Shown: in pieces, positions 1 through 64,000 of the stretch
Layout of the letters: the number at the start of each line of letters is the position of its first letter
Position numbering within the stretch: position 1 is the stretch's first letter
Assembly: GCA_041946735.1 (NCBI GenBank)
Contig: JBHGAY010000012.1
Coordinates: forward strand, 1 to 64,000
Source of the DNA: Candidatus Eiseniibacteriota bacterium
GTDB lineage: Bacteria; Eisenbacteria; RBG-16-71-46; CAIMUX01; VGJL01
Length of the DNA stretch: 64,000 nt
Direction: 5' to 3'
Position numbers and translations under genes: made by a program
Notes under the pieces: model-generated
Told to the model about the DNA's origin: nothing
Seen by the model: the letters and a program-made list of their open reading frames with translations, nothing else
The model's database searches: none

Positions 1-337
<337 letters not shown>

Positions 338-432
338 GGTTGTTTTGTTGCACGCGCCTACGCGTGCGGAAGTCGTTCCTCTACGGTTGTCAGCGTTCTT
401 TCCCGGACCGCCTCGGCGGTCCGGGGCCCGTT

Positions 433-550
<118 letters not shown>

Positions 551-559
551 TTCAATCAG

Positions 560-603
560 AAGGGCCCTCGGAACGCGTAGGCGTTGCGGGGGCCCTTTTT
601 TTT
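560..603 (+). terminator. Intrinsic terminator of the rRNA operon
   Basis: AAGGGCCCTCG...CGGGGGCCCTT stem followed by a T8 run. Confidence 0.9.
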
Positions 604-809
604 CGCCTTTCGCCGGTCGGAATGTGCCGCTGTGGGCACGCACTTCTCTGTCGCAGGCGCGGTGCCCGCTATTGAGCGCGGAGACCTTGGCCGCGTGCGG
701 GTGCGCCGCTTCAAGCGCACAGAGTCGCGGCAGCCCGCGGTCCTGCCATGGCGCGCTCGGTGTCGATCTGGAGGGACCTCCACGACATTCCGGGCGGCGG
801 GGCGGCCAG

Positions 810-839
810 TTGCCCGTGCGAAGGCAGCGATGGTACCGT
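810..839 (+). promoter_or_regulatory. Putative sigma70 promoter for the EF-G2 gene
   Basis: TTGCCC-N18-TACCGT with TGn extended -10. Confidence 0.45.
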
Positions 840-956
840 ATCGAGGATTGTTCTTACCTGGGAGGCATCGGGTGGCCGGCGAGGGCAGGCTCGGGCCTCG
901 TCCACGCACCCGGTTTTACGCGTGTTTCTGAACGGTGGAGGGGGGGGTATCAGTCG

Positions 957-3038
957 GTGAAGACCTTCGACACGGCGGCGATCCGGAATCTCGTACTCAT
1001 CGGCCATAGCGGCGCGGGGAAGACCGCCCTTGGCGAGGCGATGCTTTACACGGCAGGGGCGTCGAGCCGCCTCGGGAAGCTTCAGGACGGCACCTCCGTC
1101 CTCGCGCACACCCCTGACGAGATGAAGCGGAAGATTTCGATCTATCTCTCCCTTGCCCAGTTCGAGTACCGGTCCACGAAGCTCAACCTCCTCGACGCCC
1201 CGGGATATGCCGACTTCATCGGAGAGGTATACGCCGGGCTCTACGCCGCCGACACCGCGCTGCTCGTCGTCAACGCCGTGGCCGGCGTCGAGAGCGACAC
1301 CGAAAAGCACTTCGATCTCGTCAGCGAACGTTCCATGCCCGCCTTCTTCGTCGTGAACATGATGGACAAGGACCAGGCGAACTTCGCCAAGACGGTCGAC
1401 GCCATCCGCTCCCTCACCGACCGGGCCGTCCCGCTCCTCCTGCCCATCGGGCAGGGGCCCGGCTTCGAAGGGGTCGTCGACGTCCTGGCCGGGAAGGCGA
1501 TCCGTGGCGACGGCAAGAGTCCTCAGAAGGGCGATCCTCCCGCCGATCTGAAGGGGGCAATCGAGCAGGCGATGGCGCAGATGACGGAGCTGGCCGCCGA
1601 AGGCGAGGATTCTCTCCTGGAGAAGTATCTCGAGACCGGCGAACTGTCGCCGGAGGACGTGCGCAAGGGGTTCGCCGAAGGAATCGCCCAGGGCAAGGTC
1701 TACCCGATCCTCGCCGTGTCCTCGGAACGCAACATCGGCATTTCCGCTCTGCTCGACACGATCGTCGACCTCGCTCCCAATCCGCTCCAGGTCCCAGGAC
1801 CTCTCGGGGTTCGGCCGGGGGCTCAGGCGGAGGCGCCGATCCGGGGGACCGCGCAGGATCCTCTTTCGGCCATCGTCTTCAAGACGACTTCCGAGATCCT
1901 TCCGCAGGACGTCTACCTCCTTCGGGTCTTCTCCGGCCATCTCGAGAAGGGGAGCGAGTTGTACAACTCGCGCCGGGACCAGAGCGAGCGGATGAGCCAG
2001 ATCTATCATTTCCTTGGCAAGGAGAGGACCGACGCCGACAGCCTGGCCGCCGGCGACATGGGCGCAACGGTCAACCTCAAGTCGACCGGGACGAACGATT
2101 GCTTCTCCTCGAAGGAAAACAAGATCGTCCTCCGGCCGATTCCGTTCCCCGAACCGGTCCACGAGGTGGCAATCGCGCCGGTGAAGAAGGGAGACGAGGA
2201 GAAGGTCGGGACGTGGCTCAACCGCATCCAGTCCGAAGACCCGACGATCCAGGTGCGAGTCGATTCCGGCCTGCATCAGACGCTCATCCGCTGCATGGGC
2301 GATCTCCACGTCGACGTCCTCCTCGACCGGATGCGCCGGCGAGGGCAGGTCGAGGCCGAGACGAAGAAGCCGAAGATCCCGTATCGCGAGACGATCCGCG
2401 GCATGGCGGACGTGTCCTATCGTCACAAGAAGCAGACGGGAGGACGCGGGCAGTTCGCAGACGTGTCGATCAAGGTCGAACCGCTCCCGCGCGGCGAGGG
2501 GTTCGACTTCGTCAATGAGATTGTCGGCGGCGTGATCCCGACGAAGTTCATCCCCGCAGTCGAGAAGGGGCTCGTGGAGAAGATGTCCGAAGGCGTGCTG
2601 ATCGGCGCCGATCTGGTCGATCTCCGCGTCCGACTCTACTTCGGCGGCTACCACGACGTGGACTCTTCCGAAATGGCGTTCAAGATCGCGTCGGCGATGG
2701 CGCTGAAGGACGCGGTCGAAAAGTCCAACCCGGTCCTCCTCGAGCCGATCATGAAGGTCGAGGTCGTCGTCCCGGACGACTTCATGGGGGACGTGATGGG
2801 CGATCTGAGCAGCCGACGCGGGAAGATCCTGGGGATGGAGCCGGCCGGGAAACGTCAGAAGGTGAGCGCGCTCGTTCCGCAGGCGGAGATCTATCAGTAC
2901 TCGACGAAGCTGCGGTCGATGACACAAGGGCGAGGGCGATTCACGTTCGCGTTCGATCACTACGAAGAGGTGCCGCGAGAGGTTCAGGACAAGCTCGTCG
3001 AGCAGCTGCGCAAGGAGCAGCAAGAGGCCGGAGCCTAG
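957..3038 (+). CDS. fusA: Elongation factor G-like protein (EF-G2 type)
   Basis: GHSGAGKT, DAPGY, GDLH, KIPYRETI, HKKQTGGRGQF, YHDVDSSEMAF, LRSMTQGRG; GTG start after GGAGG; lies outside an str operon. Confidence 0.92.
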   Translation: MKTFDTAAIRNLVLIGHSGAGKTALGEAMLYTAGASSRLGKLQDGTSVLAHTPDEMKRKISIYLSLAQFEYRSTKLNLLDAPGYADFIGEVYAGLYAADTALLVVNAVAGVESDTEKHFDLVSERSMPAFFVVNMMDKDQANFAKTVDAIRSLTDRAVPLLLPIGQGPGFEGVVDVLAGKAIRGDGKSPQKGDPPADLKGAIEQAMAQMTELAAEGEDSLLEKYLETGELSPEDVRKGFAEGIAQGKVYPILAVSSERNIGISALLDTIVDLAPNPLQVPGPLGVRPGAQAEAPIRGTAQDPLSAIVFKTTSEILPQDVYLLRVFSGHLEKGSELYNSRRDQSERMSQIYHFLGKERTDADSLAAGDMGATVNLKSTGTNDCFSSKENKIVLRPIPFPEPVHEVAIAPVKKGDEEKVGTWLNRIQSEDPTIQVRVDSGLHQTLIRCMGDLHVDVLLDRMRRRGQVEAETKKPKIPYRETIRGMADVSYRHKKQTGGRGQFADVSIKVEPLPRGEGFDFVNEIVGGVIPTKFIPAVEKGLVEKMSEGVLIGADLVDLRVRLYFGGYHDVDSSEMAFKIASAMALKDAVEKSNPVLLEPIMKVEVVVPDDFMGDVMGDLSSRRGKILGMEPAGKRQKVSALVPQAEIYQYSTKLRSMTQGRGRFTFAFDHYEEVPREVQDKLVEQLRKEQQEAGA

Positions 3039-3072
3039 AAGCGCCGGCGAGCCGAGCAGGAGGGGAAACGGC

Positions 3073-3825
3073 ATGAGCGGCCATTCGAAATGGGCGACGA
3101 TCAAGCGGAAGAAGGGAAAGCTCGACGCGGAACGCGGCAAGCTCTTCACGAAGCTGATCAAGGAGATCACGATCGCGGCGCGGGACGGCGGGGGCGATCC
3201 GAAGGGAAACCCGAGGCTCCGCACGGCGATCGAGAACGCCAAGGCCGAGAGCATGCCCGCTGCGAACATCGACCGCGCGGTGAAGAAGGGGACCGGCGAG
3301 CTGCCCGGGACCAGCTACGAGGAGCACTTCTACGAGGGGTACGGGCCGGGCGGCGCAGCGCTGTTGATCCAGGTGCTCACGGACAACAAGAACCGCACGA
3401 CGAGCGAATTGCGGCATCTCCTCAGCAAACACGGCGGCAACCTCGGCGAGGCGGGGTGCGTCGCGTGGATGTTCCAGACGAAGGGGATGCTCCGCGTCGA
3501 CCAGGCGGGAGTCGGGGAAGAACGATTGATGGAGGCGGCTCTCGACGCCGGCGCCGAAGACGTCGACTCCGGGGGAGACGGCTCCTTCGAGATCTACACG
3601 GCGACGACCGAGCTGGAGAAGGTCCAGAAGGCGCTCGAGCAGGCCTCCATCCCGATCCTCGGCATCGAGCTGGCGCGCGTTCCGACGAGCAATATCTCTC
3701 TGGATGAGAAGAGCGCGGAGCCTTTCCTCCGGCTCCTCGAGGCGCTCGAAGATCACGACGACGTGCAGAAGGTCTACTCGAACTTCGACATTCCGGACGA
3801 GCTGATGGAGAAGCTCCGGGGCTGA
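3073..3825 (+). CDS. yebC: YebC/PmpR family protein
   Basis: MSGHSKWATIKRKK, YEGYGPGG, TDNKNRT, DDVQKVYSN. Confidence 0.97.
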   Translation: MSGHSKWATIKRKKGKLDAERGKLFTKLIKEITIAARDGGGDPKGNPRLRTAIENAKAESMPAANIDRAVKKGTGELPGTSYEEHFYEGYGPGGAALLIQVLTDNKNRTTSELRHLLSKHGGNLGEAGCVAWMFQTKGMLRVDQAGVGEERLMEAALDAGAEDVDSGGDGSFEIYTATTELEKVQKALEQASIPILGIELARVPTSNISLDEKSAEPFLRLLEALEDHDDVQKVYSNFDIPDELMEKLRG

Positions 3826-3845
3826 GTTCGAGGCGCGAGGCGGCG

Positions 3846-4442
3846 ATGCTTCCAGGCAGCGAGGATCGGTCCGCCCGCGTCGTTCCGGCCGATCGAATCG
3901 TCGTCGGCCTCGATCCGGGTAGCCGGCGGACGGGCTTCGCGGTCGTCCGGTCCGATCGGATGGGGGGAGGTCCCTGCCGGTGCGCGAGCGGCGTGATCCG
4001 CCTGGATCCGTCGCTTCCTTTCGTCGAGAGGCTCCCGGCCCTCCGGGATTCGCTGCAGGAAGTGCTCGACACCTACCACCCTCGCGAGGCCGCGCTCGAG
4101 ACCTGCTTCCTTTCCAAGGGTGTGCAGGCCGCTCTCGTCCTCGGCCATGTTCGGGGGGTGCTCCTACTCGTTTGCCTCGAGGCGGGGCTCGAGGTGTTCG
4201 AGTATTCGCCGTCGGAGATCAAGCGTGCGGTGACCGGCACCGGGTCTGCACCGAAGGAGCAGGTCGCGCGGATGTTACCGCGCCTTCTCGCCAGCCCTCC
4301 GGAGTCGCCCAGCGCAGACGAGTCCGATGCGCTTGCCGCCGCCTACTGCCACCTCACCCGTCCGGCGATCGCGCGCGCCCGCCCGCTGCTTGCGCGCCGC
4401 CTCGTGCGGCCCGGGGCTCCTCCACGCGGCGGCCTCGGATGA
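3846..4442 (+). CDS. ruvC: Crossover junction endodeoxyribonuclease RuvC
   Basis: GLDPGSRRTG, LGHVRG, IKRAVTGTG-APKEQV, DESDALAAAYCH; yebC-ruvC-ruvA order. Confidence 0.95.
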   Translation: MLPGSEDRSARVVPADRIVVGLDPGSRRTGFAVVRSDRMGGGPCRCASGVIRLDPSLPFVERLPALRDSLQEVLDTYHPREAALETCFLSKGVQAALVLGHVRGVLLLVCLEAGLEVFEYSPSEIKRAVTGTGSAPKEQVARMLPRLLASPPESPSADESDALAAAYCHLTRPAIARARPLLARRLVRPGAPPRGGLG

Positions 4443-4569
4443 GGGAGGCGAATCGAGGGGGCGAAGGATCGCCCAGAGAGACTCGACGGTTGGGACTCGA
4501 GGGCGGGACGATGACCGATGATCCAGAGGCGCCGGTGATCCGGAGGCCCCGAATGATCCGGAGGCGCGG

Positions 4570-5181
4570 GTGATCGAGAGACTCGAGGGGGAGATCCTCG
4601 CGGTGGGGGTCGATCACCTGCTTGTCGGCCTCGCCGGCCTCGGAGTGAAGGTGCTGGCCCCGCGGCCGGTCACCGACGGCGTTCGAGCCGGGCAACGGGT
4701 TCTTCTCCACACACGCCTGCTGATTCGCGACGGCGATCCGAAGCTGTACGGCTTCCTGGATCCCGACCAGAGATTCGCTTTCGACTCGCTGATCGCTGTG
4801 AGCGGGGTAGGGCCACGCATCGCCCTCATGATCCTCTCCTCGCTCGACGTCGGGGCCCTCGTTCGGGAAGTCGAGGCGGGCCGGCCCGAACGGCTGCTCA
4901 CCGTCCCCGGGGTGGGGCGCAAGCTCGCGGGCAGGATCGCGCTCGACTTGAAGGGGAAGCTGGCCGGCGGCATCGAAGGTCCCGAGATTCCCGGCGTGGC
5001 GCCGGGCGAGGGGGGAGCCGGGCTCGACGCCGTGAAGGCGCTCACGGCGCTCGGCTACCCGCTTCTCGACTCTCGCGAGGCGGTGCGGAAGGTCCTGCAG
5101 GAAAAAGGGGGCGAGATCCCGCCCCTGGATGCCCTCCTTCGCGAGGCCCTGCTCGCGATCCATCGAACCCGCGAAGGATGA
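4570..5181 (+). CDS. ruvA: Holliday junction branch migration protein RuvA
   Basis: LYGF, VSGVGPRIAL, VPGVGRKLAGRI, ALTALGY. Confidence 0.95.
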   Translation: MIERLEGEILAVGVDHLLVGLAGLGVKVLAPRPVTDGVRAGQRVLLHTRLLIRDGDPKLYGFLDPDQRFAFDSLIAVSGVGPRIALMILSSLDVGALVREVEAGRPERLLTVPGVGRKLAGRIALDLKGKLAGGIEGPEIPGVAPGEGGAGLDAVKALTALGYPLLDSREAVRKVLQEKGGEIPPLDALLREALLAIHRTREG

Positions 5182-5264
5182 GGCGATCCCTCGATCCAAC
5201 GATCTCGACGACGAGGGAGGAACCGGAAGACGGAAGGGCCAGAACGCGCCAGGCAAGGGGAAAG

Positions 5265-5311
5265 GGCCGGGCATCTCCGCGCGTGGATCGCCGCGGGTGC
5301 CCGGCCGTTTT
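5265..5311. terminator. GC-rich hairpin between convergent ruvA and the TRL-like gene
   Basis: GGCCGGGCATC...GGTGCCCGGCC inverted repeat followed by GTTTT. Confidence 0.5.
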
Positions 5312-5314
5312 CGA

Positions 5315-5641
5315 TCACTCTCCGTAGACCGTCACCGTGAACGTCGCGTAGATCCCGAGGATGCCCGTCGAATGATAGTCGACGTGGTGGATCTTGGTGA
5401 TGCCGCCGTTCTTCATCGCCGTCTCGATGCTCGCGTCGCCCTGGGCGACGAGGCCGAGGATCGACGTGCAGGTGGCGATGCCGACCTTCGAGGAGACCTC
5501 GTTGCTCGTGGCGGTGAGCGGACCCTTGACGTCGTAGTAGACCGTCCCGATGGCGGGGGTCATCGTCATCGCGCAGCCGGCCAGAACCGGCAGGGAGAGC
5601 GTGGCGATCAGGACGAGAGACGCGAATCTCTTGCGGAACAA
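5315..5641 (-). CDS. TRL-like family small lipoprotein
   Basis: TTG start after GAGGAGGAG; signal peptide with lipobox LAGC; CxSILGLVAxGDASI...GITKIHHVD...VYGE pattern. Confidence 0.8.
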   Translation of the reverse strand: MFRKRFASLVLIATLSLPVLAGCAMTMTPAIGTVYYDVKGPLTATSNEVSSKVGIATCTSILGLVAQGDASIETAMKNGGITKIHHVDYHSTGILGIYATFTVTVYGE

Positions 5642-5766
5642 ATCGAACTCCTCCTCTCCATTCCGTGAAGTGCAGATTGGGAGGGCGCTGCATGGTGCCC
5701 TCCCACGCCTGGGTCGAACATTCTCCCTCCCGCTCGAGTGACGAGGGCGAGAATCGTCCCCGGCTC

Positions 5767-5795
5767 CGAATACCACAGGGCGGGAAGCGGCGCAA
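5767..5795 (-). promoter_or_regulatory. Possible promoter for the TRL-like gene
   Basis: TTGCGC-N17-TATTCG with TGn; weak -10. Confidence 0.3.
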
Positions 5796-5875
5796 GAAGC
5801 GGTAACGCGATCGCGGGAAACACGACCGACGGGAACGGGACGGCGGTACCAGGCCGCGGCGGGCCTCAGACGCGC

Positions 5876-7762
5876 TCAGAGGGTGTCGTCGGCGGGGATC
5901 GCGTCAGTCTCTCTCTGCGCGACGCCCCCGCCGGAGGGCCCCTCTTCCTCCTCGCCGCCGGCTTGCTCCTCCGCTTCGATCAGCTCCTGCGTCTGGAATT
6001 CGATCTCGTAGAGCTTGGCATAGATGCCGCCCGCCGCGAGCAGCTCGAGATGCGATCCCTCCTCGACGAGCCTGCCCCGGTGGAGCACGAGGATCCGGTC
6101 GACGTTGCGGATCGTCGAGAGGCGATGGGCGATCAGGAGGCTCGTGCGGCCCTGGATCAAGCGCCGCGTGGCGGCGCGGATCCGCTGCTCCGTCTGGGTG
6201 TCCACGCTCGAGGTCGCTTCGTCGAGCACGAGGATCTCCGGATCGCGAACGAGCGCCCGAGCGAACGAGAGAAGCTGCCGTTGCCCGACCGAGAGCCGGT
6301 TCCCGCGCTCCCGCAGCTCGGTGTCCAGACCTTCCGGCAGCCGCTCGAGGAAGTCGCGCGCCTCCACCGTTCCGATCGCCTCCTCGATCTGGACGCGATC
6401 GATCGACGGATCGCGCAGCCCCACGTTGCGGATCGCGGAGCCGGAGAAGAGATAGACGTCCTGCGGCACGACGGCGATCCGGCGTCGCAGCTCGGCCAGC
6501 TTCCATGCGCGGACGTCGATCCCGTCGACCTTCACCGATCCTTGCTGCACGTCATAGAAGCGGAGCAGAAGCGAGGCGATCGTCGTCTTTCCGGCGCCCG
6601 TATGCCCTACGAGAGCCACCGACTCTCCGGGAGCGATCCGGAAGCTCAGGTCATGCAGGACCGGGTCGTCCGGGTGATAGCCGAAGCCGACGCGGTCGAA
6701 GACGATCTCGCCGCGCGGGGAGGAGGCGCCCGGGACGTGGCCGCCGGCGGGCGCGGCGATCTCGGCGGGAGTGTCGAGCAGCTCGAAGACCCTCTCGCTC
6801 GACGCCATCGCCCCCTGGAGCGTGTTGTACCGGTCGGAAAGATCACGGATCGGACGGAAGAACCGCTCGCTGTACTGGAGGAACGCGATCAACGTGCCGA
6901 GGGTGAAGGTTCCCGTGGAGACGCGGTCCCCTCCGTAGCCGAGGATCAGCGCGACCGCACCGGCTTCCAGGAACTCGATGACCGGGAAGTAGACGGCGTA
7001 GGCCTGCACCGAGCGCAGGAACGCGTCGCGGTGGGCCGCGTTGATCTCGTCGAACCCCTGCCGCCTCTCCGGTTCCCTGCGGAAGAGCTGGACCAGCAGG
7101 ATCCCGGTCAGGTGCTCCTGCAGGTAGGCGTTCATCGCCGCGACCTGGACGCGGATCTGCGTGTAGGCGTCCCGGACGCGCCGCCGGAAGGCGCTCGTTG
7201 CGAGGATCAAGGGGGGCAGCACGACGAACGTGACCAGCGCGAGCCGCCAATCGAGAAGCAGCATGGCCGTCACGATTCCGACCAGGATCAGGACGTCGCC
7301 GAAGATCGAGACGAATCCCGAGGTGAACATCTCGTTGAGCACCTCGACGTCCCCCGTCAGTCGCGTCATGACCCGGCCGACCGGATTGCGGTCGTAGTAG
7401 GGGATCGAGAGGCGTTGCGCGTGGCGGAAGAGCCGGCTGCGCAGGTCGTACATGATGCGCTGGCCGAGTCCCTGGGTCGCCGTGAGATGCGCGTAGCGGA
7501 GGAGGAACACGGAGATCAGCAGCGCGAGGTAGGCGAGGGAGATCCTGAGAAGACCCTCGAGATCGCGCCCCGCGATGTAGCGATCGATTCCCCGCTTCAT
7601 CAGGATCGGAAATGCCAGCTCCGCCAGGCTCGTCAATGTGAGAAGCGCGACCGCGAGAATGAGGGTGCCCCGGTGCGGGCGCGTGAGCGCGAACAGCCGG
7701 CGCAGCAATCGGCGATCGATCTGCTGCCGGTACTGCGGTTCGTCGTCAAGCGGCGGGGACAC
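5876..7762 (-). CDS. ABC exporter, fused TMD-NBD (second half of a heterodimer)
   Basis: GHTGAGKT, degenerate signature LSVGQ, ILVLDEATS, IAHRLST; GTG start overlaps the upstream gene. Confidence 0.92.
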   Translation of the reverse strand: MSPPLDDEPQYRQQIDRRLLRRLFALTRPHRGTLILAVALLTLTSLAELAFPILMKRGIDRYIAGRDLEGLLRISLAYLALLISVFLLRYAHLTATQGLGQRIMYDLRSRLFRHAQRLSIPYYDRNPVGRVMTRLTGDVEVLNEMFTSGFVSIFGDVLILVGIVTAMLLLDWRLALVTFVVLPPLILATSAFRRRVRDAYTQIRVQVAAMNAYLQEHLTGILLVQLFRREPERRQGFDEINAAHRDAFLRSVQAYAVYFPVIEFLEAGAVALILGYGGDRVSTGTFTLGTLIAFLQYSERFFRPIRDLSDRYNTLQGAMASSERVFELLDTPAEIAAPAGGHVPGASSPRGEIVFDRVGFGYHPDDPVLHDLSFRIAPGESVALVGHTGAGKTTIASLLLRFYDVQQGSVKVDGIDVRAWKLAELRRRIAVVPQDVYLFSGSAIRNVGLRDPSIDRVQIEEAIGTVEARDFLERLPEGLDTELRERGNRLSVGQRQLLSFARALVRDPEILVLDEATSSVDTQTEQRIRAATRRLIQGRTSLLIAHRLSTIRNVDRILVLHRGRLVEEGSHLELLAAGGIYAKLYEIEFQTQELIEAEEQAGGEEEEGPSGGGVAQRETDAIPADDTL

Positions 7763-9533
7763 CTTCGATCTCCTCCTCGATCCTTTGGCGGCGTTCCATG
7801 GCCGCATAAATGCCGCCGAGGGCGAGAAGCTCCGCGTGGCGTCCCGCCTCGACGACCCGCCCTTGCTGCAGCACGAGGATCCGGTCGGCGTCGCGCACGG
7901 TCGAGATGCGGTGCGCGATCAGGATCGTGGTGCGCCCCTTGCGAACGCTGCGCAGCGCCTCGAGGAGCGCCGCCTCGGTGATCTTGTCGACCGCGGAGAG
8001 CGCATCGTCCAGGATGAGGATTCTCGGGTCGGCGAGGAGCGCCCGCGCGAGAGCGACCCGCTGCCGCTGTCCGCCCGAGAGGGTGATCCCCCGCTCTCCG
8101 ACCCGCGTGTCGAGCCCGTGCGGGAAGTCGGCGAGGTCCCGATCGAGCCCCGCGAGCGAAACCATCGAGCGGATCTGCTCCTCGCTCGCCAGGGGGTTGC
8201 CGAAGAGCAGATTGCCCCGCAGAGTGTCGGAAAAGAGGAACGACTCCTGAGGGACGACCGCGACCGCCCCTCGCACCTGCTCGAGCGGCCGCTCGCGAAC
8301 GTCGACGCCGTCGAGGAGCACGCCTCCGGCGGTCGGATCGTAGACGCGGGGAATCAGCGAGACGAGCGTCGTCTTGCCGCTTCCTGTCCTGCCCACGATC
8401 GCGATCGTCGTCCCCGGCCGGATCTCCTCGTCGATGCCGTGGAGCACCTCCGGCGACTGCGGGGAATAGCGGAAGCGGACCGAGGCGAAACGGATCGCTC
8501 CGGTGACGGGCGGCTCGCGGCGCGGGGAGCGAGGATCGCGGATCTCGGGGACGAGGGTATGGATCTCGAGAATGCGCGCCATCGCCGCCTCGCCCCGCTG
8601 GACCATCGAGAGCACCCAGCCCAGCGCGATCATCGGCCAGGTGAGGATCCCGAGGTATCCCATGAAGGCGACGAAGTCCCCGAAGTCGATCGCGCCCCGG
8701 ATCACACGGATCCCGCCCGCCCAGAGCAGGATCAGGGTGAGGAGCCCGACCAGGCTCCCGATCGTAGCGAAGAACAGCGCGCGGTAGCGGATCAGCCGGA
8801 AGCCGAGGTCGCGATATACGGCGTTCTGCTCGTCGAACGCCGCCTCCTCGAAGCCCTCCTGACCGTACGACTGGATCACGCGAATGCCGGCCAGGTTTTC
8901 CTGGATGTTCGAAGAGAGGCTCCCGTACTGGTCCTGCACCGCCCTCGACCGCCGGTGCATCTCGCTCGCGAAATACCGGACGAGGAACGCGAGAAGCGGA
9001 AACGGCGCGAGGGAGAACAGGGTGAGCCAGGGGTCGAGCCGGAGCATCACTGCGACGCTGCCGGTCACGGTGACCACCGTGTTCATCATGTACATCATCC
9101 CGGGTCCGAGGACGTCGCGGACGGCGTTCAAGTCGTTCGTGGCGCGCGCCATCAGGTCCCCGGTCCTCTGGCCCTGGAAGAAGGAGAGGGAGAAGACCTG
9201 CAGGCGGTCGAAGAGATCGGATCGGATCTCGTACTCCATGTGCCGGCTCGACCCGATCAGGATCGAGCGCATGAAGTAGAGGAAGATTCCGGAGCCGGCC
9301 GAAAGGGAGAGGAAGAGGAGCGCGTAGCGCCACATCCCCTTCTCGCCCGCCTGGAGGTGCTGGACCGCCACCCGGAGCACGATCGGCATCGAAAGGGCGA
9401 ACGCATTCGTGAGCAGGATGCAGCCGAATCCGAGCGCGATCTCCCGCCGGTGCCGCGCGAGGTAGGGGGAGAGCGACGAAAGGTGCGGGAGCAGGACCGC
9501 GAGCGGCCGGCGGAGGCCGTTCTTCCTTACCAA
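7746..9533 (-). CDS. ABC exporter, fused TMD-NBD (first half of a heterodimer, MdlA-like)
   Basis: RTGDLMARATND, GRTGSGKT, LSGGQ, degenerate Walker B ILILDD; TTG start overlaps the end of spoVR. Confidence 0.92.
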   Translation of the reverse strand: MVRKNGLRRPLAVLLPHLSSLSPYLARHRREIALGFGCILLTNAFALSMPIVLRVAVQHLQAGEKGMWRYALLFLSLSAGSGIFLYFMRSILIGSSRHMEYEIRSDLFDRLQVFSLSFFQGQRTGDLMARATNDLNAVRDVLGPGMMYMMNTVVTVTGSVAVMLRLDPWLTLFSLAPFPLLAFLVRYFASEMHRRSRAVQDQYGSLSSNIQENLAGIRVIQSYGQEGFEEAAFDEQNAVYRDLGFRLIRYRALFFATIGSLVGLLTLILLWAGGIRVIRGAIDFGDFVAFMGYLGILTWPMIALGWVLSMVQRGEAAMARILEIHTLVPEIRDPRSPRREPPVTGAIRFASVRFRYSPQSPEVLHGIDEEIRPGTTIAIVGRTGSGKTTLVSLIPRVYDPTAGGVLLDGVDVRERPLEQVRGAVAVVPQESFLFSDTLRGNLLFGNPLASEEQIRSMVSLAGLDRDLADFPHGLDTRVGERGITLSGGQRQRVALARALLADPRILILDDALSAVDKITEAALLEALRSVRKGRTTILIAHRISTVRDADRILVLQQGRVVEAGRHAELLALGGIYAAMERRQRIEEEIEGVPAA

Positions 9534-10996
9534 TCGCGCTCCCGGAAGTTCTCGCCGTCATGCGTGAGGAGCTTCGGCTTTCCGTTCAGCACGGTGCTCG
9601 TGTGGACCGGCCGTCCCCAGATCTTCTGGATGTTCTGCATGGTGCCCGCCGCGTGGTTCAGATCGAGATCGGCTCCCTGGTGGTCGTGCTCGAGCAGCAG
9701 CTCGCCCCGGTTCTCGAAGTTGCCGTCGGCGACCCTCATGATCGGCTGCCCCATGTTCGTGAGATTGAAGAGAAGCTGCTGCCGGATCTGTTCGAAGTCG
9801 CGGTCGGAGATCTCATGGCGCCGTGTGCGTTCGTTGTACTTGAAGACGAACAGCTGATTGCGATTGCAGAAATCGGCGGTGAGGAAGGTGTCGATGAAGG
9901 TCACGTCGTTGTACAGCTTGCGCACCTCGAAGATCTTTTTCTGCCCGAGGCCCAGCTTGCGGTCCCACGCCAGCTTCTCCTCGTAGTTTTCGCACTCCTC
10001 CCACTCGCGTCCGAACTGTCCGCGATCCCACCGGGTCGCGATGTCCCGCCACAGCTCGAGGCCGACCTTGTAAGGGTTGAACGTGCCGGGACGCATCGAG
10101 AAGACCGAGGCGCAGTGGTCCGCGTAGTCGAGGATCTCGGAATCGTCGAGGATCTTCTCGGTCATGATGCGGCTGTGCCAGTAGCTCGCCCATCCCTCGT
10201 TCATGATCTTCGTCTGCCACTGGGGGGCGAAGTAGTAGCTCTCCTCCCGGACCATTCCCACGATGTCGCGCTGCCAGCGTTCGAGCGGGGCGTGCTCCAT
10301 CAGGAACCAGAGGACGTCCCTTTCCGGCCGCTCGGGGAAGCGCCTCGCCCGCTTCTGTTCGTCTTCCAGCCGTTTCCGCTGCTGCTCGAGGAACACCTGC
10401 GGATTCACGAACGCGTCCATGTATTCCTTGCTCGGCATCTTGCGAACGGCGGGCACCGGCTCCTCGACGTCCGGCGAGGCGGCGCGGCGGTCGCGCGTGA
10501 CGGAATGCGGATCGATCAGGTTCTCGAGGGAGAGGGTCGCGTCGAGGAACTCCTCGACCCGATCGTAGCCGTGGCGCTCGATGTAGCGGCGGATCCTCGC
10601 GCCGTTGTTGGCCATCTGGTCGATCATCCGGCGGTTCGTGTGCGAGAAGTAGACGTTGTTCTTGAAGAAGTCGCAATGGCCGAAGACGTGGGCCATGACG
10701 AGCTTCTGATCGACCATCGAGTTCGTGTCCATCAGGTAGGCGTAGCAGGGGTTGTTGTTGATCACGAGCTCGTAGATCTTCGAAAGTCCGTAGACGTGCC
10801 CCTTCGATAGGCGCTCGAACTCCATGCCGAAGCGCCAGTGGGGATAGCGGATCGGGAAGCCGCCGTAGGCGGCGACCTCGTTCACCTCCTCCGCGGTGAT
10901 CATCTCGAAGACGGTGTCGAAGAAGTCGAGTCCGTACGCGCGGGCGACCTCGGCGATCCGCTCGGACTCGCGTCCCAGTTCTTCAGGGAGGTTCAT
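9527..10996 (-). CDS. spoVR: SpoVR/YcgB family protein
   Basis: [55 protein letters not shown]. Confidence 0.95.
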
Positions 10997-12096
10997 CGTC
11001 CCTTGCCCAACAGCTCCTTGATGGAGTCGTAGATCTTTTCCTTGTTCGAGATGTCGGAGAGAACGAGGTTCTCCTTGCCCTTGAAATGTGAGCCGAGGTC
11101 CTTCAGGAACTGCCCGCTTCCGTAGGGCGACTCCACCTGGCCGTACGCGAACAGGTTGACGACCGGGAGGATCTGCTCGTCGAGCAGCTGGAGACAGATC
11201 TCCGTGTCCCCTGAACCCCAGTTGTCGCCGTCGGAGAAGTGGAAGGAGTAGATGTTCCAGTCCGCCTGGGGATATTCCTCGACGAGGATCTTGTGGAGGA
11301 GTTGGTAGGCGGAGGAGATCTTCGTCCCGCCGCTCTCCCTCAGGTGGAAGAATGTCTCGCGGTCGACTTCACGCGCGGCCGCGTCGTGGACGATGTAGCG
11401 GAAGTCGACGTCGCGATACTGGTAGCGGAGCCATGTGTCGATCCAGAAACTCTCGATGCGCACGATCTCTTTCTGCTCGTCCCCCATTGACCCGGAGACG
11501 TCCATCAGATAGAAGATCACCGCGTTCGCGCGCGGCTGCGTCGAGGGCTTCCATGACTTGTAGAGCTTGTCCTCCTTCACCGGGATGATGACCGGATTGC
11601 GCGGATCGTACGTCCCGGAGGCGATCTGCCGCTTCAGCGCGCGGCGGAAGGTCCGCTTCACATGGCGGAGCGACTCGGGACCGGAGGAGCGGATCCCCGT
11701 ATACCGATCCTTCGACTCGGGCAGATCGCGCGATCCGCGCGGCTGGATGTTCGGCAGCTCCAGCTCCTCGCCGAGGATCTGGGCGAGCTCCTCGAGCGTG
11801 ACGTCGACCTCGAGAAGGTGCTGGCCCGGCTGGTCTCCGGCCGAGCCGCTCCCCTCCCCTTCCTGCCCGTCGGCCGGATCGCCCGGCTTGCCGGGGCCCT
11901 GGCCGACGCCACCGCCCTGGTTCCTGCCATGGCGGAAATGGGGGATCTCGATCTGGGGGACCGGGATCGAGATCAAGCGGTCCCCCTGACGGCCGATCAA
12001 CTCTTCCTTGGTGATGTACTTCCGGAAGTCCTGCTTGATCCGGCCCTTGACGATCTCCTTGAACCGGTTGTGGTCCCGTTCGATGCGTAGAACCAT
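10993..12096 (-). CDS. yeaH: DUF444 YeaH/YhbH family protein (vWA-like)
   Basis: [31 protein letters not shown]; lies between prkA and spoVR. Confidence 0.93.
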
Positions 12097-12127
12097 CTGC
12101 CCCCCGTTCGGAGCTTGAAGGCGAAGA

Positions 12128-14206
<2,079 letters not shown>

Positions 14207-14244
14207 GCGTTCCCCCTTTTTCCAGACGAAGGCTCGTCAATTCG

Positions 14245-14274
14245 ATTCTGCTCAATCCTGTTCGGGACGGTCAA
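14245..14274 (-). promoter_or_regulatory. Putative sigma70 promoter for the prkA operon
   Basis: TTGACC-N18-CAGAAT on the minus strand. Confidence 0.45.
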
Positions 14275-14376
14275 CGTCGCAGTTCAGTATGGCGATCGTC
14301 CTCACGGCGGGCCGGTGCCGCGGCCGGACGCTCGAGACGCCGCCTCGAGCGCCTCGCGCGCGTCACGCGGGCTCGA

Positions 14377-14405
14377 TTGAGCCGGTCGGATCGCTGTGCT
14401 AGGCT
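14377..14405 (+). promoter_or_regulatory. Putative sigma70 promoter for the ruvB operon
   Basis: TTGAGC-N17-TAGGCT with TGn extension. Confidence 0.55.
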
Positions 14406-14450
14406 TCCCGATCGGCTGCTGACGGCAGAGGAGGGAGAGGGAGGGAAAGC

Positions 14451-15470
14451 GTGTCGCGTTCGCCGTTGATGGATCCGATCGCCCAGGAGCAGGAGACCGC
14501 GTTCGAGGGAAGCTTGCGGCCTCGCCGGCTCGCCGATTTCGTGGGGCAGGATCGGCTTCGCGAGAACCTGGGCGTGCTGGTGCGCGCCGCGCGGATGCGC
14601 TCCGAGCCGCTGGATCACGTTCTGTTCACGGGACCGCCGGGGCTCGGCAAGACCACCCTCGCCCTGCTGCTGTCGCACGAGATGGAGACCGAGATCCGCT
14701 GCACGAGTGGACCGGCTCTGGAGCGCGCCGGCGACCTCGCCGGCCTCCTCACCTCACTCCCTCCCGGGGGGATCCTCTTCGTCGACGAGATCCACAGGCT
14801 CCATCGTACGATCGAGGAGTACCTGTACCCCGCCATGGAGGATTTCCGGCTCGACATCGTCCTCGATCGCGGACCCGGCGCCCGCTCGGTCCGCCTCCAT
14901 CTCGAACCGTTCACGTTGATCGGGGCGACGACGCGCGCCGGCCGCTTGAGCGCTCCGCTGCGCGCCCGTTTCGGATTCCACGGCCGGGTCGACTACTACG
15001 CGCCCGAGGAGTTGGAGAGCATCCTCGCGCGCTCCGCGGGGATCCTGAACGTCTCGATCGAGGGAGAGGCGACAGCGGAGATCGCCCGGCGATCGCGGGG
15101 CACTCCCCGAATCGCGAACCGGCTGCTACGCCGCGTGCGCGACTTCGCCATGGTCGACGGGGTCGGCCGGATCGGGAGGACCCTCGCCGCTCAAACGCTC
15201 GAGCGGCTCGAAATCGACGAGAGCGGGCTCGACGAGATGGATCGGCGAATTCTGGACGCCCTGATCCACAAGTTCCAGGGACGCCCGGTGGGGCTCTCGA
15301 CGCTCGCGACGAGCGTCGGCGAGGAGCCGGACACGCTCGAGGAGGTGCACGAGCCGTTCCTGATCCAGCAAGGGCTGCTCGAGCGAACGCGGCTCGGCCG
15401 GCAAGCGACGCCTCGCGGGTACGCGCTGCTCGGCGTCGGCGCCCCTCCCGCCGACGGCCGCCTCTTTTGA
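14451..15470 (+). CDS. ruvB: Holliday junction branch migration helicase RuvB
   Basis: LRP..L.DFVGQ, GPPGLGKTTLA, FVDEIHRL, GATTRAG, RGTPRIANRLLRRVRD. Confidence 0.98.
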   Translation: MSRSPLMDPIAQEQETAFEGSLRPRRLADFVGQDRLRENLGVLVRAARMRSEPLDHVLFTGPPGLGKTTLALLLSHEMETEIRCTSGPALERAGDLAGLLTSLPPGGILFVDEIHRLHRTIEEYLYPAMEDFRLDIVLDRGPGARSVRLHLEPFTLIGATTRAGRLSAPLRARFGFHGRVDYYAPEELESILARSAGILNVSIEGEATAEIARRSRGTPRIANRLLRRVRDFAMVDGVGRIGRTLAAQTLERLEIDESGLDEMDRRILDALIHKFQGRPVGLSTLATSVGEEPDTLEEVHEPFLIQQGLLERTRLGRQATPRGYALLGVGAPPADGRLF

Positions 15471-15495
15471 CGGGGCGACAGGACCGGCCGTTCCG

Positions 15496-15714
15496 ATGGA
15501 TCGATCGCTTTCCCGCCTGTTGATCCTCGCGGGGCTCTTCCTCGTCGTCCTCGGGCTCGCGGTCCGCGTGGCTCCGAAGATCCCGTGGATCGGCCGGCTT
15601 CCGGGGGACCTCCGGATCTCGAAGCCTGGGTTCACGCTCTACCTGCCGATCGTCACCTGCCTGCTCCTCTCGCTGCTGCTGACGCTGCTGCTCAGCTTCT
15701 GGAATCGCCGGTGA
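15496..15714 (+). CDS. DUF2905 family membrane protein
   Basis: GRLPGDLRI...YLPIVTCLLLSLLLT; typical ruvB-queA position. Confidence 0.88.
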   Translation: MDRSLSRLLILAGLFLVVLGLAVRVAPKIPWIGRLPGDLRISKPGFTLYLPIVTCLLLSLLLTLLLSFWNRR

Positions 15715-16853
15715 GCGAGGGGATCGCGAGGGGCGGCGCGGGCCGCGATCCGGTGCGGCGCTCTTCGGTCGCCGGGGATGCCGCGGCCGGCCCGCCGGCC
15801 GGCCCGGCGGCCGGCGCAGCCGCCGATCACGATCCTGCCGCCTACGACTACCACCTGCCCGAAGACCGGATCGCGCGGAGGCCCGCGCGGCCCCGGGACG
15901 CGTCGCGCCTGCTCGTGCTCGATCGGAGCAGCGGCTCGCTCCAGGATCGCCGGGTCCGCGACCTTCCCGAGATTCTCGCCCCGCACGATCTGATCGTCGT
16001 CAACGAGACGCGGGTCGTGCCGGCGCGGATCGACGCGTGGCACGAGCGGCTCGGCCGGGAGGCGGAGTTGTTGTTGATCCGCGAAACGCGACCGGGCGCC
16101 TGGCTCGCTTGGGCGAAGCCGGCGCGCCGGATGCGGCCAGGCGATCTGCTGCGATTCCGCGGCTCCGGCGCGGTCGCCCGCGTCGTCGAGCGCATCGAGG
16201 AGTCAGTGGTCCTCGAGATCGAGGGGGATGTCGCGGCGCTTCTCGCCGATCGGGGGAGGATGCCGATCCCTCCCTACATCGGCCGGCCCGACGACGCGCT
16301 CGACCGCCAGGACTACCAGACCGTCTACGCTCGCGTCCCCGGAGCCGTGGCCGCTCCGACCGCCGGGCTCCATTTCACGCCCGAGCTTCTCGATCGTCTC
16401 GCCGCCGCGCGGATCGCGACGGCGCGTGTGGTGCTGCATGTCGGTCCGGGGACTTTCCGCCCGGTGCGGGCGGCGGACTTGCGGGAGCATCGCGTGGAGG
16501 CGGAACGGTATGCCGTCCCGCCCGACGCGGCGTCGGCGATCGCGCGGGCGAAGGAGGCGGGGCGGCGCGTGGTCGCGGTGGGGACGACGACCACGCGCGC
16601 GCTGGAGACATGGGGGCGCGAGGCGCCCGGCCGCGACCGGCCGGCGGAAGGGTCCACGGATCTCACGATCGTGCCCCCATTTTCCTTTGGCGTCGTCGAC
16701 GCGCTTCTCACGAACTTCCACCTTCCGCGTTCGAGCCTGCTCGTGCTCGTCGCCGCCTTTGCCGGGCGCGCGGCGATCCTCGCCGCCTACGAAGAGGCGG
16801 TCCGGCGCGGCTATCGCTTCTACTCCTACGGCGACGCGATGTTGATCCTCTGA
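15711..16853 (+). CDS. queA: S-adenosylmethionine:tRNA ribosyltransferase-isomerase
   Basis: YDYHLP, YQTVYA, AAPTAGLHF, LHVGPGTF, TNFHLPRSSL, YRFYSYGDAM; start uncertain (GTGA overlap assumed). Confidence 0.95.
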   Translation: MSEGIARGGAGRDPVRRSSVAGDAAAGPPAGPAAGAAADHDPAAYDYHLPEDRIARRPARPRDASRLLVLDRSSGSLQDRRVRDLPEILAPHDLIVVNETRVVPARIDAWHERLGREAELLLIRETRPGAWLAWAKPARRMRPGDLLRFRGSGAVARVVERIEESVVLEIEGDVAALLADRGRMPIPPYIGRPDDALDRQDYQTVYARVPGAVAAPTAGLHFTPELLDRLAAARIATARVVLHVGPGTFRPVRAADLREHRVEAERYAVPPDAASAIARAKEAGRRVVAVGTTTTRALETWGREAPGRDRPAEGSTDLTIVPPFSFGVVDALLTNFHLPRSSLLVLVAAFAGRAAILAAYEEAVRRGYRFYSYGDAMLIL

Positions 16854-18013
16854 TGCGCTTCGATCTCCTCGCGACGCCGCCGGACACGAGCGGCCGGCTC
16901 GGAAGGCTCTCGGTCGGCCACTTGGACGCCGAGACGCCGGCGTTCATGCCGATCGGCACGCGCGCGAGCGTCAAGACGCTGGCGTCGTGGGACCTCGAGG
17001 AGATGGGGGCGCAGATCCTCCTCGCGAACACCTATCATCTGCATCAGCGCCCGGGGCCGGAGACGATCCGCCGGCTCGGCGGGCTCCATCGCTTCATGAG
17101 CTGGCCGCGCGGCATCCTGACCGACAGCGGCGGATTCCAGGTCTTCAGCCTCGCCAGGCTGCGGAAGATCGAGCGGGAAGGGGTGCGCTTCCGCTCCCAC
17201 ATCGACGGCAGCCTTCACTTCTTCACGCCGGAGCTGTCGATGGAGGTGCAGGAGGCGTTGGGCAGCGACGTCGCGATGGCCTTCGACATCTGCACCCCCT
17301 ACCCCTGCGCGCGCGACGACGCGGCGCGACAGATGGAGAGGACGATCGAGTGGGCGGCACGCTCGCGCCGGCGCTTCGAGGAGGGGAGGCCGGAAGGATC
17401 CCGCGCGCTCTTCGGCATCGTGCAGGGAGGGACCCACGAGGACCTCCGCTCGGCTTGCGCGCAGGCGCTCGTCGCGATCGGTTTCGAGGGGTATGCGCTC
17501 GGCGGGCTTGCCGTCGGAGAGCCGGAGGAGGAGCGCTTCCGCATCGTCGCGCGCGGAGACCTCGACCTCCCGCGGGACCGTCCCCGCTACCTGATGGGGG
17601 TCGGGCGCCCGGAGGAGATCGTCGAGGCGGTCCACCGGGGGATCGACATGTTCGACTGCGTCCTGCCGACCCGAGGGGCAAGGCACGGCACCGTCTATAC
17701 CTTCGACGGGCGCTACTCGATCAAGGCGAAGGCGTTTGCGGAGGACGAGGGGCCGCTCGAGAGCGGCTGCGACTGCCGGCCGTGCCGCACCGTCAGCCGG
17801 GCGTACGTGCGACATCTCTTCCAGGTCGGGGAGTTCCTCGGTCCTCGCCTGGTCAGCCACCACAACGTGCGGATGTATCTGCGTTTGATGGAGGCGATCC
17901 GGGAATCGCTACGGAAAGGATGCTTCGGCTCGTTCCGCCGGGTTACCCTGGCGAGGTTGGCGAGCGTACCGGGGGAGGCCCGGGGAGCACCCGGGGCAAA
18001 GGAGGAGGGATGA
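16853..18013 (+). CDS. tgt: Queuine tRNA-ribosyltransferase
   Basis: TPAFMPIGT, ANTYHL, LTDSGGFQVFSL, GIVQGG, GGLAVGE, DMFDCVLPTR, CDCRPC zinc site. Confidence 0.97.
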   Translation: MRFDLLATPPDTSGRLGRLSVGHLDAETPAFMPIGTRASVKTLASWDLEEMGAQILLANTYHLHQRPGPETIRRLGGLHRFMSWPRGILTDSGGFQVFSLARLRKIEREGVRFRSHIDGSLHFFTPELSMEVQEALGSDVAMAFDICTPYPCARDDAARQMERTIEWAARSRRRFEEGRPEGSRALFGIVQGGTHEDLRSACAQALVAIGFEGYALGGLAVGEPEEERFRIVARGDLDLPRDRPRYLMGVGRPEEIVEAVHRGIDMFDCVLPTRGARHGTVYTFDGRYSIKAKAFAEDEGPLESGCDCRPCRTVSRAYVRHLFQVGEFLGPRLVSHHNVRMYLRLMEAIRESLRKGCFGSFRRVTLARLASVPGEARGAPGAKEEG

Positions 18014-18351
18014 TGGAACACTGGCTGGTCGGGATCGCAGAGGCGCAGGCGCCGGCGGGGGGACGGGGAGCGGGAGGCGGGTCGTCGCAGTTCGTCAGCA
18101 CGCTGTTCATCCTCGGCTCCTTCATTCTGATCTTCTACTTCCTGTTGATCCGCCCGCAGCAGAAGAGGCAGCGGGAGATGCAGAAGATGCTCGGCGCGCT
18201 GAAGCGCGGCGACCGCGTCCTGACCAGCGGCGGACTTTACGGAACCGTCTGGGACGTGAAGGACGATCTCGTCGTGCTGAAGCTGACCGAGGAGCTGAAG
18301 GTCGAGGTCGCGAAGTCCGCGGTGCAAGCGGTCGTTGCGCCCACTCGCTAG
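18010..18351 (+). CDS. yajC: Preprotein translocase subunit YajC
   Basis: FYFLLIRPQQKR, LKRGDRVLTSGGLYG. Confidence 0.95.
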   Translation: MMEHWLVGIAEAQAPAGGRGAGGGSSQFVSTLFILGSFILIFYFLLIRPQQKRQREMQKMLGALKRGDRVLTSGGLYGTVWDVKDDLVVLKLTEELKVEVAKSAVQAVVAPTR

Positions 18352-18372
18352 ATTCCCGCGGGGAATCCTCGC

Positions 18373-19302
18373 TTGCGCGTCCTGTTCCTAGGAACGCCGG
18401 ATTTCGCCGTCCCCTCGCTCGACGCGCTGCTGCGCGGCCCGGACGAGGTCGCGGCGGTCGTGACTCCTCCCGACCGGCCGAGCGGTCGCGGGCGGCGGCT
18501 CGAACGCCCCGCCGTCGCGCGGCGCGCCAAGGAGCGCGGGGTGCCGTTGCTCCAGCCGGAGCGGCTGCACTCGCCCGAGACGCTTGCGATTCTCCGCGAC
18601 CTCGGGATCGACCTCGCAGTGACGTGCGCTTTCGGCCGGCTGTTGCGACAGAGCCTCCTCGATCTGCCACGCCTCGGGTGCCTCAACGTCCACGCCTCGC
18701 TCCTCCCACGCCATCGCGGGGCCGCGCCGATCCCGCGCGCGATCCTCGAAGGGGACGGCTGGACCGGCATCACGATCTTCCGCCTCGACGCGGGGATGGA
18801 CACCGGCCCGATCCTGTTGCAGAGGATGGAGCCGATCGGGCGCGACGATACGACAGGAAGCCTGACGGCGCGCCTCGCGACGCTCGGGGGCGAAGCGCTG
18901 CGCGAGGCGTGCGACCGGCTGCGCGACGGCACGGCGGCCTTCCGTCCACAGGAGGAGGAACGCGCGACCTATGCCCCGACGCTCGCGAAGGAGGACGGTC
19001 GCTGCTCGTTCTCGCGTCCCGCCGATCAGGTCGATCGCTTCGTGCGGGCGATGCATCCTTGGCCGGGGGCGACCTGCCGCTTCCGCGCGGAGCCGCTGAA
19101 GATCCTCCACGTCGAGCCGCTCGATCTCGTCCCGCGGGACGATCCGCCGGGGACCTTCCTGCCGGGCGCCGAGCCGGTCGTCGCCGCCCGCCCGGGGCGC
19201 GTGCGGCTGCGGGTCGTCCAGCCGGCCGGGAAGAAGGAAATGGACGCGGCGTCCTGGGCGCGCGGGGCGAGGATCGAGCCCGGCGAGCGGCTCGACGGAT
19301 GA
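18373..19302 (+). CDS. fmt: Methionyl-tRNA formyltransferase
   Basis: FLGTPDFAV, PDRPSGRG, NVHASLLPRHRGAAPI, GMDTGP; TTG start. Confidence 0.96.
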   Translation: MRVLFLGTPDFAVPSLDALLRGPDEVAAVVTPPDRPSGRGRRLERPAVARRAKERGVPLLQPERLHSPETLAILRDLGIDLAVTCAFGRLLRQSLLDLPRLGCLNVHASLLPRHRGAAPIPRAILEGDGWTGITIFRLDAGMDTGPILLQRMEPIGRDDTTGSLTARLATLGGEALREACDRLRDGTAAFRPQEEERATYAPTLAKEDGRCSFSRPADQVDRFVRAMHPWPGATCRFRAEPLKILHVEPLDLVPRDDPPGTFLPGAEPVVAARPGRVRLRVVQPAGKKEMDAASWARGARIEPGERLDG

Positions 19303-20693
19303 GGCGCGGCCCCCGCAGTCCCGAGTCGGTCTCGACTGGCCGCTCCCCGCGCGATGTCGATCCGGTGCGGATGGCGGCGTTCGGGATTCTCATGCGCCTG
19401 GAGTCGAGGCGGGGCTCCATCGAAGGAGCGCTTCGCGCGGCCGCTTCGTCCTTCGAGGACCGCGACCGCCGCTTCCTCTGGACGCTCGTGCAGGAGACGA
19501 TCCGGTGGAAGGCGCGGCTCGACGCGCTTCTCGCGCCGCTGCTGCACCGTCCGCTTGCGAAGCTCGACCCGCCCGTGCGCGTGTTGTTGCGGATGGCCGC
19601 GACGCAGGCCTGCCTCCTCGACCAGATCCCGGCGCATGCGATCGTCGACGAAGGGGTGCGGCTCGCGGCGAAGATGGCGCGCCCGGGCGCCGAGAAGATG
19701 GTGAACGCGGTCAGCCGCCGCCTGATCGCCGACGGCCCGGTGCGCTGGGCTCATCTGGCGCCCGGCGAAGACCCGGCGAGCTGGCCGGTCGGGACCAGCC
19801 ATCCGTCGTGGCTCGTGGCGCGCTGGCGAAGCCGTTGGGGGAATGCGGACGCCTTCGCCTCGCTCCTTTGGGACAACACGCGTGCGCCGGTCTGGCTGCG
19901 CGCCGCTCCCGGCGCGCCGCCTCCCGCGGGCGGGCAGCCGGGTTGGGTGCCGGGGACCTACCGCATGAGCGAGGAGTACCGGCCGGCCGAAGATCCGCTG
20001 TTCCAGGAAGGGGCGTACACGGCGCAGGACCCGAGCGAGGCGCTGGTCGGCCTGCTCCCTCCGGCGCCTTCGGATGCCGGTGCCGGCGCCGATGATGGAG
20101 CGGAGGATGGCGCCGATGATGGCGCCCCGATCCTCGATCTGTGCGCGGCGCCGGGGACGAAGACCACCCATCTTTCCTCCCGCTTCGGCGCGCGCGTCGT
20201 CGCGATGGACCGCACGCGCAATCGTGCGCAGCGGCTCCGCGAGACGCTCGCCCGCACGCGCCTTGCCTGCCCGATCCTGATCGGCGATGCGAGCCGGCCG
20301 CCGCTCCGGCCGTCGAGCGCCGCGGGGGTGCTCCTCGACGCTCCGTGCAGCGCGCTTGGCGTCCTGCGCCGCAGGGTCGACGCGCGTTGGAACGTCCGGG
20401 AGGAGGATCTGCGGCGTCTCGCGAAACAGCAGGAGGGGATGCTCCTGGCGGCCGCGAACCTCGTCGCTCCGGGCGGCTGGCTCCTCTATAGCGTCTGCTC
20501 GACGGAACCGGAGGAGACCGAGCAGGTCCGCGCCTCGTTTCTCGGCGGATCGGGCCTGTTCGAGCCGCTCCCTTTCGCGCTCGATCTCCCCGACGAGGTG
20601 CGGCCGTCGACCGGAGTCTTGCGGATCCGCCCCGGTCAGGCGGAATGTGACGGGGTGTTCGCGTGCCTGTTCCGCAAGACGGGGGGACGATGA
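19299..20693 (+). CDS. rsmB: 16S rRNA m5C methyltransferase RsmB/Sun (NusB-like N-domain)
   Basis: AIVDEGV...VNAVSR, DLCAAPGTKT, LLDAPCS, LYSVCS. Confidence 0.88.
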   Translation: MRRGPRSPESVSTGRSPRDVDPVRMAAFGILMRLESRRGSIEGALRAAASSFEDRDRRFLWTLVQETIRWKARLDALLAPLLHRPLAKLDPPVRVLLRMAATQACLLDQIPAHAIVDEGVRLAAKMARPGAEKMVNAVSRRLIADGPVRWAHLAPGEDPASWPVGTSHPSWLVARWRSRWGNADAFASLLWDNTRAPVWLRAAPGAPPPAGGQPGWVPGTYRMSEEYRPAEDPLFQEGAYTAQDPSEALVGLLPPAPSDAGAGADDGAEDGADDGAPILDLCAAPGTKTTHLSSRFGARVVAMDRTRNRAQRLRETLARTRLACPILIGDASRPPLRPSSAAGVLLDAPCSALGVLRRRVDARWNVREEDLRRLAKQQEGMLLAAANLVAPGGWLLYSVCSTEPEETEQVRASFLGGSGLFEPLPFALDLPDEVRPSTGVLRIRPGQAECDGVFACLFRKTGGR

Positions 20694-21436
20694 AAAGGAT
20701 CGACGACGTCTGGAGGGAGGAAGCCCGGCGGGCGCGGCGCCGGTTCATCGTTCGCGGCCGCATGGTCCCCTTGCTCGGATTGCTGCTCGGCGGACTCCTG
20801 GGGATCGTCCTCTTCGATCGCGTGCTGATGCCGCGGGTCGTGCGCCATGGGTCGGATGCCGAGGTGCCGGGCGTCGTCGGACTGCGGGGGGAGCAGGTCG
20901 CGGAGCGGCTCGAAGACGCGGGGCTCCAGGTCGGACGGATCTCGGAAGTCCGCAATGGCGAGGTCGCCGAGGGGAGCGTCCTCTCGCAGGATCCGCCCGA
21001 GGGAGCGCGCGTTCGCAAAGGACGTCCGGTCAATCTTCTGGTGTCGGGCGGAATCCCGGAGACGACCGTCCCGGACTTGACCGGGATGACCCCCCGGCAT
21101 GCGAAGCTCGAGCTGAATCGAGTCGGTCTCACGGCCGGGGCGGTTCTCTCCCTCCCCTCGGACCTCGCCGCGGAAGGGGAGGTCCTGAGCACGCGACCCG
21201 GGAAGGGGGAGCGTTCGGGCGGGGACGGAACGGTCGATCTGATCGTCTCCGGAGGAGCCCCGGTCGCGGTCTACGTGATGCCCGACCTGCGGGGGAAGGA
21301 TCGCAGCGAGGCGATCCAGACACTCGGATCGGCCGGCATCCGGGTGGCCGGGTACTCGCCCGGCGGCATCGTGAACTGGCAGCAGCCTGCGCCGGGATCG
21401 CCGATCCGGGCGGGGCAGACCGTGCAGCTCGACTGA
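20690..21436 (+). CDS. Membrane-anchored PASTA domain protein
   Basis: One TM helix followed by three VP/MPDL-type PASTA repeats; no kinase domain. Confidence 0.85.
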   Translation: MKRIDDVWREEARRARRRFIVRGRMVPLLGLLLGGLLGIVLFDRVLMPRVVRHGSDAEVPGVVGLRGEQVAERLEDAGLQVGRISEVRNGEVAEGSVLSQDPPEGARVRKGRPVNLLVSGGIPETTVPDLTGMTPRHAKLELNRVGLTAGAVLSLPSDLAAEGEVLSTRPGKGERSGGDGTVDLIVSGGAPVAVYVMPDLRGKDRSEAIQTLGSAGIRVAGYSPGGIVNWQQPAPGSPIRAGQTVQLD

Positions 21437-21608
21437 GCCGAGGCTCTTGCCCGCGCGCCGAGGCCTGTGCCGGCGCTGCGGAGGCTCGTGCCCGCTCTGC
21501 GGTAGTTCGGCGCGTTCGGGCGCTCCACGCCGCGAGGTTGGACGGGATCTGCGCCCTTCGAGTTTCGAATCCTCGAGTCCGGTCGGTCGTCGTCCATGGG
21601 AGGATCCG

Positions 21609-22397
21609 ATGGTGGGATCGGGAGAGCCGCGCAGCGCCGAAGGTGGGCGGGAGGCGTTTCGCTGGGACGCTCTTCGAGGAGAGCGGATCGTCCTGCCCTC
21701 GCTGCTCAGCGCCGACTTCACGCAGCTCGGGCGCGAGATCGAGCGGATGGCAGCCGCCGGAGCGCGGGCTCTGCATCTCGACGTCATGGACGGCCACTTC
21801 GTCCCGAACATCACATTCGGGCCGCCGCTCGTGCGGACGGTGCGGCGCAACACTCCCCTCTGGCTCGACGTCCACCTGATGATCGAGCAGCCGCTCCGGT
21901 ACCTGGAGGCGTTCGCCCGCGCCGGGGCCGACGGAGTCACCGTCCACGTCGAAGCGAACCCCGACTTCGCGGCGCTCCGCGAGGAATGCGACCGGCTCGG
22001 CACCCGGCTCGGCCTCGCGATTCGGCCCGATACGCCCGTCGGGCCGACCCTCCGCCGGCACGGGGAGGCGTTCGATCTGATCCTCGTGATGACCGTCATG
22101 CCCGGGTTCGGCGGGCAGGAGTACAAGGAGGGGTCGGCCGGGCGGATCCGCGAAGCGGCGGAGATCGCCGCGTCCCTGCCGCGGCGGCCGGTGATCGAGG
22201 TGGACGGAGGGATCAAGCCGGGAACGATCGAGGACGCCGCCGGGGGCGGGGCGGCCTGGTTCGTGGCCGGCAACGCGGTCTTCGGCGCCGCCGATCCGGT
22301 GGCGGCATTCCGGGACCTGTCGGCGAGGATCGGCCCGGGCGCAGACGCGGGCAGCCCGGCCGCGGGCGGCCCGGGCGCCCCGAGCGCTTCTGGCTGA
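21609..22397 (+). CDS. rpe: Ribulose-phosphate 3-epimerase
   Basis: PSLLSADF, HLDVMDGHFVPNITFG, DVHLMI, MTVMPGFGGQ, EVDGGI. Confidence 0.95.
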   Translation: MVGSGEPRSAEGGREAFRWDALRGERIVLPSLLSADFTQLGREIERMAAAGARALHLDVMDGHFVPNITFGPPLVRTVRRNTPLWLDVHLMIEQPLRYLEAFARAGADGVTVHVEANPDFAALREECDRLGTRLGLAIRPDTPVGPTLRRHGEAFDLILVMTVMPGFGGQEYKEGSAGRIREAAEIAASLPRRPVIEVDGGIKPGTIEDAAGGGAAWFVAGNAVFGAADPVAAFRDLSARIGPGADAGSPAAGGPGAPSASG

Positions 22398-22445
22398 TCC
22401 CGGCCACCGCGACCGTCCCGCCGTACGGTCCTTTCGGATCGCAGC

Positions 22446-22474
22446 TTGCCCGACCGAATCCACTCTGGTACGGT
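22446..22474 (+). promoter_or_regulatory. Putative sigma70 promoter for the ffh operon
   Basis: TTGCCC-N17-TACGGT with TGn extension. Confidence 0.55.
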
Positions 22475-22519
22475 CGTCATTTCGAGTAGTGTCGACCTGG
22501 TCCAGAGAGGCTTCTTGGC

Positions 22520-23836
22520 ATGTTCGAACAGTTGACGGGACGGCTGGAAGATGTCTTCCGCCGCCTCAGGGGTCAGGGCGTCCTCACGGAAGACAACATC
22601 CGTGAGGCGTTGCGTGAGGTGCGCCGCGCCCTGCTCGAGGCGGACGTCCACTACAAGGTCGCTCGCGATCTGGTCCGGAAGGTCGAGGAGCGGGCGATCG
22701 GCCAGGAAGTCCTGCGGAGTCTGAGTCCCGGGCAGCAGGTGATCCGCGTCGTGCACGAGGTGCTCGTCGAGACTCTCGGCGGGCAGGCGCAGGGAATCGT
22801 CGAGAGCCCGGAGATCCCGACGCGCATCCTGGTCATCGGGTTGCAGGGATCGGGCAAGACCACCTTCGTCGCGAAGCTCGGGAGCTTCCTTCGGTCGCGA
22901 AAGCGGATCCCGATGCTGGCCGCATGCGATCTCGCGCGGCCGGCGGCGATCGAGCAGCTCGAGACGCTCGGGAGGCAGACCGGGCTGCGGGTCTACTCCG
23001 ACCGGACATCGAAGGACCCGGTCGGTGTGGCGGCCGACTCGATGCGCGCGGCGAAGGCGGCGGCGAGCGACTACCTGATCGTGGATACGGCGGGACGGTT
23101 GCACGTCGACGAGGACCTGATGGCGGAGCTGGCTCGGGTGCGCGACACGGTGCGCCCCCATCAGACGATCCTCGTGCTCGACGGGATGGTCGGACAGGAC
23201 GCGGTGCAGGTGGCCGAAGCGTTCCACGCCCGGCTGCCGGTCGACGGCGTCGCGCTGACGAAGATGGACGGGGATGCGCGCGGTGGCGCGGCGCTTTCGG
23301 TTCGCGCGGCGACCGGCATCCCGATCCTGTTCCTGGGGACGGGCGAAAAGGTGTCGGGGCTGGAGGTGTTCCATCCCGACCGTCTCGCCTCGAGGATCCT
23401 CGGGATGGGGGACGTCCTGACGCTCGTCGAGAAGGTTCAGGAGACGATCGATCTCGAAAAGGCCGAGGAGCTGACGGAGCGGCTCGCGAAGAAGCAGTTC
23501 ACGCTCGAGGACTTCCACGAGCAGCTCCTTCAGGTGCGCAAGATGGGGCCGATCGAGGATCTGCTCCGGATGATCCCGGGGGCCTCGAAGATGATCCCGG
23601 CGCAGGGGCTCGACGAGACGGAGTTGACGCGCATCGAGGCGATCCTGCAATCGATGACGCGGATGGAGAGGCGGAAGCCGGAGATCATCGACGGCAGCCG
23701 CCGCAAGCGCATCGCGCGCGGAAGCGGGACGCAGGTTCAGGACGTCAACCGGCTCCTGAAGGACTACGGAATGATGAAGCGCATGGTGCAGCAGATGGGG
23801 AAGGTCCGGGGGCGGTTGCCGCGTCCCGGACGCTAG
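22520..23836 (+). CDS. ffh: Signal recognition particle protein Ffh
   Basis: ALLEADV, GLQGSGKTT, DTAGR, TKMDGDARGGAALS, RILGMGD, SRRKRIARGSG. Confidence 0.98.
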   Translation: MFEQLTGRLEDVFRRLRGQGVLTEDNIREALREVRRALLEADVHYKVARDLVRKVEERAIGQEVLRSLSPGQQVIRVVHEVLVETLGGQAQGIVESPEIPTRILVIGLQGSGKTTFVAKLGSFLRSRKRIPMLAACDLARPAAIEQLETLGRQTGLRVYSDRTSKDPVGVAADSMRAAKAAASDYLIVDTAGRLHVDEDLMAELARVRDTVRPHQTILVLDGMVGQDAVQVAEAFHARLPVDGVALTKMDGDARGGAALSVRAATGIPILFLGTGEKVSGLEVFHPDRLASRILGMGDVLTLVEKVQETIDLEKAEELTERLAKKQFTLEDFHEQLLQVRKMGPIEDLLRMIPGASKMIPAQGLDETELTRIEAILQSMTRMERRKPEIIDGSRRKRIARGSGTQVQDVNRLLKDYGMMKRMVQQMGKVRGRLPRPGR

Positions 23837-23940
23837 CTCTCGTTCGGGCGGCGAAGGCGCGATGGTCGCGCGGTGCCGCCGGAGGGGGAGCGGAGGCGGA
23901 GAATGACGATCGGATCCCGGTGGGGAAGGAGGATCTCCTA

Positions 23941-24222
23941 GTGGCAGTGGTGATTCGCCTGCAGAGGGCAGGCGGACGAAACCATCCTTTCTATCGCGTC
24001 GTGGCGACGGACTCGAGGGCCGCGCGGGATGGTCGGTTCCTCGAGAAGCTCGGGTTCTACAACCCGCTGACGGATCCGGCGGAGCTGCACCTCGAGGTGC
24101 CTCGTATCCGCGATTGGATGGGCAAGGGAGCGCACCTGTCCGAGACCGTGACGAAGCTGCTCGATCGGTTCGAGGACGAGATGGGCAAGAAGCAGCAGGA
24201 GGGCCTGCAGGCCGGCACATGA
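23941..24222 (+). CDS. rpsP: 30S ribosomal protein S16
   Basis: VIRLQR.G...[24 protein letters not shown]. Confidence 0.96.
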
Positions 24223-24302
24223 GAGATCAGCGACAGGGCTGGGAAGGACATGATGGATCCGATCGCTACGACGACGAGTCCATCTCGGAGGGCGGAGCGG
24301 AC

Positions 24303-24533
24303 ATGAAGGAGCTGATCGAGTACATCGCGAAGCGTCTCGTGGACAAGCCGGACGAGGTGGATGTCCAGGAGGTGGCGGGAGAGAAGACGACGGTCTACGA
24401 GCTTCGTGTCGGCGACGGCGATCTCGGAAAGATCATCGGGAAGCATGGCCGCACGATCCGGGCGATCCGGACGCTCCTGTCCGCCGCAGCGACGAAGGAG
24501 AACAAGCGGGCCGTCCTGGAGATCCTCGAGTAG
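24303..24533 (+). CDS. khpA: KH domain RNA-binding protein
   Basis: [26 protein letters not shown]; an in-frame upstream ATG at 24219 overlaps the rpsP stop. Confidence 0.93.
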
Positions 24534-24547
24534 GGGATCGGGAAGCG

Positions 24548-25084
24548 ATGGCCGGCGACGCCGAGGCGCGTCCGGTCGTCGTCGGCAAGGTGCGCAAACC
24601 GGTGGGGCTGCGCGGCGAGGTGACGGTCGAGCCGACCGGGGACGATCCGGAGAGGTTCACGCCGGGGGCTTGGCTGTCGATCGAGGGAGAGCGGGAGCGG
24701 CGATACCGTATCCGTTCTCGCAGGCCGGTTCGCGGCGGCGTGGCGCTTCAGCTCGAGGGGATCGACGACAGGGATCAGGCGGAGCGTCTGAGGGGCAAGC
24801 TCCTCTACGTGCGGCCGGAGGATCTGCCGGCCCTCCCGGAAGGCGTCTATTACCGGTACCAGCTCGAGGGGCTGCAGGTCGTGGATGCCGAAGGCGAGGT
24901 GCTGGGGCGGGTCGAGTCGATTCTTCAGACGGGGGCGAACGACGTCTATTGCGTGAGGGCGGAGGAGAACGAGATCCTGATCCCCGCGGTGCGGGAGTTC
25001 GTGGAGTCGGTGGACCTGGAGACGGGCCGGATCCGTCTGCGAGTTCCGAGATCGGCGCTGGGGGAGGACGAGAACCCGATCTGA
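24548..25084 (+). CDS. rimM: Ribosome maturation factor RimM
   Basis: VGKV..PVGLRGEV, LPEGVYY..QLEG, TGANDVY, LIPAV. Confidence 0.95.
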   Translation: MAGDAEARPVVVGKVRKPVGLRGEVTVEPTGDDPERFTPGAWLSIEGERERRYRIRSRRPVRGGVALQLEGIDDRDQAERLRGKLLYVRPEDLPALPEGVYYRYQLEGLQVVDAEGEVLGRVESILQTGANDVYCVRAEENEILIPAVREFVESVDLETGRIRLRVPRSALGEDENPI

Positions 25085-25863
25085 CGATTCACGTCCTGAC
25101 CGGGTTCCCGAGGATCTTCGAAGGGCCGCTGGACGAGGGAATGATCCGCGTGGCGCGCGAGAAGGGCCTCGCGGAGATCCGGGTCGTTCCGCTTCGCGAG
25201 TTCGCGGAGGACGCCCACCGGACGATCGACGACTACCCCTACGGGGGCGGTCCCGGAATGATCCTGAAGGTCGAGCCGGTGGCGAGGGCGCTCGACTCGC
25301 TTCCCGCGGTCAAAGGGACGAGACGTGAGACCGTCCTGTTGAGTCCGCAGGGAGAGCGGCTCGATCAGGCGCTCGTGCACCGGATCCGGGAGGCGGGCGA
25401 CGTTGCGCTCCTGACCGGGCGCTACAAGGGAATCGACGAGCGGATCCGCGCGTTCGTGACCCGAGAGGTGTCGATCGGCGACTACGTCCTCTCGGGCGGG
25501 GAGCTGGCGGCCCTCGTGCTGATCGACGCGATGGTGCGGCTGGTGCCGGGTGTGCTCGGCGCGTTCGATAGCGCGCTGGGGGACTCGTTCGAGAGCGGGA
25601 TTCTCGATTCGAGCTACTACACGCGGCCGGAAGAGTATCGAGGGATGCGGGTGCCGCCGGTGCTCCTTTCGGGGCACCACGCGGCGGTGGATGGTTGGCG
25701 GCGGCGCGACGCGCTCGCGCGAACGCTCGCCCGAAGGCCTGACCTGCTGGATCAGGCCGAGCTTAGCGACGAGGACCACGAGGTCCTCGCGGAACTGGGA
25801 TGGGAGCACGCGCGCCCGAGCGGCCGCGGAAAGAAGAAGAAAGCGGCCAGACGCCGCACGTGA
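25081..25863 (+). CDS. trmD: tRNA (guanine-N1)-methyltransferase TrmD (probable CTG start)
   Basis: [49 protein letters not shown]. Confidence 0.93.
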
Positions 25864-25879
25864 GAGCAAGGAGACGACG

Positions 25880-26254
25880 ATGGATCTGCTTCGCAACATC
25901 GAGGCCCCTCACCTCCGTGAGGACATCCCCGACTTCGGACCGGGAGACACCGTCCGTGTCTTCGTGAAGGTCGTCGAGGGAGAGAAGGAGAGAAACCAGG
26001 TCTTCCAGGGCGTCGTGCTGGGCCGCCGCGGCTCGGGAATCGGCGCGACCTTCACCGTCCGGAAGGTGACCGATGGGGTCGGCGTCGAGAGGATCTTTCC
26101 GCTCCACTCGCCGAGCGTCGCGAAGGTGGAAGTCACGCGGCGCGGAAAGGTACGGAGAGCGAAGCTCGGATACTTGAAAGAGCTGAAGGGGAAGTCCGCG
26201 CGCATCAAGGAACGCAGCCAGACTGCGCGCGATGCGGAAGGCGCTTCCGCCTGA
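25880..26254 (+). CDS. rplS: 50S ribosomal protein L19
   Basis: [46 protein letters not shown]. Confidence 0.97.
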
Positions 26255-26894
26255 TCGCCTCGGGCCGCCGCCGAGCGGCCGATGGGAGGCAGCCCTCCTC
26301 AAGGGAGGCTGCCTTTTCGTCGCCGGCGTAGACGAGGTAGGACGAGGCTGCCTAGCCGGTCCCGTCGTCGCCGCCGCCGTCATCCTGAAGCCCGGGGCTC
26401 GGATCCCCGGGCTTCGCGATTCGAAGATCCTTCTTGCGCGCGAGCGCCGCGCGCTGATCCCGAAGATCCGCGCCGCCTGCGTGAGCTACGGGATCGGCGC
26501 GGTCGCGCCGTGCGGCATCGATCGCTGGAACATCCGGCGCGCGTCGTTCCGCGCGATGCGGATCGCGCTCTCGCGGCTCGACCCGCTTCCGGAGCACGCG
26601 CTCGTCGACGGCTTCCGTATTCCGCGACTCGGACTCGCGCAGACGCATCTCGTGCGCGGAGACCGCCGGTGCCGCTGCATCGCCGCCGCCTCGGTGATCG
26701 CGAAGGTCGCGCGCGACCGGCGAATGGACCGCTACCACCTGCTCTATCCGCAATACCTCTTCCATCGCAACCGCGGCTACGCCACGCCGGCGCATCTCGA
26801 AGCGCTCGGGCGTTTCGGCCCTTCCCCGCTGCACCGGAGGAGCTTCGAGCCGGTGCGGAGAAGGATCGAAGGGAACCTCGAGCTTCCGTTCTGA
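26232..26894 (+). CDS. rnhB: Ribonuclease HII
   Basis: [40 protein letters not shown]. Confidence 0.95.
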
Positions 26895-27016
26895 TCCGGT
26901 CTGAGGCGCCGCGCCGCGTCGCGCCGCGCCGAACGCGCATCACGAGTGAAGGCGGCTTGCCGGTGGAGGCGGCTCGCCGGGCACGCGGGCACGTTTCGTG
27001 CTTGCCGGTGCCTGCG

Positions 27017-27610
27017 ATGGGCGCAACGAGGGGGAGCCGCAACCACGGCGGCAACGAAGGGAAGGGCTCGGCCGCCTCTGCGGCCGCGGCGGCCTCTACG
27101 GCGGCGGCCGCGGCTGCGGCTGCCGAGCGGGCCAGGATCGGGGCCGCGGCCGAAGCGATGGCGGCAGCCTACTTCGAGATGCACGGTTGCCGGATCGCGG
27201 CGCGCAACCTCCGCGTCGGAGGAGGCGAGATCGACCTCGTCGTGACGCGAGGCGCCTGGATGCTCCTGGTCGAGGTGCGGTGCCGGTCGAGCGAGTTCTT
27301 CGGAACACCCGCCGAGACGGTGCGCGGTCGTAAGGTCCGCGCGCTCGGCCGCGCGGCGAGGGCGCTCCTGTCGGGCGGGATGGCCGGCTCGTCCGTCGCA
27401 AGCGGCTCGCATGGCGCAGGCGGCACGTCCGGCGCAAGCGACACGACCGGCACGGCCGGCGCAATCGGCGCATCGGGCGCGACGGAGCGAGCGACTTGCT
27501 GGCGATTCGACATCGTGACCGTTTCCCGGCGGGCGCAGGGGATCCGGCTCGATCACTATCCAGGCGCTGTCGCGATCGAGCCGGAGGGGCCGAGAGGCGG
27601 GAAACGGTGA
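27017..27610 (+). CDS. yraN: YraN (UPF0102) family protein with low-complexity insertions
   Basis: G..AE..AA.Y, RNLR...GEIDLV, VEVR.R, RFDIV; follows rnhB; start uncertain. Confidence 0.8.
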   Translation: MGATRGSRNHGGNEGKGSAASAAAAASTAAAAAAAAERARIGAAAEAMAAAYFEMHGCRIAARNLRVGGGEIDLVVTRGAWMLLVEVRCRSSEFFGTPAETVRGRKVRALGRAARALLSGGMAGSSVASGSHGAGGTSGASDTTGTAGAIGASGATERATCWRFDIVTVSRRAQGIRLDHYPGAVAIEPEGPRGGKR

Positions 27611-27656
27611 GGGGCGAACACCCGGCCGCTAGTGAAAAAGAGTGACGAATCGGTAA

Positions 27657-27685
27657 TTGACACCCCTGGGGGTCGCAGGTACGGT
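27657..27685 (+). promoter_or_regulatory. Orphan sigma70 promoter
   Basis: Perfect TTGACA-N17-TACGGT (same -10 as the ffh promoter candidate); no credible CDS downstream on this strand. Confidence 0.65.
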
Positions 27686-27692
27686 CTTCGCG

Positions 27693-27817
27693 GCCCCGGA
27701 GAGGCCATGAGCGGTGTGGTGCAGTGTGGCGGTGAGGAAAGCTTGATCATGGCGGCTCTGCCCGACCCGATCTCACGTTGCCTTTCATCGGGCTGCGTTG
27801 GCGGATCCCTCCGGGGC
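27693..27817 (+). ncRNA. Candidate structured small RNA of about 125 nt, family unassigned
   Basis: Starts 8 nt after the -10 box; 9-bp terminal helix GCCCCGGAG/CTCCGGGGC; internal helices GCCATGA/TCATGGC, TCTGCC/GGCGGA and CCCGAT/ATCGGG. Confidence 0.55.
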
Positions 27818-27849
27818 ATCCTCTCCTGTGCCGCTTCCCTCCTTCACGA

Positions 27850-29277
27850 TCACGATCCCTTCGAGGCCGAGAAAGCGTAGCTCGCGCGGATCCGGATCGA
27901 GTCGTTCTCCCGATACCGCCCGAGAAGCGAGGCCGGACCTCCCGAGATGGAACGGATCTCCGCCTCCAGACGCGTGCTACTCCACGGGCTCCAGATCACG
28001 CGCGCGAGGAGGCTCTCCCCTCCGCGCCCGAGGTCGAGAAGCGATTCCGTCTCGATCGCGACGTCGGTGCCCGTCTCCCAGCGGACGCGTAGCAGCGCGG
28101 CGTGGCGGAACGGATGCCCCAGGATGGCCGGATCGCCGCCATCATCGAGCCGTGGCCGGCGCGCCGCCTGATCGAAAGCGTAGGTCCCGGACAGCCGGAG
28201 AGGCCGCCCGAGCAGTCCGTGTGGCAACCCCCTTTCCCAGCCGATCCCTGCGCGCAAGAACGGCCGGTCCGGCGCGATGGCTCCCGGCGATTCGCCGCCC
28301 GCGCGGTCCGGATCGAAGAGCGCCGCTTCCGCGTGTACGGTCGATCCGCCGGCCGGCCGGGCGAAGTCCAGCCCGAACATCCACAGGGAACGGTGGACAC
28401 CGCGCGTCCGGATCGACGCGACGCCGTCGCCGCCCGCGCGCGCCGGGGCGAGGAACTCGTAGACGCTTGCGATCCGCTCGCGCGAGCGCGCGAGCGAGAG
28501 TCCTGCGTCCCAGACCCCGAGGCGGAGATCCGCTCGCAGTCCCGCCTCGGAGCCGAGGGCGGAGGGCGAAGGCTCGCGCGCGCCGCCGTTCTCGAATCGC
28601 GCGGGGAAGGTTCCTTGGGGTAGAGAAATCGAATCGGGGAAGAGCGAGAAGGGATTCTCCGAGCGAAACGGGATTCGATCGGGCTCGAAGCGCGGGATCC
28701 AGATGCCTTCGAGCGTGACGGCTCCCTGGTAGCGATCGACACGCGCCGCCCAGCTTCCCTGGTCGAGCGGATCGATCGGGTCGATCCAGTCGCGACGCCG
28801 GAAGACGTCGACGGCGCGGAGCGCGTCGAGCCGGCCCCAGTCGAGGATCTGACGGCCGAGCGTCGCCTCCCAGGCGCCGAACGCCGCTCGCGCGTATCCC
28901 TCGTCGAGGCGCAGGCGATCGCGCTCGGGATCCTGCGCGTCGTGGAGCAGACGGGCGTCGAGCCGCGCGGCCAGCGAGGAGGACGCCTCGAGCCTGAGCC
29001 CGAGCCTTCCCTCCAGAGCGGAACGGCTCGCAGCGGGCCGCTCGCGCAGGCTGCGGTCCTGCTCTCCTTCCATGCCGACCGTCGCGGCGAGGCGCGCGGC
29101 CAGGGCCGGAGGGGCGGCGACGAGGGGGAGAGAGACGGAAAGACCGAGGGGAAGAAAGAGGGTGAGACGGAGGCGGAGAAAGCGGGAGGGACAGATGCCG
29201 AAAAAGCAGAGACCGAATGAGCAGAGACGGAGAGAGGAGAGACGGACGGGGAGGAGGAGGGGCCGGCCGCGGTTCAT
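27850..29277 (-). CDS. Putative outer-membrane beta-barrel protein (DUF1302-like)
   Basis: Signal-like N-terminus, LDEGY....LGRQILDWG motif, C-terminal IRIRASYAF; ATGA-coupled to the upstream gene. Confidence 0.65.
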   Translation of the reverse strand: MNRGRPLLLPVRLSSLRLCSFGLCFFGICPSRFLRLRLTLFLPLGLSVSLPLVAAPPALAARLAATVGMEGEQDRSLRERPAASRSALEGRLGLRLEASSSLAARLDARLLHDAQDPERDRLRLDEGYARAAFGAWEATLGRQILDWGRLDALRAVDVFRRRDWIDPIDPLDQGSWAARVDRYQGAVTLEGIWIPRFEPDRIPFRSENPFSLFPDSISLPQGTFPARFENGGAREPSPSALGSEAGLRADLRLGVWDAGLSLARSRERIASVYEFLAPARAGGDGVASIRTRGVHRSLWMFGLDFARPAGGSTVHAEAALFDPDRAGGESPGAIAPDRPFLRAGIGWERGLPHGLLGRPLRLSGTYAFDQAARRPRLDDGGDPAILGHPFRHAALLRVRWETGTDVAIETESLLDLGRGGESLLARVIWSPWSSTRLEAEIRSISGGPASLLGRYRENDSIRIRASYAFSASKGS

Positions 29278-30110
29278 GCAGAGCTCCGCAACGAACGCTC
29301 CGTGAAGAGACGCTCCGGAAGCGCATCGAAGCGCCGATTCTGGACGACGATCTGCGTCACGTGGCCGCTCCGGAGATCCCGCAGCTCCGTACGGTTCCAC
29401 CGCGCGCGGCCGCCGGCGATCACCGGCTCCGAGTTCCGGGCTTCCTTTCGCTCCTGCCCGTCGCGCCCGTAGAGCAGCGCCCGGCGCCAGACCGGCCGGT
29501 CCTTCTCGACCCAGTAGACCTTCCTCGAGTAGAGAGAGGCTTCGTTGGCCGGCAGCGCGAGCGGCCGCACCTCCAGCTTTCGACAGGCGACGCCGTCGAC
29601 CATCTCCTCGCCGATCCACGCGAAGGCGTGGTCGCCGGCGCGGAGGTCGGTCAGGTCTTCGTAACTGTAGTCGGTCCCCATATAGGTCTCGCCGCGGTCG
29701 GCGGAGGCGATCCGTCGGGTCGTGTGATAGGCGGGAAGGTAGATCCACCAGTCGGGACCGCGCTCCTCGTTCTCGATCGCGAGCAGCGAGCAGCCTTCCA
29801 TCTCGGGCGGGGAGCGGAACTCGATCCGGCGAGCGGTCCGGCCGGCGGCGAGCGTCTTCTGCAGGAAGATCGCCGCGCGAGCGTGGCGAGAGCCGCCCGC
29901 GTCGAGAAGGGTCATCGTCGCCTCGGTCCTCTCATCGGCGCCGGAGGCTTCCTGCTGGATGCGCTCGAACGCGGCGCGCGGGTCTTCCGGGACGGAAGAA
30001 GCGGAGGACGGCGGGGGCGTAGCGGCGGCCGCGACGATCGCGAGAACGACGGCGGCCAACGCCGCCATCGCGCGCGCGCGACGAAGCGGAGAGACGGCGG
30101 CCGGTCTCAT
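29274..30110 (-). CDS. Outer membrane lipoprotein-sorting (LolA-like) protein
   Basis: F..P....G...L, WIYLPA...RRI, YMGTDYSYEDL, LFTERSL; signal peptide. Confidence 0.82.
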   Translation of the reverse strand: MRPAAVSPLRRARAMAALAAVVLAIVAAAATPPPSSASSVPEDPRAAFERIQQEASGADERTEATMTLLDAGGSRHARAAIFLQKTLAAGRTARRIEFRSPPEMEGCSLLAIENEERGPDWWIYLPAYHTTRRIASADRGETYMGTDYSYEDLTDLRAGDHAFAWIGEEMVDGVACRKLEVRPLALPANEASLYSRKVYWVEKDRPVWRRALLYGRDGQERKEARNSEPVIAGGRARWNRTELRDLRSGHVTQIVVQNRRFDALPERLFTERSLRSSA

Positions 30111-32554
30111 TCGCATCCCCGCTGGCGGATCGCGGAGGCCAGGTTGCCGGCCACGATCGCCCGCAGCGACGGCCAGGTCAGGTACGGTCCGGCCAGGACG
30201 AAGGCGGCGAGGACCGGGGCGAAGTCCAGCCAGCTCGCGTGGAGCGTGAGGGGAAACCAGGCTCGCTCGAGTCGCCCGTTGAGGAAGAGCGAGACGAGCA
30301 GCGCTGCGGGAAGGGAAAGCAGCGCGGCAAGGACCGCCTGGCATGCGGCCTCGCGCCGGACGATCTGCGCAAGGGAGCCGGGGTCGCATCCGAGGGAGCG
30401 GAAGGTCGCGTACTCCCCCGAGCGCTCCAGCGCGCCCAGGTTCAGGCTCGTGAGAAGAAAGAGGATCGCCATCGCGATCGCGATCCCGGTCGTGATGTGC
30501 ACGATCCGGAACACCTCATCGAGGAGCGCGAAAAGCGAGCGTTCCAGATCCTCCTTCGGGACGACTCCGGCGACGATCGGCAGGGCGAGGATCTCCTCGG
30601 TACCCGGACCGTTCGGCCCGTCCGCTTCGATCAGCACGCCGCTCGCCTGCTCGGCGAGGCCGGTCCAGGCGCGCACCGACTCGATGGGCGCGATGAGACG
30701 GTCCAGCACGATCTCGCGTCCGATGCCCGTCACGCGGACCGTCCGCGCCTCGCATCCCGGGATCCGGAGACGCACGGCGTCGCCGACGCGCAGCGCCATG
30801 CGCCGCGCCACGTCGGGGCCGGCGATCACGCCGTCCTCGAATGCCGCCGGCATCCGACCTTCGCGCAGCGTGACGGTGCGCAGCCGCGCGCACGGGTCGA
30901 TGCCGAGCACCGTCACCGGCTCGCTCCCGGCATTTGTTTCGTCTTCCTCCTCGTCCTTGTCCTTGCCCCCGTTCTTGTCCTTGCCCCCGGCCTCCGCCCG
31001 GCCCCGGCCGGCGACCGCTTCGATCTCCACCACCCGGCTGACGAACGGCTCGGTCGCGCGAATCCCGGGGAGGGCGAGCAGAGGCGCCATCTCTTCCGGA
31101 TAGGCGGGATGCAGGAAGTGGACGCTCAGATCCCAGCGTTCGTGCCGGCATGCTTCGCGCGCCGTCTCGGTCATCGAGCGCGACGAGAAGCGGTAGGCGA
31201 CGGCGACGCCGAGGGCGCCGGCAAGGGCGAGGGTCGTCACCGCGGTCAAGCCCGGGCGACGGATCAGATTGCGTGCGGCCCAGCGCGAAGTGAGGCGCAT
31301 CGGCGCCGTCCAGTCGAGCAGCCGCAGTAGGGACGGAGCGAGACGCGCGGGAGCCGAATCGACGGCGCGGATCGTCGCGGCGGCGGATCGTCGCAGCAGG
31401 CCGAGCACCGGCGCGGAGATCGCGGCGACCGAGGCGAGGAGCGCCGGAATGGAGGCGAGGAGGAAGTCCCCCGCGTAGAAGTGCCGGTCGATGCGCGGCA
31501 GGCCGATCGCCGTTCCATAGATCCGCGCGAAGGCGTCGCGGATCGCGATCGCGGGCGCGAATGCGGCGGCGATGCCGGCCAGGCCGAGCAGGGCGGCCGT
31601 CCCCGCATACCAGGAGAGGATCTGCCGCCGCGAAGATCCGAGCGCGCGAAGCGTCCCGATCTCCCGGCGCTGCGCGAGGACCATCCGGCGAAAGCTGAGG
31701 ATCGCGATCAGCAGGCTCAGACCGCCGAGAGTCCATGCGATCGCCGGCGCATAGATCGATAGGGCCCGCACGTCGATCTCGAGGAACCTGTAGCCGAAGC
31801 GCCTCTCCCGCGGAATCGCCTCCTCGATCGCGACCGCGCGGCCGCAGGCCGCCAGCACCTCCTGCTCCGCCTGCCGGCGATCCGACCCGGGCGCGTACCG
31901 TACGGCCAGGTCGTTCACCATCCGGAATCCGAGGCGCCCGGCGACGAGGTCCAGGTTGCCGAAGACGACGAGGAGCGATCCCTTCTGAGGAATGAACGAC
32001 TGCGGGTCGACCGAAGCGGCGAGGTGCTCGGAGGAGAGCACGATGCCGCGGATGTGGGTCCGATAGCGAGCCCGGCCGATGGCGAGATCGACCGAGTCGC
32101 CCGGAGCGAGGTGGTGCGGGATTGCGAAGCCCCGATCGACCAGAACGCCTGTCGTGTCGGCGGGATCGAGCGGCGATCCGCAGATCAGCGGGAGTTGGTC
32201 CACGGCGGGCTGCGGAGAGTCGAGGAAGATCGCCTGCGCGGTCACGCGAGCGCCGCCGGCGAGCCGCGCCGACGCGGGGAAGATGAGGCGCGCCTCGGCG
32301 GCCTCGACGCAAGGCAAGGTGGCGGCTGCGGCGCGCAGGGGCGCGGGATCGTCGGGCGCGAAGCGGAGCTCCAGGTCGGCGCCGCGACACTCTTCGAGGA
32401 TCGTGTCGCGCGTCGCGAGCAGCGTGCGCCCAGCCATCCGCGATCCGGCGGTGACGCCGATGCCGACGGCGAGCGAGACGACGATCGATGCGCTGCGCCA
32501 GCGCGCCGACGCGAGATCGCGCAGCGACCTACGCCACAACTTCGATAGGGCCAT
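30107..32554 (-). CDS. FtsX/MacB-like ABC permease with two permease repeats
   Basis: QRREIGTLRALG and ERSGEYATFRSLG repeats; large periplasmic loops. Confidence 0.85.
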   Translation of the reverse strand: MALSKLWRRSLRDLASARWRSASIVVSLAVGIGVTAGSRMAGRTLLATRDTILEECRGADLELRFAPDDPAPLRAAAATLPCVEAAEARLIFPASARLAGGARVTAQAIFLDSPQPAVDQLPLICGSPLDPADTTGVLVDRGFAIPHHLAPGDSVDLAIGRARYRTHIRGIVLSSEHLAASVDPQSFIPQKGSLLVVFGNLDLVAGRLGFRMVNDLAVRYAPGSDRRQAEQEVLAACGRAVAIEEAIPRERRFGYRFLEIDVRALSIYAPAIAWTLGGLSLLIAILSFRRMVLAQRREIGTLRALGSSRRQILSWYAGTAALLGLAGIAAAFAPAIAIRDAFARIYGTAIGLPRIDRHFYAGDFLLASIPALLASVAAISAPVLGLLRRSAAATIRAVDSAPARLAPSLLRLLDWTAPMRLTSRWAARNLIRRPGLTAVTTLALAGALGVAVAYRFSSRSMTETAREACRHERWDLSVHFLHPAYPEEMAPLLALPGIRATEPFVSRVVEIEAVAGRGRAEAGGKDKNGGKDKDEEEDETNAGSEPVTVLGIDPCARLRTVTLREGRMPAAFEDGVIAGPDVARRMALRVGDAVRLRIPGCEARTVRVTGIGREIVLDRLIAPIESVRAWTGLAEQASGVLIEADGPNGPGTEEILALPIVAGVVPKEDLERSLFALLDEVFRIVHITTGIAIAMAILFLLTSLNLGALERSGEYATFRSLGCDPGSLAQIVRREAACQAVLAALLSLPAALLVSLFLNGRLERAWFPLTLHASWLDFAPVLAAFVLAGPYLTWPSLRAIVAGNLASAIRQRGCE

Positions 32555-33341
32555 CGACGTCTCGAGCCGTGGAGCCGGCGCGGGTGCCGGTGAAACCTCC
32601 GGCGCCGGCGGGAACGCGGTCGCGCGCGCTGGAGCCGTGTCTGCCGGGGCGCGGGCAGGCCGACAGGTTCCCCCCGTCGAGGCGGAAGACCCGGTCGGTC
32701 GCGATCGTCGCGGAGACGTCGTGGGTCGCGACGAGGAACGTCGCCCCGGTGCGTTCGCTCAGCGAGCGGAGCAGGCGCCAGATCTCTGCGGCGGTCTCGT
32801 GATCGAGGTTGCCGGTCGGCTCGTCCGCGAGGACGAGCGGCGGGTGCTTCGCGAGGGCGCGGGCGACCGCGACCCTCTGCTGCTCGCCTCCCGAAAGCTG
32901 CGCGGGAAACGCCGCGGCCCGCCCGGCGAGTCCGACCGCGTGCAGGTACTCGCGCGCCCGCTCGTGGATCGCGTGGCGGGTCCACCCGCCCGCGATCTCG
33001 AGCCCCGCCTCGACGTTCTCGAGCGCAGTCAGAGTCGGCAGCAGATTGTAGGACTGGAAGACGAAGCCGATCTGCTCGCGGCGGAAGCGGGCGAGGCCGG
33101 TCTCCGTCATCCGCTCGATGCGCCGGCCGCACACCTCGATCGTGCCGGCACTAGGGCGGTCCATTCCGCCGATCAGATTCAGCAGCGTGCTCTTGCCCGA
33201 TCCCGAGACGCCGAGAACGATCCCGAAGCTGCCCTCGTCGATGTCGAGCGAGAGCTCGCGGAGCACGGGCCGGTCGCCCGCCGCCGATGCCCCGTATCCC
33301 TTCCACAGCCCGGCGACCGATACGATGCGCCGCGGCTCCAT
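32529..33341 (-). CDS. ABC ATP-binding protein (LolD/MacB-like)
   Basis: [51 protein letters not shown]; alternative GTG start at 33410. Confidence 0.93.
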
Positions 33342-33577
33342 CCCTCGCGCTGTCAGGCGACCCTCCTGTCGTTGCTCCCGCGGCGGCCGTAAGGTGGCGT
33401 CCGATCCCACGATCGGCCCTTTTCCCAGGCTGCTTCACGATTTCCGAGGAGGCGCACGGCGGGGCACGCCGGCGGGGCAGGCGGGGCGCGCAGGCGGGGG
33501 CGGGCGCCGCGCGCCGGCGGGGCAGGCGGCCGCTGGGCGGCGGCCGCGAAGCGCGCGGCCGGGCGGGGCGAATCGAT

Positions 33578-33607
33578 TTGACAGTCCTTAAGAATCACTG
33601 ATACGTT
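33578..33607 (+). promoter_or_regulatory. Putative sigma70 promoter for the meaB operon
   Basis: TTGACA-N18-TACGTT with TGn, in an AT-rich patch. Confidence 0.65.
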
Positions 33608-33647
33608 CAGCCGTTCTTTTCTAGGGCTTTGCCTCAGGGAGGACCGC

Positions 33648-34700
33648 TTGCCGCCTGCCGAACGCGAGGGGATCGAGGATCTCGCCTTGCGGATCCGCAG
33701 CAGGGATCGCCGCGCCCTGTCTCGAGCCATCTCTTGGATCGAAGACCAGACGCCGGCGGGCCGCCTGCTGCTCGACCGCGTGTACTCCCCGGAGGGGAGG
33801 GCCCACCGGCTCGGCATTACCGGCCCTCCGGGATCCGGCAAGTCGACGCTCGTGAGCCAGCTGACGCGGCTGCTTCGCGCGCGCGGCGTCCGTGTGGCCG
33901 TCCTCGCCGTCGATCCCTCGAGCCCGTTCACCGGGGGCGCCGTGCTCGGCGACCGGATCCGAATGCAGGATCATGCCGGCGATCCGGACGTCTTCATCCG
34001 GAGCATGGCAAGCCGCGGCAGCCTCGGCGGCCTCGCGTCAACCACCTACGAGGTGAGCGAGGCGGTGGAGGCGGCCGGATACGACTGGATCCTGATCGAG
34101 ACGGTCGGCGTCGGGCAGTCGGAGATGGAGATCGTCGAGGCGGCCGACACGACGCTCGTCGTCCTCGTCCCGGAATCGGGGGACGGGGTGCAGGTGATGA
34201 AAGCGGGGTTGATGGAGGCGGCCGACCTCTTCGTGGTCAACAAATACGACCGCGACGGCGGCGATCGCCTGATCAAGGAAATCAGCCTGATGCTCGAGCT
34301 GGGTCGCGAGCAGGACAGGGAGCGGCGCGGTGCCGCGCCGGGCGCCAACGAGCCGCGCTGGGAGCGGCGCATCCATCGCACCGTCGCCTCGACCGGCCTC
34401 GGAGTGCCGGAACTGCTCGGGGGGATCGATGCGCACCGGGCGCATCTACGCTCCGATCCGGAGCGCTGGCAGCAGCGACAACGACGCCGCCTTCGCCGGC
34501 GGCTGCGCGGCCAGCTTCGCGACCGGCTGCTGCAGGTCCTCGAGCGCGACGACCGCCTCGAGGGATGGCTACGCGAAGGAGAGAGACGGATCGTCGCCGG
34601 AGAGGCGTCGCCGTACGGCTGGATCGACGCGATGGCGAGCCGCCTTCTCGAGGGGGAGCGATCCTTCGAGCCGGCGGCCCCCCGACGGGAGGAGCGATGA
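33648..34700 (+). CDS. meaB: Methylmalonyl-CoA mutase-associated GTPase MeaB
   Basis: [49 protein letters not shown] start after GGAGGA. Confidence 0.95.
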
Positions 34701-35119
34701 GCGAGGAGAAGATCCGCATCCTGGTGGCGAAGCCGGGACTCGACGGTCACGACCGGGGGGCGAAGGTGATCGCCACCGCGTTCCGCGACGCCGGCTTCGA
34801 GGTGATCTACACGGGACTCCACCAGACACCGGAGATGATCGTGGACGCGGCCGTCCAGGAGGACGTCGACATCGTTTCGCTGTCGATCCTCTCCGGCGCG
34901 CACATGACCCTCTTCGCCCGGATCCTCGAGCTGCTGAAGGAGCGGGGAGCTGGAGACATCCACGTCCTCGCCGGAGGGATCATCCCGGAGGAGGATGCGC
35001 GGAAGCTGAAGGAGATGGGGGTCGGCGAGGTGTTCGGGCCCGGGACGCCGACAACCGCGCCGATCGAGTATATCCGCCGCTGGCACGCCGCGCGGGCGAG
35101 CCAGGCGGCGGGCAGCTGA
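34697..35119 (+). CDS. Cobalamin-binding small subunit of a split acyl-CoA mutase
   Basis: [13 protein letters not shown] (DxHxxG), SILSGAH, GGIIP, FGPGT. Confidence 0.95.
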
Positions 35120-35142
35120 ACCCCAAGCGCGGAGGAGCATCG

Positions 35143-35856
35143 ATGTCCATCGACAAGCGCGTGAAGGATGCCGACGAGGCGCTCGAGCGGGCGCAGGTGC
35201 ATGACGGCTGCACGATCCTGATGGGTGGCTTCGGACTCTGCGGAATCCCGGAGAACCTGATCGCGGCGCTGCTGCGGCGCGGCACGAAGGATCTGACGAT
35301 CGTCAGCAACAACGCCGGCGTCGACGACTTCGGCATCGGCCTGCTGCTCCAGACCCGCCAGGTGCGGAAGATGATCTCCACCTACGTCGGCGAAAACGCG
35401 ACCTTCGAGCGTCAGTTCCTCGACGGCGAGCTCGAGCTCGAGCTCGTGCCCCAGGGCACCTTCGCCGAGAGGATCCGGGCGGGCGGAGCCGGCATTCCCG
35501 CGTTCTACACCCCGACCGGCGTCGGCACGAAGGTCGCCGAGGGGAAGGAAGTGCGCGAGTTCGCCGGGCGCTCCTATCTGCTCGAGGCGGCGATCCGCGG
35601 CGACGTCGCGTTCGTGAAGGGGTATCGCGGCGACTCGATGGGGAACCTGGTCTACCGCGGCACGGCGCGGAACTTCAATCCGATGATCGCCACGGCCGCC
35701 GACCGGACGATCGCCGAGGTCGAACGGCTGGTGCCGATCGGCGAGCTGGATCCCGAAGCGATCGTCACGCCTTCGATCTACGTCGATGCCATCTTCGAGG
35801 GAACGAACTATGAAAAGCGGATTGAGCAAAGAACAAATCGTCCGAAGAGCCGCTAG
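35143..35856 (+). CDS. scoA: 3-oxoacid CoA-transferase subunit A
   Basis: [44 protein letters not shown]. Confidence 0.94.
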
Positions 35857-36475
35857 CGAGCTTCGCGACGGGATGTACGTGAACCTGGGGATCGGCATGC
35901 CGACCCTGGTGTCCAACCACGTCCCGGAGGGGATGGCGATCGTCCTGCAGTCGGAGAACGGGATGCTGGGAGTCGGGCCGTTCCCGTACGAGGGGGAGGA
36001 GAGTCCCGACCTGATCAACGCCGGCAAGCAGACGATCACCGCGCTCCCGGGCGCGTGCTTCTTCTCCAGCGCCGACTCCTTCGCGATGATCCGCGGCGGG
36101 CACGTCGATCTGACGATCCTCGGCGCGATGGAGGTCGACGAGAAGGGGAACCTCGCGAACTGGATGATCCCGGGGAAGATGGTGAAAGGGATGGGGGGGG
36201 CGATGGATCTGGTCGCCGGCGCGAAGCGCGTGATCGTGACGATGCAGCACACGGCGAAGGACGGCAGCCCCAAGGTCCTTCACCAGTGCCAGCTCCCGCT
36301 GACCGGAATCGGCTGCGTCGACCGGATCATCTCCGATCTCGGCGTCTTCGACGTCGTGCCGGGGCGGGGGATCGTGCTGCGCGAGCGCGCGCCGGGATGG
36401 TCCGTCGAGGAGATCCAGGAGAAGACCGAAGCGAAGCTTTCCGCCGACGGGGACGTTCCGGAAGTCCGCATCTAG
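35810..36475 (+). CDS. scoB: 3-oxoacid CoA-transferase subunit B
   Basis: VNLGIGMPT, catalytic [26 protein letters not shown] 35810 after GAGGGA. Confidence 0.94.
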
Positions 36476-36479
36476 GAAG

Positions 36480-36606
36480 GAAGCCCGAAGTGCCGAAGCC
36501 TGAAGCCCGAGGAACACGCCCGAACGAAAACTAGCATGGGAACGAGAACGAGCACGAGAAGCGAGTAGGGAACGAGCAAGGGAACGAGAACGAGCACGGG
36601 AACGAG
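36480..36606. repeat. Intergenic purine-rich short repeats
   Basis: GGGAACGAG at 36538, 36568, 36580 and 36598; GGGAACGAGAACGAGCACG twice; GAAGCC repeats at 36480-36510. Confidence 0.75.
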
Positions 36607-36616
36607 AGGAGCCGAG

Positions 36617-37759
36617 ATGGTGCGAGTGAGCGAGGAGCACGAGGCGCTGCGGCAGGCGGTGCGGGAGTTCGCGGAGAGCGAGGTCCTCCCCCGCGCGATG
36701 GCGATCGACCGGGAAGGGGAGATCCCGCGCGAAATCCTCCGGAAGATGGCGGAGCTCGGGTATCTCGGGATCCCGTATCCGGAGCAGTGGGGCGGCGCCG
36801 GCATGGATACCCTCTCCTACGCGATCGCCGTCGAGGAGATCTCACGCGTCTGCGCCTCGACCGGGATCACCATGGCCGCTCACACGAGCCTCGGGATCTA
36901 CCCGATCTACAAGTACGGAACGCCGGCGCAGAAAGAGCGCTACCTGAGGAAGCTCGTCACGGGCGAGTGGATCGGCGCCTTCGGGCTGACGGAGCCGGGG
37001 GCGGGCTCCGACGCGGGCGGGACCCAGACGACGGCCGTCCGCGACGGCGACGGATGGGTGCTGAATGGATCGAAGATCTACATCACCAACGGCAAGATGG
37101 CGCGCACCGTGATCACCGCCGCCCGCACTTCGAAAGAGGCGGGGACGCGCGGCATCTCCGCCTTCATCGTCGAGCAGCCGAATCCCGGCGTGACGGTCGG
37201 CAAGCTCGAGGACAAGCTCGGCTGTCGCGGATCGGAGACGGCCCAGCTGCACTTCACCGACCTGCGCCTGCCGGCCGACGCGCTCCTCGGCGAGGAGAAC
37301 GGCGGCTTCCCGATCTTCCTCGACACCCTCGACGGCGGGCGGATCTCGATCGGGGCGATGTCGCTCGGAATCGCGCAGGCCGCCTACGAGGCGAGCGTCG
37401 CCTACGCGCAGCAGCGCCAGCAGTTCGGCAAGCCGATCGCCGAGTTCCAGGGGCTCCAGTTCGTCCTCGCCGACATGGGGACGCAGATCGAGACGGCGCG
37501 GCTGCACGTCTACAACGCGGCCCGCCTGAAGGACGAGGGGATCCGGTTCAAGAAGGAGTCGGCGATGGCGAAGCTCGTCGCCTCCGAGGTGGCGATGTGG
37601 GTGACGACGAAGGCGATCCAGGTTCACGGCGGGATCGGCTACATGCGCGACCTGCCGGTCGAACGCTACTTCCGGGATGCGAAGCTCATGGAGATCGGCG
37701 AGGGGACGTCGGAAATCCAGAGGACGGTGATCGCCCGGGAGATCCTGAAGGGGTACTAG
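36617..37759 (+). CDS. Short/branched-chain acyl-CoA dehydrogenase
   Basis: [49 protein letters not shown]. Confidence 0.95.
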
Positions 37760-37850
37760 AAGGGCACCGAAAGGGGCACGAGCAGCAGCCAGCAGAGCCG
37801 GGAAGCCGCAGGCTCGCACGTCCAGGGCACGGCCGCAGGAGGGTGAAGCG

Positions 37851-39089
37851 ATGAGCGAGTGGAAGCCGAATCCGATGGGACTCAAGCCGGGCGACCAGGT
37901 CGGGACCCCGCGCGAGGTGGTCCTGCTCTCCGCCGTGCGGACCGCGATCGGCAAGTTCCAGGGAGGCCTTGCGCCGCTCGCGGCGACCGACCTCGGCGGC
38001 ATCGTCGTCCGTGAGGCGGTGCTCCGCGCCGGCGTCGATCCCGGCCACGTCGACGAGGTCCTGATGGGGCACGTCCTTCAGGGAGGGACGGGCCAGGCGC
38101 CGGCCCGGCAGGCGGCGCTCAAAGGAGGGCTGCCGGACACCGTCGCGGCGGCGACGATCAACAAAGTCTGCGGTTCCGGGCTGAAGGCGGTGATGCTCGC
38201 CGCCTCGGAGATCAAGGCGGGAGACGCCGACGTGATCGTGGCGGGCGGCATGGAGAGCATGTCCAACGCCCCGTACTTCCTTCCCGGAGTCCGCAACGGC
38301 CTGCGCCTCGGCGACGGCCAGGTGAAGGACCTGATGGTCCACGACGGTCTCTGGTGCTCGTTCAAGGACTGGCATATGGGATCGGCCGCGGAGCTGATCG
38401 CGCGCAAGTTCGGGATCACCCGCGGGGCGCAGGACGAGTTCGCGCTCGCGAGCCATCAGAAGGCGGTCGCCGCGATCGACGCGGGGAAGTTCCGCGCGGA
38501 GATCGTGCCGGTCTCGATCCCGCAGAAGAAGGGCGATCCGATCGTCGTCGACACCGACGAGGGACCGCGCCGCGACAGCTCGATCGAGGCGCTGGCGAAG
38601 CTCCGTCCCGCCTTCGAGAAGGACGGGACGGTGACCGCCGGCAACGCTCCGAGCGTCAACGACGGTGCCGCCGCGCTGGTGGTCGCCTCGCGCGCCGCCG
38701 CCGACCGGATCGGCGCCAAGCCGCTCGCGCGCGTGATCGGCTACGCGACCGGCGGCGTCTCGCCGGAAATGATCTTCTACGCGCCCGTGGTCGCGGTGCG
38801 TAAGCTCATGGAGAAGACCGGCCTGTCGATCGGGGACTTCGACCTGATCGAGGCGAACGAGGCGTTCGCCGCCCAGGCGCTCGTCGACGGGAACGAGCTG
38901 GGGTGGGACTGGTCGCGGGTGAACGTCCATGGCGGGGCCGTCGCCCTCGGACATCCGATCGGAGCGAGCGGCGCCCGCGTTCTCGTCACCCTCCTGTACG
39001 CGATGAAGGACCGCGGCGCGCGCATCGGGCTGGCTACCCTCTGTCTCGGGGGAGGCAACGCCGTCGCGCTCGCCATCGAGAGGCTGTAG
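37851..39089 (+). CDS. Acetyl-CoA C-acetyltransferase (thiolase)
   Basis: [25 protein letters not shown]. Confidence 0.95.
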
Positions 39090-39154
39090 GCGCAATAGCA
39101 ATTGAGGATCTTGCCGCGCGCGCGGCGCGCGAAGATCCCGGGAGAGCATCACCG

Positions 39155-40012
39155 ATGGAGCGGAACCGACGCGTGGCCGTCGTGGGATCGGGGACGATGG
39201 GCAGCGGGATCGCTCAGGTCCTCGCGCAGACCGGATACCCGGTCGTGCTGACCGACGCGATGCCGGAGGCGCTGGATCGCGCGGCGCATACGATTCAGAA
39301 GAGCCTGGAGCGGCTCGTCAAGAAGGGCAGCCTCGGCGAGGAGCAGGTGGGCGGCATCCTCGAGAGGATCGGGCGGACGACGAAGCTCGAAGTGGTGCGC
39401 GACGCCCAGCTCGTGATCGAGGCGATCGTCGAGGAGCCGGGGGCGAAGAAAGAGCTGTTCGCTCACCTCGACACCCTGACCGGGCCCGACACGATCCTCG
39501 CCTCGAACACCTCTTCGATCTCCATCACGGAGATGGGAGCGGTCACCCGCCGCCCGGAGAAGGTGATCGGGATGCATTTCATGAACCCGGTCCCGGTGAT
39601 GCCGCTCGTCGAGATCATCCGCGGGTTCGCCACCTCGGACGAGACGTTCGAGAGGGTGGAGGGGCTCGCCCGTGAGCTGGGGAAGACCCCGGTGACGGTC
39701 AACGACTATCCGGGCTTCGTCTCCAACCGGATCCTCCTGCCGATGATCAACGAGGCGGTCTTCTGCCTGATGGAAGGGGTCGCCTCGCGCGAGGACATCG
39801 ACACGGTGATGCGTCTCGGCATGAACCACCCGATGGGCCCGCTCACGCTCGCGGATTTCATCGGCCTCGACGTCTGCCTCCACATCCTGAACGTCCTGCA
39901 CGAGGGGTTCGGCGACCCGAAGTACCGGCCCTGCCCTCTTCTCGTGAAGATGGTGAAGGCGGGGCATCTCGGCCGGAAGTCGGGCAAGGGCTTCTACGAT
40001 TACGCCGGGTAG
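39155..40012 (+). CDS. hbd: 3-hydroxybutyryl-CoA dehydrogenase
   Basis: [50 protein letters not shown]. Confidence 0.94.
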
Positions 40013-40132
40013 AGCGGGAGCGGCGCGGCACGCCGCCACGCGGCTGCGCGAGACGGCGCCGTCCCGCTCCGCGCGGCCGGGATCGCGCAGTCGAGACGCA
40101 ACGGGACGCCAGCGCTTTCGGTCGGCCGTCGC

Positions 40133-42625
40133 ATGCGCTACGCCCTGACGCCCGAGCAGGAGCGCAGGCGTGAGGAGGTGCGCCGGGCCGCAGAGGAGAT
40201 CCTGCGCCCGGGCGCGGTCGCGCGGGACCAGGCGGGACGCGTTCCCGATCGGGAATGGGGGGCGCTGGCGCAACGTGGACTGGTCGCCCTCACCGTCCCC
40301 GAGACCGAAGGAGGACGAGGCTACGATCTCGCCTCCGCTTGCCTCGCGATCCGCGAGATCTCGCGTTGCGATGCCTCCGCGGGGCTGCTCCTCGGCTTCC
40401 ACGACCTGATCGTCGCGCGTGAGATCGCGCGGCGGGCGCCGCCGGCCGCACGCGCCCGGCTGCTCCCCGCGCTCGTCGACGGAACGACACGCGCAGCCGC
40501 CGCCCTCACCGATCCTCCCTATGCTCCCCGCGCGAGCGTCCCGGCCGACGCCTCGGCCTCGCCTCGCCACGCCGGGGCGCTCGAGCCCGCCCGGCTGCAT
40601 CGCGAAGAGGGACGGCTGAGCGCCAGCGGCGCAAAGCTCTTCGTCCCCGGCGCGCTCGGCGCCGACCTCTTCCTCGTCTACGCACTCGATCCCGACGACC
40701 TCGCGCCGCACCGGCGCGCGCTCCTTCTCCTCGCGAAAGGGACGGCCGGCTTGTCGGCCGGTGAGCCGGACCGGATCTTCGGAGTCCGCGCGGCCGGCGT
40801 CGCCCCGCTCCTGCTCGACCGCTGCCCGATCGATCCGGACTGGGGTCTGCTTGGATCGGGCAACCGCGATCCGGTCGCTTCTGCGCTCTTCGGCGAAGCG
40901 GATCTCGCGGTGGCGTCTCAGGCGCTCGGAATCGCCGACGCCGCCTTCGAGGGGGCGGTGGCGCGAGCGAAGGAGCGGGAAGCGTCGGGTTCGCCGCTCG
41001 GCGCTCGCCAGCGGATCCAGTGGAAGCTCGCCGAGATGAAGACGCTCCTCGACGCGGCGGAGCTGTTCGTCCTGCGCGCGGCCGAGGCGGGGGAGCGCGA
41101 GCCGCAGCTCTTCGCCTACGCGGCGGCGCAGGCGAAGGTGTTCGCGGGGCGCGCGGCGGCGCGGATCGCCGACGAGGCGGTGCAGATCTTCGGAGGGTCG
41201 GGCGCGATCGAGGACGGCGGCGTCGAGCGCCACTGGCGCGACGCGAAGACGACCGAGCTGAACCCGACGTCGAGCGAGGTCGCGAAGCTCTCGATCGCAC
41301 GACACCTGCTCGAGCGGCAGGCGGGCGAGGGGGATCGCGGGACCGGCGGCGCGGCTGCTGGTCCGATCGGCGGGGCTGCCGGCGCGGCCGCCGGCGCGAA
41401 CGGCGCTGCGGCGGGCGCCGGCGGGGTGCTCGATCCCGATTCGAGCGAGGACGAGCGCATGATCCTCGGGATGGTGCGCAATTTCGCGCGCGAGGAGCTG
41501 GCGCCGATCGCCCGCGCGCTCGACGAGGAGCGACGCGTCCCGTTGGCCGAGATCGAGAAGATGCAGGAGCTCGGGCTCTTCGGGCTCCTGATCCCGGAGG
41601 AGTACGGCGGCTCGGGGTGCCGGGCGATCCTCTACGCGCGCGTGATCGAGGAGCTGGCGCGCGCCTGCGCGGCCGTCGCCATCATCCTCTCCGTCTCGAG
41701 CTCTGTCGGAGCGTTTCCGATCCTGCTGTTCGGGACGGAGGAGCAGAAGCGCCGCTTCCTCCCGCGGCTCGCAGCCGGAGCGATCGGCGCGTTCTGTCTC
41801 TCGGAGGCGGACAGCGGAAGCGACGCGGCGAGTCTGAAGCTTCGCGCCGAGCGCGAGGCGGAGGGGGGCGACTGGCTCCTGACCGGCACGAAGATGTGGG
41901 TGACGAACGCTCCTCACGCGCAGGTCTTCCTCGTCTTCGGCCGGAGCGGCTCGTTCGATCCACGGGAGAGCCATCGCGGCATCACCGCCTTCCTCGTCGA
42001 GGGCGGGAGCGAGGGGCTCACGATCAGCCGCGAAGAGGACAAGATGGGCCTGCGCGCGTCGGCGACCGCCGAGGTCGTGTTCGATCGAGTGCGCGTGCCG
42101 GCGGCGAACCAGCTCGGTGAGGAGGGGCGGGGGTTCCGCGTCGCGATGAGCGCGCTCGACAACGGACGGATCGGCGTCGGCGGCCAGGCGCTCGGCATCG
42201 CGCGAGCCTCCTTCGCCGAGGCGCTCTCCTACGCGAAGGTGCGGCGGCAGTTCGGCCGTCCCCTCTCGGACTTCGAGGCGACCCGCCTCCGGCTGGCCGA
42301 GATGGACCTCGACGTCCAGGCGGCCGCTCTTCTCGTCTACCGGGCGGCCGAACGCAAGGACTCCGGCCTGCCGTACGGGCCGCACGCTTCGATGGCGAAA
42401 CTCTACGCGTCCGAGGCGGCGACCCGGGTCGCGCATGCCGCGATCCAGATCCACGGCGGCTATGGCTACACGAAGGACTACCCGGTCGAGCGCTACTATC
42501 GAGACGCCCGCGTGACGGAGATCTACGAGGGCACGAGCGAGATGCAGAGGATCGTGATCGCCCGGTGGGTGCTGAGCGGCGAGGGAAGCGGCCGGGACGA
42601 AGGGGAGGGAAGCGGCCGGCGCTAG
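40133..42625 (+). CDS. Two-domain acyl-CoA dehydrogenase (degenerate ACAD fused to an intact ACAD)
   Basis: Two ACAD repeats joined by a Gly/Ala linker; C-domain has FCLSEADSGSD and IYEGTSEMQR, N-domain motifs are degenerate. Confidence 0.88.
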   Translation: MRYALTPEQERRREEVRRAAEEILRPGAVARDQAGRVPDREWGALAQRGLVALTVPETEGGRGYDLASACLAIREISRCDASAGLLLGFHDLIVAREIARRAPPAARARLLPALVDGTTRAAAALTDPPYAPRASVPADASASPRHAGALEPARLHREEGRLSASGAKLFVPGALGADLFLVYALDPDDLAPHRRALLLLAKGTAGLSAGEPDRIFGVRAAGVAPLLLDRCPIDPDWGLLGSGNRDPVASALFGEADLAVASQALGIADAAFEGAVARAKEREASGSPLGARQRIQWKLAEMKTLLDAAELFVLRAAEAGEREPQLFAYAAAQAKVFAGRAAARIADEAVQIFGGSGAIEDGGVERHWRDAKTTELNPTSSEVAKLSIARHLLERQAGEGDRGTGGAAAGPIGGAAGAAAGANGAAAGAGGVLDPDSSEDERMILGMVRNFAREELAPIARALDEERRVPLAEIEKMQELGLFGLLIPEEYGGSGCRAILYARVIEELARACAAVAIILSVSSSVGAFPILLFGTEEQKRRFLPRLAAGAIGAFCLSEADSGSDAASLKLRAEREAEGGDWLLTGTKMWVTNAPHAQVFLVFGRSGSFDPRESHRGITAFLVEGGSEGLTISREEDKMGLRASATAEVVFDRVRVPAANQLGEEGRGFRVAMSALDNGRIGVGGQALGIARASFAEALSYAKVRRQFGRPLSDFEATRLRLAEMDLDVQAAALLVYRAAERKDSGLPYGPHASMAKLYASEAATRVAHAAIQIHGGYGYTKDYPVERYYRDARVTEIYEGTSEMQRIVIARWVLSGEGSGRDEGEGSGRR

Positions 42626-42635
42626 GTAGGCCGGC

Positions 42636-43772
42636 TCACGCGAGGGACTTCTCCTCGGATTGCGACTCCTGCGTCTTCGCGCCGTCCGCCTGCGGCTTCC
42701 TCATCCCCCGCGAGCCGTCGTGCCGCGTGCCGTCGTGCGCCTCTTCGTCCTTCTTCGCCAGCGGCCACCTCGCGAGTCCCGCCAGGCCGGCGATCCCGAC
42801 CGCCCCGGCGGCGATCGCCGCGACCTTCCCGCGGTGCAGATCCAGCCAGAGCTGCGCGCTCGTGTCGCTCGCGCGCGCGTCGAAGTCGCCATGGGCCCCA
42901 TGGTCCCCCGGCACCGGCGCCCAGAGGTTGTAGGGGCGCTCGGGATCTTCCGCCCCATCGTGCATTTGCGCCTCGTAGCCCATCTCCGCGAGCTTGCGGT
43001 CCGCGTAGCCGGGAGCGACACGGTTGCCGAAGACCGCCTTCACCGTCGGCCATCCCACCAGGATCTCGCGGCGCGTGCCACGGGCCGCGTAGTGGATCGC
43101 CCGCGCGGCGACCTCCGGCTGGAAGATCGGCGGGACCGGCTGGGCCTTGCGGGGCAGCCGGCTCTTGACCCATCCAAACTGCGGCGTGTTGATCGCCGGC
43201 AGCTGGACCATCGTCACGCGCACGCCGCTCCGGTCGTGGAGCAGTTCGGTGCGAAGGGAATCGACGAAGCCCTGCACCGCGTGCTTCGCGGCGCAATAGG
43301 CGGACTGCAGGGGGATCCCGCGGTAGGCGAGCGCCGAGCCGACCTGGACGATCACTCCGCGATCGCGCGGCAGCATGCGGCGCAGCGCGGCGAGCGTCCC
43401 GTGCACGACCCCGAGGTAGGTCACCTCGGTGACCCGGCGGTACTCCTCCGGACGCATCTCCTTCACCGGCGAGAAGACGGAGGTCATCGCGTTGTTGATC
43501 CAGACGTCGATCGGCCCGAGCCGCCGCTCGATCTCCGCGGCCGCCGCCTCGACCCGGCCCGCGTCGGCGACGTCGACCGGGATCGCGAGCGCCGTGCCCC
43601 GGCGCTGCTCGATATCGCGGGCCGCCGCCTCCAGCCCGTCCATCCCGCGCGCGAGGACGGCGACCTTGTCGCCGTCGCTCGCGAAGCGCTGCGCCGTCGC
43701 CCGCCCGACCCCCGCCGACCCGCCGGTGATGACGATGACCCTGGGCTTCTTCGGTTGGACTGCTCGCGCCAC
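42636..43772 (-). CDS. Short-chain dehydrogenase/reductase with C-terminal extension
   Basis: ITGGSAGVG, WINNA, YCAAK; GTG start after AGGAGG. Confidence 0.92.
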   Translation of the reverse strand: MARAVQPKKPRVIVITGGSAGVGRATAQRFASDGDKVAVLARGMDGLEAAARDIEQRRGTALAIPVDVADAGRVEAAAAEIERRLGPIDVWINNAMTSVFSPVKEMRPEEYRRVTEVTYLGVVHGTLAALRRMLPRDRGVIVQVGSALAYRGIPLQSAYCAAKHAVQGFVDSLRTELLHDRSGVRVTMVQLPAINTPQFGWVKSRLPRKAQPVPPIFQPEVAARAIHYAARGTRREILVGWPTVKAVFGNRVAPGYADRKLAEMGYEAQMHDGAEDPERPYNLWAPVPGDHGAHGDFDARASDTSAQLWLDLHRGKVAAIAAGAVGIAGLAGLARWPLAKKDEEAHDGTRHDGSRGMRKPQADGAKTQESQSEEKSLA

Positions 43773-43869
43773 GCTTCGCCTCCTTTCGGGGGGGGATTCG
43801 CTCCGGTCTTTCGCTTGGGCGTCCCGAACTGACCCGGCCCGCCTGATCCCGCCGGCCTGATCTCACCGG

Positions 43870-43922
43870 CCTGACCCTGGCCTAGCGTGACCTGACGTGG
43901 CCTGACCTTGACCCTGACCGTA
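43870..43922. repeat. Degenerate 10-11 bp tandem repeats (CCTGAC core)
   Basis: CCTGACCCTGG/CCTAGCGTGA/CCTGACGTGG/CCTGACCTTGA/CCCTGACCGTA. Confidence 0.6.
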
Positions 43923-44092
43923 GCAGCCGGCGTTGCCCCGCGAGCGGGCGAAGGCGGACCGGCCGGCGTCCACGCGATGCTCGCCATCCCCGCCAAGCGC
44001 GCGTTCGCGGGAAACGGGCGTCCGATGGATCGGTTCGCGAGGCGTGTGGCAGACTGCGGGAAACGCGGCGCTCTCGTCCGCCACGGCTTCCA

Positions 44093-44197
44093 TCGAGTTC
44101 GACTCGAGTCCGACGGAGTCCGACGGAGTTCGACGGAGTTCGATTCGAGTTCGATTCGAAGCTCGACTCGAAGCTCGACGCGAGATCGATCTCGATT
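44093..44197. repeat. Degenerate 10-12 bp tandem array (CGAY...GAGTY)
   Basis: About 9 units, e.g. CGACGGAGTC, CGACGGAGTT twice, CGATTCGAGTT, CGACTCGAAGCT. Confidence 0.75.
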
Positions 44198-44281
44198 CCG
44201 TTCCCGTGAGTTGGTTCCCGTTGCGGCCCCGATTCCGCCCGTAGAGAAGCGAGTGAACAGAAAAGCGAGAAGGAGGCGACG

Positions 44282-44800
44282 ATGGGTACGAAGCGACCGA
44301 CGACCGATCCGAAGTTGCAGAACGCAGGAACGCCGATCCCCGGGAGCCGGCTCGTCCGCGCCGCGCGCCCGCTGCTGCCCGCGCTTGCCGCGCTGCTCCT
44401 GTGGCTCCCCGGCTGTGGCGGCGGAGGGGGCGGAGGCAACGACCAGGCGGCGGGCGGCCAGACCGGCGGAGCGACGGAGCAAACGGCGCAGGACACGACC
44501 GGGACGCAGCCGGCGAACGCGGCGCCCACCGTCGAGGCGACGCTGACGGAGTTCACGATCCAGATGCCCGATACCGTTCGCGCGGGGAGCACGCGCTTCC
44601 ACGTCGTCAATGCGGGAACGATGGAGCACGGGTTCCACGTCGAGGGACAGGGGATCGACAAGGCGCTCGCCACTTCCCTCATGGCGGGCCAGATGGCGGA
44701 CCTCGATGTCGACCTCGTGCCCGGCACCTACCGCGTCTACTGCCCCGTCGGCGACCACTCCCAGCGAGGAATGACGCGGAATCTGATCGTCGTCCCGTGA
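44282..44800 (+). CDS. Cupredoxin-domain lipoprotein
   Basis: Lipobox LPGC; type-1 copper ligands H...YCPVGDHSQRGM. Confidence 0.82.
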   Translation: MGTKRPTTDPKLQNAGTPIPGSRLVRAARPLLPALAALLLWLPGCGGGGGGGNDQAAGGQTGGATEQTAQDTTGTQPANAAPTVEATLTEFTIQMPDTVRAGSTRFHVVNAGTMEHGFHVEGQGIDKALATSLMAGQMADLDVDLVPGTYRVYCPVGDHSQRGMTRNLIVVP

Positions 44801-44823
44801 GGCGCCCGGTCCGGCGCAGCCCG

Positions 44824-47274
44824 ATGGCTCGAACGGAGGAGAAGGAGGAGAAGGAGCAGAAAGAGGAGAAGAAGGAGAAGGGGGAGAGGGAAGAGAGGCA
44901 GGAGCGCAAGCAGCGCGTCCTCACGCACGGCACTCCGTCGATGGTTTCGAGCATCGCCGATGCCGTCGTGATCAAGCAGGAGAATCTCTTCTTCCTCACC
45001 CGGCCCGACGGGCGAGTGCCGCTGCGCTCCGACCACGGCCTGGGCCTCTACTTCGACGACTGCCGCTACCTGGACGGCTACGACTTCGAGATCGCCGGAC
45101 AGCGGGCCGTCCCGCTGGTGGCGAGCGCGGCGAACGGGAGCGAGGCCGTCTACGAGATGACGATCCCGGAGATCGGGATCGGGAAGGAGCGGATCGAGAA
45201 GAATTCGATCGGGATCCGCTGGGAACGGCGCCTCGATGCGAGCCTTCCTGCGCTCGAGGACCGGGTCGAGTTCCGCTGCCATCGTGGACGCGCCACGATC
45301 CTTCCCGTCCGGGTCACGTTCCGGGCCGGATTCCAGGACATCTTCATCGTCCGTGGCCTGCTCTCCGAACCGCGGGGCGATCTGCCCCCGATGCGATGGG
45401 AGGATGGCAAGCTCGTGCGACGCTACCGCGGCGGTGACGGGATCGAGCGCGGCGTCGCGATCTCCTTCGATCCGGCCCCGAAGCGGGAAGGATCCCACTC
45501 GGCGCGCTTCGACGTGGCGATCGGCGCTCGCCGGCGCAGCTCGATCCGGATCCGCGTGCAGCTCCTCGAGGATCCCCGGGCTTCGGGCCCCGAGCGGCGG
45601 GACGAAGCAGTGGCGGCGGCCGCCGCGGGCGGATCGCACGAAGCCGCCGGCTCGGGCAAGGCGCGAGGCGACGGCTCCTCCGAAGGCGCCGCAGACCGCT
45701 CCTCCGAAGGCGCCGGAAACGGCAAGGGTGAAGATGCGGTCGCAGCGAGCGGAACCGCGAGGAGGAGGAAAGCCGCGCCGGTCCGGAAGGCGCGGGCGAG
45801 CCCGCCACAAGGGATCCCGGATGTCTCCGTCCGGATCGAATCGGACAGCCTCCTGCTCGCTCAGGTGATGCAACGATCGATGCGAGACCTGCGCGTCCTC
45901 CGCAGCCGCATCGGGGGAGAAGAGTTCATCGCGGCGGGGGTGCCCTGGTTCGCGACGCTCTTCGGGCGCGACAGCCTGATCACCGCGCTGCAGATCCTCG
46001 CCTACGAGCCGGAGATCGCCGAGCAGACGCTCCGCGTGCTCGCCTCCTACCAGGGATCGAAGCACGACGAGTGGACCGACGAGCAGCCGGGGAAGATCCT
46101 CCACGAGCTGCGCATCGGCGAGCTCGCCCGCATGGGGAAGGTGCCTTACCGGCCCTACTACGGGACGGTCGACGCCACGCCGCTCTTCCTGATCCTCCTC
46201 GCTTCCCACGCGGACTGGACGGGCGACCTCTCCCTCTTCCGCGACCTGCGCGAGAACGTCGATCGCGCCATCGCCTGGATCGACGGGCCCGGGGACGAGA
46301 ACGGCGACGGCTATCTCGAGTACGAGAGCCGGAGCAAGGAAGGGCTCGTCAACCAGGGATGGAAGGACTCCGGGGACGCGATCGTCGACGCCCGCGGCCG
46401 CCTCGCGCGCCCGCCGATCTCCCTCGTCGAGGTGCAGGGCTACGTCTACCTCGCGCGCACCGCGATCGCCTCGCTGTTCGAGCGGTCGGGCGAGAAGCGC
46501 CGGGCGGAGGATCTGCGCCGGAAGGCGGAGGATCTGCGGCGTCGCTTCGACCGCGACTTCTGGGTGGAGGAGAAGGGAATCTATGCGATGGCGCTCGAGA
46601 AGGGCTCCGCCCCGCTGGCGGTCGTTTCGTCGAATCCGGGCCACGCGCTCTGGACGGGGATCGCCGATCCCGCAAAGGCGCTCCGGACGATCGACCGTCT
46701 GATGCAGCCCGACCTGTACAGCGGCTTCGGCGTCCGGACCCTGTCGACCGAGGAGACGGCGTACAACCCGATCGGCTACCACCTGGGGACTGTCTGGCCG
46801 CACGACAACTCGATCCTTGCCGCCGGCTTCTGCCGCTACGGAAGGAGGGAGCAAGCGGTCGAGATCCTGTCCGGCTTGCTCCGCGCGGCGATGCACTTCC
46901 CGCACTACGAGCTTCCCGAGCTCTTCGCCGGCTTCTCGAGCCAGGAGTTCCAGGTGCCGGTGCACTATCCGGTCGCGTGCCATCCGCAGGCATGGGCGTG
47001 CGGCGCCGTTCCGTACCTCCTGCAGACGACGCTGGGGCTCCAGCCGGAGGGGTTCGAGCGCAGGCTTCGAGTCGTGCGGCCGATGCTGCCGTCCTTCGTC
47101 GACCGGCTCGTCGTTCGCGGCGTGCGGGTCGCCGGAGCGTCGGTCGATCTGCGCTTCACGAGGATCGGCGGGGGAGAAGCCGCGGGTGGGGAGGGAGGAG
47201 CCGAGGGCGCCTCGAGAGCGGCGGTCGAGACGCTCCGTGTCGACGGGGACGTGGAGGTCTTGCACGAAGCCTGA
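44824..47274 (+). CDS. Amylo-alpha-1,6-glucosidase / glycogen debranching family protein
   Basis: AAGVPWFATLFGRDSLI, EQPGKILHELR, YYGTVDATPLF, NQGWKDS, YHLGTVWPHDN, LPELF, ACHPQAWA; alternative GTG start at 44797. Confidence 0.92.
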   Translation: MARTEEKEEKEQKEEKKEKGEREERQERKQRVLTHGTPSMVSSIADAVVIKQENLFFLTRPDGRVPLRSDHGLGLYFDDCRYLDGYDFEIAGQRAVPLVASAANGSEAVYEMTIPEIGIGKERIEKNSIGIRWERRLDASLPALEDRVEFRCHRGRATILPVRVTFRAGFQDIFIVRGLLSEPRGDLPPMRWEDGKLVRRYRGGDGIERGVAISFDPAPKREGSHSARFDVAIGARRRSSIRIRVQLLEDPRASGPERRDEAVAAAAAGGSHEAAGSGKARGDGSSEGAADRSSEGAGNGKGEDAVAASGTARRRKAAPVRKARASPPQGIPDVSVRIESDSLLLAQVMQRSMRDLRVLRSRIGGEEFIAAGVPWFATLFGRDSLITALQILAYEPEIAEQTLRVLASYQGSKHDEWTDEQPGKILHELRIGELARMGKVPYRPYYGTVDATPLFLILLASHADWTGDLSLFRDLRENVDRAIAWIDGPGDENGDGYLEYESRSKEGLVNQGWKDSGDAIVDARGRLARPPISLVEVQGYVYLARTAIASLFERSGEKRRAEDLRRKAEDLRRRFDRDFWVEEKGIYAMALEKGSAPLAVVSSNPGHALWTGIADPAKALRTIDRLMQPDLYSGFGVRTLSTEETAYNPIGYHLGTVWPHDNSILAAGFCRYGRREQAVEILSGLLRAAMHFPHYELPELFAGFSSQEFQVPVHYPVACHPQAWACGAVPYLLQTTLGLQPEGFERRLRVVRPMLPSFVDRLVVRGVRVAGASVDLRFTRIGGGEAAGGEGGAEGASRAAVETLRVDGDVEVLHEA

Positions 47275-47292
47275 GGCCACGAAGCCTGAGGC
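47263..47292. repeat. Perfect 15-bp tandem duplication spanning the glucosidase stop codon
   Basis: CACGAAGCCTGAGGC twice. Confidence 0.85.
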
Positions 47293-47322
47293 GCTGGCCG
47301 CGATCGGCGCCGAAGAGCGCCG

Positions 47323-47724
47323 TCAGCCTGCCGGCGTGCAGATCTCCAGCAGGACCCCGCCGGTCGTGCGGGGATGGAAGAACTGGATCCTCTTGCCGTT
47401 CGCCCCCGTCGAGGGCTCCCCGATCGGTTCGCAGCCGGCCGCGATCAGCCGCGCGCGCGCCTCGTCGAGATCGTCGACCGCGAGCGCGAGGTGATGGATC
47501 CCCGCTCCCTTCTTCTCGAGGAAGCGCGCGATCACCGAGTCGGGATCCGAAGGGGCGAGCAGCTCGAGATGGCTTTCGCCGACACGCAGGTGGTAGGAGA
47601 GGACCTTCTGCGAACCGACCTCCTCGATCTGCTCGAGCGCCAGCCCGAGCACGTCCCGGTAGACCCGGAGCGCCGCCTCCAGGTCCGAGACGGCGATTCC
47701 GATGTGGTCGACCTTGCCGATCAT
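47323..47724 (-). CDS. mce: Methylmalonyl-CoA epimerase
   Basis: DHIGIAV, LELL.P, GIHHLAL.VDD, FFHPRTTGGVLLE. Confidence 0.94.
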   Translation of the reverse strand: MIGKVDHIGIAVSDLEAALRVYRDVLGLALEQIEEVGSQKVLSYHLRVGESHLELLAPSDPDSVIARFLEKKGAGIHHLALAVDDLDEARARLIAAGCEPIGEPSTGANGKRIQFFHPRTTGGVLLEICTPAG

Positions 47725-47765
47725 GCCGTTCGTCCTCCCTTCGTTGCCCATGCCGGGGGCGCTTC

Positions 47766-49358
47766 TCAGAGGATTCCCGCGTCCCGGTAGGAGCCGAAGA
47801 CCGAGCGGAGACGCCCGCAGATCTCCCCGATCGTCGCATAGGAGCGAACGCAATCGCGCAGGGCCGGCATCAGGCTTTCCCGCCCGCGCGCCGCAGTCTC
47901 GAGCCGCCCGAGCGATCGCTCCACGCGCGCCTCTTCCCGGCGCATCCGCAGGGCGGCGAGCCGCTCGGCCGCCCGCCGCTCCACCTCCGGATCGACACGG
48001 AACTGCTTCGGTCGCGCCTCCTCGCCGGTCACGTAGCGGTTGATCCCCACGACCCCGATCTCGTTCCGTTCAACCGCCGTCTGGTAGGCGTACGCGGACG
48101 CGGCGATCGCGCGCTGGATCCATCCCTTCTCGATCGCCGCGAGAACGCCGCCCAGCGCGTCGATCTTGGCGATCTCCTCCGTCGCGGCCTTCTCGATCCG
48201 GTTCGTCAGGCTCTCGACGTACCACGATCCCCCCAGCGGATCGACGACGTCGGCCACGCCGGACTCTTCCGCGAGCAGCTGCTGCGTGCGCAGAGCGAGC
48301 CGGGCCGACTCCTCGGTCGGCAGCGCGAGGGCTTCGTCGCTCCCGTTGGTGTGGAGCGACTGCGTCCCGCCCAGGACCGCGGCGATCGCTTGCACGGCCG
48401 TCCGCACGACGTTGACCTCCACCTGCCGGGGCTGCAGCGTGCTGCCGGCCGTCTGCGCGTGGAAGCGGAGCATCGAGCTCCTCGGATCCTTCGCGCCGAA
48501 CTCCTCGCGCATGATCCGGGCCCACATGCGGCGGGCGGCGCGGAACTTCGCGACCTCCTCGAAGAGGTTGTTGTGCGCGTTCCAGAAGAACGACAGGCGA
48601 GGGGCGAAGCTGTCGACCGGCAGACCGCGCTCGATCGCGGCGACGACGTAGGCGCGCGCGTTCGCAAAGGTGAACGCCAGCTCCTGCACGGCCGTCGCCC
48701 CCGCCTCGCGAATGTGGTAGCCGCTGATCGAAATCGGATTCCATTGCGGGAGCTTCTGCGAGGCGTATTCGATCACATCGGTGGTCAAGCGGAGCGACGG
48801 ATCCGGCGGAAAGATGAACGTGCCGCGCGCCTCGTACTCCTTCAGGATGTCGTTCTGCACGGTGCCGCCAAGCTTTTCCGGAGAGACGCCCTGGCGCTCG
48901 GCGACCGCTTCGTACATCAGCAGCAGGATCGCCGCGGTCGCGTTGATCGTCATGGAGGTCGTCACGCGGTCGAGCGGGATGCCCTGCATCAGCCGCTCCA
49001 TGTCTTCGAGGGAGTTGATCGCGACGCCGACCTTGCCGACCTCTCCCGCCGCCATCGGGTCGGTCGAGTCGTAGCCCATCTGCGTCGGAAGGTCGAAGGC
49101 GACCGAGAGGCCGGTCTGGCCGTGGTCGAGCAGGTAGTGGAAGCGCCGGTTCGTCTCCTCGGCCGAGCCGAAGCCGGCGTACTGGCGCATCGTCCAGAGG
49201 CGGGAGCGGTACATCGTCGGGTGGATGCCGCGCGTGAACGGATAGCTCCCGGGATCCCCCAGGTCTCGCTCCACGTCGAAGCCGGGCAGGTCGGAAGGAC
49301 CATAGACCGCGTCGACCGCGAACGATGACGTCCGGAACTCCGGTTTCCTCTGGCTCAT
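47766..49358 (-). CDS. Methylmalonyl-CoA mutase, substrate-binding large subunit (no B12 domain)
   Basis: [54 protein letters not shown]. Confidence 0.95.
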
Positions 49359-49945
49359 CGTGGTTCCTCTGTCCCTTCTCGTCCGATCCGTTCGAGGACG
49401 AGGAGGAGCGTCTCCCCCTCGACCGTCTCCCCTTCCCGGACCTTGATCTCGCGCACGCGCGCCCGCGCCGGGCTCGTGAGCGCGTTCTGCATTTTCATCG
49501 CCTCGAGGATCACCAGCGGTGCCTCCTCCTCGACGGTCTCCCCCTCGCGCGCCTGCACGGCGAGGACCAGGCCGTGCATCGGCGCGCGCAGCTCGATTTC
49601 GAGATCCTCCCCGATGCCGGCGCCGGCGCGCTCGGACCCCGTGCCTTCCCTCCGCCGGCCGCCCGAAGCGCGCGCCATCGCCGGGTCGAGGATCTCGACG
49701 GTCACCTCGCCGCCGCCGAGCATCACGCGATAGCGGCCGTCCCCTTCCTCGCCGACGTTGACGACCAGCGGGCGCCCATTGAGGAGCAGGCAGCTCTCCG
49801 CCGCGTCCGATTCCTCCACGCCGACGTGGAACTCCTCGCCGTCGACGCGCACCCGCAGCCCGTCGCCGTCCGGCTCGATCCGGATCGCGCGATCGCGATC
49901 GCCGGCGCGAGCGACGAACTGGCGCGGGCCCCGGGGAGCGCTCAT
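49355..49945 (-). CDS. Biotin carboxyl carrier subunit (BT-like plus biotinyl domain)
   Basis: APMHG and EAMKMQN biotinylation motif. Confidence 0.92.
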
Positions 49946-51561
49946 CGCCAACCCTTCCCGCCTGCCCCAGGCCGGCCGATCCATTTCCAGCTCGAACCCG
50001 AGGCGGGTTGCGGCTCCGTCCCTGCGGCCCCCGCGCGATCGTGCAAACGTCCCTGCCGGCGATAGGCTGCCACGGCCGCCGCCACCACGGCGGAGATCTC
50101 CTCGCGCTCCCGCGCGATCTCGTCGCGGCGGAGATGCCTCTCCAGGAAGCCGGTGTCCGTCTCGCCCGCCTGGAAGAGTGGATGGGCGAGCAGCCAGAGA
50201 TGGAACGGGATGTTCGTGCGGATCCCGGCGATCCGGTACTCATGCAGCGCGCGCAGCCCTCGCGCGATCGCTTCGGCGCGGCTCTCTCCCCAGACGATCA
50301 GCTTCCCGACCATCGGATCGTAATGCCCGGTGACCATCCCCCCCGCGCGGAAGCCGACGTCATTGCGCACGCCCGGTCCCTCCGGCAGTCGGAGAGCCAC
50401 GATCCGCCCCGACGAGGGAAGGAAGCCGCGCTCGGGATCCTCCGCGTTGATGCGGCACTCGATCGCGTGCCCGTGCATCCGGATCGCGGAGGGATCGAGA
50501 TCGAGCCGCTCGCCCATCGCGATCCGGAGCTGCCGGTGCACGATGTCGATTCCGGTCACGCGCTCGGTGACCGGGTGCTCGACCTGCAGGCGCGTGTTCA
50601 TCTCGAGGAAGTAGAAACGTCCGTCGGCGCCGACTAAGAACTCCATCGTCCCGGCGTTCGCGTAGCCGATGCGGCGAGCGAGCGCGACCGCGGCCTCTCC
50701 CATCCGCTCGCGCAGGCCGGGGAACGGCGCCGGGCTCGGCGCCTCCTCGAGCAGCTTCTGATGCCGCCGCTGGATGGAGCACTCGCGCTCCCCGAGGTGG
50801 ACGACCGAGCCGTGCTGGTCGGCGAGGATCTGGATCTCGACGTGGCGCGGGTTCTCGATCCGCTTCTCCAGATAGATCGTCGCGTCGCCGAAGGCGCGGC
50901 CCGCCTCGCGTCGCGCGAGGTCGAGCGCGGCGACGAGCTCGGCCGGGCCCGCGCAGTCGCGCATCCCCCTGCCGCCGCCCCCGAACGCCGCCTTGATCAG
51001 GACCGGGTAGCCGATCCGCTCCGCCTCGGCGCACGCGATCTCCGGATCGGCGGGGAGCTCGTCACTCCCCGGGACGATCGGCAGTCCCTCGGCCTGCGCC
51101 GCCTCGCGCGCGCGCACCTTGTCTCCCATCGCGCGCATCGCCGCCGGCGGCGGACCCACCCAGACGATCCCGGCCGCTTGCACCGCTTCGGCGAACGCGG
51201 CGTTCTCCGAGAGGAAGCCGTAGCCGGGATGGAGCAGCTCCGCGCGGGCGTGCCGGCAGGCGTCGAGAATCCGCTGCGGATCGAGGTAGCTCTCCGCCGC
51301 CGGAGCGGCACCGATCCGATGCGCCTCGTCGGCGAGCCGCACGTGAGGGGCCGAGCGGTCGGCGTCGGAGTAGACGGCGATCCCCAGGCCCCCTTCGTCC
51401 CGCACGGCGCGCAGGATCCGGCAGGCGATCTCTCCGCGGTTGGCGACCAGCACCCGCCGTCCTGCGATCGGACCGGCGGGCGGCGACCGCCGCGCGGCGC
51501 CGCCCGAGGGCGAGCCCGTGCTCGCGTCCCGTCCCGGCGGATCAGAGCGGGATGTTGCCAT
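49942..51561 (-). CDS. accC: Biotin carboxylase subunit of an acyl-CoA carboxylase
   Basis: [53 protein letters not shown]. Confidence 0.95.
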
Positions 51562-53170
51562 GCTTCTTCGGCGGGAGGGACTGCCGCTTGTTCTCCAGCG
51601 CGCGCAGCGCGGCGCAAAGCCGGGGCCGCGTCTCTCGAGGGGCGATGACGTCGTCGAGATAGCCGAGCGCGGCGGCGACGTACGGATGGGCGAACGTCGC
51701 GTTGTACTCCTCGACGAGCCGCTTCTGCTCGGCGGCCGGATCCTCCGCCTCCTGGATCTGCTTGCGGAAGACGATCTGCACCGCCCCGTCCGCTCCCATC
51801 ACGGCCAGCTCGGCGTTCGGCCACGCCACGTTGTAGTCGGCGCGGATGTGCTTGCTGCTCATGACGTCGTACGCGCCGCCGTACGCCTTCCGCAGGACGA
51901 CCGTGAGCTTCGGCACGGTCGCCTCGCAGTAGGCGAAGAGCAGCTTCGCCCCATGCTTGATGATCCCGCCCCATTCCTGCGCCGTCCCGGGAAGGAAGCC
52001 GGGAACGTCCTCGAAGGTGACGAGCGGAATGTTGAAGGCGTCGCAGAAACGGATGAACCGCGCCCCCTTGATCGAGGAGTGGATGTCGAGCACGCCGGCC
52101 AGATGTTTCGGCTGGTTCGCCACGATGCCGACCGCGCGCCCCTCCATCCGCGCGAAGCCGACGACCAGGTTCTTCGCGAACAGCTCGTGCACCTCGAGGA
52201 AGCTGCCGCGATCGACTACCCGCGTCACGATCGCCCGCACATCGTAGGGCCGGTTCGGCTCGCTCGGAATGAGCGTGTCGAGCTCCGGGTCCTCGCGCGC
52301 GGGATCGTCGTCGATCGGGCCGCGCGGCGGATCCTCCGCGTTGTTGGAAGGAAGGTAGGAGAGCAGGCGCCGGATCGTGACGATCGCCTCGCGCTCGTCC
52401 GCGGCTGCGAAATGAGCGACTCCCGACTTCGTGTTGTGCGTGAGCGCCCCTCCCAGCTCCTCGAAGCTCACCTCCTCGTTCGTCACCGCCTTGATCACGT
52501 TCGGTCCGGTGACGAACATATGGCTCGTCCCCTTGACCATGATCGTGAAGTCGGTGATCGCGGGGGAGTAGACGGCGCCGCCGGCGCAGGGGCCGAGGAT
52601 CGCGGAGATCTGCGGCACGACGCCGGAGGCGAGGGTATTGCGAAGGAAGATGTCCGCGTAGCCGCCGAGAGAGGCGACGCCCTCCTGGATCCGCGCGCCG
52701 CCGGAATCGTTCAAGCCGATCACAGGCGCCCCGGTTTCCATCGCTCGGTCCATGATGTCGCAGATCTTCCGCGCGTTCGCTTCGGAGAGGGTGCCGCCGA
52801 AGACGGTGAAGTCCTGCGCGAACACCCAGGCGGGACGCCCATCGATCCGGCAGGAGCCGCAGATCACCCCGTCGCCGGCGATCTTCCGCTTCTCCATGCC
52901 GAAGTCCTCGCAGCGATGGGTGACGAACACGCCGCGCTCCTCGAAGCTCCCCGGGTCGCACAGCGCCTCGATTCGCTCGCGCGCTGTCAGCCGTCCTTCG
53001 GCGCGCAGCCGCGCCGTCTTTTCGGCTCCGCCCCCCTCCCGCATCCGCTCCTTCCGGAGTCGCAGATCCTGAAGCCGGTCGCGAGGGGGCGGGGGCGGAG
53101 AGTTCGGCGGTGTCGGAGGCTTCGGTGGCGTCGGAGGCGTCGGAGATGTCGGGGGTGTCGCGCTCGCCAT
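51542..53170 (-). CDS. pccB: Propionyl-CoA carboxylase carboxyltransferase (beta) subunit
   Basis: [53 protein letters not shown]. Confidence 0.94.
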
Positions 53171-53301
53171 GATTCTCCTCGAGGTCCGGCCAGTCCCGCA
53201 CCCCGGATGTGCAGCTCGGCCATCGACCGGCCCGGATGCTCCGGGCCGCTTTCCGCCCGGCCCCGTCCGGGAGGCGGAGGGGGCCGATCCGGTAACCGAC
53301 G

Positions 53302-53330
53302 AATGTAGCAATCCGCCGCCGGGCGGGAAA
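53302..53330 (-). promoter_or_regulatory. Possible promoter for the pccB operon
   Basis: TTTCCC-N17-TACATT with TGn extension. Confidence 0.4.
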
Positions 53331-53535
53331 GCGGCGCGCCGGGTCCGGAAGGCCGGGGGAGGGGGCCGGGGGTGTGCTGCGGATCGCCGGCGGCGCGATC
53401 GCTCGTCCCACCGCGCGTCCATGGTGCCGGCCGGCTTGAGACGGCGGAGCAGCCCGCTTACCTTGTGGCGAGCGCCGCCGATCGCGATCGACAGGCGCGA
53501 GACGAGGGATAGAGAACAGGGGATGCGGAGGAACC

Positions 53536-53949
53536 ATGCCCGCTTCGCCGGTCGATCTACAGGACGATGGAGGATGCTTCGTCTGCGGCCGCGAGAATCC
53601 GCTCGGCCTTCGCCTTTCCTGGAGCTTCGAGGAGGACCGCTCGCGCGCGCGCTTCCGTCCGTCCCCGCACCATCAGGGCTGGCGGGGGATCGTCCACGGC
53701 GGGATCCTCGCCGCGCTCCTCGATGAAGCGATGGCGCAGCGCCTGCGCTTCTCGGCGATCCGTGGGGTCACTGCCACCATGACGATTCGCTATCGCGCGC
53801 CGGTGCCGACCTCCACGGAGATCGTCGTCGAGGGATTCCTCGAGGCGGATCGTGGCCGGGCGCTCCGAACGCGGGCCGAGGCGCGAACGCCGGACGGAAA
53901 GCTCGTGGCGGACGCCGAGGGGACCTGCATCCGCAGCCGGGAGGGATGA
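53536..53949 (+). CDS. PaaI family (hotdog-fold) thioesterase
   Basis: [27 protein letters not shown]. Confidence 0.9.
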
Positions 53950-54140
53950 GGAGCGCCCGCCCAGCGCTTCCGGGCGCATGGTCCCGGGTCCGTCGGCTTT
54001 GTCGCACAATCTTCCCGAGCCCGCTTCCTCCCCGGCCCGCTTCCCCCCGGAGCGTTTTCCCCGCCACGCCGCCTCGCTTGCGATCCGCCGCGCCCCTCGA
54101 TTAGCCTCGCCTGTTCGTCTCTTCCCTCTGGAGGTCTACC

Positions 54141-55400
54141 GTGGACCATCGTTTCGCCGGCTCGCGCCGGTCCGGGCAGCAGCCGGATCCGAATCCTCGC
54201 ACCGAAGCGGATCCGGACCCGATCGTGCTGCTCGCTGCCCGCCGGACGCCGGTCGGCCGGTTCCTCGGCAGCCTCGCGTCCCAGGACGCTCCCTCCCTCG
54301 GAGCCGTCGCCGTTCGAGCGGTCCTCGCCGACACGCCGACCCCGGCTCCTCCTGACCTCCTGGTGTTCGGCTGCGCCCGTCCCGCCGGTGTCGGCCCCAA
54401 TCCGGCCCGTCAGGTGGCTCACCGCGCCGGCCTTCCGAACGAGACGATCGCGTGGACCGTCAACATGGCGTGCGCCTCGGGCCTCGAAGCGATCGCGTCC
54501 GCCGCACGCGCCCTTCGCACCGGCGAGGCGACGTGGGCGGTCGCGGGCGGCATGGAGTCGATGAGCCGCGTGCCGTACCTGCTCGATCGGGCGCGATCCG
54601 GCTACCGCCTCGGGCACGCCCCGCTCGTCGACGGCATGTACCGCGACGGCTTCCTGTGCCCGATCTCCGAGATGGTGATGGGGGAGACGGCGGAGCTTCT
54701 CGCCCGCCGCTACTCGATCCCCCGCGAGGAGCAGGACGCCTTCGCGCTCGAAAGCCAGCGCCGCCACGCGCGCGCCCGGGCGGAGGGCGCATTTGCGGTG
54801 GAGATCGCGCCGGTGGAGGATCCATCCGGGAAGGCCGGGCGCGTCGCGAACGACGAGCATCCTCGCCCCGAGACGACGGCCGAGGACCTCGCCCGCCTGC
54901 GGCCCGTATTCGAGCGCGACGGAACGGTCACGGCGGGCAACGCCTCGGGGATCTCCGATGGCGCGGCGGCGGTCCTCCTGGCCCGCGCGTCGAGCGCGCG
55001 CGAGGCCGGTCTCGCGCCGCGCGCGCGCATCCTCGGCTGGCAGGCGTCGGGCGTCGATCCCGCGCAGATGGGGATCGGCCCCGTTCCGGCGGTCCGCGCG
55101 CTGCTCTCGCGCCTCGGCCTCTCGCTGGCCGACTTCGACCGGATCGAGCTGAACGAGGCGTTCGCGGCGCAAGCGCTCGCCGTCGACCGGGAGTTGCGTT
55201 TCGACAGGGGGAGGCTGAACGTCGCCGGCGGAGCGATCGCGTTGGGGCATCCCATCGGCTGCTCGGGAGCCCGCATCGTCGTGACGCTGCTCCACGCGCT
55301 GGAGCGCTGCGACGGTCGCCTCGGTCTCGCAACGCTCTGCGCGAGCGGCGGCTTCGGCCTCGCGCTCGCGATCGAGAGGATTCCGAACGGGGAAAGCTGA
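54141..55400 (+). CDS. Thiolase (acetyl-CoA C-acyltransferase)
   Basis: NMACASG, NEAFA, GHPIGCSG, LCASGG. Confidence 0.93.
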   Translation: MDHRFAGSRRSGQQPDPNPRTEADPDPIVLLAARRTPVGRFLGSLASQDAPSLGAVAVRAVLADTPTPAPPDLLVFGCARPAGVGPNPARQVAHRAGLPNETIAWTVNMACASGLEAIASAARALRTGEATWAVAGGMESMSRVPYLLDRARSGYRLGHAPLVDGMYRDGFLCPISEMVMGETAELLARRYSIPREEQDAFALESQRRHARARAEGAFAVEIAPVEDPSGKAGRVANDEHPRPETTAEDLARLRPVFERDGTVTAGNASGISDGAAAVLLARASSAREAGLAPRARILGWQASGVDPAQMGIGPVPAVRALLSRLGLSLADFDRIELNEAFAAQALAVDRELRFDRGRLNVAGGAIALGHPIGCSGARIVVTLLHALERCDGRLGLATLCASGGFGLALAIERIPNGES

Positions 55401-55473
55401 AGACGGCCATGACGCGCCGCCGCAGGCGCAAAAGCAGAGGAGCAGGAGCAGGCGCAGGAGGGGGATGAGGACG

Positions 55474-56256
55474 ATGGAGTATCGAAACGTTCTGTTCGAG
55501 GAGAACGAGGGGATCGCGCGCATCACGGTGAACCGCCCCGACGTGCGCAACGCCGTCGACCGCGCGACGATCGAGGAGCTGCTCGACGCGGTCGAGCGGG
55601 CCGAGGAGAGGGAGAGCGTCCGCGCGCTCATCCTGACCGGCTCGGGCGAGAAGGCGTTCATCGCCGGCGCCGACATCTCGGAGCTGGCCGCCGCCGGGCC
55701 GATCGCGGCCCGACAGATCGCCCGCCGCGGGCAGCACCTCACCCATCGCATCACCTGGCTGAAGAAGCCCGTTCTCGCGGCGATCCACGGCTACGCGCTT
55801 GGCGGGGGCTGCGAGATCGCGCTCGCCTGCCACATCCGGGTCGGCAGCACGACGGCGAAGCTCGGCCAGCCGGAGGTGAATCTCGGCGTGATTCCCGGCT
55901 TCGGCGGGACGCAGCGGCTGCCGCGCCTGATCGGTCCCGGCCGCGCGCTCGAGATGCTCCTGACCGGGGAGATGATCGACGCGGCCGAAGCGCACCGGAT
56001 CGGCCTCCTGAACCGCGTCGTCGAGCCGGACCAGCTGCTGCCGACGTGCGAAGCGATCGCGCGCTCGATCGCCTCCCGCGGTCCTCTCGCCGTCGGCCTC
56101 ACCCTTCAGGCGGTCTGGCGCGGTCTCGACGCGACCCTGACAGAGGGCCTCCTGCTCGAGGCCGACTCCTTCGGGATCGCCGCCAGCTCTCACGATTGGC
56201 GTGAAGGGACGGCGGCCTTCCTCGAGAAGCGCAAGCCGGATTTCCAGGGACGATGA
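55474..56256 (+). CDS. crt: Enoyl-CoA hydratase (crotonase)
   Basis: FIAGADISE, GYALGGGCE, PEVNLGVIPGFGGTQRL, EG..AFLEKRKP; alternative ATG at 55465. Confidence 0.93.
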   Translation: MEYRNVLFEENEGIARITVNRPDVRNAVDRATIEELLDAVERAEERESVRALILTGSGEKAFIAGADISELAAAGPIAARQIARRGQHLTHRITWLKKPVLAAIHGYALGGGCEIALACHIRVGSTTAKLGQPEVNLGVIPGFGGTQRLPRLIGPGRALEMLLTGEMIDAAEAHRIGLLNRVVEPDQLLPTCEAIARSIASRGPLAVGLTLQAVWRGLDATLTEGLLLEADSFGIAASSHDWREGTAAFLEKRKPDFQGR

Positions 56257-56296
56257 AAGGTCCCCGGCCGGAGCCGGGGGAAGGAGACGGAAGACG

Positions 56297-57553
56297 ATGA
56301 TCGACGGGATCGTGATTCTCGCCGGGGCCCGCACCCCGTTCTGCGAGTACCAGTCGGGCAAGCGAGGGGACGGCCAGCCGGGCGGGCGTTTCGCGGACAT
56401 GAGCGCCATCGACCTCGCGGCGGTCGCTTCGAAAGAAGCGATGGCGCGGGCCGGGGTCGATCCCGGCGCGATCGATCACGCGGTCTTCGGCAACGCGATG
56501 CAGACGAGCGGCGACGCCCTCTACGGCGCTCGCCACGTCGCGCTGAAGGCAGGGCTTCCGGTGCGCGTCCCCGCCCTCACCGTCAATCGCATCTGCGGCA
56601 GCGGCCTGCAATCGATCGTGACGGCGGCGCAGATGGTCCGGCTCGGCGAGGCTTCGGCCGTCCTGGCGGGAGGAATGGAGAACCTGAGCCAGGCGCCGCA
56701 CGTCCTGCGGGGACTGCGGGGCGGCCTCAAGCTCGGGCAGGGGAAGCTCGAGGACTCCCTGATGGTCGCGCTGCTCGACACCTACTGCGGGCTCTACATG
56801 GCGCAGACGGCCGAGAAACTGTCCGCGCGCTTCAACACCGGCCGCGACGCGCAGGACGCCTTCGCCGTCGAGAGCCAGCGGCGAGCCGCCGCCGCGCGCG
56901 AGGCCGGTCTGCTCGCCGAGGAGATCGTGCCCGTTCCGCTGCCGGCGCGCCGCGGCGCGGCCCCCGTCCTCGTCGAGGAGGACGACCACCTGAAGCCCGG
57001 CACGACGCTCGAAGCGCTCGCCGCCCTTCCTCCCGCCTTCTCGAAGGAGGGGACGGTGACCGCCGGCAATGCGAGCGGCATCGTCGACGGGGCGGCGGCC
57101 GTGGTCGTCGCTTCCGAGTCGTTCGCGCTCGCGCGATCGGCGGCCGGCGCGAGCCGGCCGGTCCTGGCGACAATCCGCGGATGGTCGACGGTCGGCGTGG
57201 AGCCGTCCGAGATGGGGATCGGGCCGGCTCCCGCGATCCGCAGCCTCCTCGAGAAGGCCTCCCTCCCGCTCGACGCGATCGACCTCTTCGAGATCAACGA
57301 GGCGTTCGCCGCGCAGATCCTCCCGGTCCTCGCCGATCTCGATCTCGACCGCGACCGCGTCAACGTCCACGGCGGCGCGATCGCGATCGGCCATCCGCTC
57401 GGCGCGACCGGGACGCGGCTCGCCCTGACGCTCGCGCTCGAGCTGCGCAGGCGGCGAGCCCGCTACGGCGTCGCGAGCGCCTGCATCGGTGGGGGACAGG
57501 GGATCGCGCTGCTTCTCGAGAACCCGGAAGCAGCCCGGACGGGCCGGTCGTGA
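56297..57553 (+). CDS. Thiolase (3-ketoacyl-CoA thiolase)
   Basis: NRICGSG, NEAFA, GHPLGATG, CIGGGQG. Confidence 0.94.
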   Translation: MIDGIVILAGARTPFCEYQSGKRGDGQPGGRFADMSAIDLAAVASKEAMARAGVDPGAIDHAVFGNAMQTSGDALYGARHVALKAGLPVRVPALTVNRICGSGLQSIVTAAQMVRLGEASAVLAGGMENLSQAPHVLRGLRGGLKLGQGKLEDSLMVALLDTYCGLYMAQTAEKLSARFNTGRDAQDAFAVESQRRAAAAREAGLLAEEIVPVPLPARRGAAPVLVEEDDHLKPGTTLEALAALPPAFSKEGTVTAGNASGIVDGAAAVVVASESFALARSAAGASRPVLATIRGWSTVGVEPSEMGIGPAPAIRSLLEKASLPLDAIDLFEINEAFAAQILPVLADLDLDRDRVNVHGGAIAIGHPLGATGTRLALTLALELRRRRARYGVASACIGGGQGIALLLENPEAARTGRS

Positions 57554-58617
57554 GGCGCCACCGGATCGGCTATCTCCCCGGGGATGGAATCGGCCCGGAG
57601 GTGCTCGCCCAGGCCCGGCGCGTGCTCGACGAGGCGGCGCGGCTCGGCGCCTTCCAGCTCGACTGGGAGGACCTGCCGTACGGCTCCGAGCACTACCTCG
57701 CGACCGGCGAGACTCTCCCCGCCGAAGCGCTCGAGCGCATGCGGGGGATGGACGCGATCCTCTTCGGGGCGATCGGCGATCCGAGAATCGAGCGAGGGAT
57801 GCTGGAGCGCGCGATCGTCAGCGGCATTCGCTTCGGCCTTGACCTCTACGTCAACCTCCGCCCGGTCCGCCTCTACGCGGAGGCTCTCTGTCCGCTGAAG
57901 GACAAGGGGCGCGAGCAGGTCGACCTCGTCGTCGTCCGAGAGAACACCGAGGATCTCTACGCGGGGATCGGCGGCTTCTTCCGCAAAGGAACGCCGGAGG
58001 AGGTCGCCGTGCAGGAGATGATCCTCACGCGGCGCGGCGCCGACCGGATCCTGCGCTTCGCTTTCGAGCAGGCGCGCCGGCGGCCCCGCAAGCGCCTCGT
58101 GCTCGTCGACAAGGCGAACGCCATCGCCGCGTTCGACCTCTGGCGCCGGGCGTACGAGGAAATCGGCGCAGAATATCCCGATGTCCGGCGCGAGACGCTC
58201 TACGTCGACGCCGCCGCGATGCGCCTGGTGCGCGAACCGGAATGGTTCGACACGGTCGTGACATCCAACGTGTTTGGTGACATCCTCACCGACTTGGGCG
58301 CCGCGCTCTCGGGCGGCATGGGGCTTGCGGCATCCGCGAACCTTCATCCGGGCCGAGTCTCGATGTTCGAGCCGATCCACGGATCGGCGCCCGACATCGC
58401 CGGAAAAGGAGTGGCCAATCCGCTGGCGGCGATCCTCGCCGGGGCGATGCTGCTCGAGCACGTCGGCGAGGCGAGGGCGGCCGCGACCGTCGAGGCCGCC
58501 GCCGCTTCCTGCTTGAGCGACGGGACGATCCGGACGGGGGGAGCCAATTCCGGCTTCTCGACCGGCGGGATCGGCGATCTCGTCCTCGGGCGCTTGGCCG
58601 CCTGCTCGGGCGCTTGA
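57550..58617 (+). CDS. Isocitrate/isopropylmalate/tartrate dehydrogenase family protein
   Basis: PGDGIGPEV, NLRP, RENTEDLY, VDKAN, NVFGDILTD, FEPIHGSAPDIAGKG.ANP. Confidence 0.92.
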   Translation: MRRHRIGYLPGDGIGPEVLAQARRVLDEAARLGAFQLDWEDLPYGSEHYLATGETLPAEALERMRGMDAILFGAIGDPRIERGMLERAIVSGIRFGLDLYVNLRPVRLYAEALCPLKDKGREQVDLVVVRENTEDLYAGIGGFFRKGTPEEVAVQEMILTRRGADRILRFAFEQARRRPRKRLVLVDKANAIAAFDLWRRAYEEIGAEYPDVRRETLYVDAAAMRLVREPEWFDTVVTSNVFGDILTDLGAALSGGMGLAASANLHPGRVSMFEPIHGSAPDIAGKGVANPLAAILAGAMLLEHVGEARAAATVEAAAASCLSDGTIRTGGANSGFSTGGIGDLVLGRLAACSGA

Positions 58618-58785
58618 TAGATAGATAGAGGACGGAGAGGCGCCCAACGGCATAGGCCAGCCGCCGAGGAGCAGGGCGGCCGGCCGCCCGGCGCTGTTCG
58701 GGAGCCGACGGCCGAGCGGCGCTCGGCCTGGAGACCGGCACTGTATATTGTGGGGACCAAGGGTCTCGTCCCGTAGGGACGGGGC

Positions 58786-58868
58786 GCGAGAGTGGCGGAA
58801 TTGGCAGACGCGTCGGACTTAGGATCCGATGAGGTTTCCTCGTGGGGGTTCGAGTCCCCCCTCTCGCA
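58786..58868 (+). tRNA. tRNA-Leu (anticodon TAG), CCA not encoded
   Basis: Acceptor GCGAGAG/CTCTCGC, anticodon arm TCGGA-CTTAGGA-TCCGA, long variable arm, GGGGG-TTCGAGT-CCCCC. Confidence 0.96.
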
Positions 58869-59024
58869 GGGCACCTGGAGGGAAGATCCGACGCTCCGAG
58901 CTCGCAGGGGCTGGGGCGGCCGGAGCGCCTTCCCGGCCGGCATCGGTGAGGGGAACGAACGCTCCGGCAAGGGACGGGTTTCCGGGGAGCAAGGGGCCGC
59001 GCTCGCGGCCGGACAGGAGGAGCT

Positions 59025-60329
59025 TTGCAGGTCGAGGTTCGGGAACTGGGGCCGGGAAAGCGGCAGCTCGCCGTCACGATCCCGGCGGAGGACGTGGAGA
59101 GGGCGCTCGAGGAGGAGGTCCAGGAGTACCGCCGGCGCGCGGCGCTGCCCGGTTTCCGCAAGGGGAAGGTCCCGACCGAGCTGATCCGGGTCCGCTATCA
59201 GGGGGACATCGAGTCGGACTTGCTGAACCGGATGATCCCGGACGCCTACGAGGCGGCGATCGTGGAGCAGAAGCTCCGGCCGGCGGGCCAACCGCACATC
59301 CACGACATTCGCTTCCAGATGGGCGAACCCCTCCGATTCGTCGCCGACGTCGAGGTCTGGCCCGAGTTCGAGGCCCGCGGCTACCACGGGTTGGAGCTCG
59401 AGCAGGAGATCCTCGACGTGGACGAGGGGATGGTGGATGAGGCGGTCGAGATGCTTCGGCAGAACCGGGCCGAGCTGTCCCTCGTCGAACGTCCCTCGAC
59501 GCCCGGCGACGTCGTCGAAGCGACGCTCGAGGCGGTGGACGTCCACGGGAAGCGCCTCCCCGGCCAGAAGAAGGAAAAGGTCCGGATGGAGGCGGGAGGC
59601 CCGCGCCTGCTACCCGAGTTCCGCGACGCCTCTCTGGGCATCCGGGCAGGCGAGGCCCGGATGGTCGAGGTCCGCTATCCCGAGGACTACGGCGATGCCG
59701 ATCTCGCCGGCAAAACGCGGCGCTACCGGCTCGTTGCGGTGGAAATCAAGGAAAAGAAGCTCCCGGAGCTGGACGATAGCTTTGCCAGAGGGATCGATTC
59801 GGGTCTCGACCTCGAAGGTCTGAGGGCGAAGCTGCGGTTGCGTCTGGAGGCGGACGAGATGATCCGGAGCAAGGAGCGGCTCGAGGAGACGGTCGTCGAC
59901 CGGCTCCTGGCCGCCAATCCGGTCGACGTTCCCGAGGGGGTGGTCGCGCGAGGACTCGCGCGTGTGCTCGAGAGGGCGCGGTCCGAGGCCGGATCGTCCG
60001 ACGAGCAGGATCTGCGGGAGCACTTCCGTCCCTTGATCGAGAGGATGCACCGGAAGGACATGATCCTCGAGGCGATCGCTCGCCAGGAGTCCCAGGAGCT
60101 GACCGAGGGGGAGATGGAGGCGGCGCTCGAGCAGCAGGCGGACGAAGCGGGCGTCGACGTCGAGGTGGTCCGCAAGAAGCTCGACTCCGAAGGGGAGCTG
60201 GACCGCCTCCGGGAGACGCTCCAGGAACGCAAGGTGCTCGATTTCGTGCTCAGCCAGGCGCAGATTCAGAGGATTCGCAAGCCTCGGCTCCGTCCCGAGG
60301 CGCAGCCGAGCCGCATCATCGTACCTTGA
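59025..60329 (+). CDS. tig: Trigger factor
   Basis: [13 protein letters not shown]-like YPEDY...LAGK; precedes clpP; TTG start. Confidence 0.94.
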
Positions 60330-60384
60330 GGCCGGGCCGCCGCGTTCCCGCAGGACGCGGGAGCGAAACCAGAAGGGGATTCGC

Positions 60385-60969
60385 ATGTCTCTCGTACCGA
60401 TCGTTGTCGAGCAGTCCAGCCGCGGCGAGCGCGCCTACGACATCTTCTCCAGGCTCCTCCGGGACCGGATCATCTTCGTGGGCACCGTCATCGACGACAT
60501 CGTCGCCAACCTCGTCATCGCGCAGCTTCTGTTTCTCGAAGCCGAGGATCCGGATCGCGACATCCACCTCTACATCCATTCCCCCGGGGGGATCGTCTCC
60601 GCCGGGCTCGCGATCTACGACACGATGCAGTTCATCCGTCCCGACGTCGCCACGATCTGCATGGGGCAGGCTTCCAGCATGGCGGCCCTTCTCCTGGCGG
60701 CGGGAGCGAAGGGAAAGCGATCGGCGCTGCCGCATTCCCGGATCATGATCCATCAGCCGATGGGCGGGAGCCGGGGGCAGGCGGTCGAGATGCAGATCTA
60801 TACAAAGGAGATCCTGAAGCTCCGCGAGAAGCTCAACGAGATTCTCGTGGCCCACACCGGCCAGCCGATGGAGAAGATTCGCCGGGACACCGACCGAAAC
60901 TTCTTCATGTCGGCCGAGGAGGCGAAGGAGTACGGGATCGTCGACACGGTCATCGTCAAGAAGAAGTAG
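60385..60969 (+). CDS. clpP: ATP-dependent Clp protease proteolytic subunit
   Basis: [38 protein letters not shown]. Confidence 0.98.
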
Positions 60970-61039
60970 AATCGGATCGAAGCGCCAGGCGGGCCGGCGT
61001 CCGCCGGCCGGAGTCCTGCAGTCTCCACGGGGGTCTTCG

Positions 61040-62296
61040 ATGAAAAAGCGGATCAGCTCTCCCCACCCGATCCGGTGCTCGTTCTGCGGCAGGGGGCAGG
61101 AAGAGGTCGCTCGCCTCGTCAGCGGCCCTTCGGTCTACATCTGCAGCGAATGCGTCCGGCTCTGCAACGACATCCTCGAGGGGGAGATCGAACACAACGT
61201 TCCGGTCACGCGGGAGAGCCTTCCCAAGCCCTCGGAGATCAAGCGCGTCCTCGACGAGTACGTCATCGGCCAGGACCGGGCGAAGAAGGTCCTCTCGGTC
61301 TCCGTCTACAACCACTACAAGCGGATCAACCAGCCCGCCTCCCTCGACGACGTCGAGCTCGAGAAGGGCAACATCCTGCTGATCGGCCCGACCGGCAGCG
61401 GCAAAACGCTCCTGGCCCGTACCCTCTCCCGTTTCCTGAAGGTGCCGTTCGCCATGATCGACGCGACCTGCCTGACCGAGGCGGGCTACGTCGGCGAGGA
61501 CGTGGAGAACATCCTCGTCCGGCTCCTGCAGGCGGCCGATTTCAACCTGGTCGCCGCCGAGCATGGAATCGTCTATGTCGATGAGATCGACAAGATCTCC
61601 AGGAAGAGCGAGAACCCCTCGATCACCCGGGACGTGTCGGGGGAGGGGGTGCAGCAGGCGCTGCTGAAGATCCTCGAGGGGACGGTCGCGAACGTCCCTC
61701 CCCAGGGGGGCCGGAAGCACCCCCAGCAGAAGTACATCGAGGTCAACTCGAAGGACATCCTCTTCATCTGCGGCGGCGCGTTCGAAGGGATCGACAAGAT
61801 CGTCGCGCAGCGGATCGGGGTGAAGCAGATCGGCTTCGGGGCCGAGCACAAGTCCCGCAACGATCAGTCCCTCGGGGAGTTGTACGCCCAGGTCGAGCCG
61901 GAGGACCTCTTGAAGTACGGCCTGATCCCGGAGCTGATCGGCCGGCTCCCGATCGTGGCGACGCTGAACGATCTCCCGGAGGAGGCGCTGCTCGAGATCC
62001 TGACGAAGCCGAAGAACGCGATCGTCAAGCAGTACCAGAAGTTCTTCGAGATGGAGGGGGTCCGCCTGGAGTTCACCGATGAGGCGCTTCGCGCCGTCGT
62101 CCGGATCGCGCAGAAGCGCCAGACCGGCGCTCGCGGCCTCCGGGCGGTGATCGAGGACGCGATGCTCAACATCATGTACGACCTTCCCTCCAAGCGGGAC
62201 GTCGACCTCTGCCTCGTCACCGAGGAGGTGATCACGCAGGGGATGCCGCCGGAGATCACGCTGCGGGAGAAGCCTCCGAGGAAGAAGGAGGCGTAG
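61040..62296 (+). CDS. clpX: ATP-dependent Clp protease ATP-binding subunit
   Basis: CSFCG...[38 protein letters not shown] loop, TGARGLR. Confidence 0.98.
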
Positions 62297-62537
62297 CGCG
62301 CGGCCGGCATCGCGTGCGCACGCGCCGCCGGCCGCATCGACCGGCTCGTGCGACCCGCTTCTCTCGAGGCCCCGGGATCCTGCCCGGGGCTTCGCATTCC
62401 CTTCGGATCCGGTCCGGCGCGTTCGATCCGGTCCGCTCCGGCCGCCGCTTCCGCGGCCTGTGGAGCGGGGCGGGCGAGAGGGAGCCGCCCATCTAATCCG
62501 CGCGGCGCTCTCCCGTGATTCCTCAGATCGATCCGGC

Positions 62538-62566
62538 TTGCCCCGCGCAACGAGATCGTCCATGAT
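62538..62566 (+). promoter_or_regulatory. Putative promoter for purA
   Basis: TTGCCC-N17-CATGAT. Confidence 0.45.
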
Positions 62567-62605
62567 CCGTGCCGTTGCCTTTTTGCCGAGGGATGGGGGG
62601 ATGGC

Positions 62606-63925
62606 ATGCCGCTGTCGGTTCTGATCGGGGCTCAATGGGGAGATGAGGGGAAGGGGAAGATCGTCGACCTTCTGGCGCGGCGCGTCGACTGGGTCGCGCG
62701 CTTCTCGGGCGGACCCAATGCCGGGCATACCGTTCGCATCGACGGGGAGACGTTCGTCCTCCATCTGCTCCCCTCGGGGATCCTCCGTCCCGGGGTGTGC
62801 TGCCTGATCGGCCATGGCGTCGTGCTGGACCTGGACCACCTGGAGAGGGAAATCCAGAGCCTCGAGGAGCGGGGGGTCCGGATCGACGACCGGCTGAAGA
62901 TCTCCTCCGCCGCCCATCTCCTGCTCCCGTACCACCGCTGGCTCGAGGAGCTGCAGCACCAGGACGTGCGGGTCGGCACGACGAAGCGCGGGATCGGGCC
63001 CGCGTACCAGGACAAGATGGGCCGGGTGGGCCTCCGCGTCCATGACCTGCTCGACGAGCGCCATCTGAAGGACCGGCTGGAGGAGGAGCTCTCGCGCGTC
63101 GAGGCGATGCATCGGGGCTGGGGGCGGCCGATGCCGGAGATCCCGCGCCAGGCGAGCCTCGAATGGGCGCGGCGCTATGCGGGAATCGCGAGGCGCCTGG
63201 GTCCCGCGATCGTCGATACCGTCGCGCTGCTTCACGGCGAGCTCGACGCGGGCAAGAGCGTTCTTTGCGAGGGAAGCCAGGGCACCTTCCTCGACATCGA
63301 CCTCGGCACATACCCCTTCGTGACGTCCGCTTCGACTACGATTGGGGGCGCGATCGCGGGACTCGGGCTTCCACCGTCCCGGATCTCGCGCGTGATCGGC
63401 GTCGCGAAGGCGTACACGACGAGGGTTGGCAACGGACCTTTCCCGACCGAGTTCGGAGAGCGGATCGCCGGCAGCTTCCGCAAGAAGGCCGGGGAGTTCG
63501 GAGCGACGACCGGCCGGCCCCGCCGCTGCGGATGGTTCGACGCGGTCCTCGTTCGGCATGCCGTCCGTGTCAACGGCATCGGAGAGATTTGCCTCACGAA
63601 GCTCGACGTCCTGACCGGCATGCGCACCTTGAAGCTGGCGGTCGGCTACCGCGTCGGGCGGCGGACGCTCGAGCATCCCCCGGTCGATCCGGCGGAGTGG
63701 GCGGCCTGCAAGCCGGTCTACGAGGATCTGCCGGGATGGACGAAGGAGATCGGCGGCGCGCGGGCGCCGGAAGATCTGCCGGCCGAGGCACGCCGCTACG
63801 TGGAGAAGATCGAGGCGTTGTGCGGGGCTCCGGTCCGGCTCGTCTCCGTCGGCTCGGCCAGGGAGGCGGCCGTCCGCATGCCGGCTCGCAGGCGACCGGC
63901 CGCTCGCCGCGGGCGGAGGTCCTAG
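62606..63925 (+). CDS. purA: Adenylosuccinate synthetase
   Basis: GAQWGDEGKGK, GGPNAGHT, GTT.RGIGPAY, GTYPFVTS, EFGATTGRPRRCGW. Confidence 0.98.
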   Translation: MPLSVLIGAQWGDEGKGKIVDLLARRVDWVARFSGGPNAGHTVRIDGETFVLHLLPSGILRPGVCCLIGHGVVLDLDHLEREIQSLEERGVRIDDRLKISSAAHLLLPYHRWLEELQHQDVRVGTTKRGIGPAYQDKMGRVGLRVHDLLDERHLKDRLEEELSRVEAMHRGWGRPMPEIPRQASLEWARRYAGIARRLGPAIVDTVALLHGELDAGKSVLCEGSQGTFLDIDLGTYPFVTSASTTIGGAIAGLGLPPSRISRVIGVAKAYTTRVGNGPFPTEFGERIAGSFRKKAGEFGATTGRPRRCGWFDAVLVRHAVRVNGIGEICLTKLDVLTGMRTLKLAVGYRVGRRTLEHPPVDPAEWAACKPVYEDLPGWTKEIGGARAPEDLPAEARRYVEKIEALCGAPVRLVSVGSAREAAVRMPARRRPAARRGRRS

Positions 63926-63937
63926 GCCTCCGCGCGC

Positions 63938-63966
63938 TTGCGGGTTTCCCGGCATCCCGGTAAGCT
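63938..63966 (+). promoter_or_regulatory. Putative sigma70 promoter for the terminal tRNA
   Basis: TTGCGG-N17-TAAGCT just upstream of the tRNA 5' end. Confidence 0.55.
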
Positions 63967-63972
63967 CCCGGC

Positions 63973-64000
63973 GAGCCGCTAGCTCAGCCGGTAGAGCACC
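63973..64000 (+). tRNA. 5' part of a tRNA (anticodon beyond the window; possibly Lys)
   Basis: GAGCCGC-TA-GCTC-AGCCGGTA-GAGC: acceptor strand plus D-arm. Confidence 0.8.

Follow-up and report, generated by a model that had tools for sequence, protein, structure and literature searches.

A candidate small structured RNA gene downstream of yraN, confined to a single family of Candidatus Eisenbacteria among the genomes searched

The intergenic region that follows yraN in the window (the whole 64,000-nucleotide stretch of DNA analyzed here) likely contains a genuine new small RNA gene. The predicted product, encoded in a single copy, is a non-coding and structured RNA with a length of about 118-129 nt, and the reading of the locus as an RNA gene can be held with good confidence as a whole, even where its parts are less secure. 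The first-pass annotation of this DNA had proposed a separate transcription unit that yields a structured RNA of about 125 nt, and the promoter, the two ends and the three arms of such an RNA recur in all six versions of the locus that were found. The coordinates given in that annotation for the promoter and for P1, P2, P3a and P3b all proved exact when the sequence was read again (Table 1). Among the genomes searched, all those that carry this predicted gene belong to one family of Candidatus Eisenbacteria.

Table 1. Features of the yraN-downstream locus and its surroundings, in window coordinates.
Feature	Positions	Strand	Remarks
rnhB	26232-26894	+	In conserved gene row
yraN (UPF0102)	27110-27610	+	Pfam PF02021, E 2.9e-18; conserved upstream neighbor
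-35 hexamer TTGACA	27657-27662	+	Exact in 6/6 versions
-10 hexamer TACGGT	27680-27685	+	TAnnnT in 6/6 versions; TAGATT or TAGTTT in relatives
Predicted RNA, 126 nt	27692-27817	+	5' end from promoter geometry; 3' end placed at the end of P1
P1 5' strand GCCCCGGAG	27693-27701	+	Tenth pair possible with G27692 in some relatives
P2 5' strand GCCATGA	27704-27710	+	GCCAUGA/UCAUGGC, 7 bp
P2 loop	27711-27746	+	G/U-rich, C-poor, little self-structure, carries GAGG
P2 3' strand TCATGGC	27747-27753	+	Pairs with 27704-27710
P3 arm	27754-27808	+	Irregular long hairpin; P3a and P3b in the window
P3a	TCTGCC 27757-27762 / GGCGGA 27800-27805	+	One G-U pair
P3b	CCCGAT 27766-27771 / ATCGGG 27787-27792	+	
P1 3' strand CTCCGGGGC	27809-27817	+	Exact reverse complement of 27693-27701; invariant in 6/6 versions
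Pyrimidine-rich tract ATCCTCTCCTGTGCC	27818-27832	+	Follows P1; terminator tail or single-stranded 3' tail
Four-gene block	27850-33410	-	Pfam: weak Wzi-like match, LolA-like, FtsX permease, ABC ATPase
meaB	33666-34628		Own promoter TTGACA-N18-TACGTT in the window

The RNA locus forms the end of a row of genes on the + strand that consists of rpsP, trmD, rplS, rnhB and yraN. The intergenic region after yraN measures 239 nt and is bounded by a gene on the opposite strand that ends at 27850. While the order rnhB-yraN-RNA is kept in all six versions, the gene on the far side is not the same throughout. In five of them meaB lies directly downstream on the same strand, roughly 120-190 nt past P1. 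In the window, meaB is 5.8 kb from the RNA, behind a convergent block of four genes that spans 5.6 kb and is present between the RNA and meaB in the window genome only. The earlier statement that no gene lies downstream to be regulated is thus correct for the window but not for the relatives, in which meaB follows with a promoter of its own. This promoter, TTGAC(A/G)-N17/18-TAnnnT, is placed between the RNA and the meaB start codon, and it is also present in L006, a family locus without the RNA. Despite the four-gene block, the RNA of the window stayed beside yraN with all of its conserved parts. Because the block separates the RNA from meaB in the window, while meaB is a neighbor in the relatives, the RNA is best regarded as a separate unit. 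The part of the published record available for YraN reports a role for this protein, as a DNA nuclease, in the resolution of D-loops during transformation, and as far as that part goes the report is no reason to suppose a functional link between the RNA and yraN.

Used as a BLASTN query, the 239 nt intergenic region matched the window's own genome alone among the 41 genomes searched, which comprised that genome and 40 relatives. For this reason the relatives were located by synteny, through rnhB and then the sequence downstream of yraN. rnhB was located in five of the six genomes of the window's GTDB family. RnhB of the four family relatives is 63-68% identical to that of the window, and for YraN the identity in relatives is about 39-42%. 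Three of these four relatives (L004, L005 and L007, which belong to three further genera of this family) possess the same succession of elements: TTGACA-N17-TAGATT or TAGTTT, a few bases, GGCCCCGGAG, 1-2 nt, GCCATG(A) and a variable G-rich stretch, followed by (T)CATGGC, a variable stretch and CTCCGGGGC. In the fourth, L006, yraN is followed directly by the meaB promoter and the RNA is missing. Since the genome in question (G005) is 99% complete, the absence indicates that the RNA is not essential.

Scans for the exact pattern extended this set. In species genomes the scan returned six loci, two of them true and four of them chance occurrences in other phyla that lacked the promoter; the covariance model R1 scored one of these four at 16.5 bits and did not match the other three at E values up to 1. 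In metagenome contigs it returned nine loci, of which five were due to chance and four were true. Two of the true loci were identical to L005, and the other two, L021 and L023, were new versions in the order rnhB-yraN-RNA-meaB. Altogether, the six distinct versions come from four of the six genomes of the family (window positions 27692-27817, L004, L005 and L007) and from two metagenome contigs (L021 and L023). They amount to about five independent lineages, all of one family, with L021 a near-duplicate and L007 and L021 the closest pair.

The covariance models separate these versions from the background. The first model scored the six versions at 56.8-120.1 bits and the chance pattern hits at no more than 22 bits, and for the models overall the window reached 107.8-120.1 bits and the five other versions 56.8-150.6 bits. 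When R1 was applied to the order, 4 of 35 genomes were matched, all of them in the window's family (f1), and none of the 29 in other families. A second model, R2, matched 4 of 151 genomes of the phylum, in the window's family only; this tally possibly includes one unpublished genome (G052), on which no claim depends. There was a single match per genome. The genome searches scored the best 22-98 candidates in each genome, and weak copies may be missed in this way. Additionally, R1 was run with its filters off on 28 rnhB loci (27 from other families and L006), where the best result was a match of 32 nt at 23.1 bits, and the sequence after yraN contained no such element in 24 loci (23 from other families and L006).

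The promoter has a constant geometry. The -35 hexamer is TTGACA and the spacer between the two hexamers is 17 nt in all six versions, the -10 hexamer is TAnnnT in each (TACGGT in the window), and the distance from the end of the -10 hexamer to the start of GGCCCCGGAG, at GGCCCC, is 6-8 nt. This distance places the predicted start at the first base of the terminal stem. A small RNA gene is expected to have its own promoter and a conserved 5' end that lies at a constant distance from it, and this was found in six of six versions. Moreover, the 64 kb window contains TTGACA-N17-TAnnnT a single time, where 0.02 occurrences would be expected. A scan of the window for consensus promoters did not call the site because TACGGT agrees with TATAAT at just three of six positions, and the -10 hexamer of the window is the weakest among the six versions. 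No similar pattern was found directly upstream of the 6S, SRP, RNase P and tmRNA genes of the same genome, so these housekeeping RNA genes provide no reference promoter. Based on this geometry, we infer that the RNA has its own promoter of the sigma-70 type and that transcription would begin at G27692 or at a base beside it.

At the other end, the RNA would terminate at the end of P1 or a few nucleotides past it. A terminator scan found no canonical terminator at the locus. In all six versions, 10 of the first 12 nt past P1 are C or T, and this pyrimidine tract is probably a weak terminator tail.

None of the known RNA families tested accounts for the locus. Searched at curated thresholds, Rfam 15 identified a 23S fragment, a 5S rRNA and a tRNA in the window and nothing at the locus. 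At E values up to 10, the region 27550-27950 gave three sub-threshold matches, which were taken as chance; the best of these, skipping-rope, scored 14.9 bits against a threshold of 36.7 and lay on the minus strand. ARAGORN likewise found nothing at the locus. The Rfam search had been proposed in the first-pass annotation, which left two candidate identities for the RNA, and its outcome favors one of them, an unassigned class. The other, a divergent short 6S RNA, is rejected: the 6S model (RF00013) does not match the locus at E values up to 10, and a canonical 6S gene lies on another contig (G000:C25:40516-40694) with 70.9 bits against a cut-off of 46.4. The annotation had also set aside SRP RNA, tmRNA, RNase P RNA and 5S rRNA, and this agrees with the model searches. 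No SRP, RNase P or tmRNA model matches the locus, and each role is filled elsewhere in the genome, by an SRP RNA on contig 15 (65.8 bits), an RNase P RNA on contig 5 (291.8 bits) and a tmRNA on contig 12 (181.9 bits). Similarly, RF00001 has no match at the locus at E values up to 10, and a normal 5S rRNA gene is present at 434-550 of the window (114 bits).

The evidence for a structured RNA from the window by itself hardly exceeds chance. The + strand folds with -62.4 kcal/mol, compared with -55.6 +/- 4.1 for shuffled sequences (z -1.65, with 13 of 200 shuffles as good), and the minus strand has a z of -0.94. Perfect 9-mer inverted repeats 80-130 nt apart, such as those that form P1, number 65 pairs in the window, or about 1 per kb. 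Instead, it is the recurrence of the whole layout in the relatives that raises the element above chance. The z values of the full-length folds range from -1.96 to -2.74 in five of the six versions, with +0.39 in L005, and those of P3 alone from -0.64 to -1.10 in three versions, with +0.65 in L005.

The three-way junction that had been drawn from the window sequence is possible in all six versions, and the pairing of its third arm is kept while the sequence changes. P1 comprises 9-10 bp, of which 9 of 10 pairs are without change in the six sequences. In P2, five of the seven pairs are without change, and one G-C pair becomes G-U in L005. The junction J1/2 varies (AG, CG, CG, U, UC and UU). Each of the six P3 domains, 50-60 nt in length, forms one hairpin when folded by itself, and this hairpin closes beside P2 and P1. 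The nearly frozen sequences of P1 and P2 give no evidence from covariation.

Several observations indicate that the strands of P3 evolve together. In an alignment of the six sequences that was fitted to the structure, and is therefore biased towards it, 89.9% of the pair cells are paired, against 33-52% with slid partners. A model made from L007, L021 and L023 alone and then applied to all six sequences, with the same bias, gave 90.8% paired cells against 41-48% for slid partners; in this model P3 is changed on both sides at 6 of 20 pairs, and 2 of 500 shuffles reach its covariation score. When the strands of P3 were exchanged between versions, each strand paired better with its own partner (-24.4 kcal/mol) than with others (-21.5 kcal/mol), and 10 of 720 permutations were as good (5 of 120 without L021). 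For example, P3a changes from CCGC/GCGG in L007 to CGUC/GGCG in L023. In addition, the G-U pairs in P2 and P3 are compatible with the + strand only. A conserved structure with compensatory changes and no conserved open reading frame, as expected of a small RNA gene, was therefore found, with a power limited by the number of sequences, which is six.

The loop of P2 is unusual in composition. Between GCCAU and AUGGC, the loops of the six versions are 34-40 nt long and consist of 47-54% G, 20-38% U and 5-13% C. GAGG, GGUG and GUGG are present in all six, at positions that are not fixed. Folded alone, these loops reach just -3.3 to -5.8 kcal/mol. Because the loop is almost without C and cannot pair with itself, it should stay open. 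Each loop has four or more runs of at least two G, except that of L023, which has three, two of them of 5 and 6. From these runs, a two-layer G-quadruplex in the loop is conceivable.

The composition of this loop also gives rise to the most serious alternative, in which the same RNA gene forms a rod by pairing the G-rich segment with a C-rich one, either as a short RNA of the 6S type or as a switch between rod and three-way junction. The rod is the unconstrained minimum-energy fold in six of six versions and is 3.6-11.3 kcal/mol better than the three-way junction. In all six of these rod folds P2 is open, and its G-rich loop is paired to the 5' strand of P3, which is C-rich. L007 even possesses a perfect helix of 10 bp, CUGGGGUGAG/CUCACCCCAG. 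This pairing, however, is not specific to its partners across the relatives: cognate combinations give -27.35 kcal/mol and non-cognate ones -26.75, and 217 of 720 permutations are as good (28 of 120 without L021). The register of the helix differs between L007 and L023, and the change from UGAG to AGAG in L021 is uncompensated, whereas the difference between CUCA in L007 and CUGA in L023 is compensated within P3 and not in the rod. The rod would also leave the conserved complementarity of GCCAUGA and UCAUGGC without a role, and as a 6S RNA it would have to coexist with the canonical gene, escape the 6S model and measure about 125 nt against a model length of 187. The first-pass annotation had pointed to complementarity between the two large loops and had considered a kissing interaction or a switch to a 6S-like rod. 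Some of the complementarity is real (GTGAG/CTCAC, 5 bp, and GGC/GCC, 3 bp), but these segments are separated by an uneven gap, GAAAG and CTTTC cannot share the same antiparallel helix, and neither the kissing interaction nor the switch is borne out by the permutations. The fit of P3 strands to their own partners, together with the unspecific pairing of the rod, indicates that P3 is held by selection and that the rod reflects base composition. We therefore regard the rod as quite unlikely. The three-way junction is the better-supported fold and is favored to a moderate degree; folding during transcription would also favor the local hairpins P2 and P3.

A second alternative, which appears very unlikely, is that the element is a cis-acting leader of meaB, an attenuator or riboswitch in which P1 and the pyrimidine tract form a conditional terminator and of which the window copy is a stranded relic. 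The position of meaB in five of the six versions, on the same strand and shortly after P1, would fit such a leader. A three-way junction that is closed by P1 beside a U-rich tract is, moreover, a typical form of riboswitch aptamer. Against this, a separate promoter precedes meaB in the relatives, in L006, where the RNA is missing, and in the window. The pairing of P1, P2 and P3 is intact in the window even though the convergent block intervenes, and relatives in the same order that have the arrangement yraN-meaB are without the element. Moreover, the junction nucleotides vary in sequence and in length, unlike the cores of riboswitches, and conservation is concentrated in P1 and P2.

It is also highly improbable that the conservation acts at the level of DNA and involves no functional RNA, as it would in protein-bound inverted repeats, a recombination site or a case of chance conservation. 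The conserved parts do consist of two nested perfect inverted repeats, and a block of genes was inserted right behind the element in the window genome. Such an element, however, would not explain the promoter at a fixed distance in six of six versions or the interior arm with co-varying strands, and the G-U pairs would be A-C mismatches on the other strand. The element is present in a single copy and is associated with no integrase or repeat family. Half-sites spaced by 36 and 107 bp are furthermore unlike those of operators.

The two conserved strands of P2 each contain an ATG, and GGAG precedes the first by 4-5 nt in all six versions. Open reading frames from the first ATG encode 57, 68, 11, 58, 74 and 5 aa in the six versions, and those from the second encode 43, 56, >151, 61, 60 and 6 aa. 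No reading frame on either strand is conserved in the six versions, as the distances between invariant blocks differ modulo 3, and the earlier reading of the locus as non-coding is upheld. That the locus encodes a small protein or a leader peptide is thus scarcely credible. The invariant GGAG-N4-5-ATG, the second conserved ATG behind a purine-rich stretch and the open frames of 43-74 aa in several versions would speak for it, but the frames of L023 and L005 end after 5 and 11 codons from the first ATG or after 6 from the second, and L007 and L021, the closest pair, share a frame for only 5 residues. In addition, each of the three phases is used across the invariant 3' block, and both ATGs lie within the conserved P2 stem.

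If the locus is an RNA gene with a three-way junction, then its conservation suggests how the product may work. The RNA would fold with P1 formed from both of its ends, P2 carrying the open G/U-rich loop, and P3 as a hairpin. The loops and junctions drift, but the sequences of P1 and P2 are frozen, and this suggests that a partner recognizes the two helices by their sequence. Helices whose sequence is likewise frozen are known in Y RNA and SRP RNA. P1 and P2 together may thus form a platform by which some partner, most likely a protein, recognizes the RNA, and the open loop with its GAGG may be the working surface that binds pyrimidine-rich RNA or a protein. This division into a platform and an open effector loop is a tentative proposal, and on the sequence evidence available we consider it doubtful.

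A more specific form of this proposal, which is unlikely, inverts the usual chemistry of small RNA seeds. Here pyrimidine-rich RNA would be captured by the loop as a decoy, or the loop would form a quadruplex, while P1 and P2 recruit a dedicated, putative protein. Such a decoy might capture 16S rRNA by its anti-Shine-Dalgarno tail, or other small RNAs by their C/U-rich seeds; alternatively, a G-quadruplex in the loop might be recognized by a protein specific to the clade. If true, the RNA would be part of a small ribonucleoprotein of a type so far undescribed in bacteria.

The consensus -35 hexamer, the optimal spacing of 17 nt and the two frozen helices, set in a background that can no longer be aligned, suggest that the cells need this RNA in a precise form. 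To our knowledge, the Eisenbacteria are known from metagenomes only. No RNA gene specific to the Eisenbacteria is reported among the matches listed by a literature search, within the parts of those sources that were available. Overall, the locus would define an RNA family that is new but narrow in range, within an uncultured phylum, and its interest is moderate. With this narrow range, it is a modest finding for now. The RNA is nevertheless a target of 120-130 nt that can be synthesized for structure probing and pull-downs, and its covariance model is usable to chart the clade in metagenomes and metatranscriptomes.

Comparison with known systems reveals likenesses to several classes of small RNA. 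The CsrB/RsmZ sponges of CsrA come to mind because CsrA is encoded in five of the six family genomes and the RNA contains GGA motifs. There are 2-7 such motifs per RNA, several of them within stems, and by eye 0-3 in each P2 loop, with none in that of L004. A role as a CsrA-sequestering RNA was rejected, since the motifs are few and are not placed in repeated hairpin loops and since CsrA is also encoded in G005, where the RNA is absent. Hfq was found in none of the six family genomes, nor was Ro60 (TROVE, PF05731), and the presence or absence of CsrA, Hfq and TROVE is no lead to a partner protein. 6C RNA and RsaE/RoxS are base-pairing small RNAs of high-GC bacteria with C-rich loops. They resemble the present RNA as small stand-alone molecules in which a stable stem presents an unpaired loop with a biased composition. 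In contrast to theirs, the loop here is G/U-rich and C-poor, so that it resembles a Shine-Dalgarno sequence (GAGG) and cannot pair with one.

The RNA is similar to 5S rRNA in size class and in the three-way junction whose first helix joins both ends, a likeness of shape only. With 6S RNA (RF00013) it has in common a stand-alone, single-copy gene, paired ends and a rod-like minimum-energy fold. It differs from 6S in its length, about 125 nt as opposed to about 180-190 nt, in the lack of a conserved central bubble, and in a rod pairing without co-evolution. Y RNAs, which are bound by Ro60, a protein usually encoded nearby, are about 100-130 nt long, and their ends form a long stem of conserved sequence that is accompanied by variable loops and a pyrimidine-rich 3' end. 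Although the locus has no match to the Rfam Y_RNA or YrlA models and no tRNA-like module, the RNA predicted here resembles Y RNA and YrlA in these same features, namely its size, the conserved stem formed by its ends and its pyrimidine-rich 3' end.

In this genome, a block of four genes, which encode a weak Wzi-like match, a LolA-like protein, an FtsX-type permease and an ABC ATPase, fills exactly the gap between the RNA gene and the promoter of meaB. Because relatives have these two elements side by side, with no such block between them, the four genes look like an insertion or rearrangement directly behind the RNA gene. No integrase was noticed with this block. Degenerate G-rich repeats, built of GGCGGGGC-like units, make up the intergenic DNA upstream of the meaB promoter.

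Features described in the text, with coordinates in the window unless a contig is named
Feature	Position	Strand
yraN, Ala-rich N-terminal extension	27060-27140	
yraN, low-complexity insert	about 27390-27480	
Four-gene block	27850-33410	minus
G-rich repeats	33440-33570	
rnhB of L007/L008	G004:C4:164017-164653	
SRP RNA gene region with two weak tmRNA-model matches	G000:C15:47487-47967	

The yraN protein (UPF0102) of this genome carries an extension at its N-terminus and an insert rich in Gly/Ala/Ser/Thr within the UPF0102 domain. Its Pfam match covers residues 14-138 of 166 (translation of 27110-27607). In one relative, from another genus of the family (L007/L008), the rnhB match is split in two, with one in-frame TGA flagged per row. 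The gene could be frameshifted or broken, or the split could stem from an error in sequencing.

Upstream of the SRP RNA gene, on contig 15 of the window's genome, the two tmRNA-model matches (76-91 nt) are probably tRNA genes. If so, they would point to a tRNA-SRP transcript as the source of the SRP RNA.

Two pattern matches in other phyla (L016 and L017) are chance matches with no connection to the window's RNA. They are made of palindromic GGCCCCGGAGGGGCC units on both sides of about 100 nt, and both loci look like repeat elements of their own genomes. L050 comes from a genome that belongs to the order but to a different family. There, a promoter (TTGACA-N18-TAACAT) and then a leader of about 200 nt, rich in GC hairpins, lie about 60-270 nt past the yraN stop. 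The gene that follows is assumed to be meaB, by analogy with other loci of the order. This candidate leader is distinct from the window's RNA and looks unrelated to it.
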